Source: a virus. From it: a stretch of 64,000 nt of DNA. Below are positions 1 to 64,000 of this stretch, piece by piece. Location: the IMG/VR virus record IMGVR_UViG_3300031760_000017, one strand, 5' to 3'. Below the pieces are notes generated by a model. The model searched no databases and had not been told where the DNA came from. It worked only from the letters and a program-made list of their open reading frames with translations. The position numbers were made by a program, and so were the translations under genes. Position 1 is the first letter of the stretch, and every line of letters begins with the position of its first letter.

Positions 1-252
1 GAGAAAAAAAGAATTGCTAATTCAAAAGTTAGGTCAACTCTGAAAAAATTAGACCATAATTTTTCTTCACATGGTGCATATAAAAAAATGTATGGACAAT
101 GGGAGATTTGTGATTGGTATTTCTTAGAATCTTGGAAAGAATATTGGGAATGTGAGAAAAGAGCATATAAAAGATTTCCTGAAGTTTATAAAAAACCTTT
201 AAATAAAAAAGAAGCTTATAGAGCTTGGTATAAAGACTATAAAATGAAATAA
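1..252 (+). CDS. hypothetical protein, C-terminal fragment (gene starts upstream of window)
   Basis: Frame 1 is open from base 1 to TAA at 250-252 (...AYRAWYKDYKMK*). No motif recognised. Confidence 0.4.
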   Translation, partial: EKKRIANSKVRSTLKKLDHNFSSHGAYKKMYGQWEICDWYFLESWKEYWECEKRAYKRFPEVYKKPLNKKEAYRAWYKDYKMK

Positions 253-262
253 AATATATATA

Positions 263-388
263 AAGGCATATACAGCAAATTCTCTTTAAGAGATGTGTTG
301 GTTCAAATCCAACATTTGCCGCATGGGCAGATTGGCGCAATGGTTGACGCAAGTGACTCGTAATCACTCTATCTTATTAATATGCCTT
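263..388 (+). ncRNA. circularly permuted tRNA-like RNA (T-arm and 3' acceptor strand lie upstream of 5' acceptor strand, D-arm and anticodon-like arm); Y-RNA/YrlA-like mimic or permuted tRNA-Thr(CGU)
   Basis: Terminal stem AAGGCATAT (263-271) / ATATGCCTT (380-388). T-arm GTTGG-TTCAAAT-CCAAC (297-313). ATTTGCC (314-320) pairs with GGCAGAT (326-332). Then come U8, a D-arm GCGC/AATGGTTGA/CGC containing GG, and an arm AGTGA-CTCGTAA-TCACT (352-368). Hand-folded. Confidence 0.5.
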
Positions 389-395
389 GTTTTAA

Positions 396-467
396 TGGGG
401 TGTCGCCAAGCGGTAAGGCATAGCACTTTGACTGCTACACACGTTGGTTCGATCCCAACCACCCCAG
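396..467 (+). tRNA. tRNA-Gln (anticodon UUG)
   Basis: Acceptor TGGGGTG/CACCCCA. D-arm GCCA-AGCGGTA-AGGC. Anticodon arm TAGCA-CTTTGAC-TGCTA. T-arm GTTGG-TTCGATC-CCAAC. 72 nt, hand-folded. Confidence 0.85.
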
Positions 468-489
468 CTAAAATTGAATGTAGTATAAT

Positions 490-945
490 GTGAATATAGA
501 CGGCGTGTGCGTGCCTAAGCTCTAAAATCGTCGTGAGGAGCCCTCATGGTAACTGCTTCTATAGCTGAAGGTGCCTACTACATCTATTACAATAAGGTCT
601 AGTCAGCCTGTACACAATGGTGAAATGATATATCCGTGTACCGTACTAAAACGTATTAGGTATTGTAATGGCGTTATGGTTCTACCAATACGTTAAATTG
701 GGGAAATGCAAATGGAACTATTTATTATTAGTTGATTCGTTTAACTTAATAAAATCAATCTTTTTTAAGCAATAGTGCATTATTGCTAATGAACGAATCG
801 TGTATAAAAAAGATTGGATTTTAGAACGATTATATGTTGATTGTTTATTAGAAGATGAGGTGCGGAAGCGGGGGCAACGCAGTACCCATAAATGAATGTC
901 TCGGCGTTGAGTAGTCAACTATTAAACAATAAATGTAGAAATCGT
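490..945 (+). ncRNA. long structured non-coding region of unknown class (ribozyme/intron-like or other large ncRNA)
   Basis: No plausible ORF with or without TAG=Gln. G+C is visibly higher than the flanks. Helices include GTACAC (610-615) / GTGTAC (636-641), AACGTATTaGGTA (650-662) / TACCAATACGTT (683-694), GATTCGTT/AACGAATC and AGCAATA/TATTGCT. A crossing pair AAAATCAATCTTTTTT / AAAAAAGATTgGATTTT gives pseudoknot topology. Confidence 0.3.
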
Positions 946-948
946 TTC

Positions 949-1020
949 GCGGGTATCGTATATCGGTTAGTATATTAGCCTTCCAAGCTAAGGGGGTGGG
1001 TTCGATTCCCATTACCCGCT
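949..1020 (+). tRNA. tRNA-Gly (anticodon UCC)
   Basis: Acceptor GCGGGTA/TACCCGC. D-arm GTAT-ATCGGTTA-GTAT. Anticodon arm TTAGC-CTTCCAA-GCTAA. T-arm GTGGG-TTCGATT-CCCAT. 72 nt. Confidence 0.85.
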
Positions 1021-1049
1021 TAACTCACAAAAGTGAGTAAAGATAAAAA

Positions 1050-1156
1050 TGTGCGGTGGTGGAATAAGTAGACACAGACTATATGAAAAGCGAGGTAGCA
1101 TCTGACTCACACAAATTCTCGCGGAGTCATGTGAGGTGTAAATCCTCACCCGCACA
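1050..1156 (+). ncRNA. 107-nt tRNA-like RNA: acceptor, class-II-like D-arm and T-arm, with a 54-nt insert in place of a normal anticodon arm
   Basis: Acceptor TGTGCGG/CCGCACA (7 bp) and U8. D-arm GTG-GAATAAGTAGA-CAC resembles tRNA-Leu. T-arm GTGAGG-TGTAAAT-CCTCAC has a non-canonical loop. In the insert, GCGAG/CTCGC and GACTC/GAGTC interleave, which predicts a pseudoknot. Confidence 0.35.
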
Positions 1157-1162
1157 TTCTTT

Positions 1163-1236
1163 ATACTTGTAGCTCAGACGGAGAGAGCATCGTCCTTCTA
1201 AGTCGAAAGTCGAGGGTTCGAGTCCCCCCAAGTATA
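1163..1236 (+). tRNA. tRNA-Arg (anticodon UCU)
   Basis: Acceptor ATACTTG/CAAGTAT. D-arm GCTC-AGACGGAGA-GAGC. Anticodon arm TCGTC-CTTCTAA-GTCGA (one U-U mismatch). T-arm GAGGG-TTCGAGT-CCCCC. 74 nt. Confidence 0.8.
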
Positions 1237-1239
1237 TAA

Positions 1240-1314
1240 TAGACATATACAGCAAATTTTTTCAAGAATAAGAAATAGACTTTTAATCTATAATTCTAAC
1301 TCAAAGTATGTCTA
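1240..1314 (+). ncRNA. small structured RNA, paralog of the terminal stem and 5' motif of the 263-388 element
   Basis: Stem TAGACATAT (1240-1248) / GTATGTCTA (1306-1314). It shares CATATACAGCAAATT with 267-281. Two stem positions differ from the first element by compensatory changes. An internal hairpin AGAAATAGA-CTTTTAA-TCTAT(AA)TTCT is present. No D-arm or T-arm, so it is not a tRNA. Confidence 0.35.
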
Positions 1315-1323
1315 GTTTTAATT

Positions 1324-1395
1324 GAGCCAATAGCCAAAGGGTTAAGGCAGAGGGCCGCAACCCCTCGATTATAAGTTCAAATCTTATTTGGCTCT
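1324..1395 (+). tRNA. tRNA with anticodon GCA (Cys), unusual C at position 33
   Basis: Acceptor GAGCCAA/TTGGCTC. D-arm GCCA-AAGGGTTA-AGGC. Anticodon arm GAGGG-CCGCAAC-CCCTC. T-arm ATAAG-TTCAAAT-CTTAT. Confidence 0.7.
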
Positions 1396-1397
1396 TA

Positions 1398-1426
1398 TTG
1401 ATTTTTTATAAAATTTTTAGTATAAT
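1398..1426 (+). promoter_or_regulatory. sigma70-type promoter (TTGATT-N17-TATAAT)
   Basis: -35 at 1398-1403 and -10 at 1421-1426, with exact 17-nt spacing. Same architecture as more than 15 other sites in the window. Confidence 0.6.
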
Positions 1427-1490
1427 ATATACATAAGGTTATGAAAATAACCTCAAACAAAGTTTGAAAAGAGATAAAAGGAGAACAATT

Positions 1491-3014
1491 ATGAATACTT
1501 TTCTTAATCAGATGGTAAGAGACAATAACATTACTCGTACAGAGAACGGTGGTGTAACTCGCAAGACAACAGAATCTAAGGTGCTTGATATGTTTGCGGT
1601 TGGCGGTGCTTATAGAAACCGTTCTGATGCAGATGTTATTCTTCTATTTAAGAACGCATTTGAGGAAAACCGTGAACTTGCTATGAAGTGTCTTTTCTAT
1701 CTTCGTGATGTTCGTGGTGGACAGGGTGAAAGACGTTTCTTCAGAACAGCTTTCCGCTGGCTTTGCGATAAGCATCCAGAAGTAGCAAAGAGAAATCTTA
1801 ATAATGTAAGTGAGTATGGTCGATGGGATGATCTTATTTATGTAGCTGAAGACACTAAGTGCCAGACTGCCGCATTTAATATCATTAAGCATCAGCTTGC
1901 TCTTGATGTTCAGTGCAAGACTCCATCTCTGCTTGCTAAGTGGCTGCCTTCTCAGAATGCTTCTAATAAAGATACTAAGCGTCTTGGTCATGTGCTTGCA
2001 AATTATCTTCATATGACAAACAAGGAATATCGTAAGACTCTTTCAGTACTGCGTGAGCGCATCAACGTTCTTGAACGCCTGATGAGTGCAAACCGTTGGG
2101 ATGAAATCGAGTTTGATAAGATTCCTTCAAGAGCTGGTATTATTTATCGTAATGCATTTGCTCGTCGCGACATTCTTGCCAAGAGATATGAAGCATTTGC
2201 TAAGAGTTCAGAAACCAAGGTAAATGCAGAAGCTCTGTACCCGCATGATATTGCACATAGAGCTTTTGATTATGGAATGAAGCGAGCTGACATTAATGCT
2301 CCTGAGCGTCTCATGCTTCAGAAGTATTGGGATAACCTTAAGGATTTCTATAATGGAAGAGAAGAGAATGGCATTGCGGTAGTTGATGTTTCTGGTTCTA
2401 TGAGTGGTATTCCTATGGAAGCCGCAGTTTCTATGGGAGCCTATATCGCAGATAAGGCTCACGGACCATTTGCTAATCACTTTATTACTTTCTCAGCTAA
2501 CCCTGAGCTAGTAAGATTTGAAGGTGTTGACATTGTTGATAAGTTCAATCGTTGTGTAAAGGCAAATTGGGGTATGAATACTAACGTTGCGGCGGTATTT
2601 GATATGCTTCTAAATACAGCTAAGAAGAAGCATGTAAAGGTTGAAGATATGCCTACTCGAATTTATATCTTCTCAGATATGGAATTTGATAAGTGCATGA
2701 CTCTTGATCCTAATTACCATGATGAATGGGGTTGGGGTTGGCATTCATGCAAGCATCCTTCTTCAACTAAGGAAGTAAATTCTGACCTTGAGAAGATCAA
2801 GAGAAAGTGGAGTGCTGCTGGTTATCAGATGCCTTCTGTAATCTTCTGGAATCTCAACGCTAGAAATAATCGTATTCCTGCTATCGGCGATGGTTTCAGT
2901 TATGTGAGTGGATTCTCTCCTTCCATGATTGATTCTATCCTTAGCGGTAAGGACGGTTATGACCTCATGCTTGATAAGCTCATGTCTAAGCGTTATGCGG
3001 CGGTTGTTGCATAA
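1491..3014 (+). CDS. Ro60-like protein: helical DUF2828/TROVE-like N-terminal region plus C-terminal vWA domain
   Basis: ATG at 1491 follows AAAGGAG; the track's 1464 start is an upstream TTG. N-terminal TENGGV...LDMFAVGGAYR. vWA MIDAS motif VVDVSGSM (DxSxS). FSDMEFD and C-terminal GFSPSMIDSIL parallel Ro60/Rsr features as I recall them. TAG-free and G+C-richer than neighbours. Confidence 0.55.
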   Translation: MNTFLNQMVRDNNITRTENGGVTRKTTESKVLDMFAVGGAYRNRSDADVILLFKNAFEENRELAMKCLFYLRDVRGGQGERRFFRTAFRWLCDKHPEVAKRNLNNVSEYGRWDDLIYVAEDTKCQTAAFNIIKHQLALDVQCKTPSLLAKWLPSQNASNKDTKRLGHVLANYLHMTNKEYRKTLSVLRERINVLERLMSANRWDEIEFDKIPSRAGIIYRNAFARRDILAKRYEAFAKSSETKVNAEALYPHDIAHRAFDYGMKRADINAPERLMLQKYWDNLKDFYNGREENGIAVVDVSGSMSGIPMEAAVSMGAYIADKAHGPFANHFITFSANPELVRFEGVDIVDKFNRCVKANWGMNTNVAAVFDMLLNTAKKKHVKVEDMPTRIYIFSDMEFDKCMTLDPNYHDEWGWGWHSCKHPSSTKEVNSDLEKIKRKWSAAGYQMPSVIFWNLNARNNRIPAIGDGFSYVSGFSPSMIDSILSGKDGYDLMLDKLMSKRYAAVVA

Positions 3015-3026
3015 CTTCTATATATA

Positions 3027-3059
3027 AGGCACGCAGAAATGCGTGCCTTTCTTTTTTTT
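3027..3059 (+). terminator. intrinsic terminator
   Basis: Hairpin AAGGCACGC-agaaat-GCGTGCCTT followed by a T-run. Confidence 0.75.
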
Positions 3060-3101
3060 ATATAAAGAAAAAATCTTAGAACCTGGTTAAATGGTTTTTT
3101 A

Positions 3102-3170
3102 AATGGCTCGGCACGCAGACACTCGTATCTCAGAAACGAAAAGCTGGTTTGGATTTTTTATTTTGCATTT
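3102..3170 (+). repeat. conserved ~68-nt element, copy A (second copy at 60203-60270)
   Basis: AATGGCTCGGCACGCAGACACTCGTA...TTTGGATTTTTTATTTTGCATTT aligns with copy B. There are scattered substitutions and one 1-nt indel. Confidence 0.6.
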
Positions 3171-3261
3171 CTTGGGCAGGAATAAATAAATTAATTTTTC
3201 TAATTTTAATATATAATTAGTGAAAAAATAATTTTTAGCAGGAGGAGCATTATAAAAAACT

Positions 3262-3747
3262 ATGGCAGTATTATTAGAACATTATTCTTTATCTGAAATT
3301 TTTATGTTTACTGTCCTTTTAGCTTTAGCTATAAAAAGTTTAGTATCTTTTTTTGATTGGGCCTATACTTATCTTAAAAAATTCTTTAACAAAGAATATA
3401 AAGAGACTGATGAAAAAAAGGACTTAGAAAAAAGATTACAACATGGCAGCTGGGTTATGACAACTTTACAAACAAATCAAGATATAACTGATCAATATTT
3501 AAAAGAGCTATCTGCAAAGATAGATATGTTAATAGATTCAGATAAAGATGCTATAAAATCTTACATAACAAGCAAGCATCATTACTTTTGTTATTAGGTT
3601 GGATGGATTGATGATTTTAGTTTAGATTGTTTAGAAAAACGTTATTTGCATTATGCAAAAGAAGGAGGAAACTCTTTTATTGAAGGTTTTATGAATGATT
3701 TAAGAAATTTACCAAAAAAACCGCCAACAAATAGTGATAAACATTAA
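3262..3747 (+). CDS. hypothetical membrane protein (N-terminal TM helix), 161 aa with TAG=Gln
   Basis: GGAGGAG RBS. Track ORF 3262-3597 continues in frame through TAG (3598-3600) to TAA at 3745-3747. Confidence 0.55.
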
Positions 3748-3778
3748 AAAATAAAAAGAGATAAAAGGAGTGTTATAA

Positions 3779-5752
3779 GTGGCTTATTTATCAGGTTTAT
3801 ATCCCCCAGTTATTCCAGATGGGTATCCAGCAATGTTACAATAGGGGGAAACAATAGATTCTAAAAAATATTATAAAATATATTTCTCAATACCCAAATT
3901 AAATTCAATTAATAGCATAGATTTAAGATTTATGCAAATATCAATTAGAAAACAATCTACAAATATTTCTGTTTTAGATAAAACTAAATATTTTTCTGAA
4001 ATATTATTAACAGAAGGTTTTTTAGATAATACTAAATCATCAAATGATTATAATTATTATATATTAGTTCCATTAACTGTTTTTGAAAATAATAAGCTTA
4101 ATATAAATTAGTTATATAAAATTCAATTAAGATTTTGTGCAAAAAATTCTAGTATTCAAGAACCAACTTCTTATAGCGGTTCTGCGCTCTCTGTTTGGTT
4201 AAATACATATAATAATAGATTTTCATAGTGGTCAAGAGTTAGCTTGATAAAAGTAATATCAAAACCTACTTTAAATATAAATGGATTAAATGCTGCTTCT
4301 AACTCTCGAATTACTACATCTTTATTTGAAGTTATTGGCTTATTAAGTTTTACTAATTCATCTGAAAGTGAAATTCTAAAAAGTTATCAAATATTTTTAA
4401 AAGATGCTAGTAAAAAAATAATTTTACATCAATCTGATATTATTTATTCAAATAATCTTAATAATCCTAATTAGATTAATTATGCTATTCCATATGAAAT
4501 GTCAGATAGATTAAATTATTATATTACTATACATTATACTACTAATAATCTATATGAAAATACTGTTAATTATCAAATTAATACATATTTTACAAACACT
4601 ACTATAAATCCTCTAAATGTATTTTCTGCAATAGGGAATGAAGAAGATGGATATATAAAACTTACTATAAAAAGCAAGGGCGTTAATTTATATTCTAACA
4701 ATAATATAAAACCATTAGAATTAATTATTAAAAGATCTTCTTCAAAAACTAATTTTACTATATGGGAAGATTGGAAGATTTTTTCTTATACTGAAAAGTA
4801 TATAGATAAATAGTTTTATGATATGACAATAGAAAGCGGAATTTGGTACAAATATGGCTTGCAAATGCGCGGGACTGATTCAAATGGGCGTATAGTAAGA
4901 ACTAATATGCAGTCAATGAACAAACCTGCAATGTGTATTTTTGACAATATGTATTTAACAACAAAAGATAAACAACTAAAAATAAAATTTAACCCCGCAA
5001 TTAGCCAATTAAAATATAATGTATTAGAATCTCAACAAAATACTTTAGGAAGTCAATTTCCATATATTACTAGAAATGGAAATAATTATTATAGAACTTT
5101 TTCTATTGGCGGAATTATATCTGCTTTATCTGAAATTTTACATGAAGATAACTTATATATTTAGACAAGTTTTGAAACTAAAAACTATTGGGAAAAACCT
5201 TATTCTGTTGCGGGAGTTCTTAATAAAAAAGATATGTGGGGCGCTCCTTAGGAAGATATAGATTATAAGAAAAATGGTAATTCTGCAATTATCTTAGAAG
5301 GAGATCTTAATCAAAATACTGAATCAATTTTTGATAGTGTAGGTTTAAATGAGGATGATAATTTAATTCATAATACATAGATTGCGGCAAGCAATAATAC
5401 TTAGATGTTTTCTACAAAAAATAAAAGATTATTTGCTACAGATTCAGAAATTTATAATTAGCAATAGGAATTATATGAAGAATATAATTCAGAACATGGT
5501 ATAAATAAATATCAAGATTTTATTTATGAAAGAGAATTTAGAAAATTAGTTTTTGATTTTTTAAATTCAAATGAAATTAAATTATTCCGTTCAACACAAG
5601 AAGGTAATATCTTAATCAGATTAATTGGAATAAATTTTGAACCAGTTGAAGGAACAAATAGATTAGTTTATTCATTTTCCGCAACCGCAGTTGAAATAGG
5701 GGAAGATACTATTAGTAATTATAAAAAATATAATATTTTAAAGGAGGATTAA
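3779..5752 (+). CDS. tail/baseplate structural protein, 657 aa with TAG=Gln
   Basis: GTG start 8 nt after AAAGGAG. Track ORFs 4244, 4499 and 4823 share its frame. Hand translation shows only TAG interruptions and ends at TAA 5750-5752. Confidence 0.6.
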
Positions 5753-5755
5753 TAT

Positions 5756-7672
5756 ATGAAACATAATTTTCCATATTTACAAGATTCCTCTTTTTTAAAA
5801 TAGTTTGATTAGTTACAATTAAAAGAAAAATTCGTTAAAATTATTGTTTTAAATTTTAAAGAATAGCCAATAGCAGAAATACAAGGGCGTGTAACTGGCG
5901 GCAGTATAAATGTAGATGGATCTTCTAGTATGCGGCGAACCGCAAATCTGTCTGCTATTGTTAAATAGTAGGATTATAATATTTTAGATGTAAGAAATTT
6001 ATTATCAATTAATAAGAAAATAGAAATATTAATTGGCTTTACAAATTTAACTAATAAATATTCTGACTTTCCAATTATTTGGTTCCCTGAGGGAGTATAT
6101 TTAATTTTTTCGCCAAATATTACTCAAAGTGAGACTGGAATTAATATCTCTTTAACTTTAAGGGATAAAATGACGTTATTGAATGGAGAATGCGGCGGTT
6201 CATTTCCCGCATCAGTTACTTTTCATTAGATTGAAGATATTGATGAAAATGGAAATGTAATTATTTCTAATCCAACTATATATCAAATTATTGTTGAATT
6301 AGTAAATCATTTTGGTGAAATCCCGCTGGATAAAATTATTATAAGTGATGTTGACACTAGAATTAAACAAACAGTTCAATGGATTGGTTCTTACCCAGTT
6401 TATTTTGCTAAACATAATAATGAGTTACAAGGTTAGTTTTCTACTAATTATTTTTAGCTCAGACAAACTTTTTCAGATAATGAAATCAAAACATATAATT
6501 ATGGAGATGCTGTTGGATATGTATTAACCGATTTTATTTATCCTGGTGAATTAATAGGAAATGCTGGAGAAAATGTTGTTACTATTTTAGATAAAATAAA
6601 AAATTTACTTGGTAATTTTGAATATTTTTTTGATACAGAAGGTAATTTTCATTTTCAAGAAGTTAAAAATTATCTAAATACAACTTATCCTACAACTTTA
6701 GAAAAAGATCGAGGAAATTTAGATAATTATCTAGTAGACTATGTTGATGGCGCATCTGTATATAGTTTTGAAGATAACAAAATTATTTCATCTATTTCAG
6801 TAGCCCCTTCTTATGAACAAATTAAAAATGATTTTATTGTGTGGGGTAAAAGAACTGAATTAACTGGTGCGGAAGTTCCAATAAGGTATCATTTAGCTAT
6901 TGATAAATGTCCACGAAACAATATATTGCATCAAGGTTTTTATGAATATGTTGATCCATAGGATGATTTAACTAAATATACAAAAAAAGTAATTACTGGA
7001 CAAAACTCAATTAATATTACTTCAAGAGATTATAGAACTGAATTATATTTACAAGGAGTTGAATCTGAAAATACAGCTACCGCAAGTAATTATTATTTTA
7101 TTGAATTAAAGAATTAGTGGCCGAAAATTTATAATATAAAATAGGGAACTTTTTTAGAAGAGTCTTTTGATAATTTAGATTATTTTTTAGATATTATAGA
7201 TACTTCCGCATAGATAGGAAAATTTAGTGTTTAGAATATTGGAAGACGGACAGTAGTTATAAACGATGATTCTATTAATTGTATTTTTGAACCATAGTAT
7301 CCAGAAGTTGTTTTTATAAAAACAGTGGATCAAGATGATCAAGAGTCAAATCCTATAAGAATTGAATGTGAAAATAAAAAAATAGATTATACACAGATAA
7401 AACCAGAAATGTTTAATTTTCTTTTTCAAGGAAATCCTTATAAGTCTGCCTATGAAGAAATAAGGACAGAATTATATCAATATACAACATATAATGAACA
7501 AATAAATTTATCTATTTTACCAATTTATTATTTTGAACCAAATACAAGAATTACTGTAAAGAACAATTAGATTGGGATAGGTGGAGATTATATGATTAAC
7601 AGTTTTTCAATACCTCTTGATATAAATGGCATAATGAATTTAACTTGTATAAAAACATTAGAAAGGATATAA
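5756..7672 (+). CDS. tail/baseplate structural protein, 638 aa with TAG=Gln
   Basis: ATG 5756 is preceded by AAGGAGG. It is in frame with track ORF 7325-7570. Contains QGRVTGGSINVDGSSSMRRTANLS, a phage minor-tail-like motif. Only TAG interrupts the frame, and TAA lies at 7670-7672. Confidence 0.6.
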
Positions 7673-7696
7673 GGTAAATGATTTTTCATTTACCTT
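7671..7696. terminator. bidirectional hairpin between convergent genes
   Basis: AAGGTAAATGA-tttt-TCATTTACCTT. It overlaps the stop codons of the plus-strand gene (7672) and the minus-strand integrase (7690). Confidence 0.55.
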
Positions 7697-8703
7697 ATAT
7701 ATTTTTGATGATCTTGTTTAACTTTTTCATTTGAAACATGTGCATAATGTAAAGTAGTTTCAAGCTAAGAATGTCCTAATACACTTTGAATAGATTCAAT
7801 TGGCATGCCTCTGTTTATCGCAGTTGTTGCCATAGTATATCTAAAACGATGTGGAATAATATCTTCAACACCGCTATTCTAAGTTAATTGATGCAATCTT
7901 TTTCTAACTCCTGAAGTACTTAATCTATTATAAGGGAATCTTAAAGACACAAAAAGAGCTTCATTATTATCTTTTCTTTCATTTATATAGTTTTTTATAC
8001 TAACTACAGTTTTTGCATCTATATAAACAGTTCTCCATTTTCCACCTTTTCCGCAAACAATAATTTCCCTCTTATTTAAATCAACATCTTTAATATTTAA
8101 ACCTACACATTCAGAAATTCTAATACCTGATGAAATTAGTAAATCTACAATAGCAATATCTCTATTTGTTTTACAAGCTCTTCTTATCTATTCTATATCT
8201 ATATCAGTGTACTATTGCCTTGGTTTTACATTAGACTTCTATCTTCTTATTCTTACTGAAGGATCTTTCTAAATATACTCTTCTTCATATAGCCATTTAA
8301 AAAAAGATCGTATAATACTTTTTCTTTGATTTAATGTTTCAGTACTTAATGGTTTACCAGTTTTTTTATTTTTAGATATATATTGAATATATAAACGAAG
8401 ATGATTAACAGTTATTTTTTCTAAAGGTAAACTTAAATAGTTTAACATATCCTATAAACACATTTTATATTGTTCTTTACTTTTTTCTGACATTCTACCC
8501 TATTGCTCTTTTGCCGCCATATAAATATAATAAGCTTCTGGTAATTGATAATTTTCATCTTTTAAATCTACAAAATTTGGTGTGATATTATAATTAAGAG
8601 AATAAGTATTTAATATATTTTTAATTTTATCTATATCCTATCTTTTAAAAAACGGCTATATTTTTAAACAAAATCCTTCAACAAAAGATAAGTTTGAAGA
8701 CAT
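7690..8703 (-). CDS. tyrosine recombinase/integrase (XerC/D-like), 337 aa with TAG=Gln
   Basis: Hand translation gives ...SSGIRISE..., HRFRYTMATT, LGHS-TAG-LETTLHYAHV (catalytic R, HxxR, H and Y). About 10 in-frame TAGs, with no TAA/TGA until 7692-7690. Confidence 0.8.
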
Positions 8704-8734
8704 TAATTAATTCTCCTTTTTTTTAATATTAAAA

Positions 8735-8770
8735 AAAGGAGGACTATATTTAAATATATAGTCCTCCTTT
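8735..8770 (-). terminator. 15-bp perfect hairpin after the tail-fibre operon
   Basis: AAAGGAGGACTATAT-ttaaat-ATATAGTCCTCCTTT, flanked by A/T runs. Confidence 0.6.
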
Positions 8771-8912
8771 ACTCTTTATTTAATTTTATTTTAATTCCAT
8801 AAATAGATAACTTAAATAAAATACTATTTTATTTTTTATTTATTCACTATAATTTCATATCTTCTGTGCTTAATTAAAGTTTTTATTTAAGATCTCTAAA
8901 TGGGCGTTTAGT

Positions 8913-10181
8913 TTACTCACCTAAGATTGTGCCATCGACATACTCAAGACGTTTTACAACAAAATCACGTATCTGCAAAATGTTGTTGTCCGTCTTTCCG
9001 GGGATCGTAATAAAAGCCCCGTCTGCTGTTGTCTCTGCATAATCCTCGGCATAAAGATATGGCGGAATCTGGCTTATGAACTTGTCGAACTCTCCGAGAA
9101 TATTTCCGGCAGAAAGTACGGTTTCTCTAAGTTCCTGATACCTTGCTATTACATCGCTCTGGAAAAGATTCCAAATACGATAATGCAGGTAGTTGTCCTC
9201 TTGAAACTGCGTATATCCGTTATAATTCTCTTGGAAGATTGTGTTATAAGGACGCCATGTTACTTCTTCCTGTCGCACAAGTCCGGTCATTCCCCACGTA
9301 GAATCCAAATCGTACAAACCTGTGTACCACTGTTCTGCATCATACGTAAAAAATGTCTGATTCTTTGCGATCAGGTCAATGGCACATATAGCCCTTACGA
9401 ATATATGCATATCAATGAGCGATTGCAGGTCAATCTTTGAATCTATCCCGGCTATAAACTGCGCATCTGTTGAATTACATATAAACGCCAGTACGGAAGT
9501 CCAACTATCGGCAATGACTGTTGGCATTTCATCGTGAAGTTCATCAGACCATTTTCCATTCATTGTCGGCTGTCTGAAAAACATCGTGTTATCATCAGCA
9601 AGCCCATCTGTCTGAATAATGCAGTTTGTTTCCTCGTCAGAATCCACACCGTACATACCGTCTTTCGGTAAATTCCATGTATAAAGACCATAGTATACAC
9701 CGTTGTGGTAGACCTTGACCGGGAATCCATCAATCGCAAGATTGCTCTTTCTCAGCGTAGCAGGTAGGGATGCAAAATTACTCCTTGACCTGACTGCCTG
9801 TGACCAAAGACGGGCATTAACAATATTTCTTGCATGGCTGTGGTCTATCCAGTTTGCTTTAAGGACAAACTTATTTCTAGGTTTATCCCAATCTCTGAAA
9901 AGACGTTTGCTCTTTGATTTTCTTGCGCTGTCTGTAAAAAGATTTATCGTGTAATTTTTCTTTGGATAGTAGGCAGATGAATCTCCTTGTACTTTAGCTG
10001 TAGCGTAATCCGTGAATGATTCCGTTGCGCTCTTGTATGTTATCTTAATGTTGCTCTTGCCTTCTGTCTTTGTCGCATACAGTTCACCCTCGATGGACAC
10101 AACTGGAATATCACCGTCATTGGGTTCATATCCGCCTACGTTTACAATATTTCCATGATAATCATAAATATAAGCCATCAT
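8913..10181 (-). CDS. CotH-family (kinase-like) protein, probable tail-fibre or receptor-binding accessory
   Basis: Intact 422-aa ORF in the standard code. LKANWIDHSHARNIVNARLW and the following segments resemble CotH. G+C-richer and TAG-free. Confidence 0.6.
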   Translation of the reverse strand: MMAYIYDYHGNIVNVGGYEPNDGDIPVVSIEGELYATKTEGKSNIKITYKSATESFTDYATAKVQGDSSAYYPKKNYTINLFTDSARKSKSKRLFRDWDKPRNKFVLKANWIDHSHARNIVNARLWSQAVRSRSNFASLPATLRKSNLAIDGFPVKVYHNGVYYGLYTWNLPKDGMYGVDSDEETNCIIQTDGLADDNTMFFRQPTMNGKWSDELHDEMPTVIADSWTSVLAFICNSTDAQFIAGIDSKIDLQSLIDMHIFVRAICAIDLIAKNQTFFTYDAEQWYTGLYDLDSTWGMTGLVRQEEVTWRPYNTIFQENYNGYTQFQEDNYLHYRIWNLFQSDVIARYQELRETVLSAGNILGEFDKFISQIPPYLYAEDYAETTADGAFITIPGKTDNNILQIRDFVVKRLEYVDGTILGE

Positions 10182-10189
10182 ATCACCCC

Positions 10190-11014
10190 TTAAACAGTAA
10201 TATTCGTTCCGACAAGTTCATTGATTTCCTGATTGGATAATGCAACTTTATAGATTTTATAGAAATCTATTGTGCCTGACCACGGTTTAACTGTGCCACT
10301 TTCAACTATGCCAATCTTATAATTACCTACAGCGTCAGCGGTACTCGTTATAATGTCCTCTAAAGAGTAAACAAGGTCATCATCAACATAACTATGTATC
10401 AATAAGTGCTTTGAAAAGTTTCTTACTACGATAATTATATCGTGCGCAACATCCATACTAAAAGGTGTAGAGTTACCTCCAAGGTTTTTAAATGTTGTCC
10501 GTGTCATAATTTGTTCATTAGATACGGTTGTTGCAATTCTCAAGCCTGTAACGACACTTCCATTTAATCTGGATTTTGCGCTTGCGTCCAGTAGGAATGA
10601 AGCCTCAGTGGTAGGCTCCCACGTCCCCTTTATCAGGATCGTAAAATCCTCGTTATCCATATCATTTCTTGCAGGTACTCCGGTATCGACTGTAAATGCA
10701 CTCATATCTGTTCCATACGGCAACTCATAAATAACCCGGCTGTCTACACTCATGCTGAACAATGCATCTTTCAGGGCTTTGCCGTACTTCTCACCGTCCT
10801 CGGTATCCCAATATACATGCTCAAAACAGTCTATAAGGGCTGTCTTTACATTATCCGGCATAATGCTATATGCGGGAATTACAAGACCGTCTGAGCCGAT
10901 AGCAAGCACCCTCCCGGCATTTATAGCTCCCTGCTGTTTGTCAACTTTCTGACCATTTGAAATAGCTTCAATAAGTGCGTCAACCTTTGCACCTTCCCAA
11001 ATATTAACTGCCAT
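10190..11014 (-). CDS. LamG/concanavalin-like domain tail protein
   Basis: Intact 274-aa ORF. The C-terminal ...IDFYKIYKVALSNQEINEL is typical of Laminin_G_3-type domains. G+C-richer and TAG-free. Confidence 0.5.
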   Translation of the reverse strand: MAVNIWEGAKVDALIEAISNGQKVDKQQGAINAGRVLAIGSDGLVIPAYSIMPDNVKTALIDCFEHVYWDTEDGEKYGKALKDALFSMSVDSRVIYELPYGTDMSAFTVDTGVPARNDMDNEDFTILIKGTWEPTTEASFLLDASAKSRLNGSVVTGLRIATTVSNEQIMTRTTFKNLGGNSTPFSMDVAHDIIIVVRNFSKHLLIHSYVDDDLVYSLEDIITSTADAVGNYKIGIVESGTVKPWSGTIDFYKIYKVALSNQEINELVGTNITV

Positions 11015-12087
11015 TATACACCTCCGTTATATGTAACCGTTGTTTCGAGTGTTGTAAGATTGGTTACGATTGTCAGTGATTCTCCTGTGTTCAGCGTTCG
11101 GACTTCTGTTATTGTTCCAGTACCATAAGTAAAAGCGTCCGTTCTTATAGCTACCGAATTACGACTGTGAGTAACCTGAGAAACCTTCCCATCGGTGAAC
11201 GTATATGCCTGAGTTGTATCAGGAACATCATCACTAAGAAGCATTAACTTATGTGTTAAATCCCCGGTAGTGCTGACCCATGCATTCCATGTAGAAGTAA
11301 ATGCACTATATGTTCTAACCCATACTTCTATGCTTGTTCTTCCCGACTTGTAAGTATAGGTCAACCGCTGAAACGTCCTACCTACATTGTTTCCAAAAAC
11401 TTCATGCCAAACTTCCAAAATTCCATGCTCACTATCGGCAGTAGGTTTGTGAAGATATGAATTATCAGTGTGAAGCATATACACACCGGGAGTCAATACG
11501 GTATTCAAGTCCGTTCCGTCAGCAAGCCTTTGAGGTTCTGTTAATGCACCTAAATCAGCCTTTATTTCCGTAAACTCATCTCCAACAGCTTTCGCATCAG
11601 CTGCAGTTCCAGTTATAGAAAGCGTATCATCTACTTCAATTTGTTTAGCATCAATAGCAGCATTTACTTCGGCTTTCGTATAAGTATTTGATGCGTTTGC
11701 TTTCTTATTTAACTCTGTTTTAACTGCCAACGCATCTGCAGCGGCACCTTCAATAGTTAAAGTTTTATCAACAATAACCGCACTTCCTACAGGATTTACA
11801 TTATCATCTAACCAATCAGTAGTATCCGCACTAATTTGTTTTCTTAAAAAATCATTTAATCTTGAATTAAATTCATTAGTGCTAATTTTATCTCCATCCA
11901 ATTCATCAATCTGATGTTGGAGATTTCCTTTTCCAGAAGAAGAAATATCGACACTTCCTAAAGCATCTAATAAAGTATGATTATTTTCATCCCACTAAAC
12001 ATTTTGGACATTCACACTAATAGGAATTTCTCCAGTATAAGTGCCATTCTTTTGCTTTATTTTTATAGCCTTTATTTTATCAGCCAT
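11014..12087 (-). CDS. tail fibre protein (mosaic: AT-rich N-terminus with one TAG, G+C-richer TAG-free C-terminus)
   Basis: ATG 12087 follows AAGGAGG and is in frame with track ORF 11014-11901 (offset 186). TAG at 11997-11995 (NV-Q-WDENNH). Repeated G(A/T)AADA(L/K)AV fibre motifs. Confidence 0.7.
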
Positions 12088-12106
12088 AAAACTTCTTCCT
12101 CCTTTC

Positions 12107-12424
12107 TTAAACATAATTTTCTAATTTATTAAAAATTTTATTAGTCACATATATAATTTCATCTCTATAAGTTGAAATTAAATCCGCAACTAACTCCTAT
12201 TGTTCAATAGTAAGATTTACATTATAAGAAAACATTGCAGCATGTGTAATTTCATGACATAAAACTTTCCTTAATAGTTTACCAGTTAGCGTCTCATTTA
12301 TGTATATAGTTCTAGTCAAATTATCACATGCACCTATTGAAAAATCTCCAGACTTTCTTCTTAAAAGAGGAAAGTCTGGAGATACAAAAGCAAGTTTCCA
12401 ATATGTGTTATTTATTAAAAACAT
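12107..12424 (-). CDS. HExxH zinc-metalloprotease-like protein (ImmA/IrrE- or SprT-like)
   Basis: LCHEITHAAMF motif. Track ORF 12197-12424 continues through TAG to TAA at 12109-12107. Confidence 0.45.
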
Positions 12425-12449
12425 TAAGAAATTTTGTTTGCTAGCGTTG

Positions 12450-12611
12450 TCATTTTTTGACGTAAGGTTTATTACCCATATAATTATTATATGGGGTGTT
12501 GCTCAATAACATGTTATTGCTCCCATAAGGAAATTGTACTTGCGGTTGCCCCATCATTCCGCTCATAAGCTGAGGCTGTTGCAAATAGTTAGAATTATTG
12601 TAATTTGCCAT
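12450..12611 (-). CDS. small Q/N/P-rich protein (53 aa)
   Basis: GGAGG RBS, then MANYNNSNYLQQPQLMSGMMGQPQVQFPYG..., ending with TGA at 12452-12450. Confidence 0.4.
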   Translation of the reverse strand: MANYNNSNYLQQPQLMSGMMGQPQVQFPYGSNNMLLSNTPYNNYMGNKPYVKK

Positions 12612-12757
12612 TACTTTCCTCCAATCGAGATCTCTTTTTACTTTTTGAATTATTTAACAGTTACTAAATTTTCGCGAAAAAAGAAAGAGTTTTTTCTTTC
12701 CACATATATATAAAAATTTCTACTATTAAATTAATTACATTTGACCAAAAAATTGAG

Positions 12758-12786
12758 TTGACAAAAATAAAAATTTTTTGTATAAT
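12758..12786 (+). promoter_or_regulatory. sigma70-type promoter (TTGACA-N17-TATAAT)
   Basis: -35 at 12758-12763 and -10 at 12781-12786, with TG immediately upstream of the -10. Confidence 0.65.
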
Positions 12787-12810
12787 ACAGATAAGAAAGA
12801 GGTGTAATTT

Positions 12811-13299
12811 ATGAAAATATTATCATTAGATTTATCAACAAAATCTTCTGGTTGGTGTGTAGGAGAAGATGGAGTTATAAAATCTCACGGATGCATTACC
12901 GCATCATCAAAAGATGTGATTCAAAGAATTATAAAGATGCGGAGTTAGTTATCTGCAATTATATAGAAAAATAAAATAGATAAAATTGTTATGGAATAGG
13001 TACGACCTGACTTTAATTCACATACGAGTAAGGTATTAATGTGGCTTCAAGCAGCAATTGCAATTGCCGCACACTAGATTAATCCGAAGATTTAGTTTTA
13101 GTTCATCGGACCTAGTGAATGGCGTGCCGCATTAAAATTTAAGCAAGGTCGCGGAGTAAAAAGAGATAATTTAAAATCACAAGATATACAATATGTTAAA
13201 GATAAATATAGCACAGATGTAAATGATGACTAGGCAGACGCAATATGTCTTTTTGACGCTTATTCAGAAAAATTTGATAATGAAATAAATTGGGAATAA
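12811..13299 (+). CDS. RuvC-like Holliday-junction resolvase, 162 aa with TAG=Gln
   Basis: ILSLDLSTKSSGW, VME-TAG-VRP and DD-TAG-ADAICLFDAY match the RuvC acidic tetrad context. Seven in-frame TAGs. Ends at TAA 13297-13299. Confidence 0.7.
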
Positions 13300-13331
13300 A
13301 AAAGACTAATCTTATTCAAGATTAGTCTTTT
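13300..13331. terminator. bidirectional intrinsic terminator
   Basis: AAAAGACTAATCTT-attc-AAGATTAGTCTTTT lies between convergent genes. Confidence 0.7.
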
Positions 13332-13339
13332 TTATTTTA

Positions 13340-13576
13340 TTATTCTTCTTCTTTTTTATCCTATTCTTTTAAATCATCTAAAGGAATCTTATTAACCTTT
13401 CTAGATTTCATAGATTGAACAGTATAATCATTCTAAATCTTCTGTTTTTTTACTATTTTCCAAATCTATTGAAATAAAAAGAATTTAATTAAAAAAGGAA
13501 GCTATGATTTATTAAACTCCTAAATAATTTTCTATTGAAAATTATAACACATTAAATTATAATCATTTTCATTCAT
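13340..13576 (-). CDS. hypothetical protein, 78 aa with TAG=Gln
   Basis: AAGAGG RBS, then MNENDYNLMCYNF..., six in-frame TAGs, and TAA at 13342-13340. Confidence 0.4.
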
Positions 13577-13603
13577 TTTTAATACCTCTTATCTATAATT
13601 ATA

Positions 13604-16600
13604 TCAATCTATATAACCAACCCATCCTCTATACGGACTACCATATGAATGTCCATCATACCATCTTCCAAGAGCATAACCCCATTCAAAATAAAGAATC
13701 CGAGGAGAACTTGAATCATTTGGATCTGCATGCTCGATCCATATATCTGTAACAATCTGTCCCCAAGAAACTTTTTGATTATCATAAGTAAAATAATCAG
13801 CTTCTAATTCTTCAGTTGAAAGATAATCTGATCTAATTTGTGAAGCAGTCAAATAATCTGATCTAATTTGTGAAGCAGTTAGATAATTTGCATTAAGAGT
13901 TTGAGTAGAAACATAATTTGCTTTAACTTGATTAAATTCTGCTTTATCAGCATATAATGTATCACATTTTATAATCATCTTATCAGTCAAACTTCCAGAA
14001 TAATAACTGTTGGTCATATCACTAGCCATAACAGTATTAGGATCTAACCAAGAGTCACCTGAGCCTCCTATAGTAAAACCATATCCATTTAAGGACTGTC
14101 CACTCATAACCTATCCATAAATTTTCCCAAAATAAGCATCTCCATTTGCGCTAATAGACCAAGAAGGACCAGATATACTACCCTCATAATCAAGAGAAAG
14201 ATTACCAGCTTTTAAATCATAAGTATTAATATTCCATCCGCCTATCTGTCCGGAGCTTGCATTTATCTCGCCTGATAAATTTACATTAGATGCTGTTAGA
14301 TTACCATTATTATCAACAGAAAATCTAGAACCAAGAGCAATTTCATCAGTTCCAATATAAACGCTTCTATTATTTCCTTTTGTTCCAAAAGAAATTGAAC
14401 TTAAATTAGCTGTAAAATCTCCTTTAATAGTCCAATGATTTCCAGATAAATACCCCATTTCTAAAGTCGCAGGTTTTATTGTTCCATTATCTGAATATCT
14501 ATTAGTAAATCTAAAAGAATTTCCTAAAGATAAGCCAAGAGGAGATAAATGAAAACCATCAGCTGTATTAGTTAATTCTGTTTTATTTCCACTATAAATA
14601 CGACTACGATCAGCTTCTAAAGTAATTTTTTGACTATTTAAAGAATTACTTTCAGTACCAATTAATTTAGTACCATTTATAGTCCAACCGCCAATTTGAC
14701 CAGATGTTGCGGTAATTTTCCCACTTAAATCTGTATTAGTAGCAACTAAATTTCCATTAGAATCTACTTTAAAACGTCCTGAACCATATCTTATTTCAGG
14801 TTTTGTTAAATCAATTAATAAACCTTGACCTTTTTCATTACTAGATGTATAATTAGATGGTAAGCCATTTTCATTATAATTTTTCCAAAAATTACCACTA
14901 TATAATAAAGCATGACTAGTACTTGGATCTATTACAATTTGCCCATTGTTAGCTTTTCCAAATAACGCAGAACCATTTTCACTATTTAAAAAGAAAGTTC
15001 TATCACCTTTATTATATCCTAATAATCCAATGTCAGGAGCAGTCTTATCTGGATTTTTAACTTCACCCATTAAAACTCCAGTAAAACTATTATCATTTTC
15101 TTTTTTACCTGCGCCCATTTGCGGAGCTAAGATATAACCACCCTTATCATCTAATTGAATACTGTTGCCATCCCAAGCGTTAATATGAGCTAATCCATAT
15201 TTATTTAATAAGAAATGAATAGGAATATGAATTCTAGCAATAACCTAATTATTATTAACACTTTTAACAGTACATACTAAAGCATTATTAACACACTAGC
15301 CGCTATACCTTGAAGCTGGTCGACATATGCATTGATTCTTTTGTAAATTTTTAGTATAATAACTCTAAGTTAATAACTCTAAATCATGAGAATCGTTATT
15401 ATAAGGAAACTAATCATACTAACCTACTTCAATCTAATGTGTCTGTATTATATTTATAACATCACCATTAACTGAATAACTAAAATTAACTGCATGACTT
15501 CCAGAAACTAATGATATATCTTCCCATTTATTATTTATTTTTTCTTTAATAATAAATTCAAAAGGTTTAGAATTGTCATATTGAGGAGATAAACCATCAG
15601 AACTATACATGACATATCTAAATCCAGTATAATCTTTTAATTCAATTCTATAATTATCATTTTTAACCCATGCAGTTGCAATAGGCAATGTACTATAATA
15701 TGAGTGCTGATTATAAGTTATTGTGCATTTTAGAATATCTGCTAATGTTTGCGTAAAAGTAGTGTCTATTGGATGTGCTGTTGTATTCACATATGAAATA
15801 AGTCCAGTATTAGCATTTACAATATTAAAAGAACTTTCATCAGTAAAATTTGTTTTATAAAAATTCTTTAACATGTTCCAAGTTACAGAACTAGGACTAG
15901 TTACACCATCTTTTGGATTTGCGGCAGTTGAAGTTCCTTCCCAAATCAAATCTCCACTTTGCCATAGCTGAGCTTTAAATAAGGTTTTTCCAACATTAAA
16001 TCCTGCAGTTTGCTACTATCCAGTTCCGCTTGCCGCAAAATTAATAATATAAGAATTAGAATCTCCTATTGCTGTTAAAGTAGGGTAAATAGGTAATATT
16101 TTTGCTGTACTATTTGGAACAATTTTCACAATATATTGGGTCCCATTTGTACCAGGTTCTCCCTATTTTACAAAAGTAAAGTTAGTTTTTGCAACTAAAT
16201 TAATCTACTTATAAGTTACAAATAATTCAATCTGATTATTTAATTTTTTTACATCATATTTTTGTGCAATATCATAAACTAAAGTATCTAAATTTGAATA
16301 ATATCTATAACCTTCCTATTCAACTGCCCATGTTTTATTGTTTTTGTCAACTAATAAAGTATTTTCAATAGGAATTTTCCAAGTAACTTGTCTTTTCTTT
16401 ATATCATCAGTAATATCATTCCCTAAATTATCATATACCTTAAAAGTTAAAGCTAAAATCTATTGCGGATCATCTAAACTTTTACTATTAGGCGCAATAC
16501 CATTCTAATTATATTTATATGATGCAGAGCCATTTTCAATAATTAGTGAATATATATTTTCCGCCTATAAAGAATTACTTAAAGTAATTGAAGCTGTTCC

Positions 16601-18295
16601 TATATAATTATGATTTAAATCTTCTACCGTACATTTAAATATAGCAAATCCATCTATTGCATTAACTTGTAAATCATAAATTTTATTTTTACTTACTCTT
16701 TGTGTATATTTAAAATTAGAAAGAGTAGTTTCATAATTATTTAGTTCTTGTTGTGCTTCATTTTTAAATCTAGTTCCAGCTTGAATACTATTTTTTAATG
16801 ACTGCAAAGCATTATAAGTAGTTGTATAGTTATTATTTAATTCAGTCGTTGTTTCTAAAGCTTCTAATCCACAGTTATTATTTTGCCAAGCCCAATAGTA
16901 ATTATAATTTTGTATATTTTCAACTCCATTTACTTTACAAGTTAATGTTGGATGTCCAATATCATAATAAAATTGAGTGCCACTATCTGACTATATTATA
17001 ATATCTGCCGCATTAGCTTGTAAATTTTGAATTGTGATTTCCTTAGAAATAACTGTATTATCATATAAAACCGCAACTTTTAATTTATTTTCTCTTGCAG
17101 TTGCATCTTCTCGATAAACTATATAAGTACTATCTCCAGGCACCCATTCTATTTGAGGAGCTTGAGTTGCAGTTCCAGGTGAAATAATATTTTTTTCATT
17201 TACACATTTCCAACCGCGTCCTAAATGTTGATTATAATACTAACTATTTGCAAAAATACCAACATTTTCTTTTCCCCAATAGAAAGATAAATTTTGAGAA
17301 TCTGATACTAATTTTCCTTTTATTCTTACCTGTGCGGTAACTATTAATTCTTCTTTTGGAGAAGGATTTGTAGCTTGTTTAAAGAAAATACCTTTTGGAG
17401 TATAAAATGAAATAGATATTCCATTATTTTCTTCATCGCTTTTTCTTATAGCACCTAAAATTTCAACAGAAGAAATAAAGATATTTACTCCATTATCTGT
17501 TGATCTTAAAGGATAATGCTAAGGTGTCCCGGATGCTGAATTAGGAAAATCCTAGCAAAAGATTTCAATAGAATCAATTCTAACAAAGTTTTCTCCATCT
17601 ATTTCAAAAATCTAATATTGTCTAGTATTATGTTCAAATCTATAAGGATTACCTGTCATATTATCTTCATCAAGCGTATAGCTTTTAATTATCTATTTAG
17701 AATTTCCATTAGATTCTAAATTAGAATTATCATTAAATACTAAATTAAAAGTTATACCATAATGACCTTGATATTGTTCCTATAATGGAATAGTATTTCT
17801 TATAGTCATTCCTGCAATTAAAGAAGATGCTTTTTTAATATATTGATTTAAAGCATCATTATCTAATTTTAGCGGTGATGAGCTAACTCCATATTTATAA
17901 ATAACATAACTATATTTCTTATATTTTGTAGCTAAATAATAAATGCCGCTTGTTGTAACGCAATTCTTACCTAATATATCATATGCCTACTATCCAACCG
18001 CTTCAGAAACATAGTTAATTCCAAGTTTCTAAGTTGTACCAAGAATAGTTTTATCTTTGCTCATATCATTTCCTGGAACTAAAATATAAACATATGCACC
18101 TTTAGAATAAGTAATATCTGCCGAACCCGCATACGCAAAAAAAGTTGTATCTTGATAACGACATTTATATTTTCCTATTGTCGCATCTTCACAAGAAATA
18201 ATTTGAGCTTGAATAGTTTTATCATATCCAGCTTTTTTTATTGAATTATTAGTTAATAATTCAATCGCGTCTAAAATTTTCTAATTAACGCCCAT
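13604..18295 (-). CDS. giant tail hub/fibre protein, 1563 aa with TAG=Gln
   Basis: Track ORFs at 16807, 15949, 15118 and 14107 all share the frame of ATG 18295. Hand translation of 15118-15434 and other stretches shows only TAG interruptions. The N-terminus is OB-fold-like (GAYVYILVPGNDMSKDKTILG). The C-terminus has repeated SGQIGGW(T/N)IN motifs. Confidence 0.65.
13823..13890 (-). repeat. 30-nt tandem repeat (about 2.3 copies) inside the giant tail gene
   Basis: ATAATCTGATCTAATTTGTGAAGCAGT(C/T)A(A/G) occurs twice plus a partial copy. It encodes YLTASQIRSD repeats. Confidence 0.8.
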
Positions 18296-18383
18296 CTTTT
18301 ATCTCCTTATATCTCTTGTCTTTTATATTATAACATAAATTTTTTATTTCTTCAAACCAGTTTAAAGAATATTATGTTAAATT

Positions 18384-18548
18384 TCATATTTTTCTTGTTT
18401 TTAGAACTCCATCATAATTATATCTAGTTATCTAAAAAAAATCTTGTTTTGAAATTTTTTCTTCTTTAACTAAATTTATCATATCTATGAGTTCATAAGC
18501 TCCACAATTCCATTTTTCTTGAATTTTAATTAAATTAAATTCTTTCAT
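18384..18548 (-). CDS. hypothetical small protein (54 aa)
   Basis: GGAGAAATAA then ATG. MKEFNLIKIQEKWNCGAYELIDM..., with one TAG, ending at TGA 18386-18384. Confidence 0.4.
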
Positions 18549-18611
18549 TTATTTCTCCTTTTAAACAATAAAATAAGGAAATAGTATTAAAATACTATTT
18601 CCTTATTATTT

Positions 18612-21600
18612 TTATTTTCTTCTCATAGCACGTTGAGCCGCTAAATTAACTAAATCATTTAAAGCTTCTTCAATCTATTGTTTACTATTTACAGCAGGGA
18701 AAGATGCTGAAATCTGAACTTTTTGATCAATAACATCACTAAGAGTTGAAGCTGAATTTAAAGAAAATCTATCAGTAGAGATTTTCCCAATTTTATTTAA
18801 TAAAGATGTTCCTATATTTTTTGTAATAGATCTTAAAATAGAAACACTATTTAAAATATTTCTAGTATCTTCTGAATTTAAAACTAATTCTTTTTCATCC
18901 AATATTGCTAAACGACCTTGTTTTGAATTCCAACTTCCTGTATATCCACCTGTATCATATCTTTTTATTTTTCTATTATAAAGTCCAACAGGATCATTTA
19001 TATTCATATGAAGAACGTCATGATTATCTAAATGTCTAAGATCTCCAACTCTATTGCTATTATAATCATAGACTCCATTATCAGCTCCTCTTCCCCATCT
19101 ATAATGATTTTCTGAGCCATTAGGATAATATGTTTCAGATTCAGGCTCTTCATAAGAAACAGTATCTTGCATTCTGTTTAAAGCATCTTGATAGCGGTCA
19201 GCAGCAGACTACATTCTACTAGCATTAGCTTCTGCATTACTTGCTAAAGCATCTAAAGCCGCTTGAGCTTCATTACTATAATCCCAATCAGCATCCGCCA
19301 TTCGAATCCTCATATCTTCATAAGTCTGCGCAGTTGCCTAAGCTGATGCGGCAGCCTATTGCTAAGCTTGAACGAAATCATATAATTGAGTAACTGCATT
19401 TGCCGCAGCTGTATAAACAGAATCATAATCATAAACAAGAGCTTGAGCAGCATCTCTTAAATCTTGAATAGCAGATAATTCATCAGCCATTCTATTGATT
19501 AAATCATCATTAACTTCAATTAATCCAGTAAATTCATCTATTAAATTATCTACTCCATTTTGAACATCATTTAAATCTATACCAGCAGTATTAGCTAAAC
19601 TATCAAGTTCTTGCTAATAATTAAAAGTAGCCTCATGAATCTCTTCAAAAGCTTCTTGACAAGATGGTATAAAACCGCCCTATCCCGCAACTTTATCAGA
19701 CATCTATTGAATACCGCTATTCCATGCTGGAACTAAATCGCCCATTAGAATACCTTTTTCATCATCTGTCATCTTTTGATAATTTGCAACATCTATGTTA
19801 TAAATTGCGGCAATCTCATTAAAAGCAGATTCAGTTAGATTTTTTCTAATATCAGAATTTTGTTGAGCTTTATTATTAATATATTCTCCATATTGCTCTT
19901 TTAATAAAGCTAGCTATCTAACTCTTTCTTCTTCTGTTAAAGAAGTATCAGTAACTATATCTTTATATTTCTATTGGAAATCTCTCCAAGCAGAAAGCAT
20001 TTCCTATAAATTATTTTGATAACGCTATTTATCAAAATTATATAATTCATTTTGAGCACTAATTAATCCTTGTTCAGCATCAAAAATACCATTTTGATCA
20101 GCAACATATTGATAAGAATAGTTACCTTGTGAATCACGTTTTAATCTTAAAGAAGTTTTACTTGCTCTTATATCTTCTAAAGCAATTCGTGCTTGTTCAA
20201 TTTGAAGCATCTTCTACGCTCTATCTACATCATATTGAGTAATCTTCTATTTATTCTTTAAATTATCTAATTGCTCATCCATAACTTTCTTTAAAGCTTG
20301 TTGATGTTTCAATTGATTTGGATTATTTAATGATTTTTGGAACTTATTTTGTAAATCCTGAAGAGCAAAAGCAGCATTAATTGTATCTAAGTATTCATCC
20401 GCATTTTTATTCATTAAATCCCATTCATCACTTAAATAATCAGTACCTTTTCCGTCTGTAATTTTCTTATCTAGCTAATCAAAAATTTTATCAATAGCAT
20501 TACTGTATTTTTCACTGATTGTTTTTGCGGAAGTTTCTATTAAAGAATTGATTTCCTTAATAGCGTTTTTATAATTTTCTTCAAATTGTTTTGCCGCATT
20601 AGTATCTCCCGCTAATAAAGCTTGCTACCATTCTTGTTTCCAAAAAGCAATCTATTTTCTTAAAGCATCTATTTGATTATTTTGATTTTTTTCTAATTCA
20701 GCATAATAATTTTCCATAGCTTCATAATTTTCATCACCATAAAGCAATTTTAATAAATCCATATCATGCTAAATTAAATCATTAATAAAATCATAATCAT
20801 CTTGTTGTTTCTCAAATTGTTTAGAAATATCATCAATAGTATCTAAATAAGCTTTATCAATATCCGCAATTAAATCTTCAATATCCTACATTTGTTTCAT
20901 TAATTCGGATAAATCACTTTTTAAATCCGCCATAGCTTGTGCTTTATTATTACCATAAATTGCGGAAGTTCCTTTTTTATCTATATCTTCTATTTCTTTA
21001 CGAGTATTTAATAATTGCTATGTTAATTTTTGAACAGTACCTATTGAACCATTTATATTAAAGAAAGAATCTAAATCCATAACATTTTTAGTAGCATCTT
21101 TAAAAATCTTATCGAAATCAGTATCTTTCATAAAATCAGTTTTATTAATTACATTTCTTACAAACTAATTCCAATCTTTTGCAGCTTCGCCCATCTATAA
21201 TCGAATTTCAAGCTACATTCTAAATTTTTTAATATTAATTTCAATCTACTTTTGGGCAATCTATTCAATCTAATCTACTATATCTTCCATGCTATTTCTT
21301 AAAGAATCATAATCTTTAATTTTAGCTTGAGTATTTTTTAAATCTTCTTGAGCAGATTGCACAGCTTTATCATAAGCTGAAATTTGTTTATCTAATCCTT
21401 CTTTATAAGTTTTATCAGTAGAAGCATTATAAGATTCAATTAAACTATTCTATTCATTTATTAATCTATTAACCGCATCTTGTTTAGCTTGTAATATAGA
21501 CATATAATCATTTATATTTCCATATTCATCAAAAGTAACTCCTAATGAATTTAGAATTTGCTGTTGATTAGCTAAATCTTGTCTTTGAAGCTATTGCTTT

Positions 21601-24600
21601 TCTTTTAATTTTCTTTTTTGAGCTTCTAATATTGCGGTTTGTTTATTTAAATTATCAAGTAATTGTTTACCATATAATTTATCTTGAATTTTTTGAGTTC
21701 GCTCTAAATCACGATTAATTTTCTTTATTTCAATGTCAATATCGTGATATAAATCTTTCTCTTGCTCTATTGGCTTTTTAGTATTTTTAGTAGAAGTATT
21801 AGTATTATCTTTTGCAGTTTTATCTGCTGCTTTTTGAGCTTTTTCAGCCTCAGCTTTTCTCCTTGCTTGACCCTTTGCTCCAGCGCCATTAGCAGATTTT
21901 TTATATTTAAAACCACCACCAGAAGTTTTATGTGCGGAAACAACTTTTAAAGCAAATGCAGTATGCTATTTAGTTTCCGTATCATCCGCAGGAACTGTTT
22001 TATAACGAATAGTAGGCACTCTATATGTTACCTAACTTCCATCTATGGGGTTTACACCAGTAACTTCTCTATTTGTAACTTCAGCTTCTGCGCCAGTGTA
22101 CTGAACTGTATCTTGCGCAGTTGTTTTTTGCTAGATGATTTCAGCATCTACACCCATAGAAGCTAAATAATCTGTTGCTTGTTTTGCTGTCATATTGGCA
22201 GCATTTACCATATTACTTAATTCTTTTAAGAATCCTTCATTATCCAATGAAGCTCCGATTTTTAAATCCTATAAATTTTTACCCTAATAATATAATTCCA
22301 TTATATCATCAAAGTCTTTCTTAAAAGCTTCTGTATCTAAATGAATTTGGGTAGCAATATCTTGTCCAGCTAATTGCATTAATTGATCATAAGCTTCTAC
22401 ATTACCATCAATTGCCGCCTTCATTAATTTTAAATTCTCAACATTTGTTAAGAAATTATTAGATAATGACTAACCATCTAAATCAAGTAAATCAGCATAA
22501 GCATCTCTTAATCCAGAAATTGCCTATGATTGTTCTTGCCAAGAGCCACTTTGTAAAGCTCCTAGCCAAGTATCATAATTATCAACAACATCTTGAATAG
22601 CATTATCAAATCTTAAAATTGATTCAGCAAGTTCTTCCGCACCTTCACGATCCTATTTTAAAACTTTTGATAATTCTTCACTTTGCTATGATAAACTTTG
22701 AATATCTTTAGTAAGATTTGCATAAGCTGTCTCATCAACATCCGAATCTGTTGGAAACATAGCATCATGTAACTGATGAGCAAGTTTTTCTTCTTCCTAT
22801 TTTAACTAAGCAGTCCTATCACTTAAATCTTTAGTTTGATCACCTACTTTAGCAACAGCATCATAAATCTACTTTACTATACCTGGAAACTCCTAAAGCC
22901 ATTCTTTTGATTTTTGTTGCTTTTCAATAATAGCTGTCCATTCATTTATAATAGGCTAAGTGGCTCCATCTGTATCTTTTAAATATTCAATTTGTTTCTT
23001 TAATAAATCAAAATCAGCATGATTATTTTGAAGAGCTCTATTATCTAATTCATCATAATCATACTGTTTCTAAGATAATAATTGAACTCTATTTAATTCA
23101 GATTCAATCTAGAATAAAGTATTTTTAAATCCTTCTAATTTTAAATTATTAATAAGTGTATAGAACTATTCTGCATCTTCAGTCATTTTATATGACCCAT
23201 TAGCCATCATAGTAAAGAAAGATTGAATCTAAGGAGCTAAATCTCCAAATTCAGTTTTTGAAACGCTCTTTCCACTTCTAACTTGATCTTCAAGAGACTG
23301 ATAAAAAGCATAATTCTCTGCAGCGTCTCCCTGCATAGCAGAAATTTCTTTTATATTAGAAAAATCTGCATGTGAGATATTATCAACAACATTACCTAAA
23401 GTATCCCAGTTAGAAAATATTGATGGAGAAAGTTCAAAAGCTTTAAATAATTCCTCTAAATGTTGTTCATCTAATTCAGATAAATTTTTAATTATTTTAT
23501 CCGGAATTATTCCTGATGCTTTTTCTTGAATTTTATCAATAATTTTACCAATTTCATTATATTGATTATAAAGTTGAGACTATTCAGTAAGAAGATATGA
23601 ATCAGCTAATTCTTTTGCAGTTGTATCTCCTACAAATTCACCCTGCTATTCTAAAGCTGCTTGTAATTTTTGTCTTTGTTGTAAAAATTCTCCAGCATTT
23701 GTTACATTAGAAAAATCAAGGACGCCATGAGCTTCTTTTGATAATCCTATAAAAGCTGCTTGATTTTCATTAACATCTTTCGAAGCGTTGTCAAAAGCTT
23801 CCATCTATTCTGCTGAATCTGCAACCCATTGTGTTAAATCTTTATACCATTGAGATTGTCTCTATTGTTCGCTTAAAGTTTTGCTTAAATCTTCAACAGC
23901 TTTTTTAACTCTAGGATACATTATTAACAAGGACTATAAATTATAATCAACTTTATATTCAATAGTTCCATTATCTTGTTGGCGAAAACCATTTTCACTT
24001 AATATCTCTTTAGCTTCATCGCTCATTCTATTGCTACCAAAAGATAAAGCATAATCAATTTGATTGTCTTCACCAAGTGAACCTTTTACACCACGTTTTC
24101 CTTGAAGTTCAAAAGAGCTCCATAGGTTTTGTTTTGCTGCTTCATACTATTCTTTACTGGAATTATATTTTTTCTAAGCTTCTTCAGCTTTTAATTCTTT
24201 TAAAGTTTGAATTAAATTATCATAATTATTACGTAATCTATCTGCCGCATCGCCTTCAAGACCATATTGATTAATTAAATCTTCTATTCCTGATTTTAAA
24301 TCAGATCTTGTAATCTAGCCTTCTTTATATTTTTGATTTAGCTCTTCAATAGATTTATATAATTCTTGATTTCTACTTAATTGTTCTTGAAGTGTATTTG
24401 CTTCCTAAATAACTGATTCATTATGTTCAATTTGTGCTTTTCTAGCCTATTTACTTTTATTTATTAAAAAACCGAGTGCTGTTACAGCAGCTAATGCAGC
24501 TGTAATAAAAGCTCCTAATGGAGTAATTGTAATAACACTATTAAGAAATTGAATTTGAAAACCTGCTTCTGTTGCAGCAGCACCTATAGCACCAAATGAA

Positions 24601-27263
24601 ACGGCCTTAGCTCCATTAGAAGTAATAACAGCTGCCGCTTCTGCTGTACTCTTTCTAAATTGATAATTTAAAAGATTAGTTGCTTTTCCAACAGCCCCAA
24701 TTCCTTTAATTAACATTGGTAATGAAAAAGATAAATTTGTAACAATTTGAAGTATTCTTTGTCCAGTAGATAAATCCTGATTTTTCCAAACACTTCCTAA
24801 ATGTTGAATTTGTTGAATAGAAGACCCAATTCGAGCAAGACCTGCAGCAGCTTTTGCATATTCCTCAATTCTAACAGCTCTGTCTTTATTTGACATCTCC
24901 CCATTAAAATCGTTTTGTTTTGCATTCATTTGACCGCGCAATTTCTACAATTCAGGAACAATTTTTGGATCATTATAAACCTATTTAAAAATTTTTTCTA
25001 TTTTTGTTTTAATTTCATTACCACTAGTTTCTGTTATTTCTGCTAATTTATCAAAAAAATCTTTAAATTTTTGAAAAGTTTCTTCATTTACACTTTTAGA
25101 AAATCTTTTAGGTAAATCTTCATATAATTGACCAATCTCTTCAATAGCTTTTTGAGTTTCTTTAGAAAACTATTGATTACTAGTCATTTCATCAAAAACT
25201 TCTTTAAGATCTTTTGCTCCTAATCGTAAAGTAGTAAAAAAACTTCTTATGCCATCTTGCCCTACTTTATCAAATATATTTAAAAACTTTTCAGTTGATT
25301 GAGAAACAGACTCAGTTGATTCTTGAAATTCATCATATTCTTGCTAACATTTTTCTAGCATATTTAATATTTCATCAATTTTTTCAGGCTTTCCAACAAT
25401 ATTTTCTAATTTTGTCGTACCTAACTCTTGTCCTGAAATTCTATCTATTAACTATTCTAAAGGTTGTTTTTGTTTAACTAAAGTTTGAATCTAATTTCCA
25501 ATATTAGTAATATCATTTAATAATTTTTGTGCTCCTTGAAATTCTTCTGGAGACATCATTCTTGATAGTTCTAATAAATGTTCTCTATCTTTTAATAAGC
25601 TTTTACTTACTTCATCTAATTCAGGAATTCCTTGCCAATCTTTTGTTGCTTGTAAGGCATTATCAAATTCTCTAGCATTACTATTTGCAATCTCAAGGTT
25701 AGTAATAGTTGTATTTATTCCTTTAGCAATTTGTTCACTAAAAACAGCAACCCCAATAGCTCCAAGAGATTGTAATAATGCCTTACCTCCGCCTAAGCCA
25801 TCAATAAAGTTTGCAACAAAAACTGCAACACCCGATAATGCATCAGTTATACTCTTTATAGAATCAACATCAATTAAACTATCATATACATCTTCAACGG
25901 AAGCTTTTAATTGCTTTAAATGCGCGGCAGTTGAATCCATATATATATCTTGTTGCTTTTGTAAGGTACCTGCTGCATTTTGCGCTGTATTTAATGCTTC
26001 ATTATATTCTTCAAAATTATCAAATAAAGCAAGTAAATTATTATATTGTCTTTGACCAGCCATTGTTTGAGCTAAATAAATTTGCTGTTCACGAGTTAAA
26101 TCATCCCAACGACCGCCAATTTCTTCCATAACTTCGCCCATATCACGAAGATTTCCATTCATGTCAAGAACATTAAAACCAAGTTGTGCCATTTGACTAG
26201 AATATCTACCAAGAGTAACTCCATCTTCATCAATTCCAGCTTTAATATCACTAATACGAGCATAAACAGTTCTTAAAGCTGTACCAACACTCTAAGGAGC
26301 TTGTCTTGTTGCAGAAATAATAGTTGATAACTGTGCAGCTAATTGCTATTCACTAACACCCATTGTGGCGGCCGTACTTGCAACTTTACCCATACCTTTA
26401 CTTAATTCTTCAAGATCTGATGCGGTTGTTGCAGCAACAGCAGCTAATCTATCAATATATATCTAAGCCTAATCCGCATTAACCTTATAACCATTCCAAA
26501 CGGCAGTTAACTGTTCAGAAACGTCTGCTGTTGATTGATTTGTAACATTTGCTGTTTTTAATGTAATTGCGGTTCTAGCCTAAATTTCTTTATCTGATAA
26601 ACCCTGTTGAGCATAAATTAAAGCAGCATTAGTGTAATCTACTGTTGTAGTGCCTAGTTGTTTGGCTGCATTATTGGCTTGCTCTGCAAATCTTCCCATT
26701 TCATCAGCAGTCTTACTAGTAACGATTCTAATATCATTTAATGAAGTATCTAATGATTTAACATATCCAACTGCTTGTTGAATAGTACTAGTGAAACCAC
26801 GAAATACAGTATTAGCTAAATTATATTTTGCAACATTAACAAAAGTCTAAGCAAATTTATCAAGCACTTGATGAGTTTGCTTTAATTCTGCATTAACACT
26901 TAATACATGAGACGATAAATTTCTAAAAGCATTCTCACCAACAGCACCGCTCTTAGAAAAACTTTGATAGACTTTTTCTATTGAAGTTCCAGATTCATTT
27001 AATGACTTATTAAAACTTTCAACATTTGTAGTATTTAATTTTGCATTAAAAGCAGCTCTTAATGCTTTCTATACATTTCCAGCCTATTTCTGAATTGCTA
27101 TTAAATCGGTTTTAGCTGTATCAAAATCAGAATTATTTATTTTCATCATATCTTTTATAGTTAAATTTTGAATCTCTTTTAAAGATTTTTTTAACTAATT
27201 TAAACTCTGTTTTTGAATGTCAAAACCAATAGAATAGATAATATCTCCACCCTTTTTTGCCAT
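18612..27263 (-). CDS. tail tape measure protein (TP901-family N-terminal domain), about 2883 aa with TAG=Gln
   Basis: ATG 27263 follows AAAAGGAG. Track ORFs starting at 26192, 24941, 20210 and 19172 are all in its frame. The N-terminal region matches the TMP pattern (…GMGKVASTAATMGVS…LGFNVLDMNGNLR…). TM segments lie at about 24450-24700. The C-terminus is typical (DTGGYTG…LAILDEKELVLN). Spot checks found no in-frame TAA/TGA. Confidence 0.7.
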
Positions 27264-27375
27264 CCTTTTATCTCCTTTTTATATATTTAAAATCATGTGA
27301 TAAAAAATCTTCTTCTATATATAATATAAAAAAATGACATTTTTGATTATCATAACTCGACCATATACTTTTTTC

Positions 27376-27404
27376 TTGATGAATTATAAAAATTTTGATA
27401 TAAT
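27376..27404 (+). promoter_or_regulatory. sigma70-type promoter (TTGATG-N17-TATAAT)
   Basis: -35 at 27376-27381 and -10 at 27399-27404, in the divergent region between the TMP gene and the plus-strand block. Confidence 0.55.
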
Positions 27405-27463
27405 TTTAATATGAAATGTAAGAAAGAATATTTAAAGTTTATAAATAATATAAGGAGGAAGAT

Positions 27464-28210
27464 ATGAGTACATATGTATTTTCAGATTTACACGCTCAAT
27501 ATAATCTTTGGAAGCAAATAAAAGATTATATTAAACCAGACGACATTGTATTTTGTCTTGGTGACTGTGTAGATAGAGGTCCAGTAGGACTTGAAATTTT
27601 ATATGAAGTAATGGAAACTCCTAATATTACTTTACTACGCGGAAATCACGAAGATTTTATTGCCACTATTGGCGAAAAGATTTTAAAATGTAAATCAGAA
27701 GAAGATGTATATTGGGAGTATCCAGATGAAATATATATATGGAAAGCTAATGGCGCTTCAAATACTATTGAAGCTTTTCAAAATTTAAGTAGAAAAGAAA
27801 AAGAAGAGTTAATAAATAAAATTAAAAAATTGCCCACTTGGGCAATATATGAAAACAAAGATAATAAATTTTATCTTTGCCATGCGGGAAGACAGCCGCA
27901 AACAACAGAACATTTAATTGAAGGACGTAGCGCAATTATTCCAATGAACAATTATATTTGGGATAGAAGTCATATTTCGGATATAGTGTGGCGAGGAGAA
28001 AAAAATGAATTTTGTATTCATGGGCATACTCCAGTATTAGCCATAGACCATTATATAAATAGATATGAATTTTTACCTAAAAAAACAGATGAAATATATA
28101 TTTATTGTAATGGTCATAAAATAGATATAGACTTAGGTTCTTTTATCACTCATCGCGTATGTCTATTTAATCTTGATACTTTTAAACCAATTTATTTTGA
28201 AGATAAATAA
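27464..28210 (+). CDS. PPP-family Ser/Thr phosphatase / metallophosphoesterase
   Basis: Motifs SDLHA, GDCVDRGP and RGNHE. AAGGAGG RBS. Confidence 0.8.
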   Translation: MSTYVFSDLHAQYNLWKQIKDYIKPDDIVFCLGDCVDRGPVGLEILYEVMETPNITLLRGNHEDFIATIGEKILKCKSEEDVYWEYPDEIYIWKANGASNTIEAFQNLSRKEKEELINKIKKLPTWAIYENKDNKFYLCHAGRQPQTTEHLIEGRSAIIPMNNYIWDRSHISDIVWRGEKNEFCIHGHTPVLAIDHYINRYEFLPKKTDEIYIYCNGHKIDIDLGSFITHRVCLFNLDTFKPIYFEDK

Positions 28211-28276
28211 TTAAAATTATTTATATAAGCACATTGAAAACTAAATATTATATTTTATTAAAAAAGGAGAAAAAAG

Positions 28277-29851
28277 ATGATTTAGAAAATTGTAACTACT
28301 GTAATTCCAATTTTAGTACCTATTGTAATAATCGCTCTCTTATGCCTTGCAATTACCTTAATTGGTAAAGCTATGTATAAGAAATCTCCGCCAAATATGG
28401 CAATGGTTGTAACTGGACCTTTTGGAAATAAAACAATTATTGGTAAAGGTTGTTTTGTAATTCCTATTCTTGAAAGAGTAGACTTCCTTTCTCTTGAAAA
28501 TATGCAATCAGACTTTACATCTAAAGATGACATTCCTACAAAAGATGCCATCAATATTTTAGTAGATGCAGTTGCTAACTTTGCAATTTCAACTGATCCG
28601 AAGACTCTTCCAAAGGCTGCTGCAAAATTCTTAGGTAAGAAACCAAAGCAAATTGAGGAAATTGTAAGACCGGTTCTTGAAGGTAATATCCGAGAAATTA
28701 TTTCTCAAACAACTTTAAAAGAACTTATTCAAGGTGATAAAAAGAAACTTGCAGAAAGAATTATTGAAAATGTTACTCCCAATCTTCAAGATATGGGTCT
28801 TGAATTAACAACTTTTAATATTCAGAATTTCAAAGATAAAAATGGAGTAATTGATAACTTAGGTCTTCAAAACACAGTCCAAATTAGTAAAGATGCTGCT
28901 ATTTCTAAAGCAAAAGCTGAACAGGAAATTGCAGTTGCGGAAGCTAATGCGCGAAAAGCTGCTAATGAAGCTCAAATTGCTGCGGAAACTGAAATTGCAG
29001 AAAGAGAAAATAAGCTTACAATTAAAAGATCTGAATTAAAAAAGCAGGAAGATATTAAGAAAGCAGAAGCTGATGCTGCTTATGAAATTCAGCAACAGGA
29101 ACAGCAAAAAATAATCGAAATTGCAACTGCCGATGCAAAACTTGCAAGACAAGAAAAAGAAATTGATTTGCAAGAACGTGAAGTTAGTATTAGAGAGCGT
29201 AAACTTGAAGCTGAAGTTAAGAAAACGGCAGAAGCTAGAAAATACGCTGCTCAACAGGAATCTGATGCAAATCTTTATGCAACTCAAAAGAGTTCTGAAG
29301 CTGATTTATTTGAAAGACAAAAGAAAGCTGAAGCTGAACAGTATGAAGCAGAACGACGTGCGGAGGCTCAAAAAGCTAAAGCTGAGGCTGAAAAATTTGC
29401 AAAAATTCAGGAAGCAGAAGCTATTAAAGAAACTGGTACTGCGGAAGCTGAAGCTATTAAAGCTAAAGGTACCGCAGAAGCTGAGGCTATTAGAGCTAAG
29501 GCGACCGCTGAAGCTGAAGGTTTGTTAAAGAAAGCTGAAGCTATGGAAAGATATGGTGAAGCAGCTCGTGAACAGCAAAAACTTGACGCGTTAAAGATTT
29601 ACTTTGAACAGCTACCCGCAATTGCTGAAGCTATCGGTTCAGGCTATGCAAATGTTGAAAAGATGGTTATGTTCGGAGATGATTCTTCAAAATTAAGTGG
29701 TAATATCATTAATAATATTACTCAAGTTTCTGAGGGTCTTAATGAATCACTTGGTATTGATTTAAAATCTTTAATGTCTGCTTTTATCGGTGGAAAGATT
29801 GTTGATGCAAATCATACTGAAGTAACTGAAGTAACTAAAGAAGAAGAATAA
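28277..29851 (+). CDS. flotillin / SPFH (band-7) family membrane protein, 524 aa, TAG at codon 3
   Basis: AAGGAG RBS, then ATG 28277, ATT, TAG. The N-terminal TM helix IVTTVIPILVPIVIIALLCLAI is followed by an SPFH core and a long A/E/K-rich coiled coil. The track's ATG at 28373 lacks an RBS and would drop the TM helix. Confidence 0.75.
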
Positions 29852-29861
29852 TAATTTATGA

Positions 29862-29913
29862 CAAGGAGAATATAAAAATTCTCCTTGTTTTTTTTATAAA
29901 TTTTTATTATAAT
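29862..29913 (+). promoter_or_regulatory. fused terminator-promoter cassette
   Basis: Hairpin CAAGGAGAAT-ataaaa-ATTCTCCTTG. Its terminal TTG starts the -35 TTGTTT (29885-29890). The T-run forms the 17-nt spacer. TATAAT at 29908-29913. Confidence 0.65.
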
Positions 29914-29945
29914 ATATTTATAAAAATGAAAAGGAAATAAAAAAT

Positions 29946-30371
29946 ATGTTATCAGATAAAGCAATGTTAGAACTATGTCGATTGTACTATGATGAAGAGA
30001 CTTTCGAACATGTAAAAAGAGTCGCTGAATATGCTAAGGATATTTATAAACTTTATGATTATTATAAAGCAGGTGAGGAAAGATCTATTTATCATTTAGC
30101 CTTAGCTCACGACTTATATGAAGATACCGATATTTCACAAAATACTTGGTTTGATAATAATTTTGAAGCCAATCTTCAATTATTAACGAAAGACGAAGAT
30201 ATATCATACAACGATTATATTGCTAAAATTCGCAAAGAAGCAGTGATACCTACTTATAAACCTGCTTATATTGTAAAATTAGCAGACATGAAAGATCATC
30301 TTTCTCAAACTGAAACTTTAACAGAAGAACTTAAAAATAAATATATTTCTGCTATGAAATATTTACTTTAA
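29946..30371 (+). CDS. HD-domain protein, small alarmone ((p)ppGpp) hydrolase-like
   Basis: FEHVKRVA, LALAHDLYEDT and VKLADMKDHL match the HD_4 / RelA-SpoT hydrolase pattern (H...HDxxED...D). Confidence 0.6.
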   Translation: MLSDKAMLELCRLYYDEETFEHVKRVAEYAKDIYKLYDYYKAGEERSIYHLALAHDLYEDTDISQNTWFDNNFEANLQLLTKDEDISYNDYIAKIRKEAVIPTYKPAYIVKLADMKDHLSQTETLTEELKNKYISAMKYLL

Positions 30372-30386
30372 AAAAGGAAAATAAAA

Positions 30387-30527
30387 ATGGGAATACTTGA
30401 TGTTATTCTAATTATAAATATTGTACTTAAACTTTTAAATTTAATTACCTGGAGCTGGTGGGCAGTCCTCTGGCCGCTTTGGGTAATTTTAATAATTGCT
30501 TGTCTTCTTATTTTTGGAGATGATTAA
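30387..30527 (+). CDS. small membrane peptide (46 aa), paralog 1
   Basis: AAGGAAAATAAAA then ATG. MGILDVILIINIVLKLLNLITWSWWAVLWPLWVILIIACLLIFGDD. Confidence 0.55.
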   Translation: MGILDVILIINIVLKLLNLITWSWWAVLWPLWVILIIACLLIFGDD

Positions 30528-30553
30528 TATTATAAATAAAGGAGAAATAAAAA

Positions 30554-30700
30554 ATGCTTGAAACGATTTTAATTGTAAATATTATACTTAAATTTTTTAA
30601 CTTAATTAATTGGAGTTGGAGCGCAACTCTTTGGCCGCTATGGGCGGAATTAATAATTATAGCTATTTTTTGGCTCAGTGGAAATCTTGATAAAATTTAA
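30554..30700 (+). CDS. small membrane peptide (48 aa), paralog 2
   Basis: AAGGAGAAATAAAA then ATG. MLETILIVNIILKFFNLINWSWSATLWPLWAELIIIAIFWLSGNLDKI. Shares the NLIxWSW..LWPLW core with paralog 1. Confidence 0.55.
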   Translation: MLETILIVNIILKFFNLINWSWSATLWPLWAELIIIAIFWLSGNLDKI

Positions 30701-30706
30701 AATTAA

Positions 30707-30735
30707 TTGATTTTTTATAAAATTTTTAATATAAT
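30707..30735 (+). promoter_or_regulatory. sigma70-type promoter (TTGATT-N17-TATAAT)
   Basis: -35 at 30707-30712 and -10 at 30730-30735. Confidence 0.6.
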
Positions 30736-30773
30736 TATAATATAAGTTATTAAAGAAAAAAGAGGTAAAAAAT

Positions 30774-40058: not shown

Positions 40059-40856
40059 ATGAAATATATATTAAAAAATGGTTAGTAGATAGAGTCCATT
40101 GATATTGGAAAGGCTAATATCAAAATAGGGCAAAGAAATAATCGACTTACTATTTGTGATAGAGCGCCTAATACAAAATCAAAAAAAGCACGTATAATTT
40201 GTTTATGTGATTGTGGACAATACACAGTTATAAATCATCAAGATTTTAAAAATGGACAAGTTAAAAGTTGTGGATGCTATGCAAAAGAAATACATGCTGA
40301 AATAGGAAGAAAAACTGCTATAGATTTCACTCAATCATAGTACAATAATAATCCATTTTATGAATATATTGAACCTACAGATGTTAGATTTAATTGGAGT
40401 AAACAAGTAGTATGGAAGGTTAAATGTAGAAAATGTAATAAAGAATATTTAGCAATTCCTAAAGAATTAATTTCTATAAATAATAATAAGCGTATGAATC
40501 CTTGTAATTGTTGGAAAACTTATAGTATTGGAGTTCAACGTATTATTGCAATATTAGAAAAAAATAATATTTCTTATGAATTAGAAAAAAAATTTGATAC
40601 ATGTATTTCACCAAAAGGAAATTGTTTACCTTTTGATTTCTATCTTCCTGATTATAAGATTTTAATAGAATATGATGGACAACAACATTTTAATATAGCA
40701 TTTGGTCAAAATGAAAATAAATTGATTCAACAAAAAAAATATGATAAAATAAAAAATGAATGGTGTAAAAATAATAATATTCATTTAATTAGGATACCTT
40801 ATTATCAAAAAGAAATTACAATTTAGAATTTAATAGGAGAAAAAATTAATGGGTAA
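40059..40856 (+). CDS. PD-(D/E)XK-type endonuclease (free-standing homing-endonuclease-like), 265 aa with TAG=Gln
   Basis: The N-terminal Cys-rich region is followed by FDFYLPDYKILIEYDGQQH...NIHLIRIPY. TAG TAG at codons 9-10. The frame continues through TAG 40824-40826 to TAA 40854-40856, overlapping the gyrB start. Confidence 0.55.
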
Positions 40857-42562
40857 ATTATATACAGAAGACTCGATAGAAAGCTTATCTCCTCTCGAAT
40901 TTACACGACTTAGACCTGGTGTATATTGTGGAGACACTAATTACTCTACTCAATTATTAATTGAAATATTTTCAAATGCAGTAGATGAATACCGTAATGG
41001 ATTTGGAAATAGAATTGATGTAACTATTCTCCCTGACATGATTTCGGTTAGAGATTATGGGCAAGGATTTATTCCAAATTCATATCGGGACGATGGAAAA
41101 ACAATTCTTGAAGCGGCATTTAGTGTTTTAAATACATCTGGAAAATATCGAGATGATGGAACCTATGAAGGAACTTCTTTAGGTTCTTTTGGTATCGGTT
41201 CAAAAATTACGACTTTCCTTTCTCATTGGTTAAGAGTTAAAACTATGAGAGATTCAGAGTGGGAAGAAATATATTTTAAAGAGGGCGTATTTCAATACCG
41301 AACAAGCGGTGCTGGAGGAGTTACTGGAACTCTTGTTGAATGGCAACCTTCAGAAGAATTTTTTACTCATCCAGAAGTAGAAATTAAAAAGGTCGTAGAT
41401 TTATTTAAAACTATTACATGTCTTTGCCCTGGTCTAACAATTAATCTATATGACCATGGAAAACATACTGTTTTTGTTTCTGATAATGGAATTAATGATT
41501 TAATTGATGAAGCTGTAAAAGACACAGAGCTTATTAATAATCGTTTTTCAATGAACTTTTCAGAAGGCAAAAATAAATTTGATATGGTTCTTACTTATGC
41601 AGGCAATTATTCTTTAACAATGGTCCCATATGTAAACACTGGACTTACAGAATCTGGACCTCATATTACTCAAATCAAAACCGTTATCACAAGAGAATTT
41701 AATAAATTCTTTAAAGAAAAAAAATGGTTAAAAGATAAAGATTCTAACTTAACTGGTGATGATATTCAAGAGGGTATGTATGTAATATTTAATCTTACTG
41801 CTCCCAATGTTGGTTATGACGCTCAAGTCAAGAGTAGAATCACAAAGATTGACATGAGTCCTTTTACTTCTGCATTAAGTACAAATTTAAACATTTGGCT
41901 TAATAATAATGAAAAAGAAATAAAAATTATTTTTGAAAAAGCAACAGCCGCCCGTAAGGCAAGAGATGCCGCAAAGAAAGCAAGAGATAAAGCAAGAGAG
42001 CAAAATAAAAAGAAACAGAAAGCTCTTAAATTCGATAGTAAACTTGCAGATTGTAATTCAAAAGATAGAAGTAAATGTGAAATTTATATTACTGAGGGAG
42101 ATAGTGCATCTGGTAATTTAAAGCTTGCTCGTGATAATGAAACACAGGCGGTTATGCCAGTTAGAGGTAAAATTTTAAATACTCAAAAAGCTACTTTTGC
42201 ACAGATTCAAAAAAATGCAGAAATTATGACAATGTGTGATGCCTTCTTTGGACCTGGAGACTGGTCTATTGACCCTAAGACTCTTAAAGTAACTTATAGT
42301 CAAGTAAGATATGGCAAAATAATCATTATGTCAGATGCTGATTGTGATGGAGCGCATATTAAAAATCTTTTTTACACCTTTATATGGAATTTCTGTCCTG
42401 ATCTAGTTCAAAAAGGGTATGTTTATGCTGGGGTTCCCCCGCTTTATAAAATTACTCTTCCTGCAAATAAAGGATATAAATATTTAAAAAATGATGAAGC
42501 ATTAAATGAATTTAAAAGCAAGAATAAAGATAAAAAATATCAGATCGGACGCATGAAAGGGT
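40849..42562 (+). CDS. gyrB: type IIA topoisomerase subunit B (GyrB/ParE-like), exon 1
   Basis: GHKL ATPase and Toprim motifs (EIYITEGDSASG, IIIMSDADCDGAHI). The conserved ...QIGRMKG is followed in the standard frame by unrelated residues, and joining at T42562 restores KGLGEM. Confidence 0.8.
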
Positions 42563-43595
42563 ACGAGTTAGTCTGGCCCTTAGCTACTTTTCCGCGGATC
42601 GGCGGGGTTGCCTAAAATAGGCAGCTAACGAGGTAGTCTTCTATTTAAAATTTTGGACATTTTAGGATAATCTGAAATGTGAAATTTTTATAATATATAG
42701 AAGATAATCTCGTGGGAAAAAATTACGATATTATCTCCAAAAAAATTAAAGGAGATAAAATAATGATAGGAATTTATAAAATTACAAATTTACTAAATGG
42801 TCATAGTTATATTGGATTATCTACTCATATTGAAGATAGATGGGAATATCATAAAAATCCATATAACTGGAATAGAGAAAAGAATAAATCTTTATACAAA
42901 GCAATTTTAAAATATGGTATCGAAAATTTTTCTTTTGAAATACTTGAATAGTGCTTACCAGAACAGTTAAGTGAAAAAGAAAAATACTATATTGAAAAAT
43001 ATAATACATATCATGCTGGTTATAATATGACTGCCGGCGGTGAAGATAATCAAGGTGAAAGTCATCCAAGACACAAATTAACAAAAGAAGATGTGATAGA
43101 TATTAGAACTAGATATGACAATCTTGAAAGAAAAAAAGATGTGTATTAGTTATATAAAGATAGAATTGGAGAAAGTGGTTTTTCTAAAATTTGGAAGGGC
43201 AACACTTGGACTTCTATAATGATGGAAGTTTACACTCCTTAGAATAAAAAATATCATTTACATGATACGGCAAATAAAGGCTCTCAAAATGGAAGAGCTA
43301 GATTAACTGAATAGGATGTAAGAGCTATTCGATTAAGAAGAAAGAACGGCGAAAAATTATCTGATGTATATGCAAATTATAAACATCTTTTAACCAAAGG
43401 GTCTTTTACGAATATTTGGTCGTATCAAAATTGGAAAAATATCGTAGTTTAAACCTGTATCGACTATCCCCTTTGTCGGGGAGTACATCTCTTATTGATA
43501 CAGAGATGGAAACAGTAGCGCCCTATGACTACAGTAAATGCGTTAGTACGAGGGCAAGAAATAGTCAGTGCCATTGGTAACAATGGATTAACACG
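42563..43595 (+). mobile_element. group I intron (1033 nt) carrying a GIY-YIG homing endonuclease gene
   Basis: The 5' exon ends in U (42562) and the intron ends in G (43595). Exon AAGGGU (42557-42562) pairs with intron GCCCUU (42576-42581), giving the U-G wobble at the splice site (P1). Both intron ends are G+C-rich and structured. Splicing restores frame and motif. Confidence 0.75.
42763..43452 (+). CDS. GIY-YIG homing endonuclease (intron-encoded), 229 aa with TAG=Gln
   Basis: AAAGGAG RBS. GIYKITNLLNGHSYIGLS...R...H...YGIENFSFEILE-TAG-C. Four in-frame TAGs. TAA at 43450-43452. Confidence 0.75.
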
Positions 43596-43786
43596 TAGGT
43601 GAAATGAGCATCGAAGAGACAGAAGAAACTTTAACTAATCCAAATAATAGAATCATTAAACAAATTACTGTTGAAGATGTTGCGGCGGCTGATAAACTTT
43701 TTAATGATTTAATGGGAAATACAGTTATTCCTAGAAAAAGGTATATTAAAGAGCATAGTGCGGAGGCTACTTACAATGCAGAATAA
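43596..43786 (+). CDS. gyrB: type IIA topoisomerase subunit B, exon 2
   Basis: (L)GEMSIEETEETL...ITVEDVAAADKLFNDLMGNTVIPRKRYIKEH matches the GyrB C-terminal tail. Spliced length is 1905 nt, or 634 aa. Confidence 0.75.
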
Positions 43787-44003
43787 TGAATGTGAATGTT
43801 TATATGGAATATATGATTGGGAACTATTTTTAAATAGTAAAAAACAATTTTTAAATAAAAGGTTATGTATCGTTCATATTCCAAAAGATAATTTTCATAA
43901 AGATAAATATTGTCTTTATTACGTCTGTAAAGAGAATCCTTTTGAAGAGGGAGTTAAAGCATATATTAATTTTTGTCCGTATTGTGGAAGAAAACTTTTA
44001 TAA
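43776..44003 (+). CDS. small Cys-rich (zinc-ribbon) protein
   Basis: MQNNECECLYG...CPYCGRKLL. ATG 43776 overlaps the gyrB stop region. Confidence 0.45.
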   Translation: MQNNECECLYGIYDWELFLNSKKQFLNKRLCIVHIPKDNFHKDKYCLYYVCKENPFEEGVKAYINFCPYCGRKLL

Positions 44004-44020
44004 TAAGGAGACTACATATA

Positions 44021-44272
44021 ATGCAAAATAAAGAAAAAATTATACAAATTTTAACAAATGATTTAAATTATTGTTATTGTGATAATTGTAAATATGGTGA
44101 TTATGAAACATATGAAGATAGATTTTGTGAAGGATGTTATAGAAAATATTCAAATTGGGCATTATCATCAATAACAGCAAAGGAAATAGCTGATAAAATA
44201 ATTCAATTAGGTGAAATTTTTCCTATATCAAAAGAAGAACTAGAAGGGGCTATGAATAAAAATGCAAAATGA
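44021..44272 (+). CDS. small Cys-rich protein
   Basis: AAGGAG RBS. MQNKEKIIQILTNDLNYCYCDNCKYGD...CEGC. Confidence 0.45.
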   Translation: MQNKEKIIQILTNDLNYCYCDNCKYGDYETYEDRFCEGCYRKYSNWALSSITAKEIADKIIQLGEIFPISKEELEGAMNKNAK

Positions 44273-46604
44273 TTTAACAAAAGAATTAGGAACAAATTTT
44301 ATAGAATATGCGGTTGCAGTGAATACTGACCGTGCCATACCTAATGCTAAAGATGGTCTTAAACCTGTTGCTAAACGTATCCTTTGGGGAGCTGAAGATA
44401 AAACTAAATGTGTATCTAGTAAACCACATATAAAAGCCGCAAAACTTGTGGGTGATATTATGGGTACATATCATCCACATGGTGATAGCTCTATTTATGG
44501 CGCTCTTGTACGTCTTTCTCAAAATTGGGTTATGCGTTATCCATTAATTGATTTTCATGGTAATAATGGTAATATTATTGGTGACGGTCCCGCACATATG
44601 CGCTATACTGAATGTCGACTAAGTAAATTAGCAGAAGATGGCTTACTTCAAGGAATAAAGAAAAATAATGTTGATTTTATTGACAACTACGATGAAACAA
44701 CAGAAGAGCCAGTATCTCTTCCAAGCATTTTTCCAAATCTTCTTTGTAATCCTAATAGCGGGATTGGTGTTGCTATGGCTTGCTCTTGGGCACCACACAA
44801 TTTTAGTGAAGTAGCTACGGCAATTAACCAATATTTATCTGGAGAAGAACCAATGTTACCTGGTCCAGATTTCCCAACAGGTGGAATTATTATTAACTCA
44901 AAAGATATTCCAAATATTATGAGAACTGGTCACGGTAGTGTTAAAGTTCGCGGAAGATATGAAATTGATAATCAAAAAATTATTTTTACTGAAATTCCAT
45001 ATGGCACTTCTGTAGAAGGTTTAGTAGCGGAAATTGGGAAAGCTTCAGATGAAAAAGAGATTGAAGGTATTGATAACATTCGTGATGAATCTAATAAGAA
45101 AGGAATTAGAATTGTTATTGAATGTGACAAAGGAATTAATCCTACAAGTATTGTAAAAAAATTATTTTCAAAAACAAATCTTCAAAGCTCTTTTAGTTAT
45201 AATCAAGTTGCTCTTATTGACAAAGTTCCAACAGAGTTAAATCTAAAAGATTGTATTAAGATTTATGTTGATCATAATATTGATTGTCTTATAAGAGAAA
45301 CTAAATTTGATTTAGATAAAGCAACTAATAGACTTGAAATTGTTAATGGTTTATTGCGGGCACTAGAAGATATTGACAATATCATAGCGCTGATTAAAGG
45401 TTCTGAAAATGCAACCGCCGCAAAAGAATCATTAATTAAAAAATATCAATTTACAGAAAATCAAGCTAAAGCAATTTTAGCTATGAGACTTTCTTCTCTT
45501 GCAAAACTTGAAAAAGTAGAACTTAATAAAGAAGCAGAAGATTTAGAAAATAAAATTTTTATGTTAAATCAAATTTTAGATAGTCGAGATAATCAAATTG
45601 ATATTTTAAAAGTTCGATTAAATGGATTAGTTAAAAAATATGGGGATGCCCGTCGTACAGAACTTACTAATATTGAAATAAAACCTGAAGAGAAAATCAT
45701 TGAGGAAGTTGTCCCAGAAGATTGTGTTGTAATTTTATCTCAATCTGGAAATATTAAAAGAATCGCTCAGAAGTCTTTTAAAGTTCAACGTAGAAATGGT
45801 AAAGGTGTAAAAACAAAAGATGATGTTATAATGTCTACCATCTCAACAAATACGATTGATAATTTACTTCTATTTACTAAAGAAGGTAAAATGTTTAAGA
45901 TTATTGTAGATGAAATACCAGTCGGTACTAATGCATCAAAAGGCGTACATGTTGGAAATTTAATTAACATGGGAATTAATGATGAAGTAATTGCAATTAC
46001 TTCTCTTGCTAGAAGTAATACTGCAAAATATGTTGTTTTCTTTACTAAGAAAGGTTTAATAAAAAAGACTTATTTAGAAGAATATACAAAAGTAAAACGT
46101 AGTACCGGAATTGCGGCAATTAAAATTAATGAGGGAGATTCTATTGCTAATGTAGAATTCATTAATGAGGAAGATATTCTTGTAATTACTAAGAATGGAA
46201 TGTCAATTCATTTTGAAAGCAAAAATATTAATCCTATAGGTAGAATCGCCGCAGGTGTTAAAACAATTAAGCTAGATGAAAATGATGAAGTTGTTGTAGG
46301 ACTACCAATTCATTCAGAGAAAGATATAATTGCTATCTTTTCAACAAAAGGATATGGTAAAAAGACTTCTATCAAAGAATTTAATTTACAAGGTAGAGGC
46401 GGCAAGGGTCTTGTAATTTATAGACCAAGCGCAATATATGGAGAGATTGCGGGAGCTGTAGTTGTGTCAGATAAAGACACGATTTTACTTACCGGTCAGC
46501 CAAATTCTATATGTATTGCCGCAACTGATTTGCCTTTGTTAACTAGAACAAGCTTTGGTAATATTATGATAAAATCAAACATTTCATCTATTGTAAAATT
46601 TTAA
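44262..46604 (+). CDS. gyrA: type IIA topoisomerase subunit A (GyrA/ParC-like)
   Basis: DGLKPVAKRILW, YHPHGDSSIYGALVRLSQ and RYTECRL (catalytic Tyr region), with C-terminal beta-pinwheel repeats. Confidence 0.85.
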   Translation: MQNDLTKELGTNFIEYAVAVNTDRAIPNAKDGLKPVAKRILWGAEDKTKCVSSKPHIKAAKLVGDIMGTYHPHGDSSIYGALVRLSQNWVMRYPLIDFHGNNGNIIGDGPAHMRYTECRLSKLAEDGLLQGIKKNNVDFIDNYDETTEEPVSLPSIFPNLLCNPNSGIGVAMACSWAPHNFSEVATAINQYLSGEEPMLPGPDFPTGGIIINSKDIPNIMRTGHGSVKVRGRYEIDNQKIIFTEIPYGTSVEGLVAEIGKASDEKEIEGIDNIRDESNKKGIRIVIECDKGINPTSIVKKLFSKTNLQSSFSYNQVALIDKVPTELNLKDCIKIYVDHNIDCLIRETKFDLDKATNRLEIVNGLLRALEDIDNIIALIKGSENATAAKESLIKKYQFTENQAKAILAMRLSSLAKLEKVELNKEAEDLENKIFMLNQILDSRDNQIDILKVRLNGLVKKYGDARRTELTNIEIKPEEKIIEEVVPEDCVVILSQSGNIKRIAQKSFKVQRRNGKGVKTKDDVIMSTISTNTIDNLLLFTKEGKMFKIIVDEIPVGTNASKGVHVGNLINMGINDEVIAITSLARSNTAKYVVFFTKKGLIKKTYLEEYTKVKRSTGIAAIKINEGDSIANVEFINEEDILVITKNGMSIHFESKNINPIGRIAAGVKTIKLDENDEVVVGLPIHSEKDIIAIFSTKGYGKKTSIKEFNLQGRGGKGLVIYRPSAIYGEIAGAVVVSDKDTILLTGQPNSICIAATDLPLLTRTSFGNIMIKSNISSIVKF

Positions 46605-46655
46605 GTGAAGAATATTTATTCTTCACTTGTTTTTTATAAAAAATTATATTATAAT
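46603..46655 (+). promoter_or_regulatory. fused terminator-promoter cassette
   Basis: Hairpin AAGTGAAGAATA-ttt-ATTCTTCACTT. -35 TTGTTT at 46627-46632 and TATAAT at 46650-46655. Confidence 0.65.
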
Positions 46656-46684
46656 ATTATTATAATATAAAAAGGATTAAAAAT

Positions 46685-48691
46685 ATGAAAAGCAAAATAG
46701 ATATTGGTATTTTAATTAAAAAACTTAATAAAGCTACTAAAGCCTATGATGCAGGGCATCCTATTATGACAGATAGAGAATGGGATGACCTTTATTTTGA
46801 GCTAGTCGAATGGGAAAGACAAACTGGTATTATTTTTGCAGATTCTCCAACCCAAAAAATTCATTTTGAAAAAGTTTCTGAATTAAAAAAAGTGAAACAT
46901 AATCATCTTATGCTTTCTCTTAATAAAACAAAAGATATTAAAGAAGTGTTAGATTTTGTAAAAAATAATCCTTGGATTGCTATGGCAAAAATGGATGGTT
47001 TAACATGTTCGCTTAGATACCTTCATGGAGAACTTGTTTCTGCAGAAACTCGCGGGGATGGTCTTATTGGTGAAGATGTCACCCATAATGCAAAGGTTAT
47101 TTCATCTATCCCTCAAAAAATTAATTACACTGATGAATTAATTGTTGATGGAGAAATCATTTGTACTTATGAAGATTTTAAACCATTTGAAAGAACTTAT
47201 AAAAATCCTAGAAATTTTGCAAGTGGAAGTATTAGATTATTAGATTCAAAAGAATGTCAAAAAAGACATCTTACTTTTGTTGCCTGGGATTCTTTTTGTG
47301 ATAATAAAATTTATGATGAGTATTTAAATATTCCTTATAATATTCAGATTACATTGTCTTTAAAATTACAAGTTCTTCAAGATTTAGGTTTTACAGTGGT
47401 TCCTCATTTGGTTGATGTAGAGGAATGGTCTGTTGAAGACGCTATATCAATAATTAGAGACAAATATCATACTATCTATCCTATTGATGGCGTTGTAATT
47501 AAATACAATGATATAGATGATTATAATGCGGCTGGCCGCACAGAACACCATTTTAAAGGCGGTTTAGCATATAAGTTTTATGATGAACTTTATGATACTC
47601 GTTTAAAATATATTCAGTGGACAATGGGAAGAACAGGCGTCCTTACTCCAGTGGCAGTTTTTGACCCCATTGATATTGATGGTTCAACAGTAGAAAGAGC
47701 GTCACTTCATAATGTTAGTGTTATGAGAGAGATTCTCGGTGATTGTGCTTATCGCGGTGAACCGTTAAAAATTGCTAAAATGAATCAAATTATTCCACAG
47801 GTCATAGAAGCTGGTCCAAAATATGATTATGGATATGTAATAAGTCATGGTGGAGTTTCCGCAAATGATGTTATTGAAAGATGTCCAATTTGTTATGGAG
47901 AGGTTGAATATAAAGAAAGTTCGGAAGGGGTCATAAATGCATACTGCACAAATCCAAAGTGTGAAGGAAAACTAGTTAATAGACTTGATCACTTTTGTGG
48001 GAAAAAAGGATTAGACATTAAAGGGATTTCAAAAGCAACTCTTGGAAAATTTATTGAATGGGGCTGGGTAGAAAACATAGAAGATTTATATTACATTTCC
48101 GAAAAATTTAGGTCGGACTTCTTACTTAAACCTGGCTTCGGAGTTAAATCAGTTATTAAAATTTTAAATGCAATAGAAGAAAGTAAACATACAACACTTG
48201 ATGCTTTTATTTCTGCTATTGGTATCCCTCTTATTGGACGAGCAGTTGCTAAAGATTTAACTAATTATTTTGAAACTTATGAAGATTTCCGTGATGCTGT
48301 AAAAGATAATTCATATCATTTCTATGATTTAGATAACTTTGGTATAGAAATGGAAAATAGTATTAAGAATTTTGATTACGCGGAAGCTGATAGACTTTCT
48401 AAAATTTTATATATTGAAGCCCCAGTTGTAAGCAACAATCAAATAAATAATAGTCTTTCAGGAAAAACTATAGTCATTACGGGAAAACTTACAAAATTTA
48501 AGAATAGAGCTGAATTGAAATCAGTTATTGAAAAACATGGCGGGAAAGTTACAGACTCAATTTCCGCAAAAACAGATATGTTAATAAACAACGATATAAA
48601 TAGCACATCATCTAAAAATAAAGCCGCAAAAGCACGCAATATACCAATTATAACAGAAACTGATTTTATACAGCTTTATATTGAAAATTAA
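46685..48691 (+). CDS. ligA: NAD-dependent DNA ligase
   Basis: Adenylation motif AKMDGLT, a four-Cys Zn finger CPICYG...CTNPKCEG, HhH repeats and a C-terminal BRCT domain (GKTIVITGKL). Confidence 0.85.
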   Translation: MKSKIDIGILIKKLNKATKAYDAGHPIMTDREWDDLYFELVEWERQTGIIFADSPTQKIHFEKVSELKKVKHNHLMLSLNKTKDIKEVLDFVKNNPWIAMAKMDGLTCSLRYLHGELVSAETRGDGLIGEDVTHNAKVISSIPQKINYTDELIVDGEIICTYEDFKPFERTYKNPRNFASGSIRLLDSKECQKRHLTFVAWDSFCDNKIYDEYLNIPYNIQITLSLKLQVLQDLGFTVVPHLVDVEEWSVEDAISIIRDKYHTIYPIDGVVIKYNDIDDYNAAGRTEHHFKGGLAYKFYDELYDTRLKYIQWTMGRTGVLTPVAVFDPIDIDGSTVERASLHNVSVMREILGDCAYRGEPLKIAKMNQIIPQVIEAGPKYDYGYVISHGGVSANDVIERCPICYGEVEYKESSEGVINAYCTNPKCEGKLVNRLDHFCGKKGLDIKGISKATLGKFIEWGWVENIEDLYYISEKFRSDFLLKPGFGVKSVIKILNAIEESKHTTLDAFISAIGIPLIGRAVAKDLTNYFETYEDFRDAVKDNSYHFYDLDNFGIEMENSIKNFDYAEADRLSKILYIEAPVVSNNQINNSLSGKTIVITGKLTKFKNRAELKSVIEKHGGKVTDSISAKTDMLINNDINSTSSKNKAAKARNIPIITETDFIQLYIEN

Positions 48692-48791
48692 AAAAATTTT
48701 TAATATAATAAGAATAGATGATAAATGAAATAAAATTTATCTTTTATATAAATACATTATAATAAATACATAATTTAAAGGAGAAAAAAAT

Positions 48792-49079
48792 ATGTTAAAG
48801 GACAATAGTAAACTTGTTTTCAATTTTGTTAAGTAGCACGATGGAGAAGATTTTACAGCACAGGATATTGCTGATGCAACTGGTCTTGGAGTAAGACAGG
48901 TCAATGGTATTATTACATCAGCTTTCCAGCGTTATAAGGATAAAGATAAGAATGAAATTCCGCTAATGCAACGTGTTGTAGCTGAAATTGTAGATCCTGA
49001 GACAGGACTTCATAAACCGGTTAAATTCATTCAGCTTACTGATGAAGGTAGAGAATTCGATCCAGATGCAGAGGATTGA
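48792..49079 (+). CDS. small winged-helix-like protein (95 aa), TAG at codon 15
   Basis: AAAGGAG RBS. ...FTAQDIADATGLGVRQVNGIITSAF... Ends at TGA 49077-49079. G+C-richer. Confidence 0.45.
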
Positions 49080-49096
49080 TAATTAAGAAAATTGGG

Positions 49097-49130
49097 AGAG
49101 CTAGATATAAAAATATCTAGCTCTTTTATT
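49097..49130 (+). terminator. intrinsic terminator
   Basis: AGAGCTAGATAT-aaaa-ATATCTAGCTCT followed by a T-run. Confidence 0.75.
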
Positions 49131-49146
49131 TTATCAGGAGATAAAA

Positions 49147-50091
49147 ATGGTTGTATTAACAATAATAGATATTATTATTTTTTGTGTTGCGATAGTATTA
49201 ATTCATAAAGCTGATTTAAAAAAAGTTAATATCGCTAAATAGCAATAGAAGAAACAACAGTTAATCAATTAGATTAAATAGTTATCTGATACATACAATG
49301 ATTATAATTTAAAAATACAAAACATCCTTCAAGAAACTCAAATTGTTAAAGCTAGAGCTGAAGAAACAACAGCTAATTATATTGCTAATCAAAAACAAAT
49401 AGCACTCGATTATATTAATAATCAATAGCAATTAGCAGAACAAAAAATTAAAGAAATAAATGCTAATACTTAGCAAGAAATTGCGGCAATTCATGAAGAT
49501 CTTCAAAATATTAGGTGTTCTGCCGCACAATAGAAAGAACAAATTCAAAACGAGCTTAATAAACTAAAAGCCTCTTTGAGTGCGGGCGTAGAAGCCCGCC
49601 TTCGCGAACAATAGAAAAAAGATAAAATTAATTTTTATAAACTTTCTATTAGTGATGCGGATTTAGCTGATGTTAAAATGCTAGAAAATTTAAAAGCATC
49701 TTTCCATAAACCTGTTGTTTTAAGTAAACTTATTTGGACTCAATATTTTCAAAAGCAAATGACTGAATTGTGTGATAGAGTACTTGGTAAAAAAACTGTT
49801 TGCGGCATTTATAAAATTACCAATTTATTAACAGAACAATGTTATATTGGTCAAAGTGTTAATATTAGTGATAGATGGAAACAACATTGTAAATGCGGCC
49901 TTGGTATAGAAGCATCAGCTACCAATATTTTATATAATTCAATGCAAAAAGATAAAGTTTGGAATTTTACTTTTGAATTATTATAGGAGTGCCCGCGTAA
50001 TTTACTAAATGAAAAGGAAGCTTTTTGGATTGATACTTATAGTAGTAATATATATGGATTAAATACTATGAAAGGAATTAATAAAAAATGA
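49147..50091 (+). CDS. DUF4041-like coiled-coil protein with C-terminal GIY-YIG/T5orf172-type nuclease domain, 314 aa with TAG=Gln
   Basis: N-terminal TM helix and coiled coil with many TAGs. C-terminal CGIYKITNLLTEQCYIGQSVNISDRWKQH...FELL-TAG-ECPRNLLNEKEAFWI. In frame with track ORF 49678. TGA at 50089-50091. Confidence 0.6.
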
Positions 50092-50942
50092 AATTTTAGA
50101 ATACAGATGTCTGGGGATTTTAGCATGCAATCAGGGGTATGAGAAATCCTAAAAATAGCTGGAATAAAAGTGATAGTCTTTTTGAAATTGCTTATATCGA
50201 ACAAATGGAGGCTGATTGGGAAGTCGCTTCAAGTTATGTCGATGCAAATGAAAAATATGATTTTTAGAGTGAATATGATAAATATTATGAAGCACAAGAA
50301 AAATATGCGGATTGGCTTCTTAAAAATGGTGTTTTAAAAGATCAAAATGAATGTTTTAGTTATGCTTTTATTGGACCAAATGATATGAAACTGGCTCAAA
50401 CTCTTATTAAAGCTGGTCCTGAACACCGAAAATTTCTACGCCAAATCTTTGTATCTGTTGATATTACTGCACCACTTTATTGGTGGAAATAGATGGATCA
50501 ATATAAAATTGGGACAGTCACAGATAGCACATCAACTATGCATAAACTAACGAGTAAACCTATTACTCTTGAAAGTTTTGAAATTGATGATTTTAATCCA
50601 GAAATTGTATATTACGAAATTCTTGATGCTCAAAATGATATTGGTATGCTTGCGGATTTTATAATTGAACAACTTGAATTTCTTCGTCAAAAATATCTTG
50701 AAACAAAAGACAAAAGATATTGGAAAGAATTAGTACGATGGTTGCCTGAAAGCTGGTTACAAAAAAGAACATGGACTGCAAATTATGAAGTTCTTTATTC
50801 TATAGTTTTACAAAGAGGGCATCATAAATTAGAAACAGAATGGGATAAAGGTTTTATACATTGGTGCGCCTCATTGCCATATGCAAAGGATTTGATTTTT
50901 TATGGAGAAGAACGAGAAAAAATATATAATTTATATGCATAA
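50088..50942 (+). CDS. ThyX-like (flavin-dependent thymidylate synthase fold) protein with divergent active-site motif, 284 aa with TAG=Gln
   Basis: ATG overlaps the upstream stop (ATGA). ITAPLYWWK-TAG-MDQYKIGTVTDSTSTMHKL aligns by eye with ThyX ...[25 protein letters not shown], but RHR and SxR are not conserved. A later WTANYEVLYSIVLQRGHH resembles the ThyX C-terminal helix. Confidence 0.4.
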
Positions 50943-51528
50943 AAATAAAATTAATAATAAAATGTATATAGGACAAACTTGCCAAAATCCACCATCAAAA
51001 AGATGGAAACCTTGTAATTATAAAGGATCTTCAAGATTTTATAATGCTATTTTAAAATATGGTTGGATTAATTTTGAACATATTATTTTAAAAAAATGTT
51101 CTTCACTATAGGAAGCAAATTAGTAGGAAAGAAATTTTATTAGTCAATATCAAACTACAAATCCAGAATTTGGATATAATATTATGCCGGGTGGCTCTAA
51201 TAAAGAAATTCCTTTATAGGTTCGAGAAAAAATGTCTAAAAATCATAGAGATGTTAAGGGGAAAAATAATTATTTTTACGGAAAACATTTTAAAGGTAAA
51301 GAACATCCATTTTATGGACAACATCATTCGGATGAAACTAAACAAAAATTAAAAAAATCTTTATTAAATAAAAATGGAAAAGCAGTAAAATGCATTGAAG
51401 AAAATAAAAATTTTCCTTCCGCAAGAGAAGCTGCAAGATATTATAATATGAAAACTTCTAGTCACATTTCTGCATGTTGCAATGGCAAAAGACAAACTGC
51501 TAATAAATTTCATTGGGAATATATTTAA
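50902..51528 (+). CDS. GIY-YIG homing endonuclease (Seg/I-TevI-like, free-standing), 208 aa with TAG=Gln
   Basis: YIIYMHKNKINNKMYIGQT...YNAILKYGWINFEHIIL, then NUMOD3-like repeats (GKHFKGKEHPFYGQHHSDETKQK) and a C-terminal helix-turn-helix-like NFPSAREAARYYN. Its start overlaps the ThyX-like 3' end. Confidence 0.7.
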
Positions 51529-51556
51529 TTTTTGATGATGATGAATTTATTTTTAA

Positions 51557-51585
51557 TTGAAAAATAAAAAATAAAATGTTATAAT
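51557..51585 (+). promoter_or_regulatory. sigma70-type promoter with extended -10 (TTGAAA-N17-TATAAT, TGT upstream)
   Basis: -35 at 51557-51562 and -10 at 51580-51585. Confidence 0.6.
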
Positions 51586-51626
51586 ATAATTATAAAATGA
51601 AAATTATATTATAAGGGAGACCAAAA

Positions 51627-51788
51627 ATGAAGCTTGAAGGAAATAGAAAAGAAAAGTTTATACAAATGCTTGAAAAAGAAATCTTCAATGATGAGAGTGC
51701 TTTTATAGAAAACTATGAAGAAGATTGGTATGATTTAGTAATTTTTTTTGAAGATTTAAAAAATGGTCAAATTGTAATTGCATATTAA
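51627..51788 (+). CDS. hypothetical small acidic protein (53 aa)
   Basis: AAGGGAG RBS. MKLEGNRKEKFIQMLEKEIFNDESAF... Confidence 0.4.
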   Translation: MKLEGNRKEKFIQMLEKEIFNDESAFIENYEEDWYDLVIFFEDLKNGQIVIAY

Positions 51789-51800
51789 GAGGAATAAGAA

Positions 51801-52181
51801 ATGACTAAAAAAGAAAGATTTATTGAATTTGTTAATGAACTCATGGAAATGGTAGATATAAACGAATGGGATGAGGATGAAAAAAAAGATTGGAAAGATG
51901 CTTTTGATTTTTTTGAAGAACTTAAAAATAATAAAGTAAAAACCGCAAAAGAAATGACTGAAAACGGTACCAAACTTCTTTCTTGGATGCAAGAGAATAA
52001 AGAAAAAATGTCAAATGTCTTTACATCTAAGGAAGCTGCGGAAGGACTTTTCACAAGCGGCCGCTCTATTGCAGGAACCATGAGAAAGTTAGTAAATGAT
52101 GGTTATGTAAAGAAAACTGGTAAAGACCCTGTTCAGTATTCTTTAACTGAAGCTGGAGAAAATTATCAGTTTGACAATTAA
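51801..52181 (+). CDS. winged-helix (MarR-like) DNA-binding protein
   Basis: C-terminal ...FTSKEAAEGLFTSGRSIAGTMRKLVNDGYVKKTG. Confidence 0.45.
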   Translation: MTKKERFIEFVNELMEMVDINEWDEDEKKDWKDAFDFFEELKNNKVKTAKEMTENGTKLLSWMQENKEKMSNVFTSKEAAEGLFTSGRSIAGTMRKLVNDGYVKKTGKDPVQYSLTEAGENYQFDN

Positions 52182-52199
52182 AAAATTTTTTGTTATAAT
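52171..52199 (+). promoter_or_regulatory. sigma70-type promoter (TTGACA-N17-TATAAT)
   Basis: -35 at 52171-52176 (inside the end of the upstream CDS) and -10 at 52194-52199. Confidence 0.6.
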
Positions 52200-52236
52200 A
52201 TAAAAGTAAAGTTGATTTAATTTAAGGAGAAAATTA

Positions 52237-53238
52237 ATGAAAAAGAACGCAAGATTTATTAACACAGAACGAATTGAAGGATATGTTTATAGTACAGGTA
52301 GTAATTTTAATCAGCTTTCTGAAAGAACGACAGGAGAGAATTCTAAACATCCTGGAACAAAGTATATTGCAGGAGACCTCGATATTGCTGTAGATGAAGA
52401 GGGTCTAAATGTAATTACTATTCATTATACATATGCAACACCGACATATGGTAGTGGTCAAGTAAATAATACATATACAGCTCTTAAAAGAATTATTGAT
52501 AATCCAGATAGAACTTGGATTAATGGCGGTAAAGAAAATGCCTTTAAGGTTCAGTGTACTGGAGTTTCTATTGCAATCAATGATTTTATTGGAGCAGATG
52601 GAAAATTCGTTGCCGCAATTAGAAATGAAGGTGGATTTTGTTCTATCGTAAATGAACTTGGTCCAGAAGCAAATAGAAATACTTTCTCTGCTGATATGCT
52701 TATTACAAAAGTTACTCATATTGATGCAGATCCAGATAAGAATATTGAAAATGATTTCACAACAGTTAGTGGAGCAATCTTTGGATATGGAAAAACAATT
52801 CCTGTTCTTCTTCCTGCTTCATTTACAGTTCGTAGCGAAGGTGGTATGAAGTACTTTGAAAATCTTGATGCTACACCTTCAGACCCCATTTTTACAAAAG
52901 TTTGGGGACGTATTAATTGTATGACTATTAAGGTAAAGAAAACTGAAGAATCAGCTTTTGGTGGTGATTATGTTCAGGAGTCTGAGCGTAAAAGCCGTGA
53001 GTACCTTATTACAGGAACAGCAAAAGTACCATATGATTTTGGTGATGAGGAAGTTCTTACTGCTAATGATGTAAGTACAATGAATCAGAATCGTCAGATT
53101 ATGCTTGCAGAAGTTGAAAGCAGACATAAGGAGCGCCAGGCAGAAAAGGCTGCAAATGGAGTAAGCTTTGAAGCTACTACAAAAGCTCCTTCCGCAACAA
53201 AAGCGGCAGGCGTACCTGAGGGTGGATTTGTATTTTAA
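52237..53238 (+). CDS. hypothetical protein (333 aa); its position suggests a ssDNA-binding or recombination partner of the adjacent ATPase
   Basis: Intact G+C-richer ORF with AAGGAG RBS. No motif recognised. Confidence 0.3.
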   Translation: MKKNARFINTERIEGYVYSTGSNFNQLSERTTGENSKHPGTKYIAGDLDIAVDEEGLNVITIHYTYATPTYGSGQVNNTYTALKRIIDNPDRTWINGGKENAFKVQCTGVSIAINDFIGADGKFVAAIRNEGGFCSIVNELGPEANRNTFSADMLITKVTHIDADPDKNIENDFTTVSGAIFGYGKTIPVLLPASFTVRSEGGMKYFENLDATPSDPIFTKVWGRINCMTIKVKKTEESAFGGDYVQESERKSREYLITGTAKVPYDFGDEEVLTANDVSTMNQNRQIMLAEVESRHKERQAEKAANGVSFEATTKAPSATKAAGVPEGGFVF

Positions 53239-53254
53239 TGAGAGGTAATAAATA

Positions 53255-54295
53255 ATGGCAGATATTAATATTTTTAACATCTAGCCGCATCAGGTTAGCC
53301 GTAATTTAAGAGGATATTCAATCTTCTTTTACGGCTAGCCAAAAAGTGGCAAAACAACAACCGCATCTAAGTTTGAAAAGAATCTTCTTTTAGCTTTTGA
53401 AAAAGGTTATAACGCAATTCCAGGAGTTATGGCACAGCCAATTAATAACTGGGCAGAATTTAGAAAAGTTCTTCGTCAGTTAAAAGACCCAAAAGCTAAA
53501 GATATGTTCTATACTATCACTATTGATACTTGTGATATTGCATATGATTATTGCACAAAGTATATTTGTGATAACGCCTTGAGACCTGATGGCGGTTATG
53601 GTGTAGATAGTATTAGTGATATTCCTTTTGGAAAAGGATATAGTCTTGTATCAAAAGAATTTGACGAATGTCTTAGATCTATTGTCATGATGGACTATGG
53701 TCTAATTCTTATCTCGCACGCAACTGATAAAGTTTTTAAAGACGAAGCTGGAAATGAATATAATAAAATCGTTCCAACCTTAGACAAACGAGCCAATAAT
53801 ATTGTTGCGCGAATGGCAGATATTATTGGATACTCAAGAATCGTTACTGATAAAGAAGGTAATAACTTAACAAAACTTTTTATGCGTGGTACACCGAGAT
53901 ATGAAGCTGGTTCTAGATTTAAATATACACCAAATTATATTGATTTTTCTTATGATAATCTTGTTTCCGCCATAAGTGATGCTATTGATAAACAGGCGCA
54001 AGAAGATGGAAAAGAATTTTTCACGGATAAGAAAAACAATCTTTATGAAGATACAACTAAAGACCTTAATTTTGATGAACTTATGAAAAATTGTAATGAT
54101 TTGATTAAGGGAATGATTGATAATAATTCTGAAGAAGTGTTTAAAGAGTTCTATCAACCTCGTATTGTTCAAATTACTGATCGTTATTTGGGCAGAGGTC
54201 AAAAGATGAGTCAGTGTTCAAGAGAACAAGTTGAAGCTTTGTCTTTAATTTATGATGATCTTCTCTTACTTTCCAAAGAGCCTGCTTCAGAATAA
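53255..54295 (+). CDS. AAA_24 / Sak4-like RecA-type ATPase, 346 aa with TAG=Gln
   Basis: AGAGG RBS and ATG 53255, in frame with track ORF 53429. Walker A FFYG-TAG-PKSGKTT. ITIDTCD (Walker B-like). TAGs only at codons 10 and 28. Confidence 0.65.
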
Positions 54296-54309
54296 TTATA
54301 TATTAAAGG

Positions 54310-54357
54310 CTTGTCAAAGTCCGTTCCTTTGACAAGTCTTTTTTTTTATGTTATAAT
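54310..54357 (+). promoter_or_regulatory. fused terminator-promoter cassette
   Basis: Hairpin CTTGTCAAAG-tccgttc-CTTTGACAAG. -35 TTGACA (54329-54334) lies in the 3' arm. 17-nt spacer. TATAAT at 54352-54357. Confidence 0.7.
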
Positions 54358-54387
54358 ATAATAAGAAATTTTTTAAGGAGATTTTTT

Positions 54388-54900
54388 ATGGCTCATAAAG
54401 TAAAATGTTTGTATTGCGGCGAGCAATTTGATCGAGATATTGAACCAACAAAACAAGTCTCCACACGTAGATATGCTCATTTAAAATGCTGGGAAGAACA
54501 TCTTGCAAATATGTCGCAAGAAGAAAAAGACATAGCAGCATTTTATGATTATACTCGACAATTATTTGGAGAAGATTATAATTATGTTTTAACTAAAAAG
54601 TTAGCTGAAAGATATGTAAAAGAAAATCAATATACATATAGTGGAATGTTAAAAACTCTTAAATGGTATTATGAAAAAGAAGGTCATTCACTTGATAAAA
54701 GTAATGGAAGTATTGGTATTATTCCTTATATATATAAACAAGCATTAAATTATTATTATGCACTTTATCAAGCTCAATTAATAAATAAAGAGAAAGATAT
54801 TTCAAACTTTATATTACCAAAAGAAAGAATTATAGAAATAGAATCTCCACGAGTGTATGTACGTCCGCCGCATTTGTGGCTAGAAGAGGAGGATGAATGA
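54388..54900 (+). CDS. hypothetical protein with N-terminal zinc-finger-like motif
   Basis: CLYCGEQF...HLKCWEEH. Intact ORF. Confidence 0.4.
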   Translation: MAHKVKCLYCGEQFDRDIEPTKQVSTRRYAHLKCWEEHLANMSQEEKDIAAFYDYTRQLFGEDYNYVLTKKLAERYVKENQYTYSGMLKTLKWYYEKEGHSLDKSNGSIGIIPYIYKQALNYYYALYQAQLINKEKDISNFILPKERIIEIESPRVYVRPPHLWLEEEDE

Positions 54901-56441
54901 GTTCAAAATATGTAGACGTATCTGCGAATATGCAGGTAATTGGAGATGTTTTTATAAATCCATCTTTATTAGATTTAGAAGATAAATATAAATTCAATGA
55001 ACAAGATTTTCCTCAAGAATTTCATAGAATTTTATTTGGTTCAATTTATAATCTCCATCAATTAGGAGTAAAACAAATTTCAATTGAAGATATAGAAAAA
55101 TATTTAGAACAACGTCCAAAGAAATACGCAATTTATAAAATGAATAAAGGTTCTGAATATTTAGAGAATATTAAACAAATGTGTCAATTGGCGGCATTTG
55201 ATTATTATTATAATCGAATGAAAAAGATGACTCTATTAAGAATGTATAATAAAACCGTTGGAATGAATTTATCTTGGCTTTATGATCCAGATAATATTTT
55301 AGATGTAAAAAAGAAAGAAGCTCAAGAAACATGGTTTGACAATACCCCTATTAATGAAATTGCTAATCTTATTAATGATAAGATAGAAGAAATAAAATCT
55401 AAATATGTTGATAACTCGGAAGATGAAATCATTCAAGCTGGTGATGGTGCATTAGCTCTGCTTGAAAGATTAAGAAAAAATCCTGAAGTCGGTTATCCTT
55501 TATATGGAAGATTAGTTAATACTATTCATCGCGGGGCTAGATTAAAAAAATTTTATTTGCGGTCAGCCGCAACTGGCGTTGGAAAAACTCGTTCCATGAT
55601 TGCAGACGCTTGTTTTATTGCTTGCAATAAACTTTATAATCTTGAGACTAGACAGTGGGAAGATAATGGAACTCGTGAACCAACTGTATTTATTACAACA
55701 GAACAAGAAGAAGATGAGATTCAAACTATGATGATGGCGTTTTTAGCTAATGTAAACGAGTCTCATATTCTTGAAAATACATATGTTGGAGATGAATGGG
55801 AGCGCGTAACCGAGGCTGCAGAAATTCTTGAAAAAAGTCCATTATATATCAAAAAATTACCAGACTTTTCATTACAAGATATTGAAAATACAATTAAAAG
55901 TAATATCCGCAATCATGGAGTAAGATATGTATTCATGGATTATATTCATTCAAGTATGAAAATTCTTAGTGAGATTAGTTCAAAAGCAGGAGTTAAAGGA
56001 TTAAGAGAAGATAATATTCTTTTTATGATAAGTGTAAGAATTAAAGATTTATGTAATCAATATGGTGTATTTGTAATGTCTGCAACGCAGTTAAATTCTG
56101 ACTATGTAACAGCTCAGCAGTACGATCAGAATCTTCTTCGTGGTGCTAAAGCTATTGCTGATAAAATAGATTGTGGCATGATTATGTTACAGACAAGCCA
56201 AGACGACAGAGAATCTTTAAAAAATATTGTTAATTCAATGGGTATCGAAATGCCTGATATAAAAATGTCTGTCTATAAAAATAGACGTGCTAGATATAAA
56301 GATATATTACTCTGGTGTAAATCAGAACGAGGAACCTGTCGTATTAATCCATTATTTGTAACTAATTATAACTATGAATTAATAGATATAGAAGATTTAA
56401 AAATTACAGTAACACCTAAAATAGAAGCAAGCGCATTTTAA
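54897..56441 (+). CDS. DnaB-like replicative DNA helicase
   Basis: Walker A SAATGVGKT, Walker B VFMDYIH and a RecA-like C-terminal domain. Its size and position next to the primase fit this call. Confidence 0.7.
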   Translation: MSSKYVDVSANMQVIGDVFINPSLLDLEDKYKFNEQDFPQEFHRILFGSIYNLHQLGVKQISIEDIEKYLEQRPKKYAIYKMNKGSEYLENIKQMCQLAAFDYYYNRMKKMTLLRMYNKTVGMNLSWLYDPDNILDVKKKEAQETWFDNTPINEIANLINDKIEEIKSKYVDNSEDEIIQAGDGALALLERLRKNPEVGYPLYGRLVNTIHRGARLKKFYLRSAATGVGKTRSMIADACFIACNKLYNLETRQWEDNGTREPTVFITTEQEEDEIQTMMMAFLANVNESHILENTYVGDEWERVTEAAEILEKSPLYIKKLPDFSLQDIENTIKSNIRNHGVRYVFMDYIHSSMKILSEISSKAGVKGLREDNILFMISVRIKDLCNQYGVFVMSATQLNSDYVTAQQYDQNLLRGAKAIADKIDCGMIMLQTSQDDRESLKNIVNSMGIEMPDIKMSVYKNRRARYKDILLWCKSERGTCRINPLFVTNYNYELIDIEDLKITVTPKIEASAF

Positions 56442-56452
56442 GGAGGATATAT

Positions 56453-56650
56453 ATGCAATATGGTAAGTGTTATAAATGTGCCCATAATGGAATTTGCAGA
56501 ATTTTAATGGCAGAAGCCATATCTTTATTAGGATAGTTTGAACGGCTTTTTAATCAAGCACAAACCAGAAAAACAGATAGTAAATGTATTTTACAAATAG
56601 ATTATACTTGTGAAAATTTTGTAGAAAAGAATAGTAATGAAGATGTATAA
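56453..56650 (+). CDS. small Cys-rich protein (65 aa), one TAG
   Basis: AAGGAGG RBS. MQYGKCYKCAHNGICR...LLG-TAG-FERLF... TAA at 56648-56650 overlaps the primase start. Confidence 0.4.
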
Positions 56651-57737
56651 ATATGATAAAGATACTTTAAAAGAAAATTTATCAATAGAAGAAGTATTTG
56701 ATTTAGTTAGTGAATTGGGCGGTGAACCAATTATGGGCAATGGATTGTTCACCGCTCGTACTATCTGTCATGGCGGCGATAGTCACAAACTTTATTATTA
56801 TGAAAATACTCATTTATTTCATTGTTATACAGGATGCGGGGATGCATCATTTGATATATATGATTTAGTTTTAAGAGTAAATAAAACTGCAGGAATTGAA
56901 GGTTTTTCTCTTTCTAGAGCAATATCATTTGTAGCCAGATATTTTGGATATACAGCTGAAATATTTGATTTTGAAGATAATCAAGATGCTAGTGAAGATT
57001 GGAAAATTATTAATAATTTTAAAAGAAATAAAGAAAAATCTCAACCGCAAATTGTTGAATTAAAAACTTATGATGATAAAATATTAAAATATCTACCTCA
57101 TCCCCACATCTTACCGTGGGAACAAGAAGATATAACATTTGATGTAATGGAATCAAGAGGTATATGTTATAATCCAATAAGCGAAGGAATTGTTATTCCA
57201 CATTATGATATAGATAATAGGTTAATTGGAATTCGAGAAAGAACTCTTATAAAAGAAAATGAGATATATGGGAAATATCGTCCTGCTTATATAAAAGGAA
57301 AACTTTATAATCATCCTCTTGGTTTTAATCTATATAATTTAAACAATAGTAAAAAGACTATTTCTATATTTCAAAAGGCAATTGTTTTTGAAGGTGAAAA
57401 AAGTTGTCTTAAATACGCTTCTTATTTTGGTAAAGATTCAGATATTAGTGTAGCATGTTGCGGCAGTAATTTAATTAATTATCAAGTTAAATTATTAATG
57501 TCTTTAGGAGTAAAAGAAATTATAATTGCTTTTGATAAGCAGTTTCAAAAAATTAGAGATAAGGAATGGGAAAAATGGGTTATTAAATTACAAACATTAT
57601 ATAACAAATACGGAAGTTATGTAAGTATTAGTTACATGTTCGATAAAGATAATTTATTAGGGTATAAAGACTCTCCTATTGATTGCGGTAAAGATACTTT
57701 TATACAATTATTTAATGAAAGGATAAGAATAGAATAA
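56637..57737 (+). CDS. DNA primase (zinc-finger plus TOPRIM)
   Basis: CHGGDSHKLYYYENTHLFHCYTGCG (CHC2-type finger). TOPRIM-like VFEGEKSCLK ... IIAFDKQ. Confidence 0.7.
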   Translation: MKMYKYDKDTLKENLSIEEVFDLVSELGGEPIMGNGLFTARTICHGGDSHKLYYYENTHLFHCYTGCGDASFDIYDLVLRVNKTAGIEGFSLSRAISFVARYFGYTAEIFDFEDNQDASEDWKIINNFKRNKEKSQPQIVELKTYDDKILKYLPHPHILPWEQEDITFDVMESRGICYNPISEGIVIPHYDIDNRLIGIRERTLIKENEIYGKYRPAYIKGKLYNHPLGFNLYNLNNSKKTISIFQKAIVFEGEKSCLKYASYFGKDSDISVACCGSNLINYQVKLLMSLGVKEIIIAFDKQFQKIRDKEWEKWVIKLQTLYNKYGSYVSISYMFDKDNLLGYKDSPIDCGKDTFIQLFNERIRIE

Positions 57738-58135
57738 TGAATATAAAAATTTTTATTTTAATAACGATGATTTTTTGTCATATTGTTGATGATTATTATT
57801 TACAAGGTTGGCTAGCTTCAGGAAAACAAAAATCTTGGTGGGATAAAAACGTACCTAATAAAAATGATTATAATGAATTGTATAAAAATGATTATTTAAT
57901 GGCATTATTTTGTCATAGCTTTAGTTGGTCTTTTATGATTCAGTTACCAATTTTTATTTATAGTTTTTGTTATATGAAAACCTTTTTATGGTCTATTCCA
58001 TTATTTATAATAAATTTAATAATTCATATGTATGTAGATGATTTAAAAGCTAATCAGTTAAAAATTAATTTGATTCAAGATCAAATAATTCATTTTATTC
58101 AAATTATTATAACTTGGATAATTTTATTATATTAA
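57737..58135 (+). CDS. polytopic membrane protein (DUF3307-like)
   Basis: Several TM helices. HIVDDYYLQGW motif. Confidence 0.4.
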   Translation: MNIKIFILITMIFCHIVDDYYLQGWLASGKQKSWWDKNVPNKNDYNELYKNDYLMALFCHSFSWSFMIQLPIFIYSFCYMKTFLWSIPLFIINLIIHMYVDDLKANQLKINLIQDQIIHFIQIIITWIILLY

Positions 58136-58140
58136 ATTAT

Positions 58141-58182
58141 AAGAAGAATTGATTTGACAATTCTTCTTTTTTTTGTTATAAT
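58141..58182 (+). promoter_or_regulatory. fused terminator-promoter cassette
   Basis: Hairpin AAGAAGAATTG-atttgac-AATTCTTCTT. -35 TTGACA at 58154-58159 lies in the loop and 3' arm. TATAAT at 58177-58182. Confidence 0.6.
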
Positions 58183-58216
58183 TATAATGGAATATTATAT
58201 TAAAGGAGATTAAAAA

Positions 58217-58426
58217 ATGAACGCTATTGATTTTAATTATCAAAGACTTATGAATCATATTGAAGGATATATGGCTACATATAATATGACACAGCCACCG
58301 ATTTTATTAATGAGTAATGATACATATAAAATTTTTACTGAAAAAAAATTAACATGTTTTGATTATGATTGTAGAGTTGCAATTGATAATTCACTTCCTT
58401 TTAGGGAGGTTGATTTAGTATCATGA
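58217..58426 (+). CDS. hypothetical protein (69 aa)
   Basis: AAAGGAG RBS and an intact ORF. Confidence 0.45.
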   Translation: MNAIDFNYQRLMNHIEGYMATYNMTQPPILLMSNDTYKIFTEKKLTCFDYDCRVAIDNSLPFREVDLVS

Positions 58427-60204
58427 GATATTAGTTAATAAACAAACCAAATGAAAATTTTTCAACAATACAACAAATATTATATAATAGAGGAATTGCA
58501 GAAAATAAAATTTCACATTATATAAATTTATCAGATTAGGATATTAATTCATTTTTATTATTAGGAGAAGAAAATTTGAAAGAAGCCTTATCTCGTATTT
58601 TACATGCAATTACTCTTAAGAAAAAGACTTTAATAATTGTAGACTGCGATTGTGATGGTTATACATCTGCCGCATTATTAATTAATTATTTATATAAAAT
58701 ATTTCCAACTTGGGTTGAAAGCTATGTAGACTGGTATATGCATGATAGTAAACAACATGGATTAAGTGATTGTATTGATTTTATTTTAGAAAGACAATAT
58801 GAATTAATACTTTGTCCCGATTCAAGTAGTAATGATTATGATAAACATCAATTATTAGCTGAAAATAATATTGATGTTGTTGTTTTAGACCATCATTTAG
58901 CTGATCATATTAGTCCAAATGCGGTAATTGTTAATAATCAACTTTCTGATTATCCAAATAAAGAATTATCAGGAGTTGGAATAGTATGGCAATTTTGTCG
59001 ATATATAGATTCAATATTAGAAGTTAATTATGCAGATGATTTTCTCGATCTTGTTGCTCTTGGAAATTGCGGTGATATGATGTCATTACGGTCTTTTGAA
59101 ACTCGTTATCTAATTACAAAAGGATTCAAAAAATAGAATATTAAAAATCCTTTTATTGACTACATGATTGATAAGAACTCATTTCCTTTATCAAAAGCAG
59201 ATTATGTATCATCAAATCCTGATATGGGATGCACATCTATGGGCGCCGCATTTTTTATTGTGCCATTTGTTAATGCTATTACTAGAAGTGGAACAATAGA
59301 ATAGAAAAACTTACTTTTTAATTCTATGTTAAATCATAAAGCTTTTACAGAAGTTATTTCAAACAAGCGTGGACATAAATTAGGTTAGAAAGAAAAATTA
59401 ATTCTACAAGCAATTAGAACAGTTACGAATGTTAAAAATAGACAAACAAGAGCAGAAGATGCAGGATTAACTATGTTAGAAAAAATGATTGAAACTAACC
59501 ATATGCTTAATCATAAAATTCTTTTATTTTTGTTAGAACCTAATAAAATTGATCCTGAAATTCGTGGTTTAATTGCAAATAAATTTATGGCAAAATATCA
59601 AAGACCTTGTTGTTTATTAACTAAAACTAATAGAAATGGTAAAGAAACTTATGAAGGTTCTATGCGTGGATATACAAAAACTGGGATTGATAGTTTTAAA
59701 GAAGTACTTGAACAATGTCCAGGAGTTTTATATGTAGAAGGACATGACAATGCGGCAGGACTTGGTATAGAAGCAAATCATGTAAGTGATTTTCTTTATA
59801 AAATTGATTAGCTTCTTGAAGATGTCTCTGTTGAACCTATTTATAGGATTGATTATAATTTTAATGAAAAAGAAAATAACAATCAGCGCATTTTAGATAT
59901 TGCAGATATGAATGACTATTGGGGTCAAGATGTAGATAGAGCTTATGTAAATATTAATTTCAAAGTTACTGATTCTAATTTTAAAGTTATGAAAAGTAAT
60001 ACTTTAAAATTTAGTTTACCTAACGGATTATCTATTATTAAATTTAATGGAACTGAAGAAGAAATTACTAGATTTACAACAACAGGGTATCTAGAAGTAA
60101 ACGCTATTTGTAAATGCAATAAAAATTAGTGGAATGGTTGCGTCTATCCGCAACTTATTATGTAGGATTTTGAAATTGTGGATTCTGCTAAATACTACTT
60201 TTAA
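58423..60204 (+). CDS. DHH/DHHA1 phosphoesterase (RecJ-like exonuclease), 593 aa with TAG=Gln
   Basis: The ATG overlaps the upstream TGA (ATGA). Track ORFs 58576, 59473 and 59908 share its frame. Motifs IIVDCDCDG, LILCPDSS, VVLDHHL and EGHDNAAG. TAG at codon 4. TAA at 60202-60204. Confidence 0.7.
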
Positions 60205-60270
60205 TGGCTCGGCGCGCAAACACCCGTACCCAGGAAGCAAAAATGCATTTGGATTTTTTTATTTGCATTT
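60203..60270 (+). repeat. conserved ~68-nt element, copy B
   Basis: AATGGCTCGGCGCGCAAACACCCGTA...TTTGGATTTTTTTATTTGCATTT aligns with 3102-3170. Confidence 0.6.
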
Positions 60271-60277
60271 TTGCTTT

Positions 60278-60306
60278 TTGATTTTTTTATAAAAATTTGT
60301 TATAAT
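60278..60306 (+). promoter_or_regulatory. sigma70-type promoter (TTGATT-N17-TATAAT)
   Basis: -35 at 60278-60283 and -10 at 60301-60306. Confidence 0.6.
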
Positions 60307-60336
60307 ATATATGAATAAAATATTAGGAGAATAAAT

Positions 60337-64000: not shown

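What the first reader, a model, noticed from the sequence alone, without database searches (positions are those of the whole stretch)
49147..51528. ThyX-fold gene with a non-canonical active-site motif, flanked by two GIY-YIG nuclease genes
The central ORF resembles flavin-dependent thymidylate synthase in its helix pattern. However, at the position of the ThyX signature RHRxxSxxxxSxRY it reads K-TAG-MDQYKIGTVTDSTSTMH, so the Arg/His/Ser residues appear replaced. It overlaps both neighbours: ATGA with the upstream DUF4041/GIY-YIG gene, and a 41-nt overlap with the downstream Seg-like gene. This recalls the association of homing endonucleases with thymidylate synthase genes in T-even phages. 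The divergent motif could mean altered chemistry, such as a different nucleotide modification, or a non-catalytic paralog.
Basis: partly seen in the sequence, partly recalled or inferred. Interest (0 to 1): 0.5.

Follow-up and report, generated by a model that had tools for sequence, protein, structure and literature searches.

The report
Remodelled ThyX-fold enzyme beside homing nucleases
The central gene belongs to a very large, unnamed family of proteins that share the fold of the flavin-dependent thymidylate synthase ThyX but have a different, strictly conserved active-site motif; gene neighbours in phages and bacteria suggest it still makes thymidylate or a close relative, possibly by different chemistry.

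Summary
The window is a phage that reads TAG as a sense codon. Read that way, 49147-51528 holds three overlapping genes: gA (314 aa, C-terminal GIY-YIG), gB (284 aa) and gC (208 aa, GIY-YIG + NUMOD3).

The ThyX signature is replaced. RHR becomes Q-Y-K, and the S-x-R-Y segment becomes S-T-S-T-M-H, with no Arg or Tyr in any alignment register. The equivalents of R174 and H178 are kept (H53 in 128/149).

The replacement residues are nearly invariant across a family of more than 3,000 clusters at 50% identity, so this is not a decayed paralog.

Context points to pyrimidine dNMP synthesis:
- Phage members are translationally coupled or fused to dNMP/guanylate-type kinases and sit beside dUTPase and NrdD/G.
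- Clostridial chromosomal members sit directly upstream of dihydrofolate reductase, where thyA usually sits.
- No ThyA or ThyX lies nearby in the roughly 170 loci checked.

My best reading is a thymidylate-synthase-like enzyme with a remodelled site. Its flavin use and its product are untested.

gC is a mobile homing-endonuclease cassette that also supplies gB's C-terminus. gA is fixed in this phage lineage.

The parts
49147..50091 (+). gA: 314-aa protein with a hydrophobic N-terminus, a Q/K-rich probable coiled coil and a C-terminal GIY-YIG nuclease domain. It has 9 in-frame TAG codons.
   Evidence: ORF with TAG as sense. Pfam GIY-YIG at residues 219-301, E 4.9e-8; PHROG 'homing endonuclease' families 7168/314/5123. 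A 305-318-aa orthologue lies upstream of the gB orthologue in all SPbeta-like relatives examined, at 77-85% nt identity. gA-like proteins occur in 42 of 80 viral loci.
50088..50942 (+). gB: 284-aa ThyX-fold protein of an unannotated family (PHROG 6721). Residues 31-94 are a lineage-specific insertion.
50088..50091 (+). ATGA overlap of the gA stop and the gB start. This is the 'empty' form of a variable insertion slot.
   Evidence: Sequence. In relatives this junction holds extra ORFs: 241 aa in L002, 71 aa in L013 and a 210-aa NUMOD3 protein in L014.
50490..50492 (+). In-frame TAG at gB codon 135, the position aligned with ThyX Q75. The other in-frame TAGs are at 50097-50099, 50121-50123 and 50265-50267.
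   Evidence: Homologues have E (124) or Q (24) at this position.
50499..50543 (+). Segment Q138-Y-K-I-G-T-V-T-D-S-T-S-T-M-H152, which occupies the place of the ThyX signature RHRxxSxxxxSxRY.
   Evidence: hhalign, local HMM and MAFFT with three ThyX sequences. Family frequencies: Y139 149/149, K140 137, T143 136, S147 148, S149 148, M151 146, H152 146.
50814..50825 (+). R243-G-H-H246: the retained equivalents of ThyX R174 (one of the two dUMP-activating arginines) and H178.
   Evidence: Alignments. R243 is R in 144/146 and H246 is H in 145/146.
50829..51521 (.). Mobile cassette: 693 nt that replace 78 nt of a relative lacking gC. It carries the last ~38 codons of gB and the whole of gC.
   Evidence: blastn against L002: homology stops at window 50828 and resumes at 51522. 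The gB C-terminal tail '...EEREKIYNLYA' is present in both relatives whose locus was seen to carry gC (window, L004), and the two relatives seen without gC (P0037/L002, P0051/L014) have other tails. A gC-related segment lies upstream of gB in L014.
50902..51528 (+). gC: 208-aa free-standing GIY-YIG/NUMOD3 homing-endonuclease-type gene. It has 4 in-frame TAG codons and overlaps gB by 41 nt.
   Evidence: Pfam GIY-YIG at 7-87 (4.7e-8), NUMOD3 (5.9e-11) and I-HmuI NUMOD-like (1e-3); PHROG 314, E 5e-33. Present in the window and L004, absent from L002/L003/L014. gC-like proteins occur in 17 of 80 viral loci.
48792..49079 (+). Conserved 95-aa neighbour with weak helix-turn-helix-like matches. It always lies between the ligase gene and gA in the SPbeta-like relatives.
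   Evidence: cluster c6 in 32 viral loci.
51801..52181 (+). Conserved 126-aa MarR/TrmB-like neighbour downstream of gB/gC, followed by YorF, AAA_24, YorH and DnaB.
   Evidence: a homologue has MarR_2 at 1.6e-4 and TrmB at 1.8e-4.

Best explanation
gB is a working enzyme of pyrimidine deoxynucleotide synthesis. It descends from flavin-dependent thymidylate synthase (ThyX) and belongs to a very large, unnamed family found in Bacillota phages and in clostridial chromosomes.

Shown: the family keeps the ThyX fold and part of the substrate pocket, namely the equivalents of H53 (which I recall as the folate-stacking histidine), Q75, S83/S88-type hydroxyls, N163, R174 and H178. It has exchanged the RHR/SxRY catalytic and flavin-phosphate residues for a different, equally invariant set (T/Q-Y-K ... 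S-T-S-T-M-H, plus R19, K115, R118, D99 and D137).

Inferred: the most likely reaction is a folate-dependent C5 one-carbon transfer onto dUMP, that is, a thymidylate-synthase-like step. dUTPase would supply the dUMP, and the coupled or fused dNMP kinase would phosphorylate the product.

Inferred: in bacteria the gene sits in the thyA position, directly upstream of dihydrofolate reductase. This suggests the reaction consumes tetrahydrofolate reducing power and releases dihydrofolate, as ThyA does, rather than using flavin as ThyX does. The product, the cofactors and the flavin independence are all untested.

The gene's extreme sequence conservation makes it a homing site. gC is a mobile GIY-YIG cassette inserted in its 3' end that carries a replacement C-terminus. 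The gA-gB junction is a second insertion slot. gA is a GIY-YIG protein that has become fixed next to it.
For: Fold:
- AlphaFold pLDDT 96.4.

Sequence link:
- 13 of 149 members pass Pfam Thy1, best 9.1e-7 at 29.3 bits against a cut-off of 24.8.
- The N-terminal R-x4-S-W motif is shared with M. tuberculosis ThyX.

Residue map and conservation. The roles of the ThyX residues are taken from PMC6514825, PMC11940539 and PMC7226160.

Nucleotide context in phages:
- Fusions to the DNMK kinase (P0145, 1.7e-17) and to guanylate kinase (P0190, 1e-7).
- A guanylate-kinase-type or DNMK/dNMP-kinase gene directly downstream in 9 viral loci, with a 4-nt ATGA overlap in 5 of them, one abutting and one 4 nt away.
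- dUTPase, an HPr-like gene, the family gene and a kinase in that order; NrdD/NrdG nearby.
- Enterocloster phage PMBT24 has dUTPase, NrdDG and a dNMP kinase, but no ThyA or ThyX was detectable in its genome.

Folate context in bacteria:
- 12 of 75 genome loci have the family gene directly next to DHFR: 11 immediately upstream on the same strand (from 11 nt apart to overlapping), one (L162) divergent with a 186-nt gap. They fall in two subclades only ~50% identical.
- Starting from DHFR instead, three further chromosomal contexts (SbcCD, Cbi genes, trigger-factor-like) all keep the pair.

No ThyA or ThyX lies within 4-10 kb (the flank fetched) in the roughly 170 loci checked (L184-L186 were not searched).
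Against: - No activity has been measured for any member.
- Two residues held to be critical in ThyX (R90, Y91) and the RHR motif are absent, so canonical ThyX chemistry cannot be assumed.
- Profile-profile comparison with ThyX is weak (hhalign E about 0.07-0.08), and the register of residues 144-152 differs by up to two positions between methods.
- I could not test whether the bacteria with the family-DHFR pair lack thyA and thyX elsewhere in their genomes. If they have thyA, the argument from position weakens.
- No DHFR gene lies near the phage copies.
- This window's contig shows no dUTPase or dNMP kinase in the 77 kb inspected.
- Kinase fusions would equally fit an enzyme that makes a modified dNMP.
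Confidence: 0.5

Rival explanations
1. gB makes a non-canonical pyrimidine dNMP, for example a 5-hydroxymethyl or otherwise substituted dUMP/dCMP, for hypermodified phage DNA. The altered motif would reflect a different substrate or an arrested reaction. The coupled dNMP kinase would play the role that T4 gp1 plays for hydroxymethyl-dCMP.
For: The catalytic motif is replaced but conserved. There are fusions and operons with T4-gp1-type DNMK and guanylate-type kinases. The family is frequent in phages with rich anti-restriction and homing-endonuclease content.
Against: The same family, with the same motifs, is a chromosomal gene paired with DHFR in Lacrimispora and other Clostridia, where hypermodified DNA is not expected. 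Hydroxymethylases regenerate tetrahydrofolate and need no DHFR (established biochemistry of T4 gp42). No glycosyl-, amino- or other transferases recur next to it in the 155 clustered viral and genome loci.
Confidence: 0.17
2. gB is an ordinary flavin-dependent thymidylate synthase whose RHR and SxRY equivalents sit elsewhere in the sequence and were missed by alignment.
For: The fold is the same, some members pass Pfam Thy1, and the genomic niche is the same as phage ThyX genes.
Against: - Three independent alignment methods place the Q/T-Y-K segment on RHR.
- gB has no Arg or Tyr anywhere in residues 141-153.
- The only H-R-K string (113-115) aligns with the H53-E58 region before strand 3, consistent with the model's secondary structure.
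- E58 becomes R118, and R165 becomes E234 in most members.
- gB itself scores nothing against Pfam Thy1 or NCBIfam ThyX models, even with its insertion removed.
- Linkage to DHFR is the hallmark of ThyA-type stoichiometry, not ThyX-type.
Confidence: 0.15
3. gB is a non-catalytic ThyX-fold protein that only binds a nucleotide or folate, acting as a regulator, a chaperone of the neighbouring kinase or DHFR, or a nucleotide sponge.
For: Key catalytic residues of ThyX are lost. No activity is known.
Against: About 35 positions, many of them polar (R19, D29, D99, K115, R118, D125, D137, Y139, K140, S147, S149, H152, R200, R227, R243, H246), are at least 90% conserved across members as low as ~40% identical. 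That pattern is typical of an active site. The family also persists as a single-copy chromosomal gene in an operon with an essential enzyme.
Confidence: 0.1
4. The region is a set of decayed gene fragments, with the in-frame TAGs acting as real stops, so there is no functional gB.
For: Table-11 translation gives only fragments.
Against: TAG read-through restores long ORFs throughout the window, including 2883- and 1563-aa proteins. A tRNA(CUA) is encoded on the contig. TAG positions in gB align with E/Q in homologues. The full-length protein folds with pLDDT 96.
Confidence: 0.02

Closest known systems
Flavin-dependent thymidylate synthase ThyX/FDTS (Pfam PF02511 Thy1; T. maritima TM0449, H. 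pylori, M. tuberculosis, PBCV-1 A674R)
   Different: The signature RHRxxSxxxxSxRY is replaced by (T/Q)YKxxTxxxSTSTMH. R78, H79, R90 and Y91 are absent; E58 becomes R, and R165 becomes E in most members. gB is not detected by the Pfam or NCBIfam models. Bacterial members are paired with DHFR, which ThyX-type chemistry does not require.
PolB of Streptomyces cacaoi (ThyX paralog, UMP/dUMP C5-methylase of polyoxin biosynthesis; PDB 4p5a)
   Different: PolB is reported to share ThyX's flavin- and folate-dependent mechanism (PMC7226160, PMC5954106). gB's family lacks the ThyX signature motif.
thyA-folA (thymidylate synthase-dihydrofolate reductase) gene pairs of Firmicutes, and td-frd of phage T4
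   Same: The bacterial members of the family occupy the position immediately upstream of DHFR, from 11 nt apart to overlapping. This is the arrangement known for ThyA, whose product dihydrofolate must be recycled by DHFR (PMC1971073 for the biochemical coupling; the gene order is from my own knowledge).
   Different: The protein is unrelated to ThyA in fold. The phage copy in this window has no DHFR nearby.
T4 gp42 (dCMP hydroxymethylase) with gp1 (dNMP kinase, Pfam DNMK)
   Same: A base-modifying dNMP enzyme that works together with a DNMK-type kinase. The family is fused or translationally coupled to DNMK or guanylate-type kinases.
   Different: gp42 has the ThyA fold. There is no evidence here for a modified base.
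Free-standing GIY-YIG homing endonucleases (I-TevI/Seg-type, with NUMOD3) next to nucleotide-metabolism genes of T-even phages
   Same: gC has an N-terminal GIY-YIG domain plus NUMOD3 repeats. Its presence among close relatives is sporadic. It is inserted with co-conversion of the target gene's end.
   Different: Cleavage specificity is unknown. gA has the reverse architecture (nuclease domain at the C-terminus) and is fixed in the lineage.

Membership tests
ThyX / flavin-dependent thymidylate synthase (PF02511, COG1351) | ThyX fold | tested here: met
ThyX / flavin-dependent thymidylate synthase (PF02511, COG1351) | Scores above the curated cut-off of the family HMM (Pfam Thy1; NCBIfam ThyX models) | tested here: not met
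   gB has no hit at E <= 1 in Pfam or NCBIfam, even with the insertion deleted. Only 13 of 149 family members pass Thy1.
ThyX / flavin-dependent thymidylate synthase (PF02511, COG1351) | Signature motif RHRxxSxxxxSxRY | tested here: not met
   The aligned segment reads QYKIGTVTDSTSTMH. It has no Arg or Tyr in 141-153 in any of three alignment registers.
ThyX / flavin-dependent thymidylate synthase (PF02511, COG1351) | Two essential dUMP-activating arginines (T. maritima R90 and R174; PMC7226160) | tested here: not met
   The R174 equivalent R243 is present (144/146). The R90 equivalent is T150 or M151 in gB. R or K occurs at position 150 only in some distant clades (PMBT24, phiCTP1, ProddE).
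ThyX / flavin-dependent thymidylate synthase (PF02511, COG1351) | Bound FAD, NAD(P)H oxidation, and formation of dTMP plus tetrahydrofolate | not testable with these tools
   Needs purified protein. About half of what I recall as the flavin-contact positions are changed (the contact list is from my own knowledge of the T. maritima structure).
Thymidylate synthase in the functional sense (any fold) | Operon or neighbourhood with dihydrofolate reductase and other dTMP-pathway genes | tested here: met
   DHFR lies immediately downstream on the same strand in 11 of 75 genome loci (a 12th, L162, is adjacent but divergent) and in three further contexts reached from DHFR. dUTPase, dNMP kinase and NrdDG lie nearby in phages. 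This does not hold in the window itself.
Thymidylate synthase in the functional sense (any fold) | Phyletic complementarity: genomes with the gene lack thyA and thyX | tested here: inconclusive
   No ThyA or ThyX was found by tblastn in phage PMBT24 (whole genome but 309 nt), phiCTP1 (all but 1.4 kb), the 77 kb of this contig, or the flanks of the other loci. Whole bacterial genomes could not be scanned.
Free-standing GIY-YIG homing endonuclease (gC) | N-terminal GIY-YIG domain plus a DNA-binding module (NUMOD3) | tested here: met
   Pfam GIY-YIG 4.7e-8 and NUMOD3 5.9e-11; PHROG 314 5e-33.
Free-standing GIY-YIG homing endonuclease (gC) | Sporadic presence at the same site among close relatives, with defined insertion boundaries | tested here: met
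   Present in the window and L004; absent in L002/L003/L014. The cassette at 50829-51521 replaces 78 nt.
   Only PF01541 GIY-YIG was found at E <= 1. The architecture (coiled-coil N-terminus, nuclease at the C-terminus) is merely similar.
Phage with TAG reassigned to a sense codon (code-15-like) | Many in-frame TAGs in conserved genes, and a suppressor tRNA(CUA) | tested here: met
   tRNA with anticodon CTA at L008 3536-3609, on the same contig but outside the window. Which amino acid is inserted is unresolved: homologues show E or Q, and the tRNA is not close to the phage tRNA-Gln.

The most novel reading that the evidence does not exclude
The family is a third mechanistic kind of thymidylate synthase. 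It would be a ThyX-fold enzyme that has lost the flavin-dependent chemistry and, like ThyA, uses methylene-tetrahydrofolate as both carbon and hydride donor, releasing dihydrofolate. That would explain its fixed pairing with DHFR. It would serve as the only de novo dTMP source in Lacrimispora-type Clostridia and in many of their phages.
Probability: 0.2. Interest if true: 0.92.

Novelty: new variant of a known kind. Interest (0 to 1): 0.72.

Why it matters
Thymidylate synthesis is thought to be covered by two unrelated enzymes, ThyA and ThyX. Both are drug targets, and both are used to predict antifolate sensitivity of gut bacteria.

This gene belongs to a family with thousands of members in gut Clostridia and their phages. 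It has the ThyX fold, a different conserved active site, and the genomic position of thyA next to DHFR, yet it is annotated everywhere as 'hypothetical'.

If it makes dTMP:
- Metabolic reconstructions of these bacteria are missing their thymidylate synthase.
- Predictions of trimethoprim, pyrimethamine and ThyX-inhibitor susceptibility would need revision.
- The family would show how a flavoenzyme active site can be rebuilt.

If instead it makes a modified nucleotide, it marks a new DNA-modification route in phages.

Either way the question can be settled with a thyA-complementation test and one enzyme assay.

Tried and rejected
- **PDB sequence searches.** gB, profile A1, profile A2 and the Thy1-positive member P0205 all gave no ThyX hit.
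- **hhalign against ThyX.** The family profile against T. maritima ThyX or a 4-sequence ThyX profile gave collinear alignments but weak statistics (E 0.07-0.08). Homology therefore rests on fold search and on the 13 members that pass Pfam Thy1.
- **First AlphaFold run.** With 24 close homologues it was unusable (pLDDT 54). It was rerun with 149 diverse sequences.
- **AFDB search.** afdb50 was not available. BFVD showed only 'uncharacterized' relatives and then phage ThyX.
- **Per-locus genetic-code test.** A first version wrongly called 55 of 80 loci TGA-recoded. The ratio test was too lax and was replaced.
- **Suppressor tRNA identity.** Similarity to the phage's other tRNAs was uninformative.
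- **One look-up failed.** Window 8913-10181 returned nothing.
- **Literature.** Seven of the nine searches looked for a described ThyX-like non-canonical family, a DUF3310 function or a third thymidylate synthase; none found one.
- **DUF3310 fusions.** They add no functional information because DUF3310 itself is uncharacterised.
- **gA as a specific partner of gB.** Rejected as unproven, because its co-occurrence is largely explained by shared synteny within one phage lineage.
Full report
**What is in the sequence**

With the standard bacterial code, 48.7-51.6 kb contains only short ORFs.
- gA, 49147-50091, 314 aa.
- gB, 50088-50942, 284 aa.
- gC, 50902-51528, 208 aa.

gA and gB overlap by ATGA. 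gB and gC overlap by 41 nt.

TAG recoding is a property of the whole phage:
- ORFs of 100 aa or more rise from 11,764 to 19,772 aa in total.
- A 2883-aa tape-measure gene holds 71 TAGs and a 1563-aa gene holds 26.
- The public gene call of the same 84-kb metagenomic contig gives the identical gB protein.
- The contig encodes a tRNA(CUA) within a 24-tRNA array that ends inside the window.

The amino acid inserted at TAG is probably Gln or Glu, since homologues show E/Q at the four gB sites. I could not decide between them.

**The flanking nucleases**

gA carries a C-terminal GIY-YIG domain. gC carries an N-terminal GIY-YIG domain plus NUMOD3 repeats. DUF4041 was not detected in gA.

Comparison with four related phage contigs shows that gC is a mobile cassette. 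Window 50829-51521 replaces 78 nt of a relative without gC, and it brings a new C-terminal ~38 codons for gB. The window and L004, the two loci seen to carry gC, share that alternative tail; P0037/L002 and P0051/L014, seen without gC, have other tails.

The gA-gB junction is a second variable slot. It is empty here and in L004. Elsewhere it holds a 241-aa ORF, a 71-aa ORF or a NUMOD3 protein.

gA itself is present in every SPbeta-like relative at 77-85% nt identity, so it is fixed in this lineage. Other family members carry an HNH/NUMOD4 endonuclease inserted in frame inside the gene. The same contig has gyrB and the Pol III alpha gene split by GIY-YIG genes.

**gB has a ThyX fold**

Pfam, NCBIfam and PDB sequence searches find nothing for gB. 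PHROGs places it in family 6721, of unknown function.

The family is very large: more than 8000 hits, and 3222 clusters at 50% identity with E <= 0.001.

**The active site is remodelled**

I checked recalled T. maritima and M. tuberculosis ThyX sequences against the PDB; both were 100% identical. I then aligned them by hhalign, by a local HMM and by MAFFT.

All three methods agree on these equivalences (T. maritima residue → gB residue):
- H53 → H113
- E58 → R118
- R74 → K134
- Q75 → codon 135 (TAG)
- R78-H79-R80 → Q138-Y139-K140
- S83 → T143
- R147 → R217
- N163 → N232
- R165 → E234
- R174 → R243
- H178 → H246, or H245/K247 in the MAFFT register

The register of the loop at 144-152 varies by up to two positions. 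In every register gB has no arginine and no tyrosine where ThyX has R90 and Y91.

These ThyX residues bind or activate dUMP and are critical for activity (PMC6514825, PMC11940539, PMC7226160).

The replacements are not drift. Across 149 diverse members the counts are Y139 149/149, K140 137, S147 148, S149 148, M151 146, H152 146, R118 148, K115 148, R19 147, D99 149, R243 144/146 and H246 145/146. This is a conserved, different active site on a ThyX scaffold. An ordinary ThyX and a decayed paralog are both unlikely.

**What it probably does: phage context**

In 80 IMG/VR loci four arrangements recur:
- The SPbeta-like replication module seen in this window.
- dUTPase, an HPr-like gene, the family gene and a guanylate-kinase-type gene, in that order; in 5 of the 9 kinase-adjacent loci the last two overlap by ATGA, one abuts and one is 4 nt away.
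- NrdD, NrdG, the family gene and dUTPase.
- The family gene followed by DUF3310.

Single proteins fuse the family domain to a T4-gp1-type dNMP kinase (P0145) or a guanylate kinase (P0190).

Enterocloster phage PMBT24 has dUTPase, NrdDG, a dNMP kinase and this gene, but no detectable ThyA or ThyX. phiCTP1 also has none.

**What it probably does: bacterial context**

In 75 loci from bacterial genomes, 12 have the gene directly next to dihydrofolate reductase. In 11 it lies immediately upstream on the same strand, from 11 nt apart to overlapping; in L162 the two genes are divergent with a 186-nt gap. They fall in two subclades only ~50% identical.

The DHFR was verified three ways: against E. 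coli FolA, against NCBIfam models and by its precomputed Pfam domain.

Starting from the DHFR instead, three further chromosomal neighbourhoods all keep the pair. These are SbcCD, cobalamin genes and a trigger-factor-like gene, and they include the DHFR of [Clostridium] saccharolyticum WM1.

The Lacrimispora xylanisolvens protein is WP_104436430.1, annotated 'hypothetical protein'.

No ThyA or ThyX lies in the loci searched; L184-L186 were not searched.

**Reading of the context**

DHFR exists to recycle the dihydrofolate made by ThyA-type thymidylate synthesis (PMC1971073). From my own knowledge, thyA-folA is the usual gene order in Firmicutes. The simplest reading is that this family performs a thymidylate-synthase-like step. 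Because the flavin and RHR residues are gone and DHFR is attached, it may do so with ThyA-like stoichiometry. That last step is inference only.

**Rivals**
- A modified-dNMP synthase fits the kinase fusions but not the bacterial DHFR operons.
- A non-catalytic binder fits the lost residues but not the conservation pattern.
- A canonical ThyX is contradicted by the alignments and by the failure of the family models.

The decisive missing test is whether the bacteria with the pair lack thyA and thyX.

**Novelty**

None of the seven of the nine literature searches aimed at this question found a paper that describes this family or a third thymidylate synthase. Annotation pipelines leave the family unnamed. 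I rate it a new variant of a known kind (the ThyX superfamily), with a real chance of being mechanistically new.

Noticed in passing
whole window; tRNAs at 396-1395; suppressor tRNA at L008 3536-3609 (same contig, about 5 kb upstream of the window start): The phage reads TAG as sense and encodes its own tRNA(CUA) inside a 24-tRNA array. TAG use is very uneven. GyrA, LigA, YorF, DnaB and the RNA ligase have none. The tape measure has 71, the 1563-aa gene has 26, and gA/gB/gC have 9/4/4. This suggests timing-dependent decoding. The suppressor tRNA is not similar to the phage's tRNA-Gln, so the inserted amino acid is unresolved.
   Followed up: partly
window 40849-42615, 42763-43452, 43604-43786: gyrB is split. 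A 588-aa GyrB N-terminal/Toprim part and a 60-aa GyrB C-terminal part are separated by a 229-aa GIY-YIG gene. Relatives have an intact 635-641-aa GyrB.
   Followed up: no
window 63358-64000, continuing beyond the window (L009 12312-17411): The DnaE-type Pol III alpha gene is also split into 750-aa and 617-aa parts by a 251-aa GIY-YIG/HTH gene.
   Followed up: no
window 28277-29851 and 30774-33263: A Band_7/flotillin-like protein (524 aa) and an 829-aa protein with major-vault-protein shoulder and Vault_3 domains sit next to each other in a phage genome.
   Followed up: no
window 33779-36667: An RNA-repair-like set is present: RNA ligase (412 aa), a KTI12/AAA_33 kinase (166 aa) and a metallophosphatase (173 aa). 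It is followed by the holin and a 761-aa multi-domain endolysin.
   Followed up: no
proteins P0191, P0211, P0233, P0239 (family members from other metagenomes): An HNH_3/NUMOD4 (+HTH) endonuclease is inserted in frame in the loop between the STSTMH motif and the long helix of the ThyX-like domain. The result is one continuous ORF with no intein or intron signature that I could see.
   Followed up: partly
viral loci L073, L075, L081, L082, L092, L093, L084; genome loci L128, L149: A small PTS-HPr-like protein (75-140 aa, Pfam PTS-HPr 1.3e-6) lies immediately upstream of the family gene in the dUTPase/kinase-type operons. A nucleoside 2-deoxyribosyltransferase-like gene often follows the kinase. 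The role of either is unknown.
   Followed up: partly
viral loci L019-L098: By a coding-density test, 15 of 80 related viral loci appear TAG-recoded and the rest use the standard code, although they share the same replication module. Recoding is therefore patchy within this phage group.
   Followed up: partly
window 7690-8703 (-) and 8913-10181 (-): A tyrosine integrase with 10 in-frame TAGs lies next to a CotH-domain protein. This suggests a temperate or formerly temperate SPbeta-like phage.
   Followed up: no
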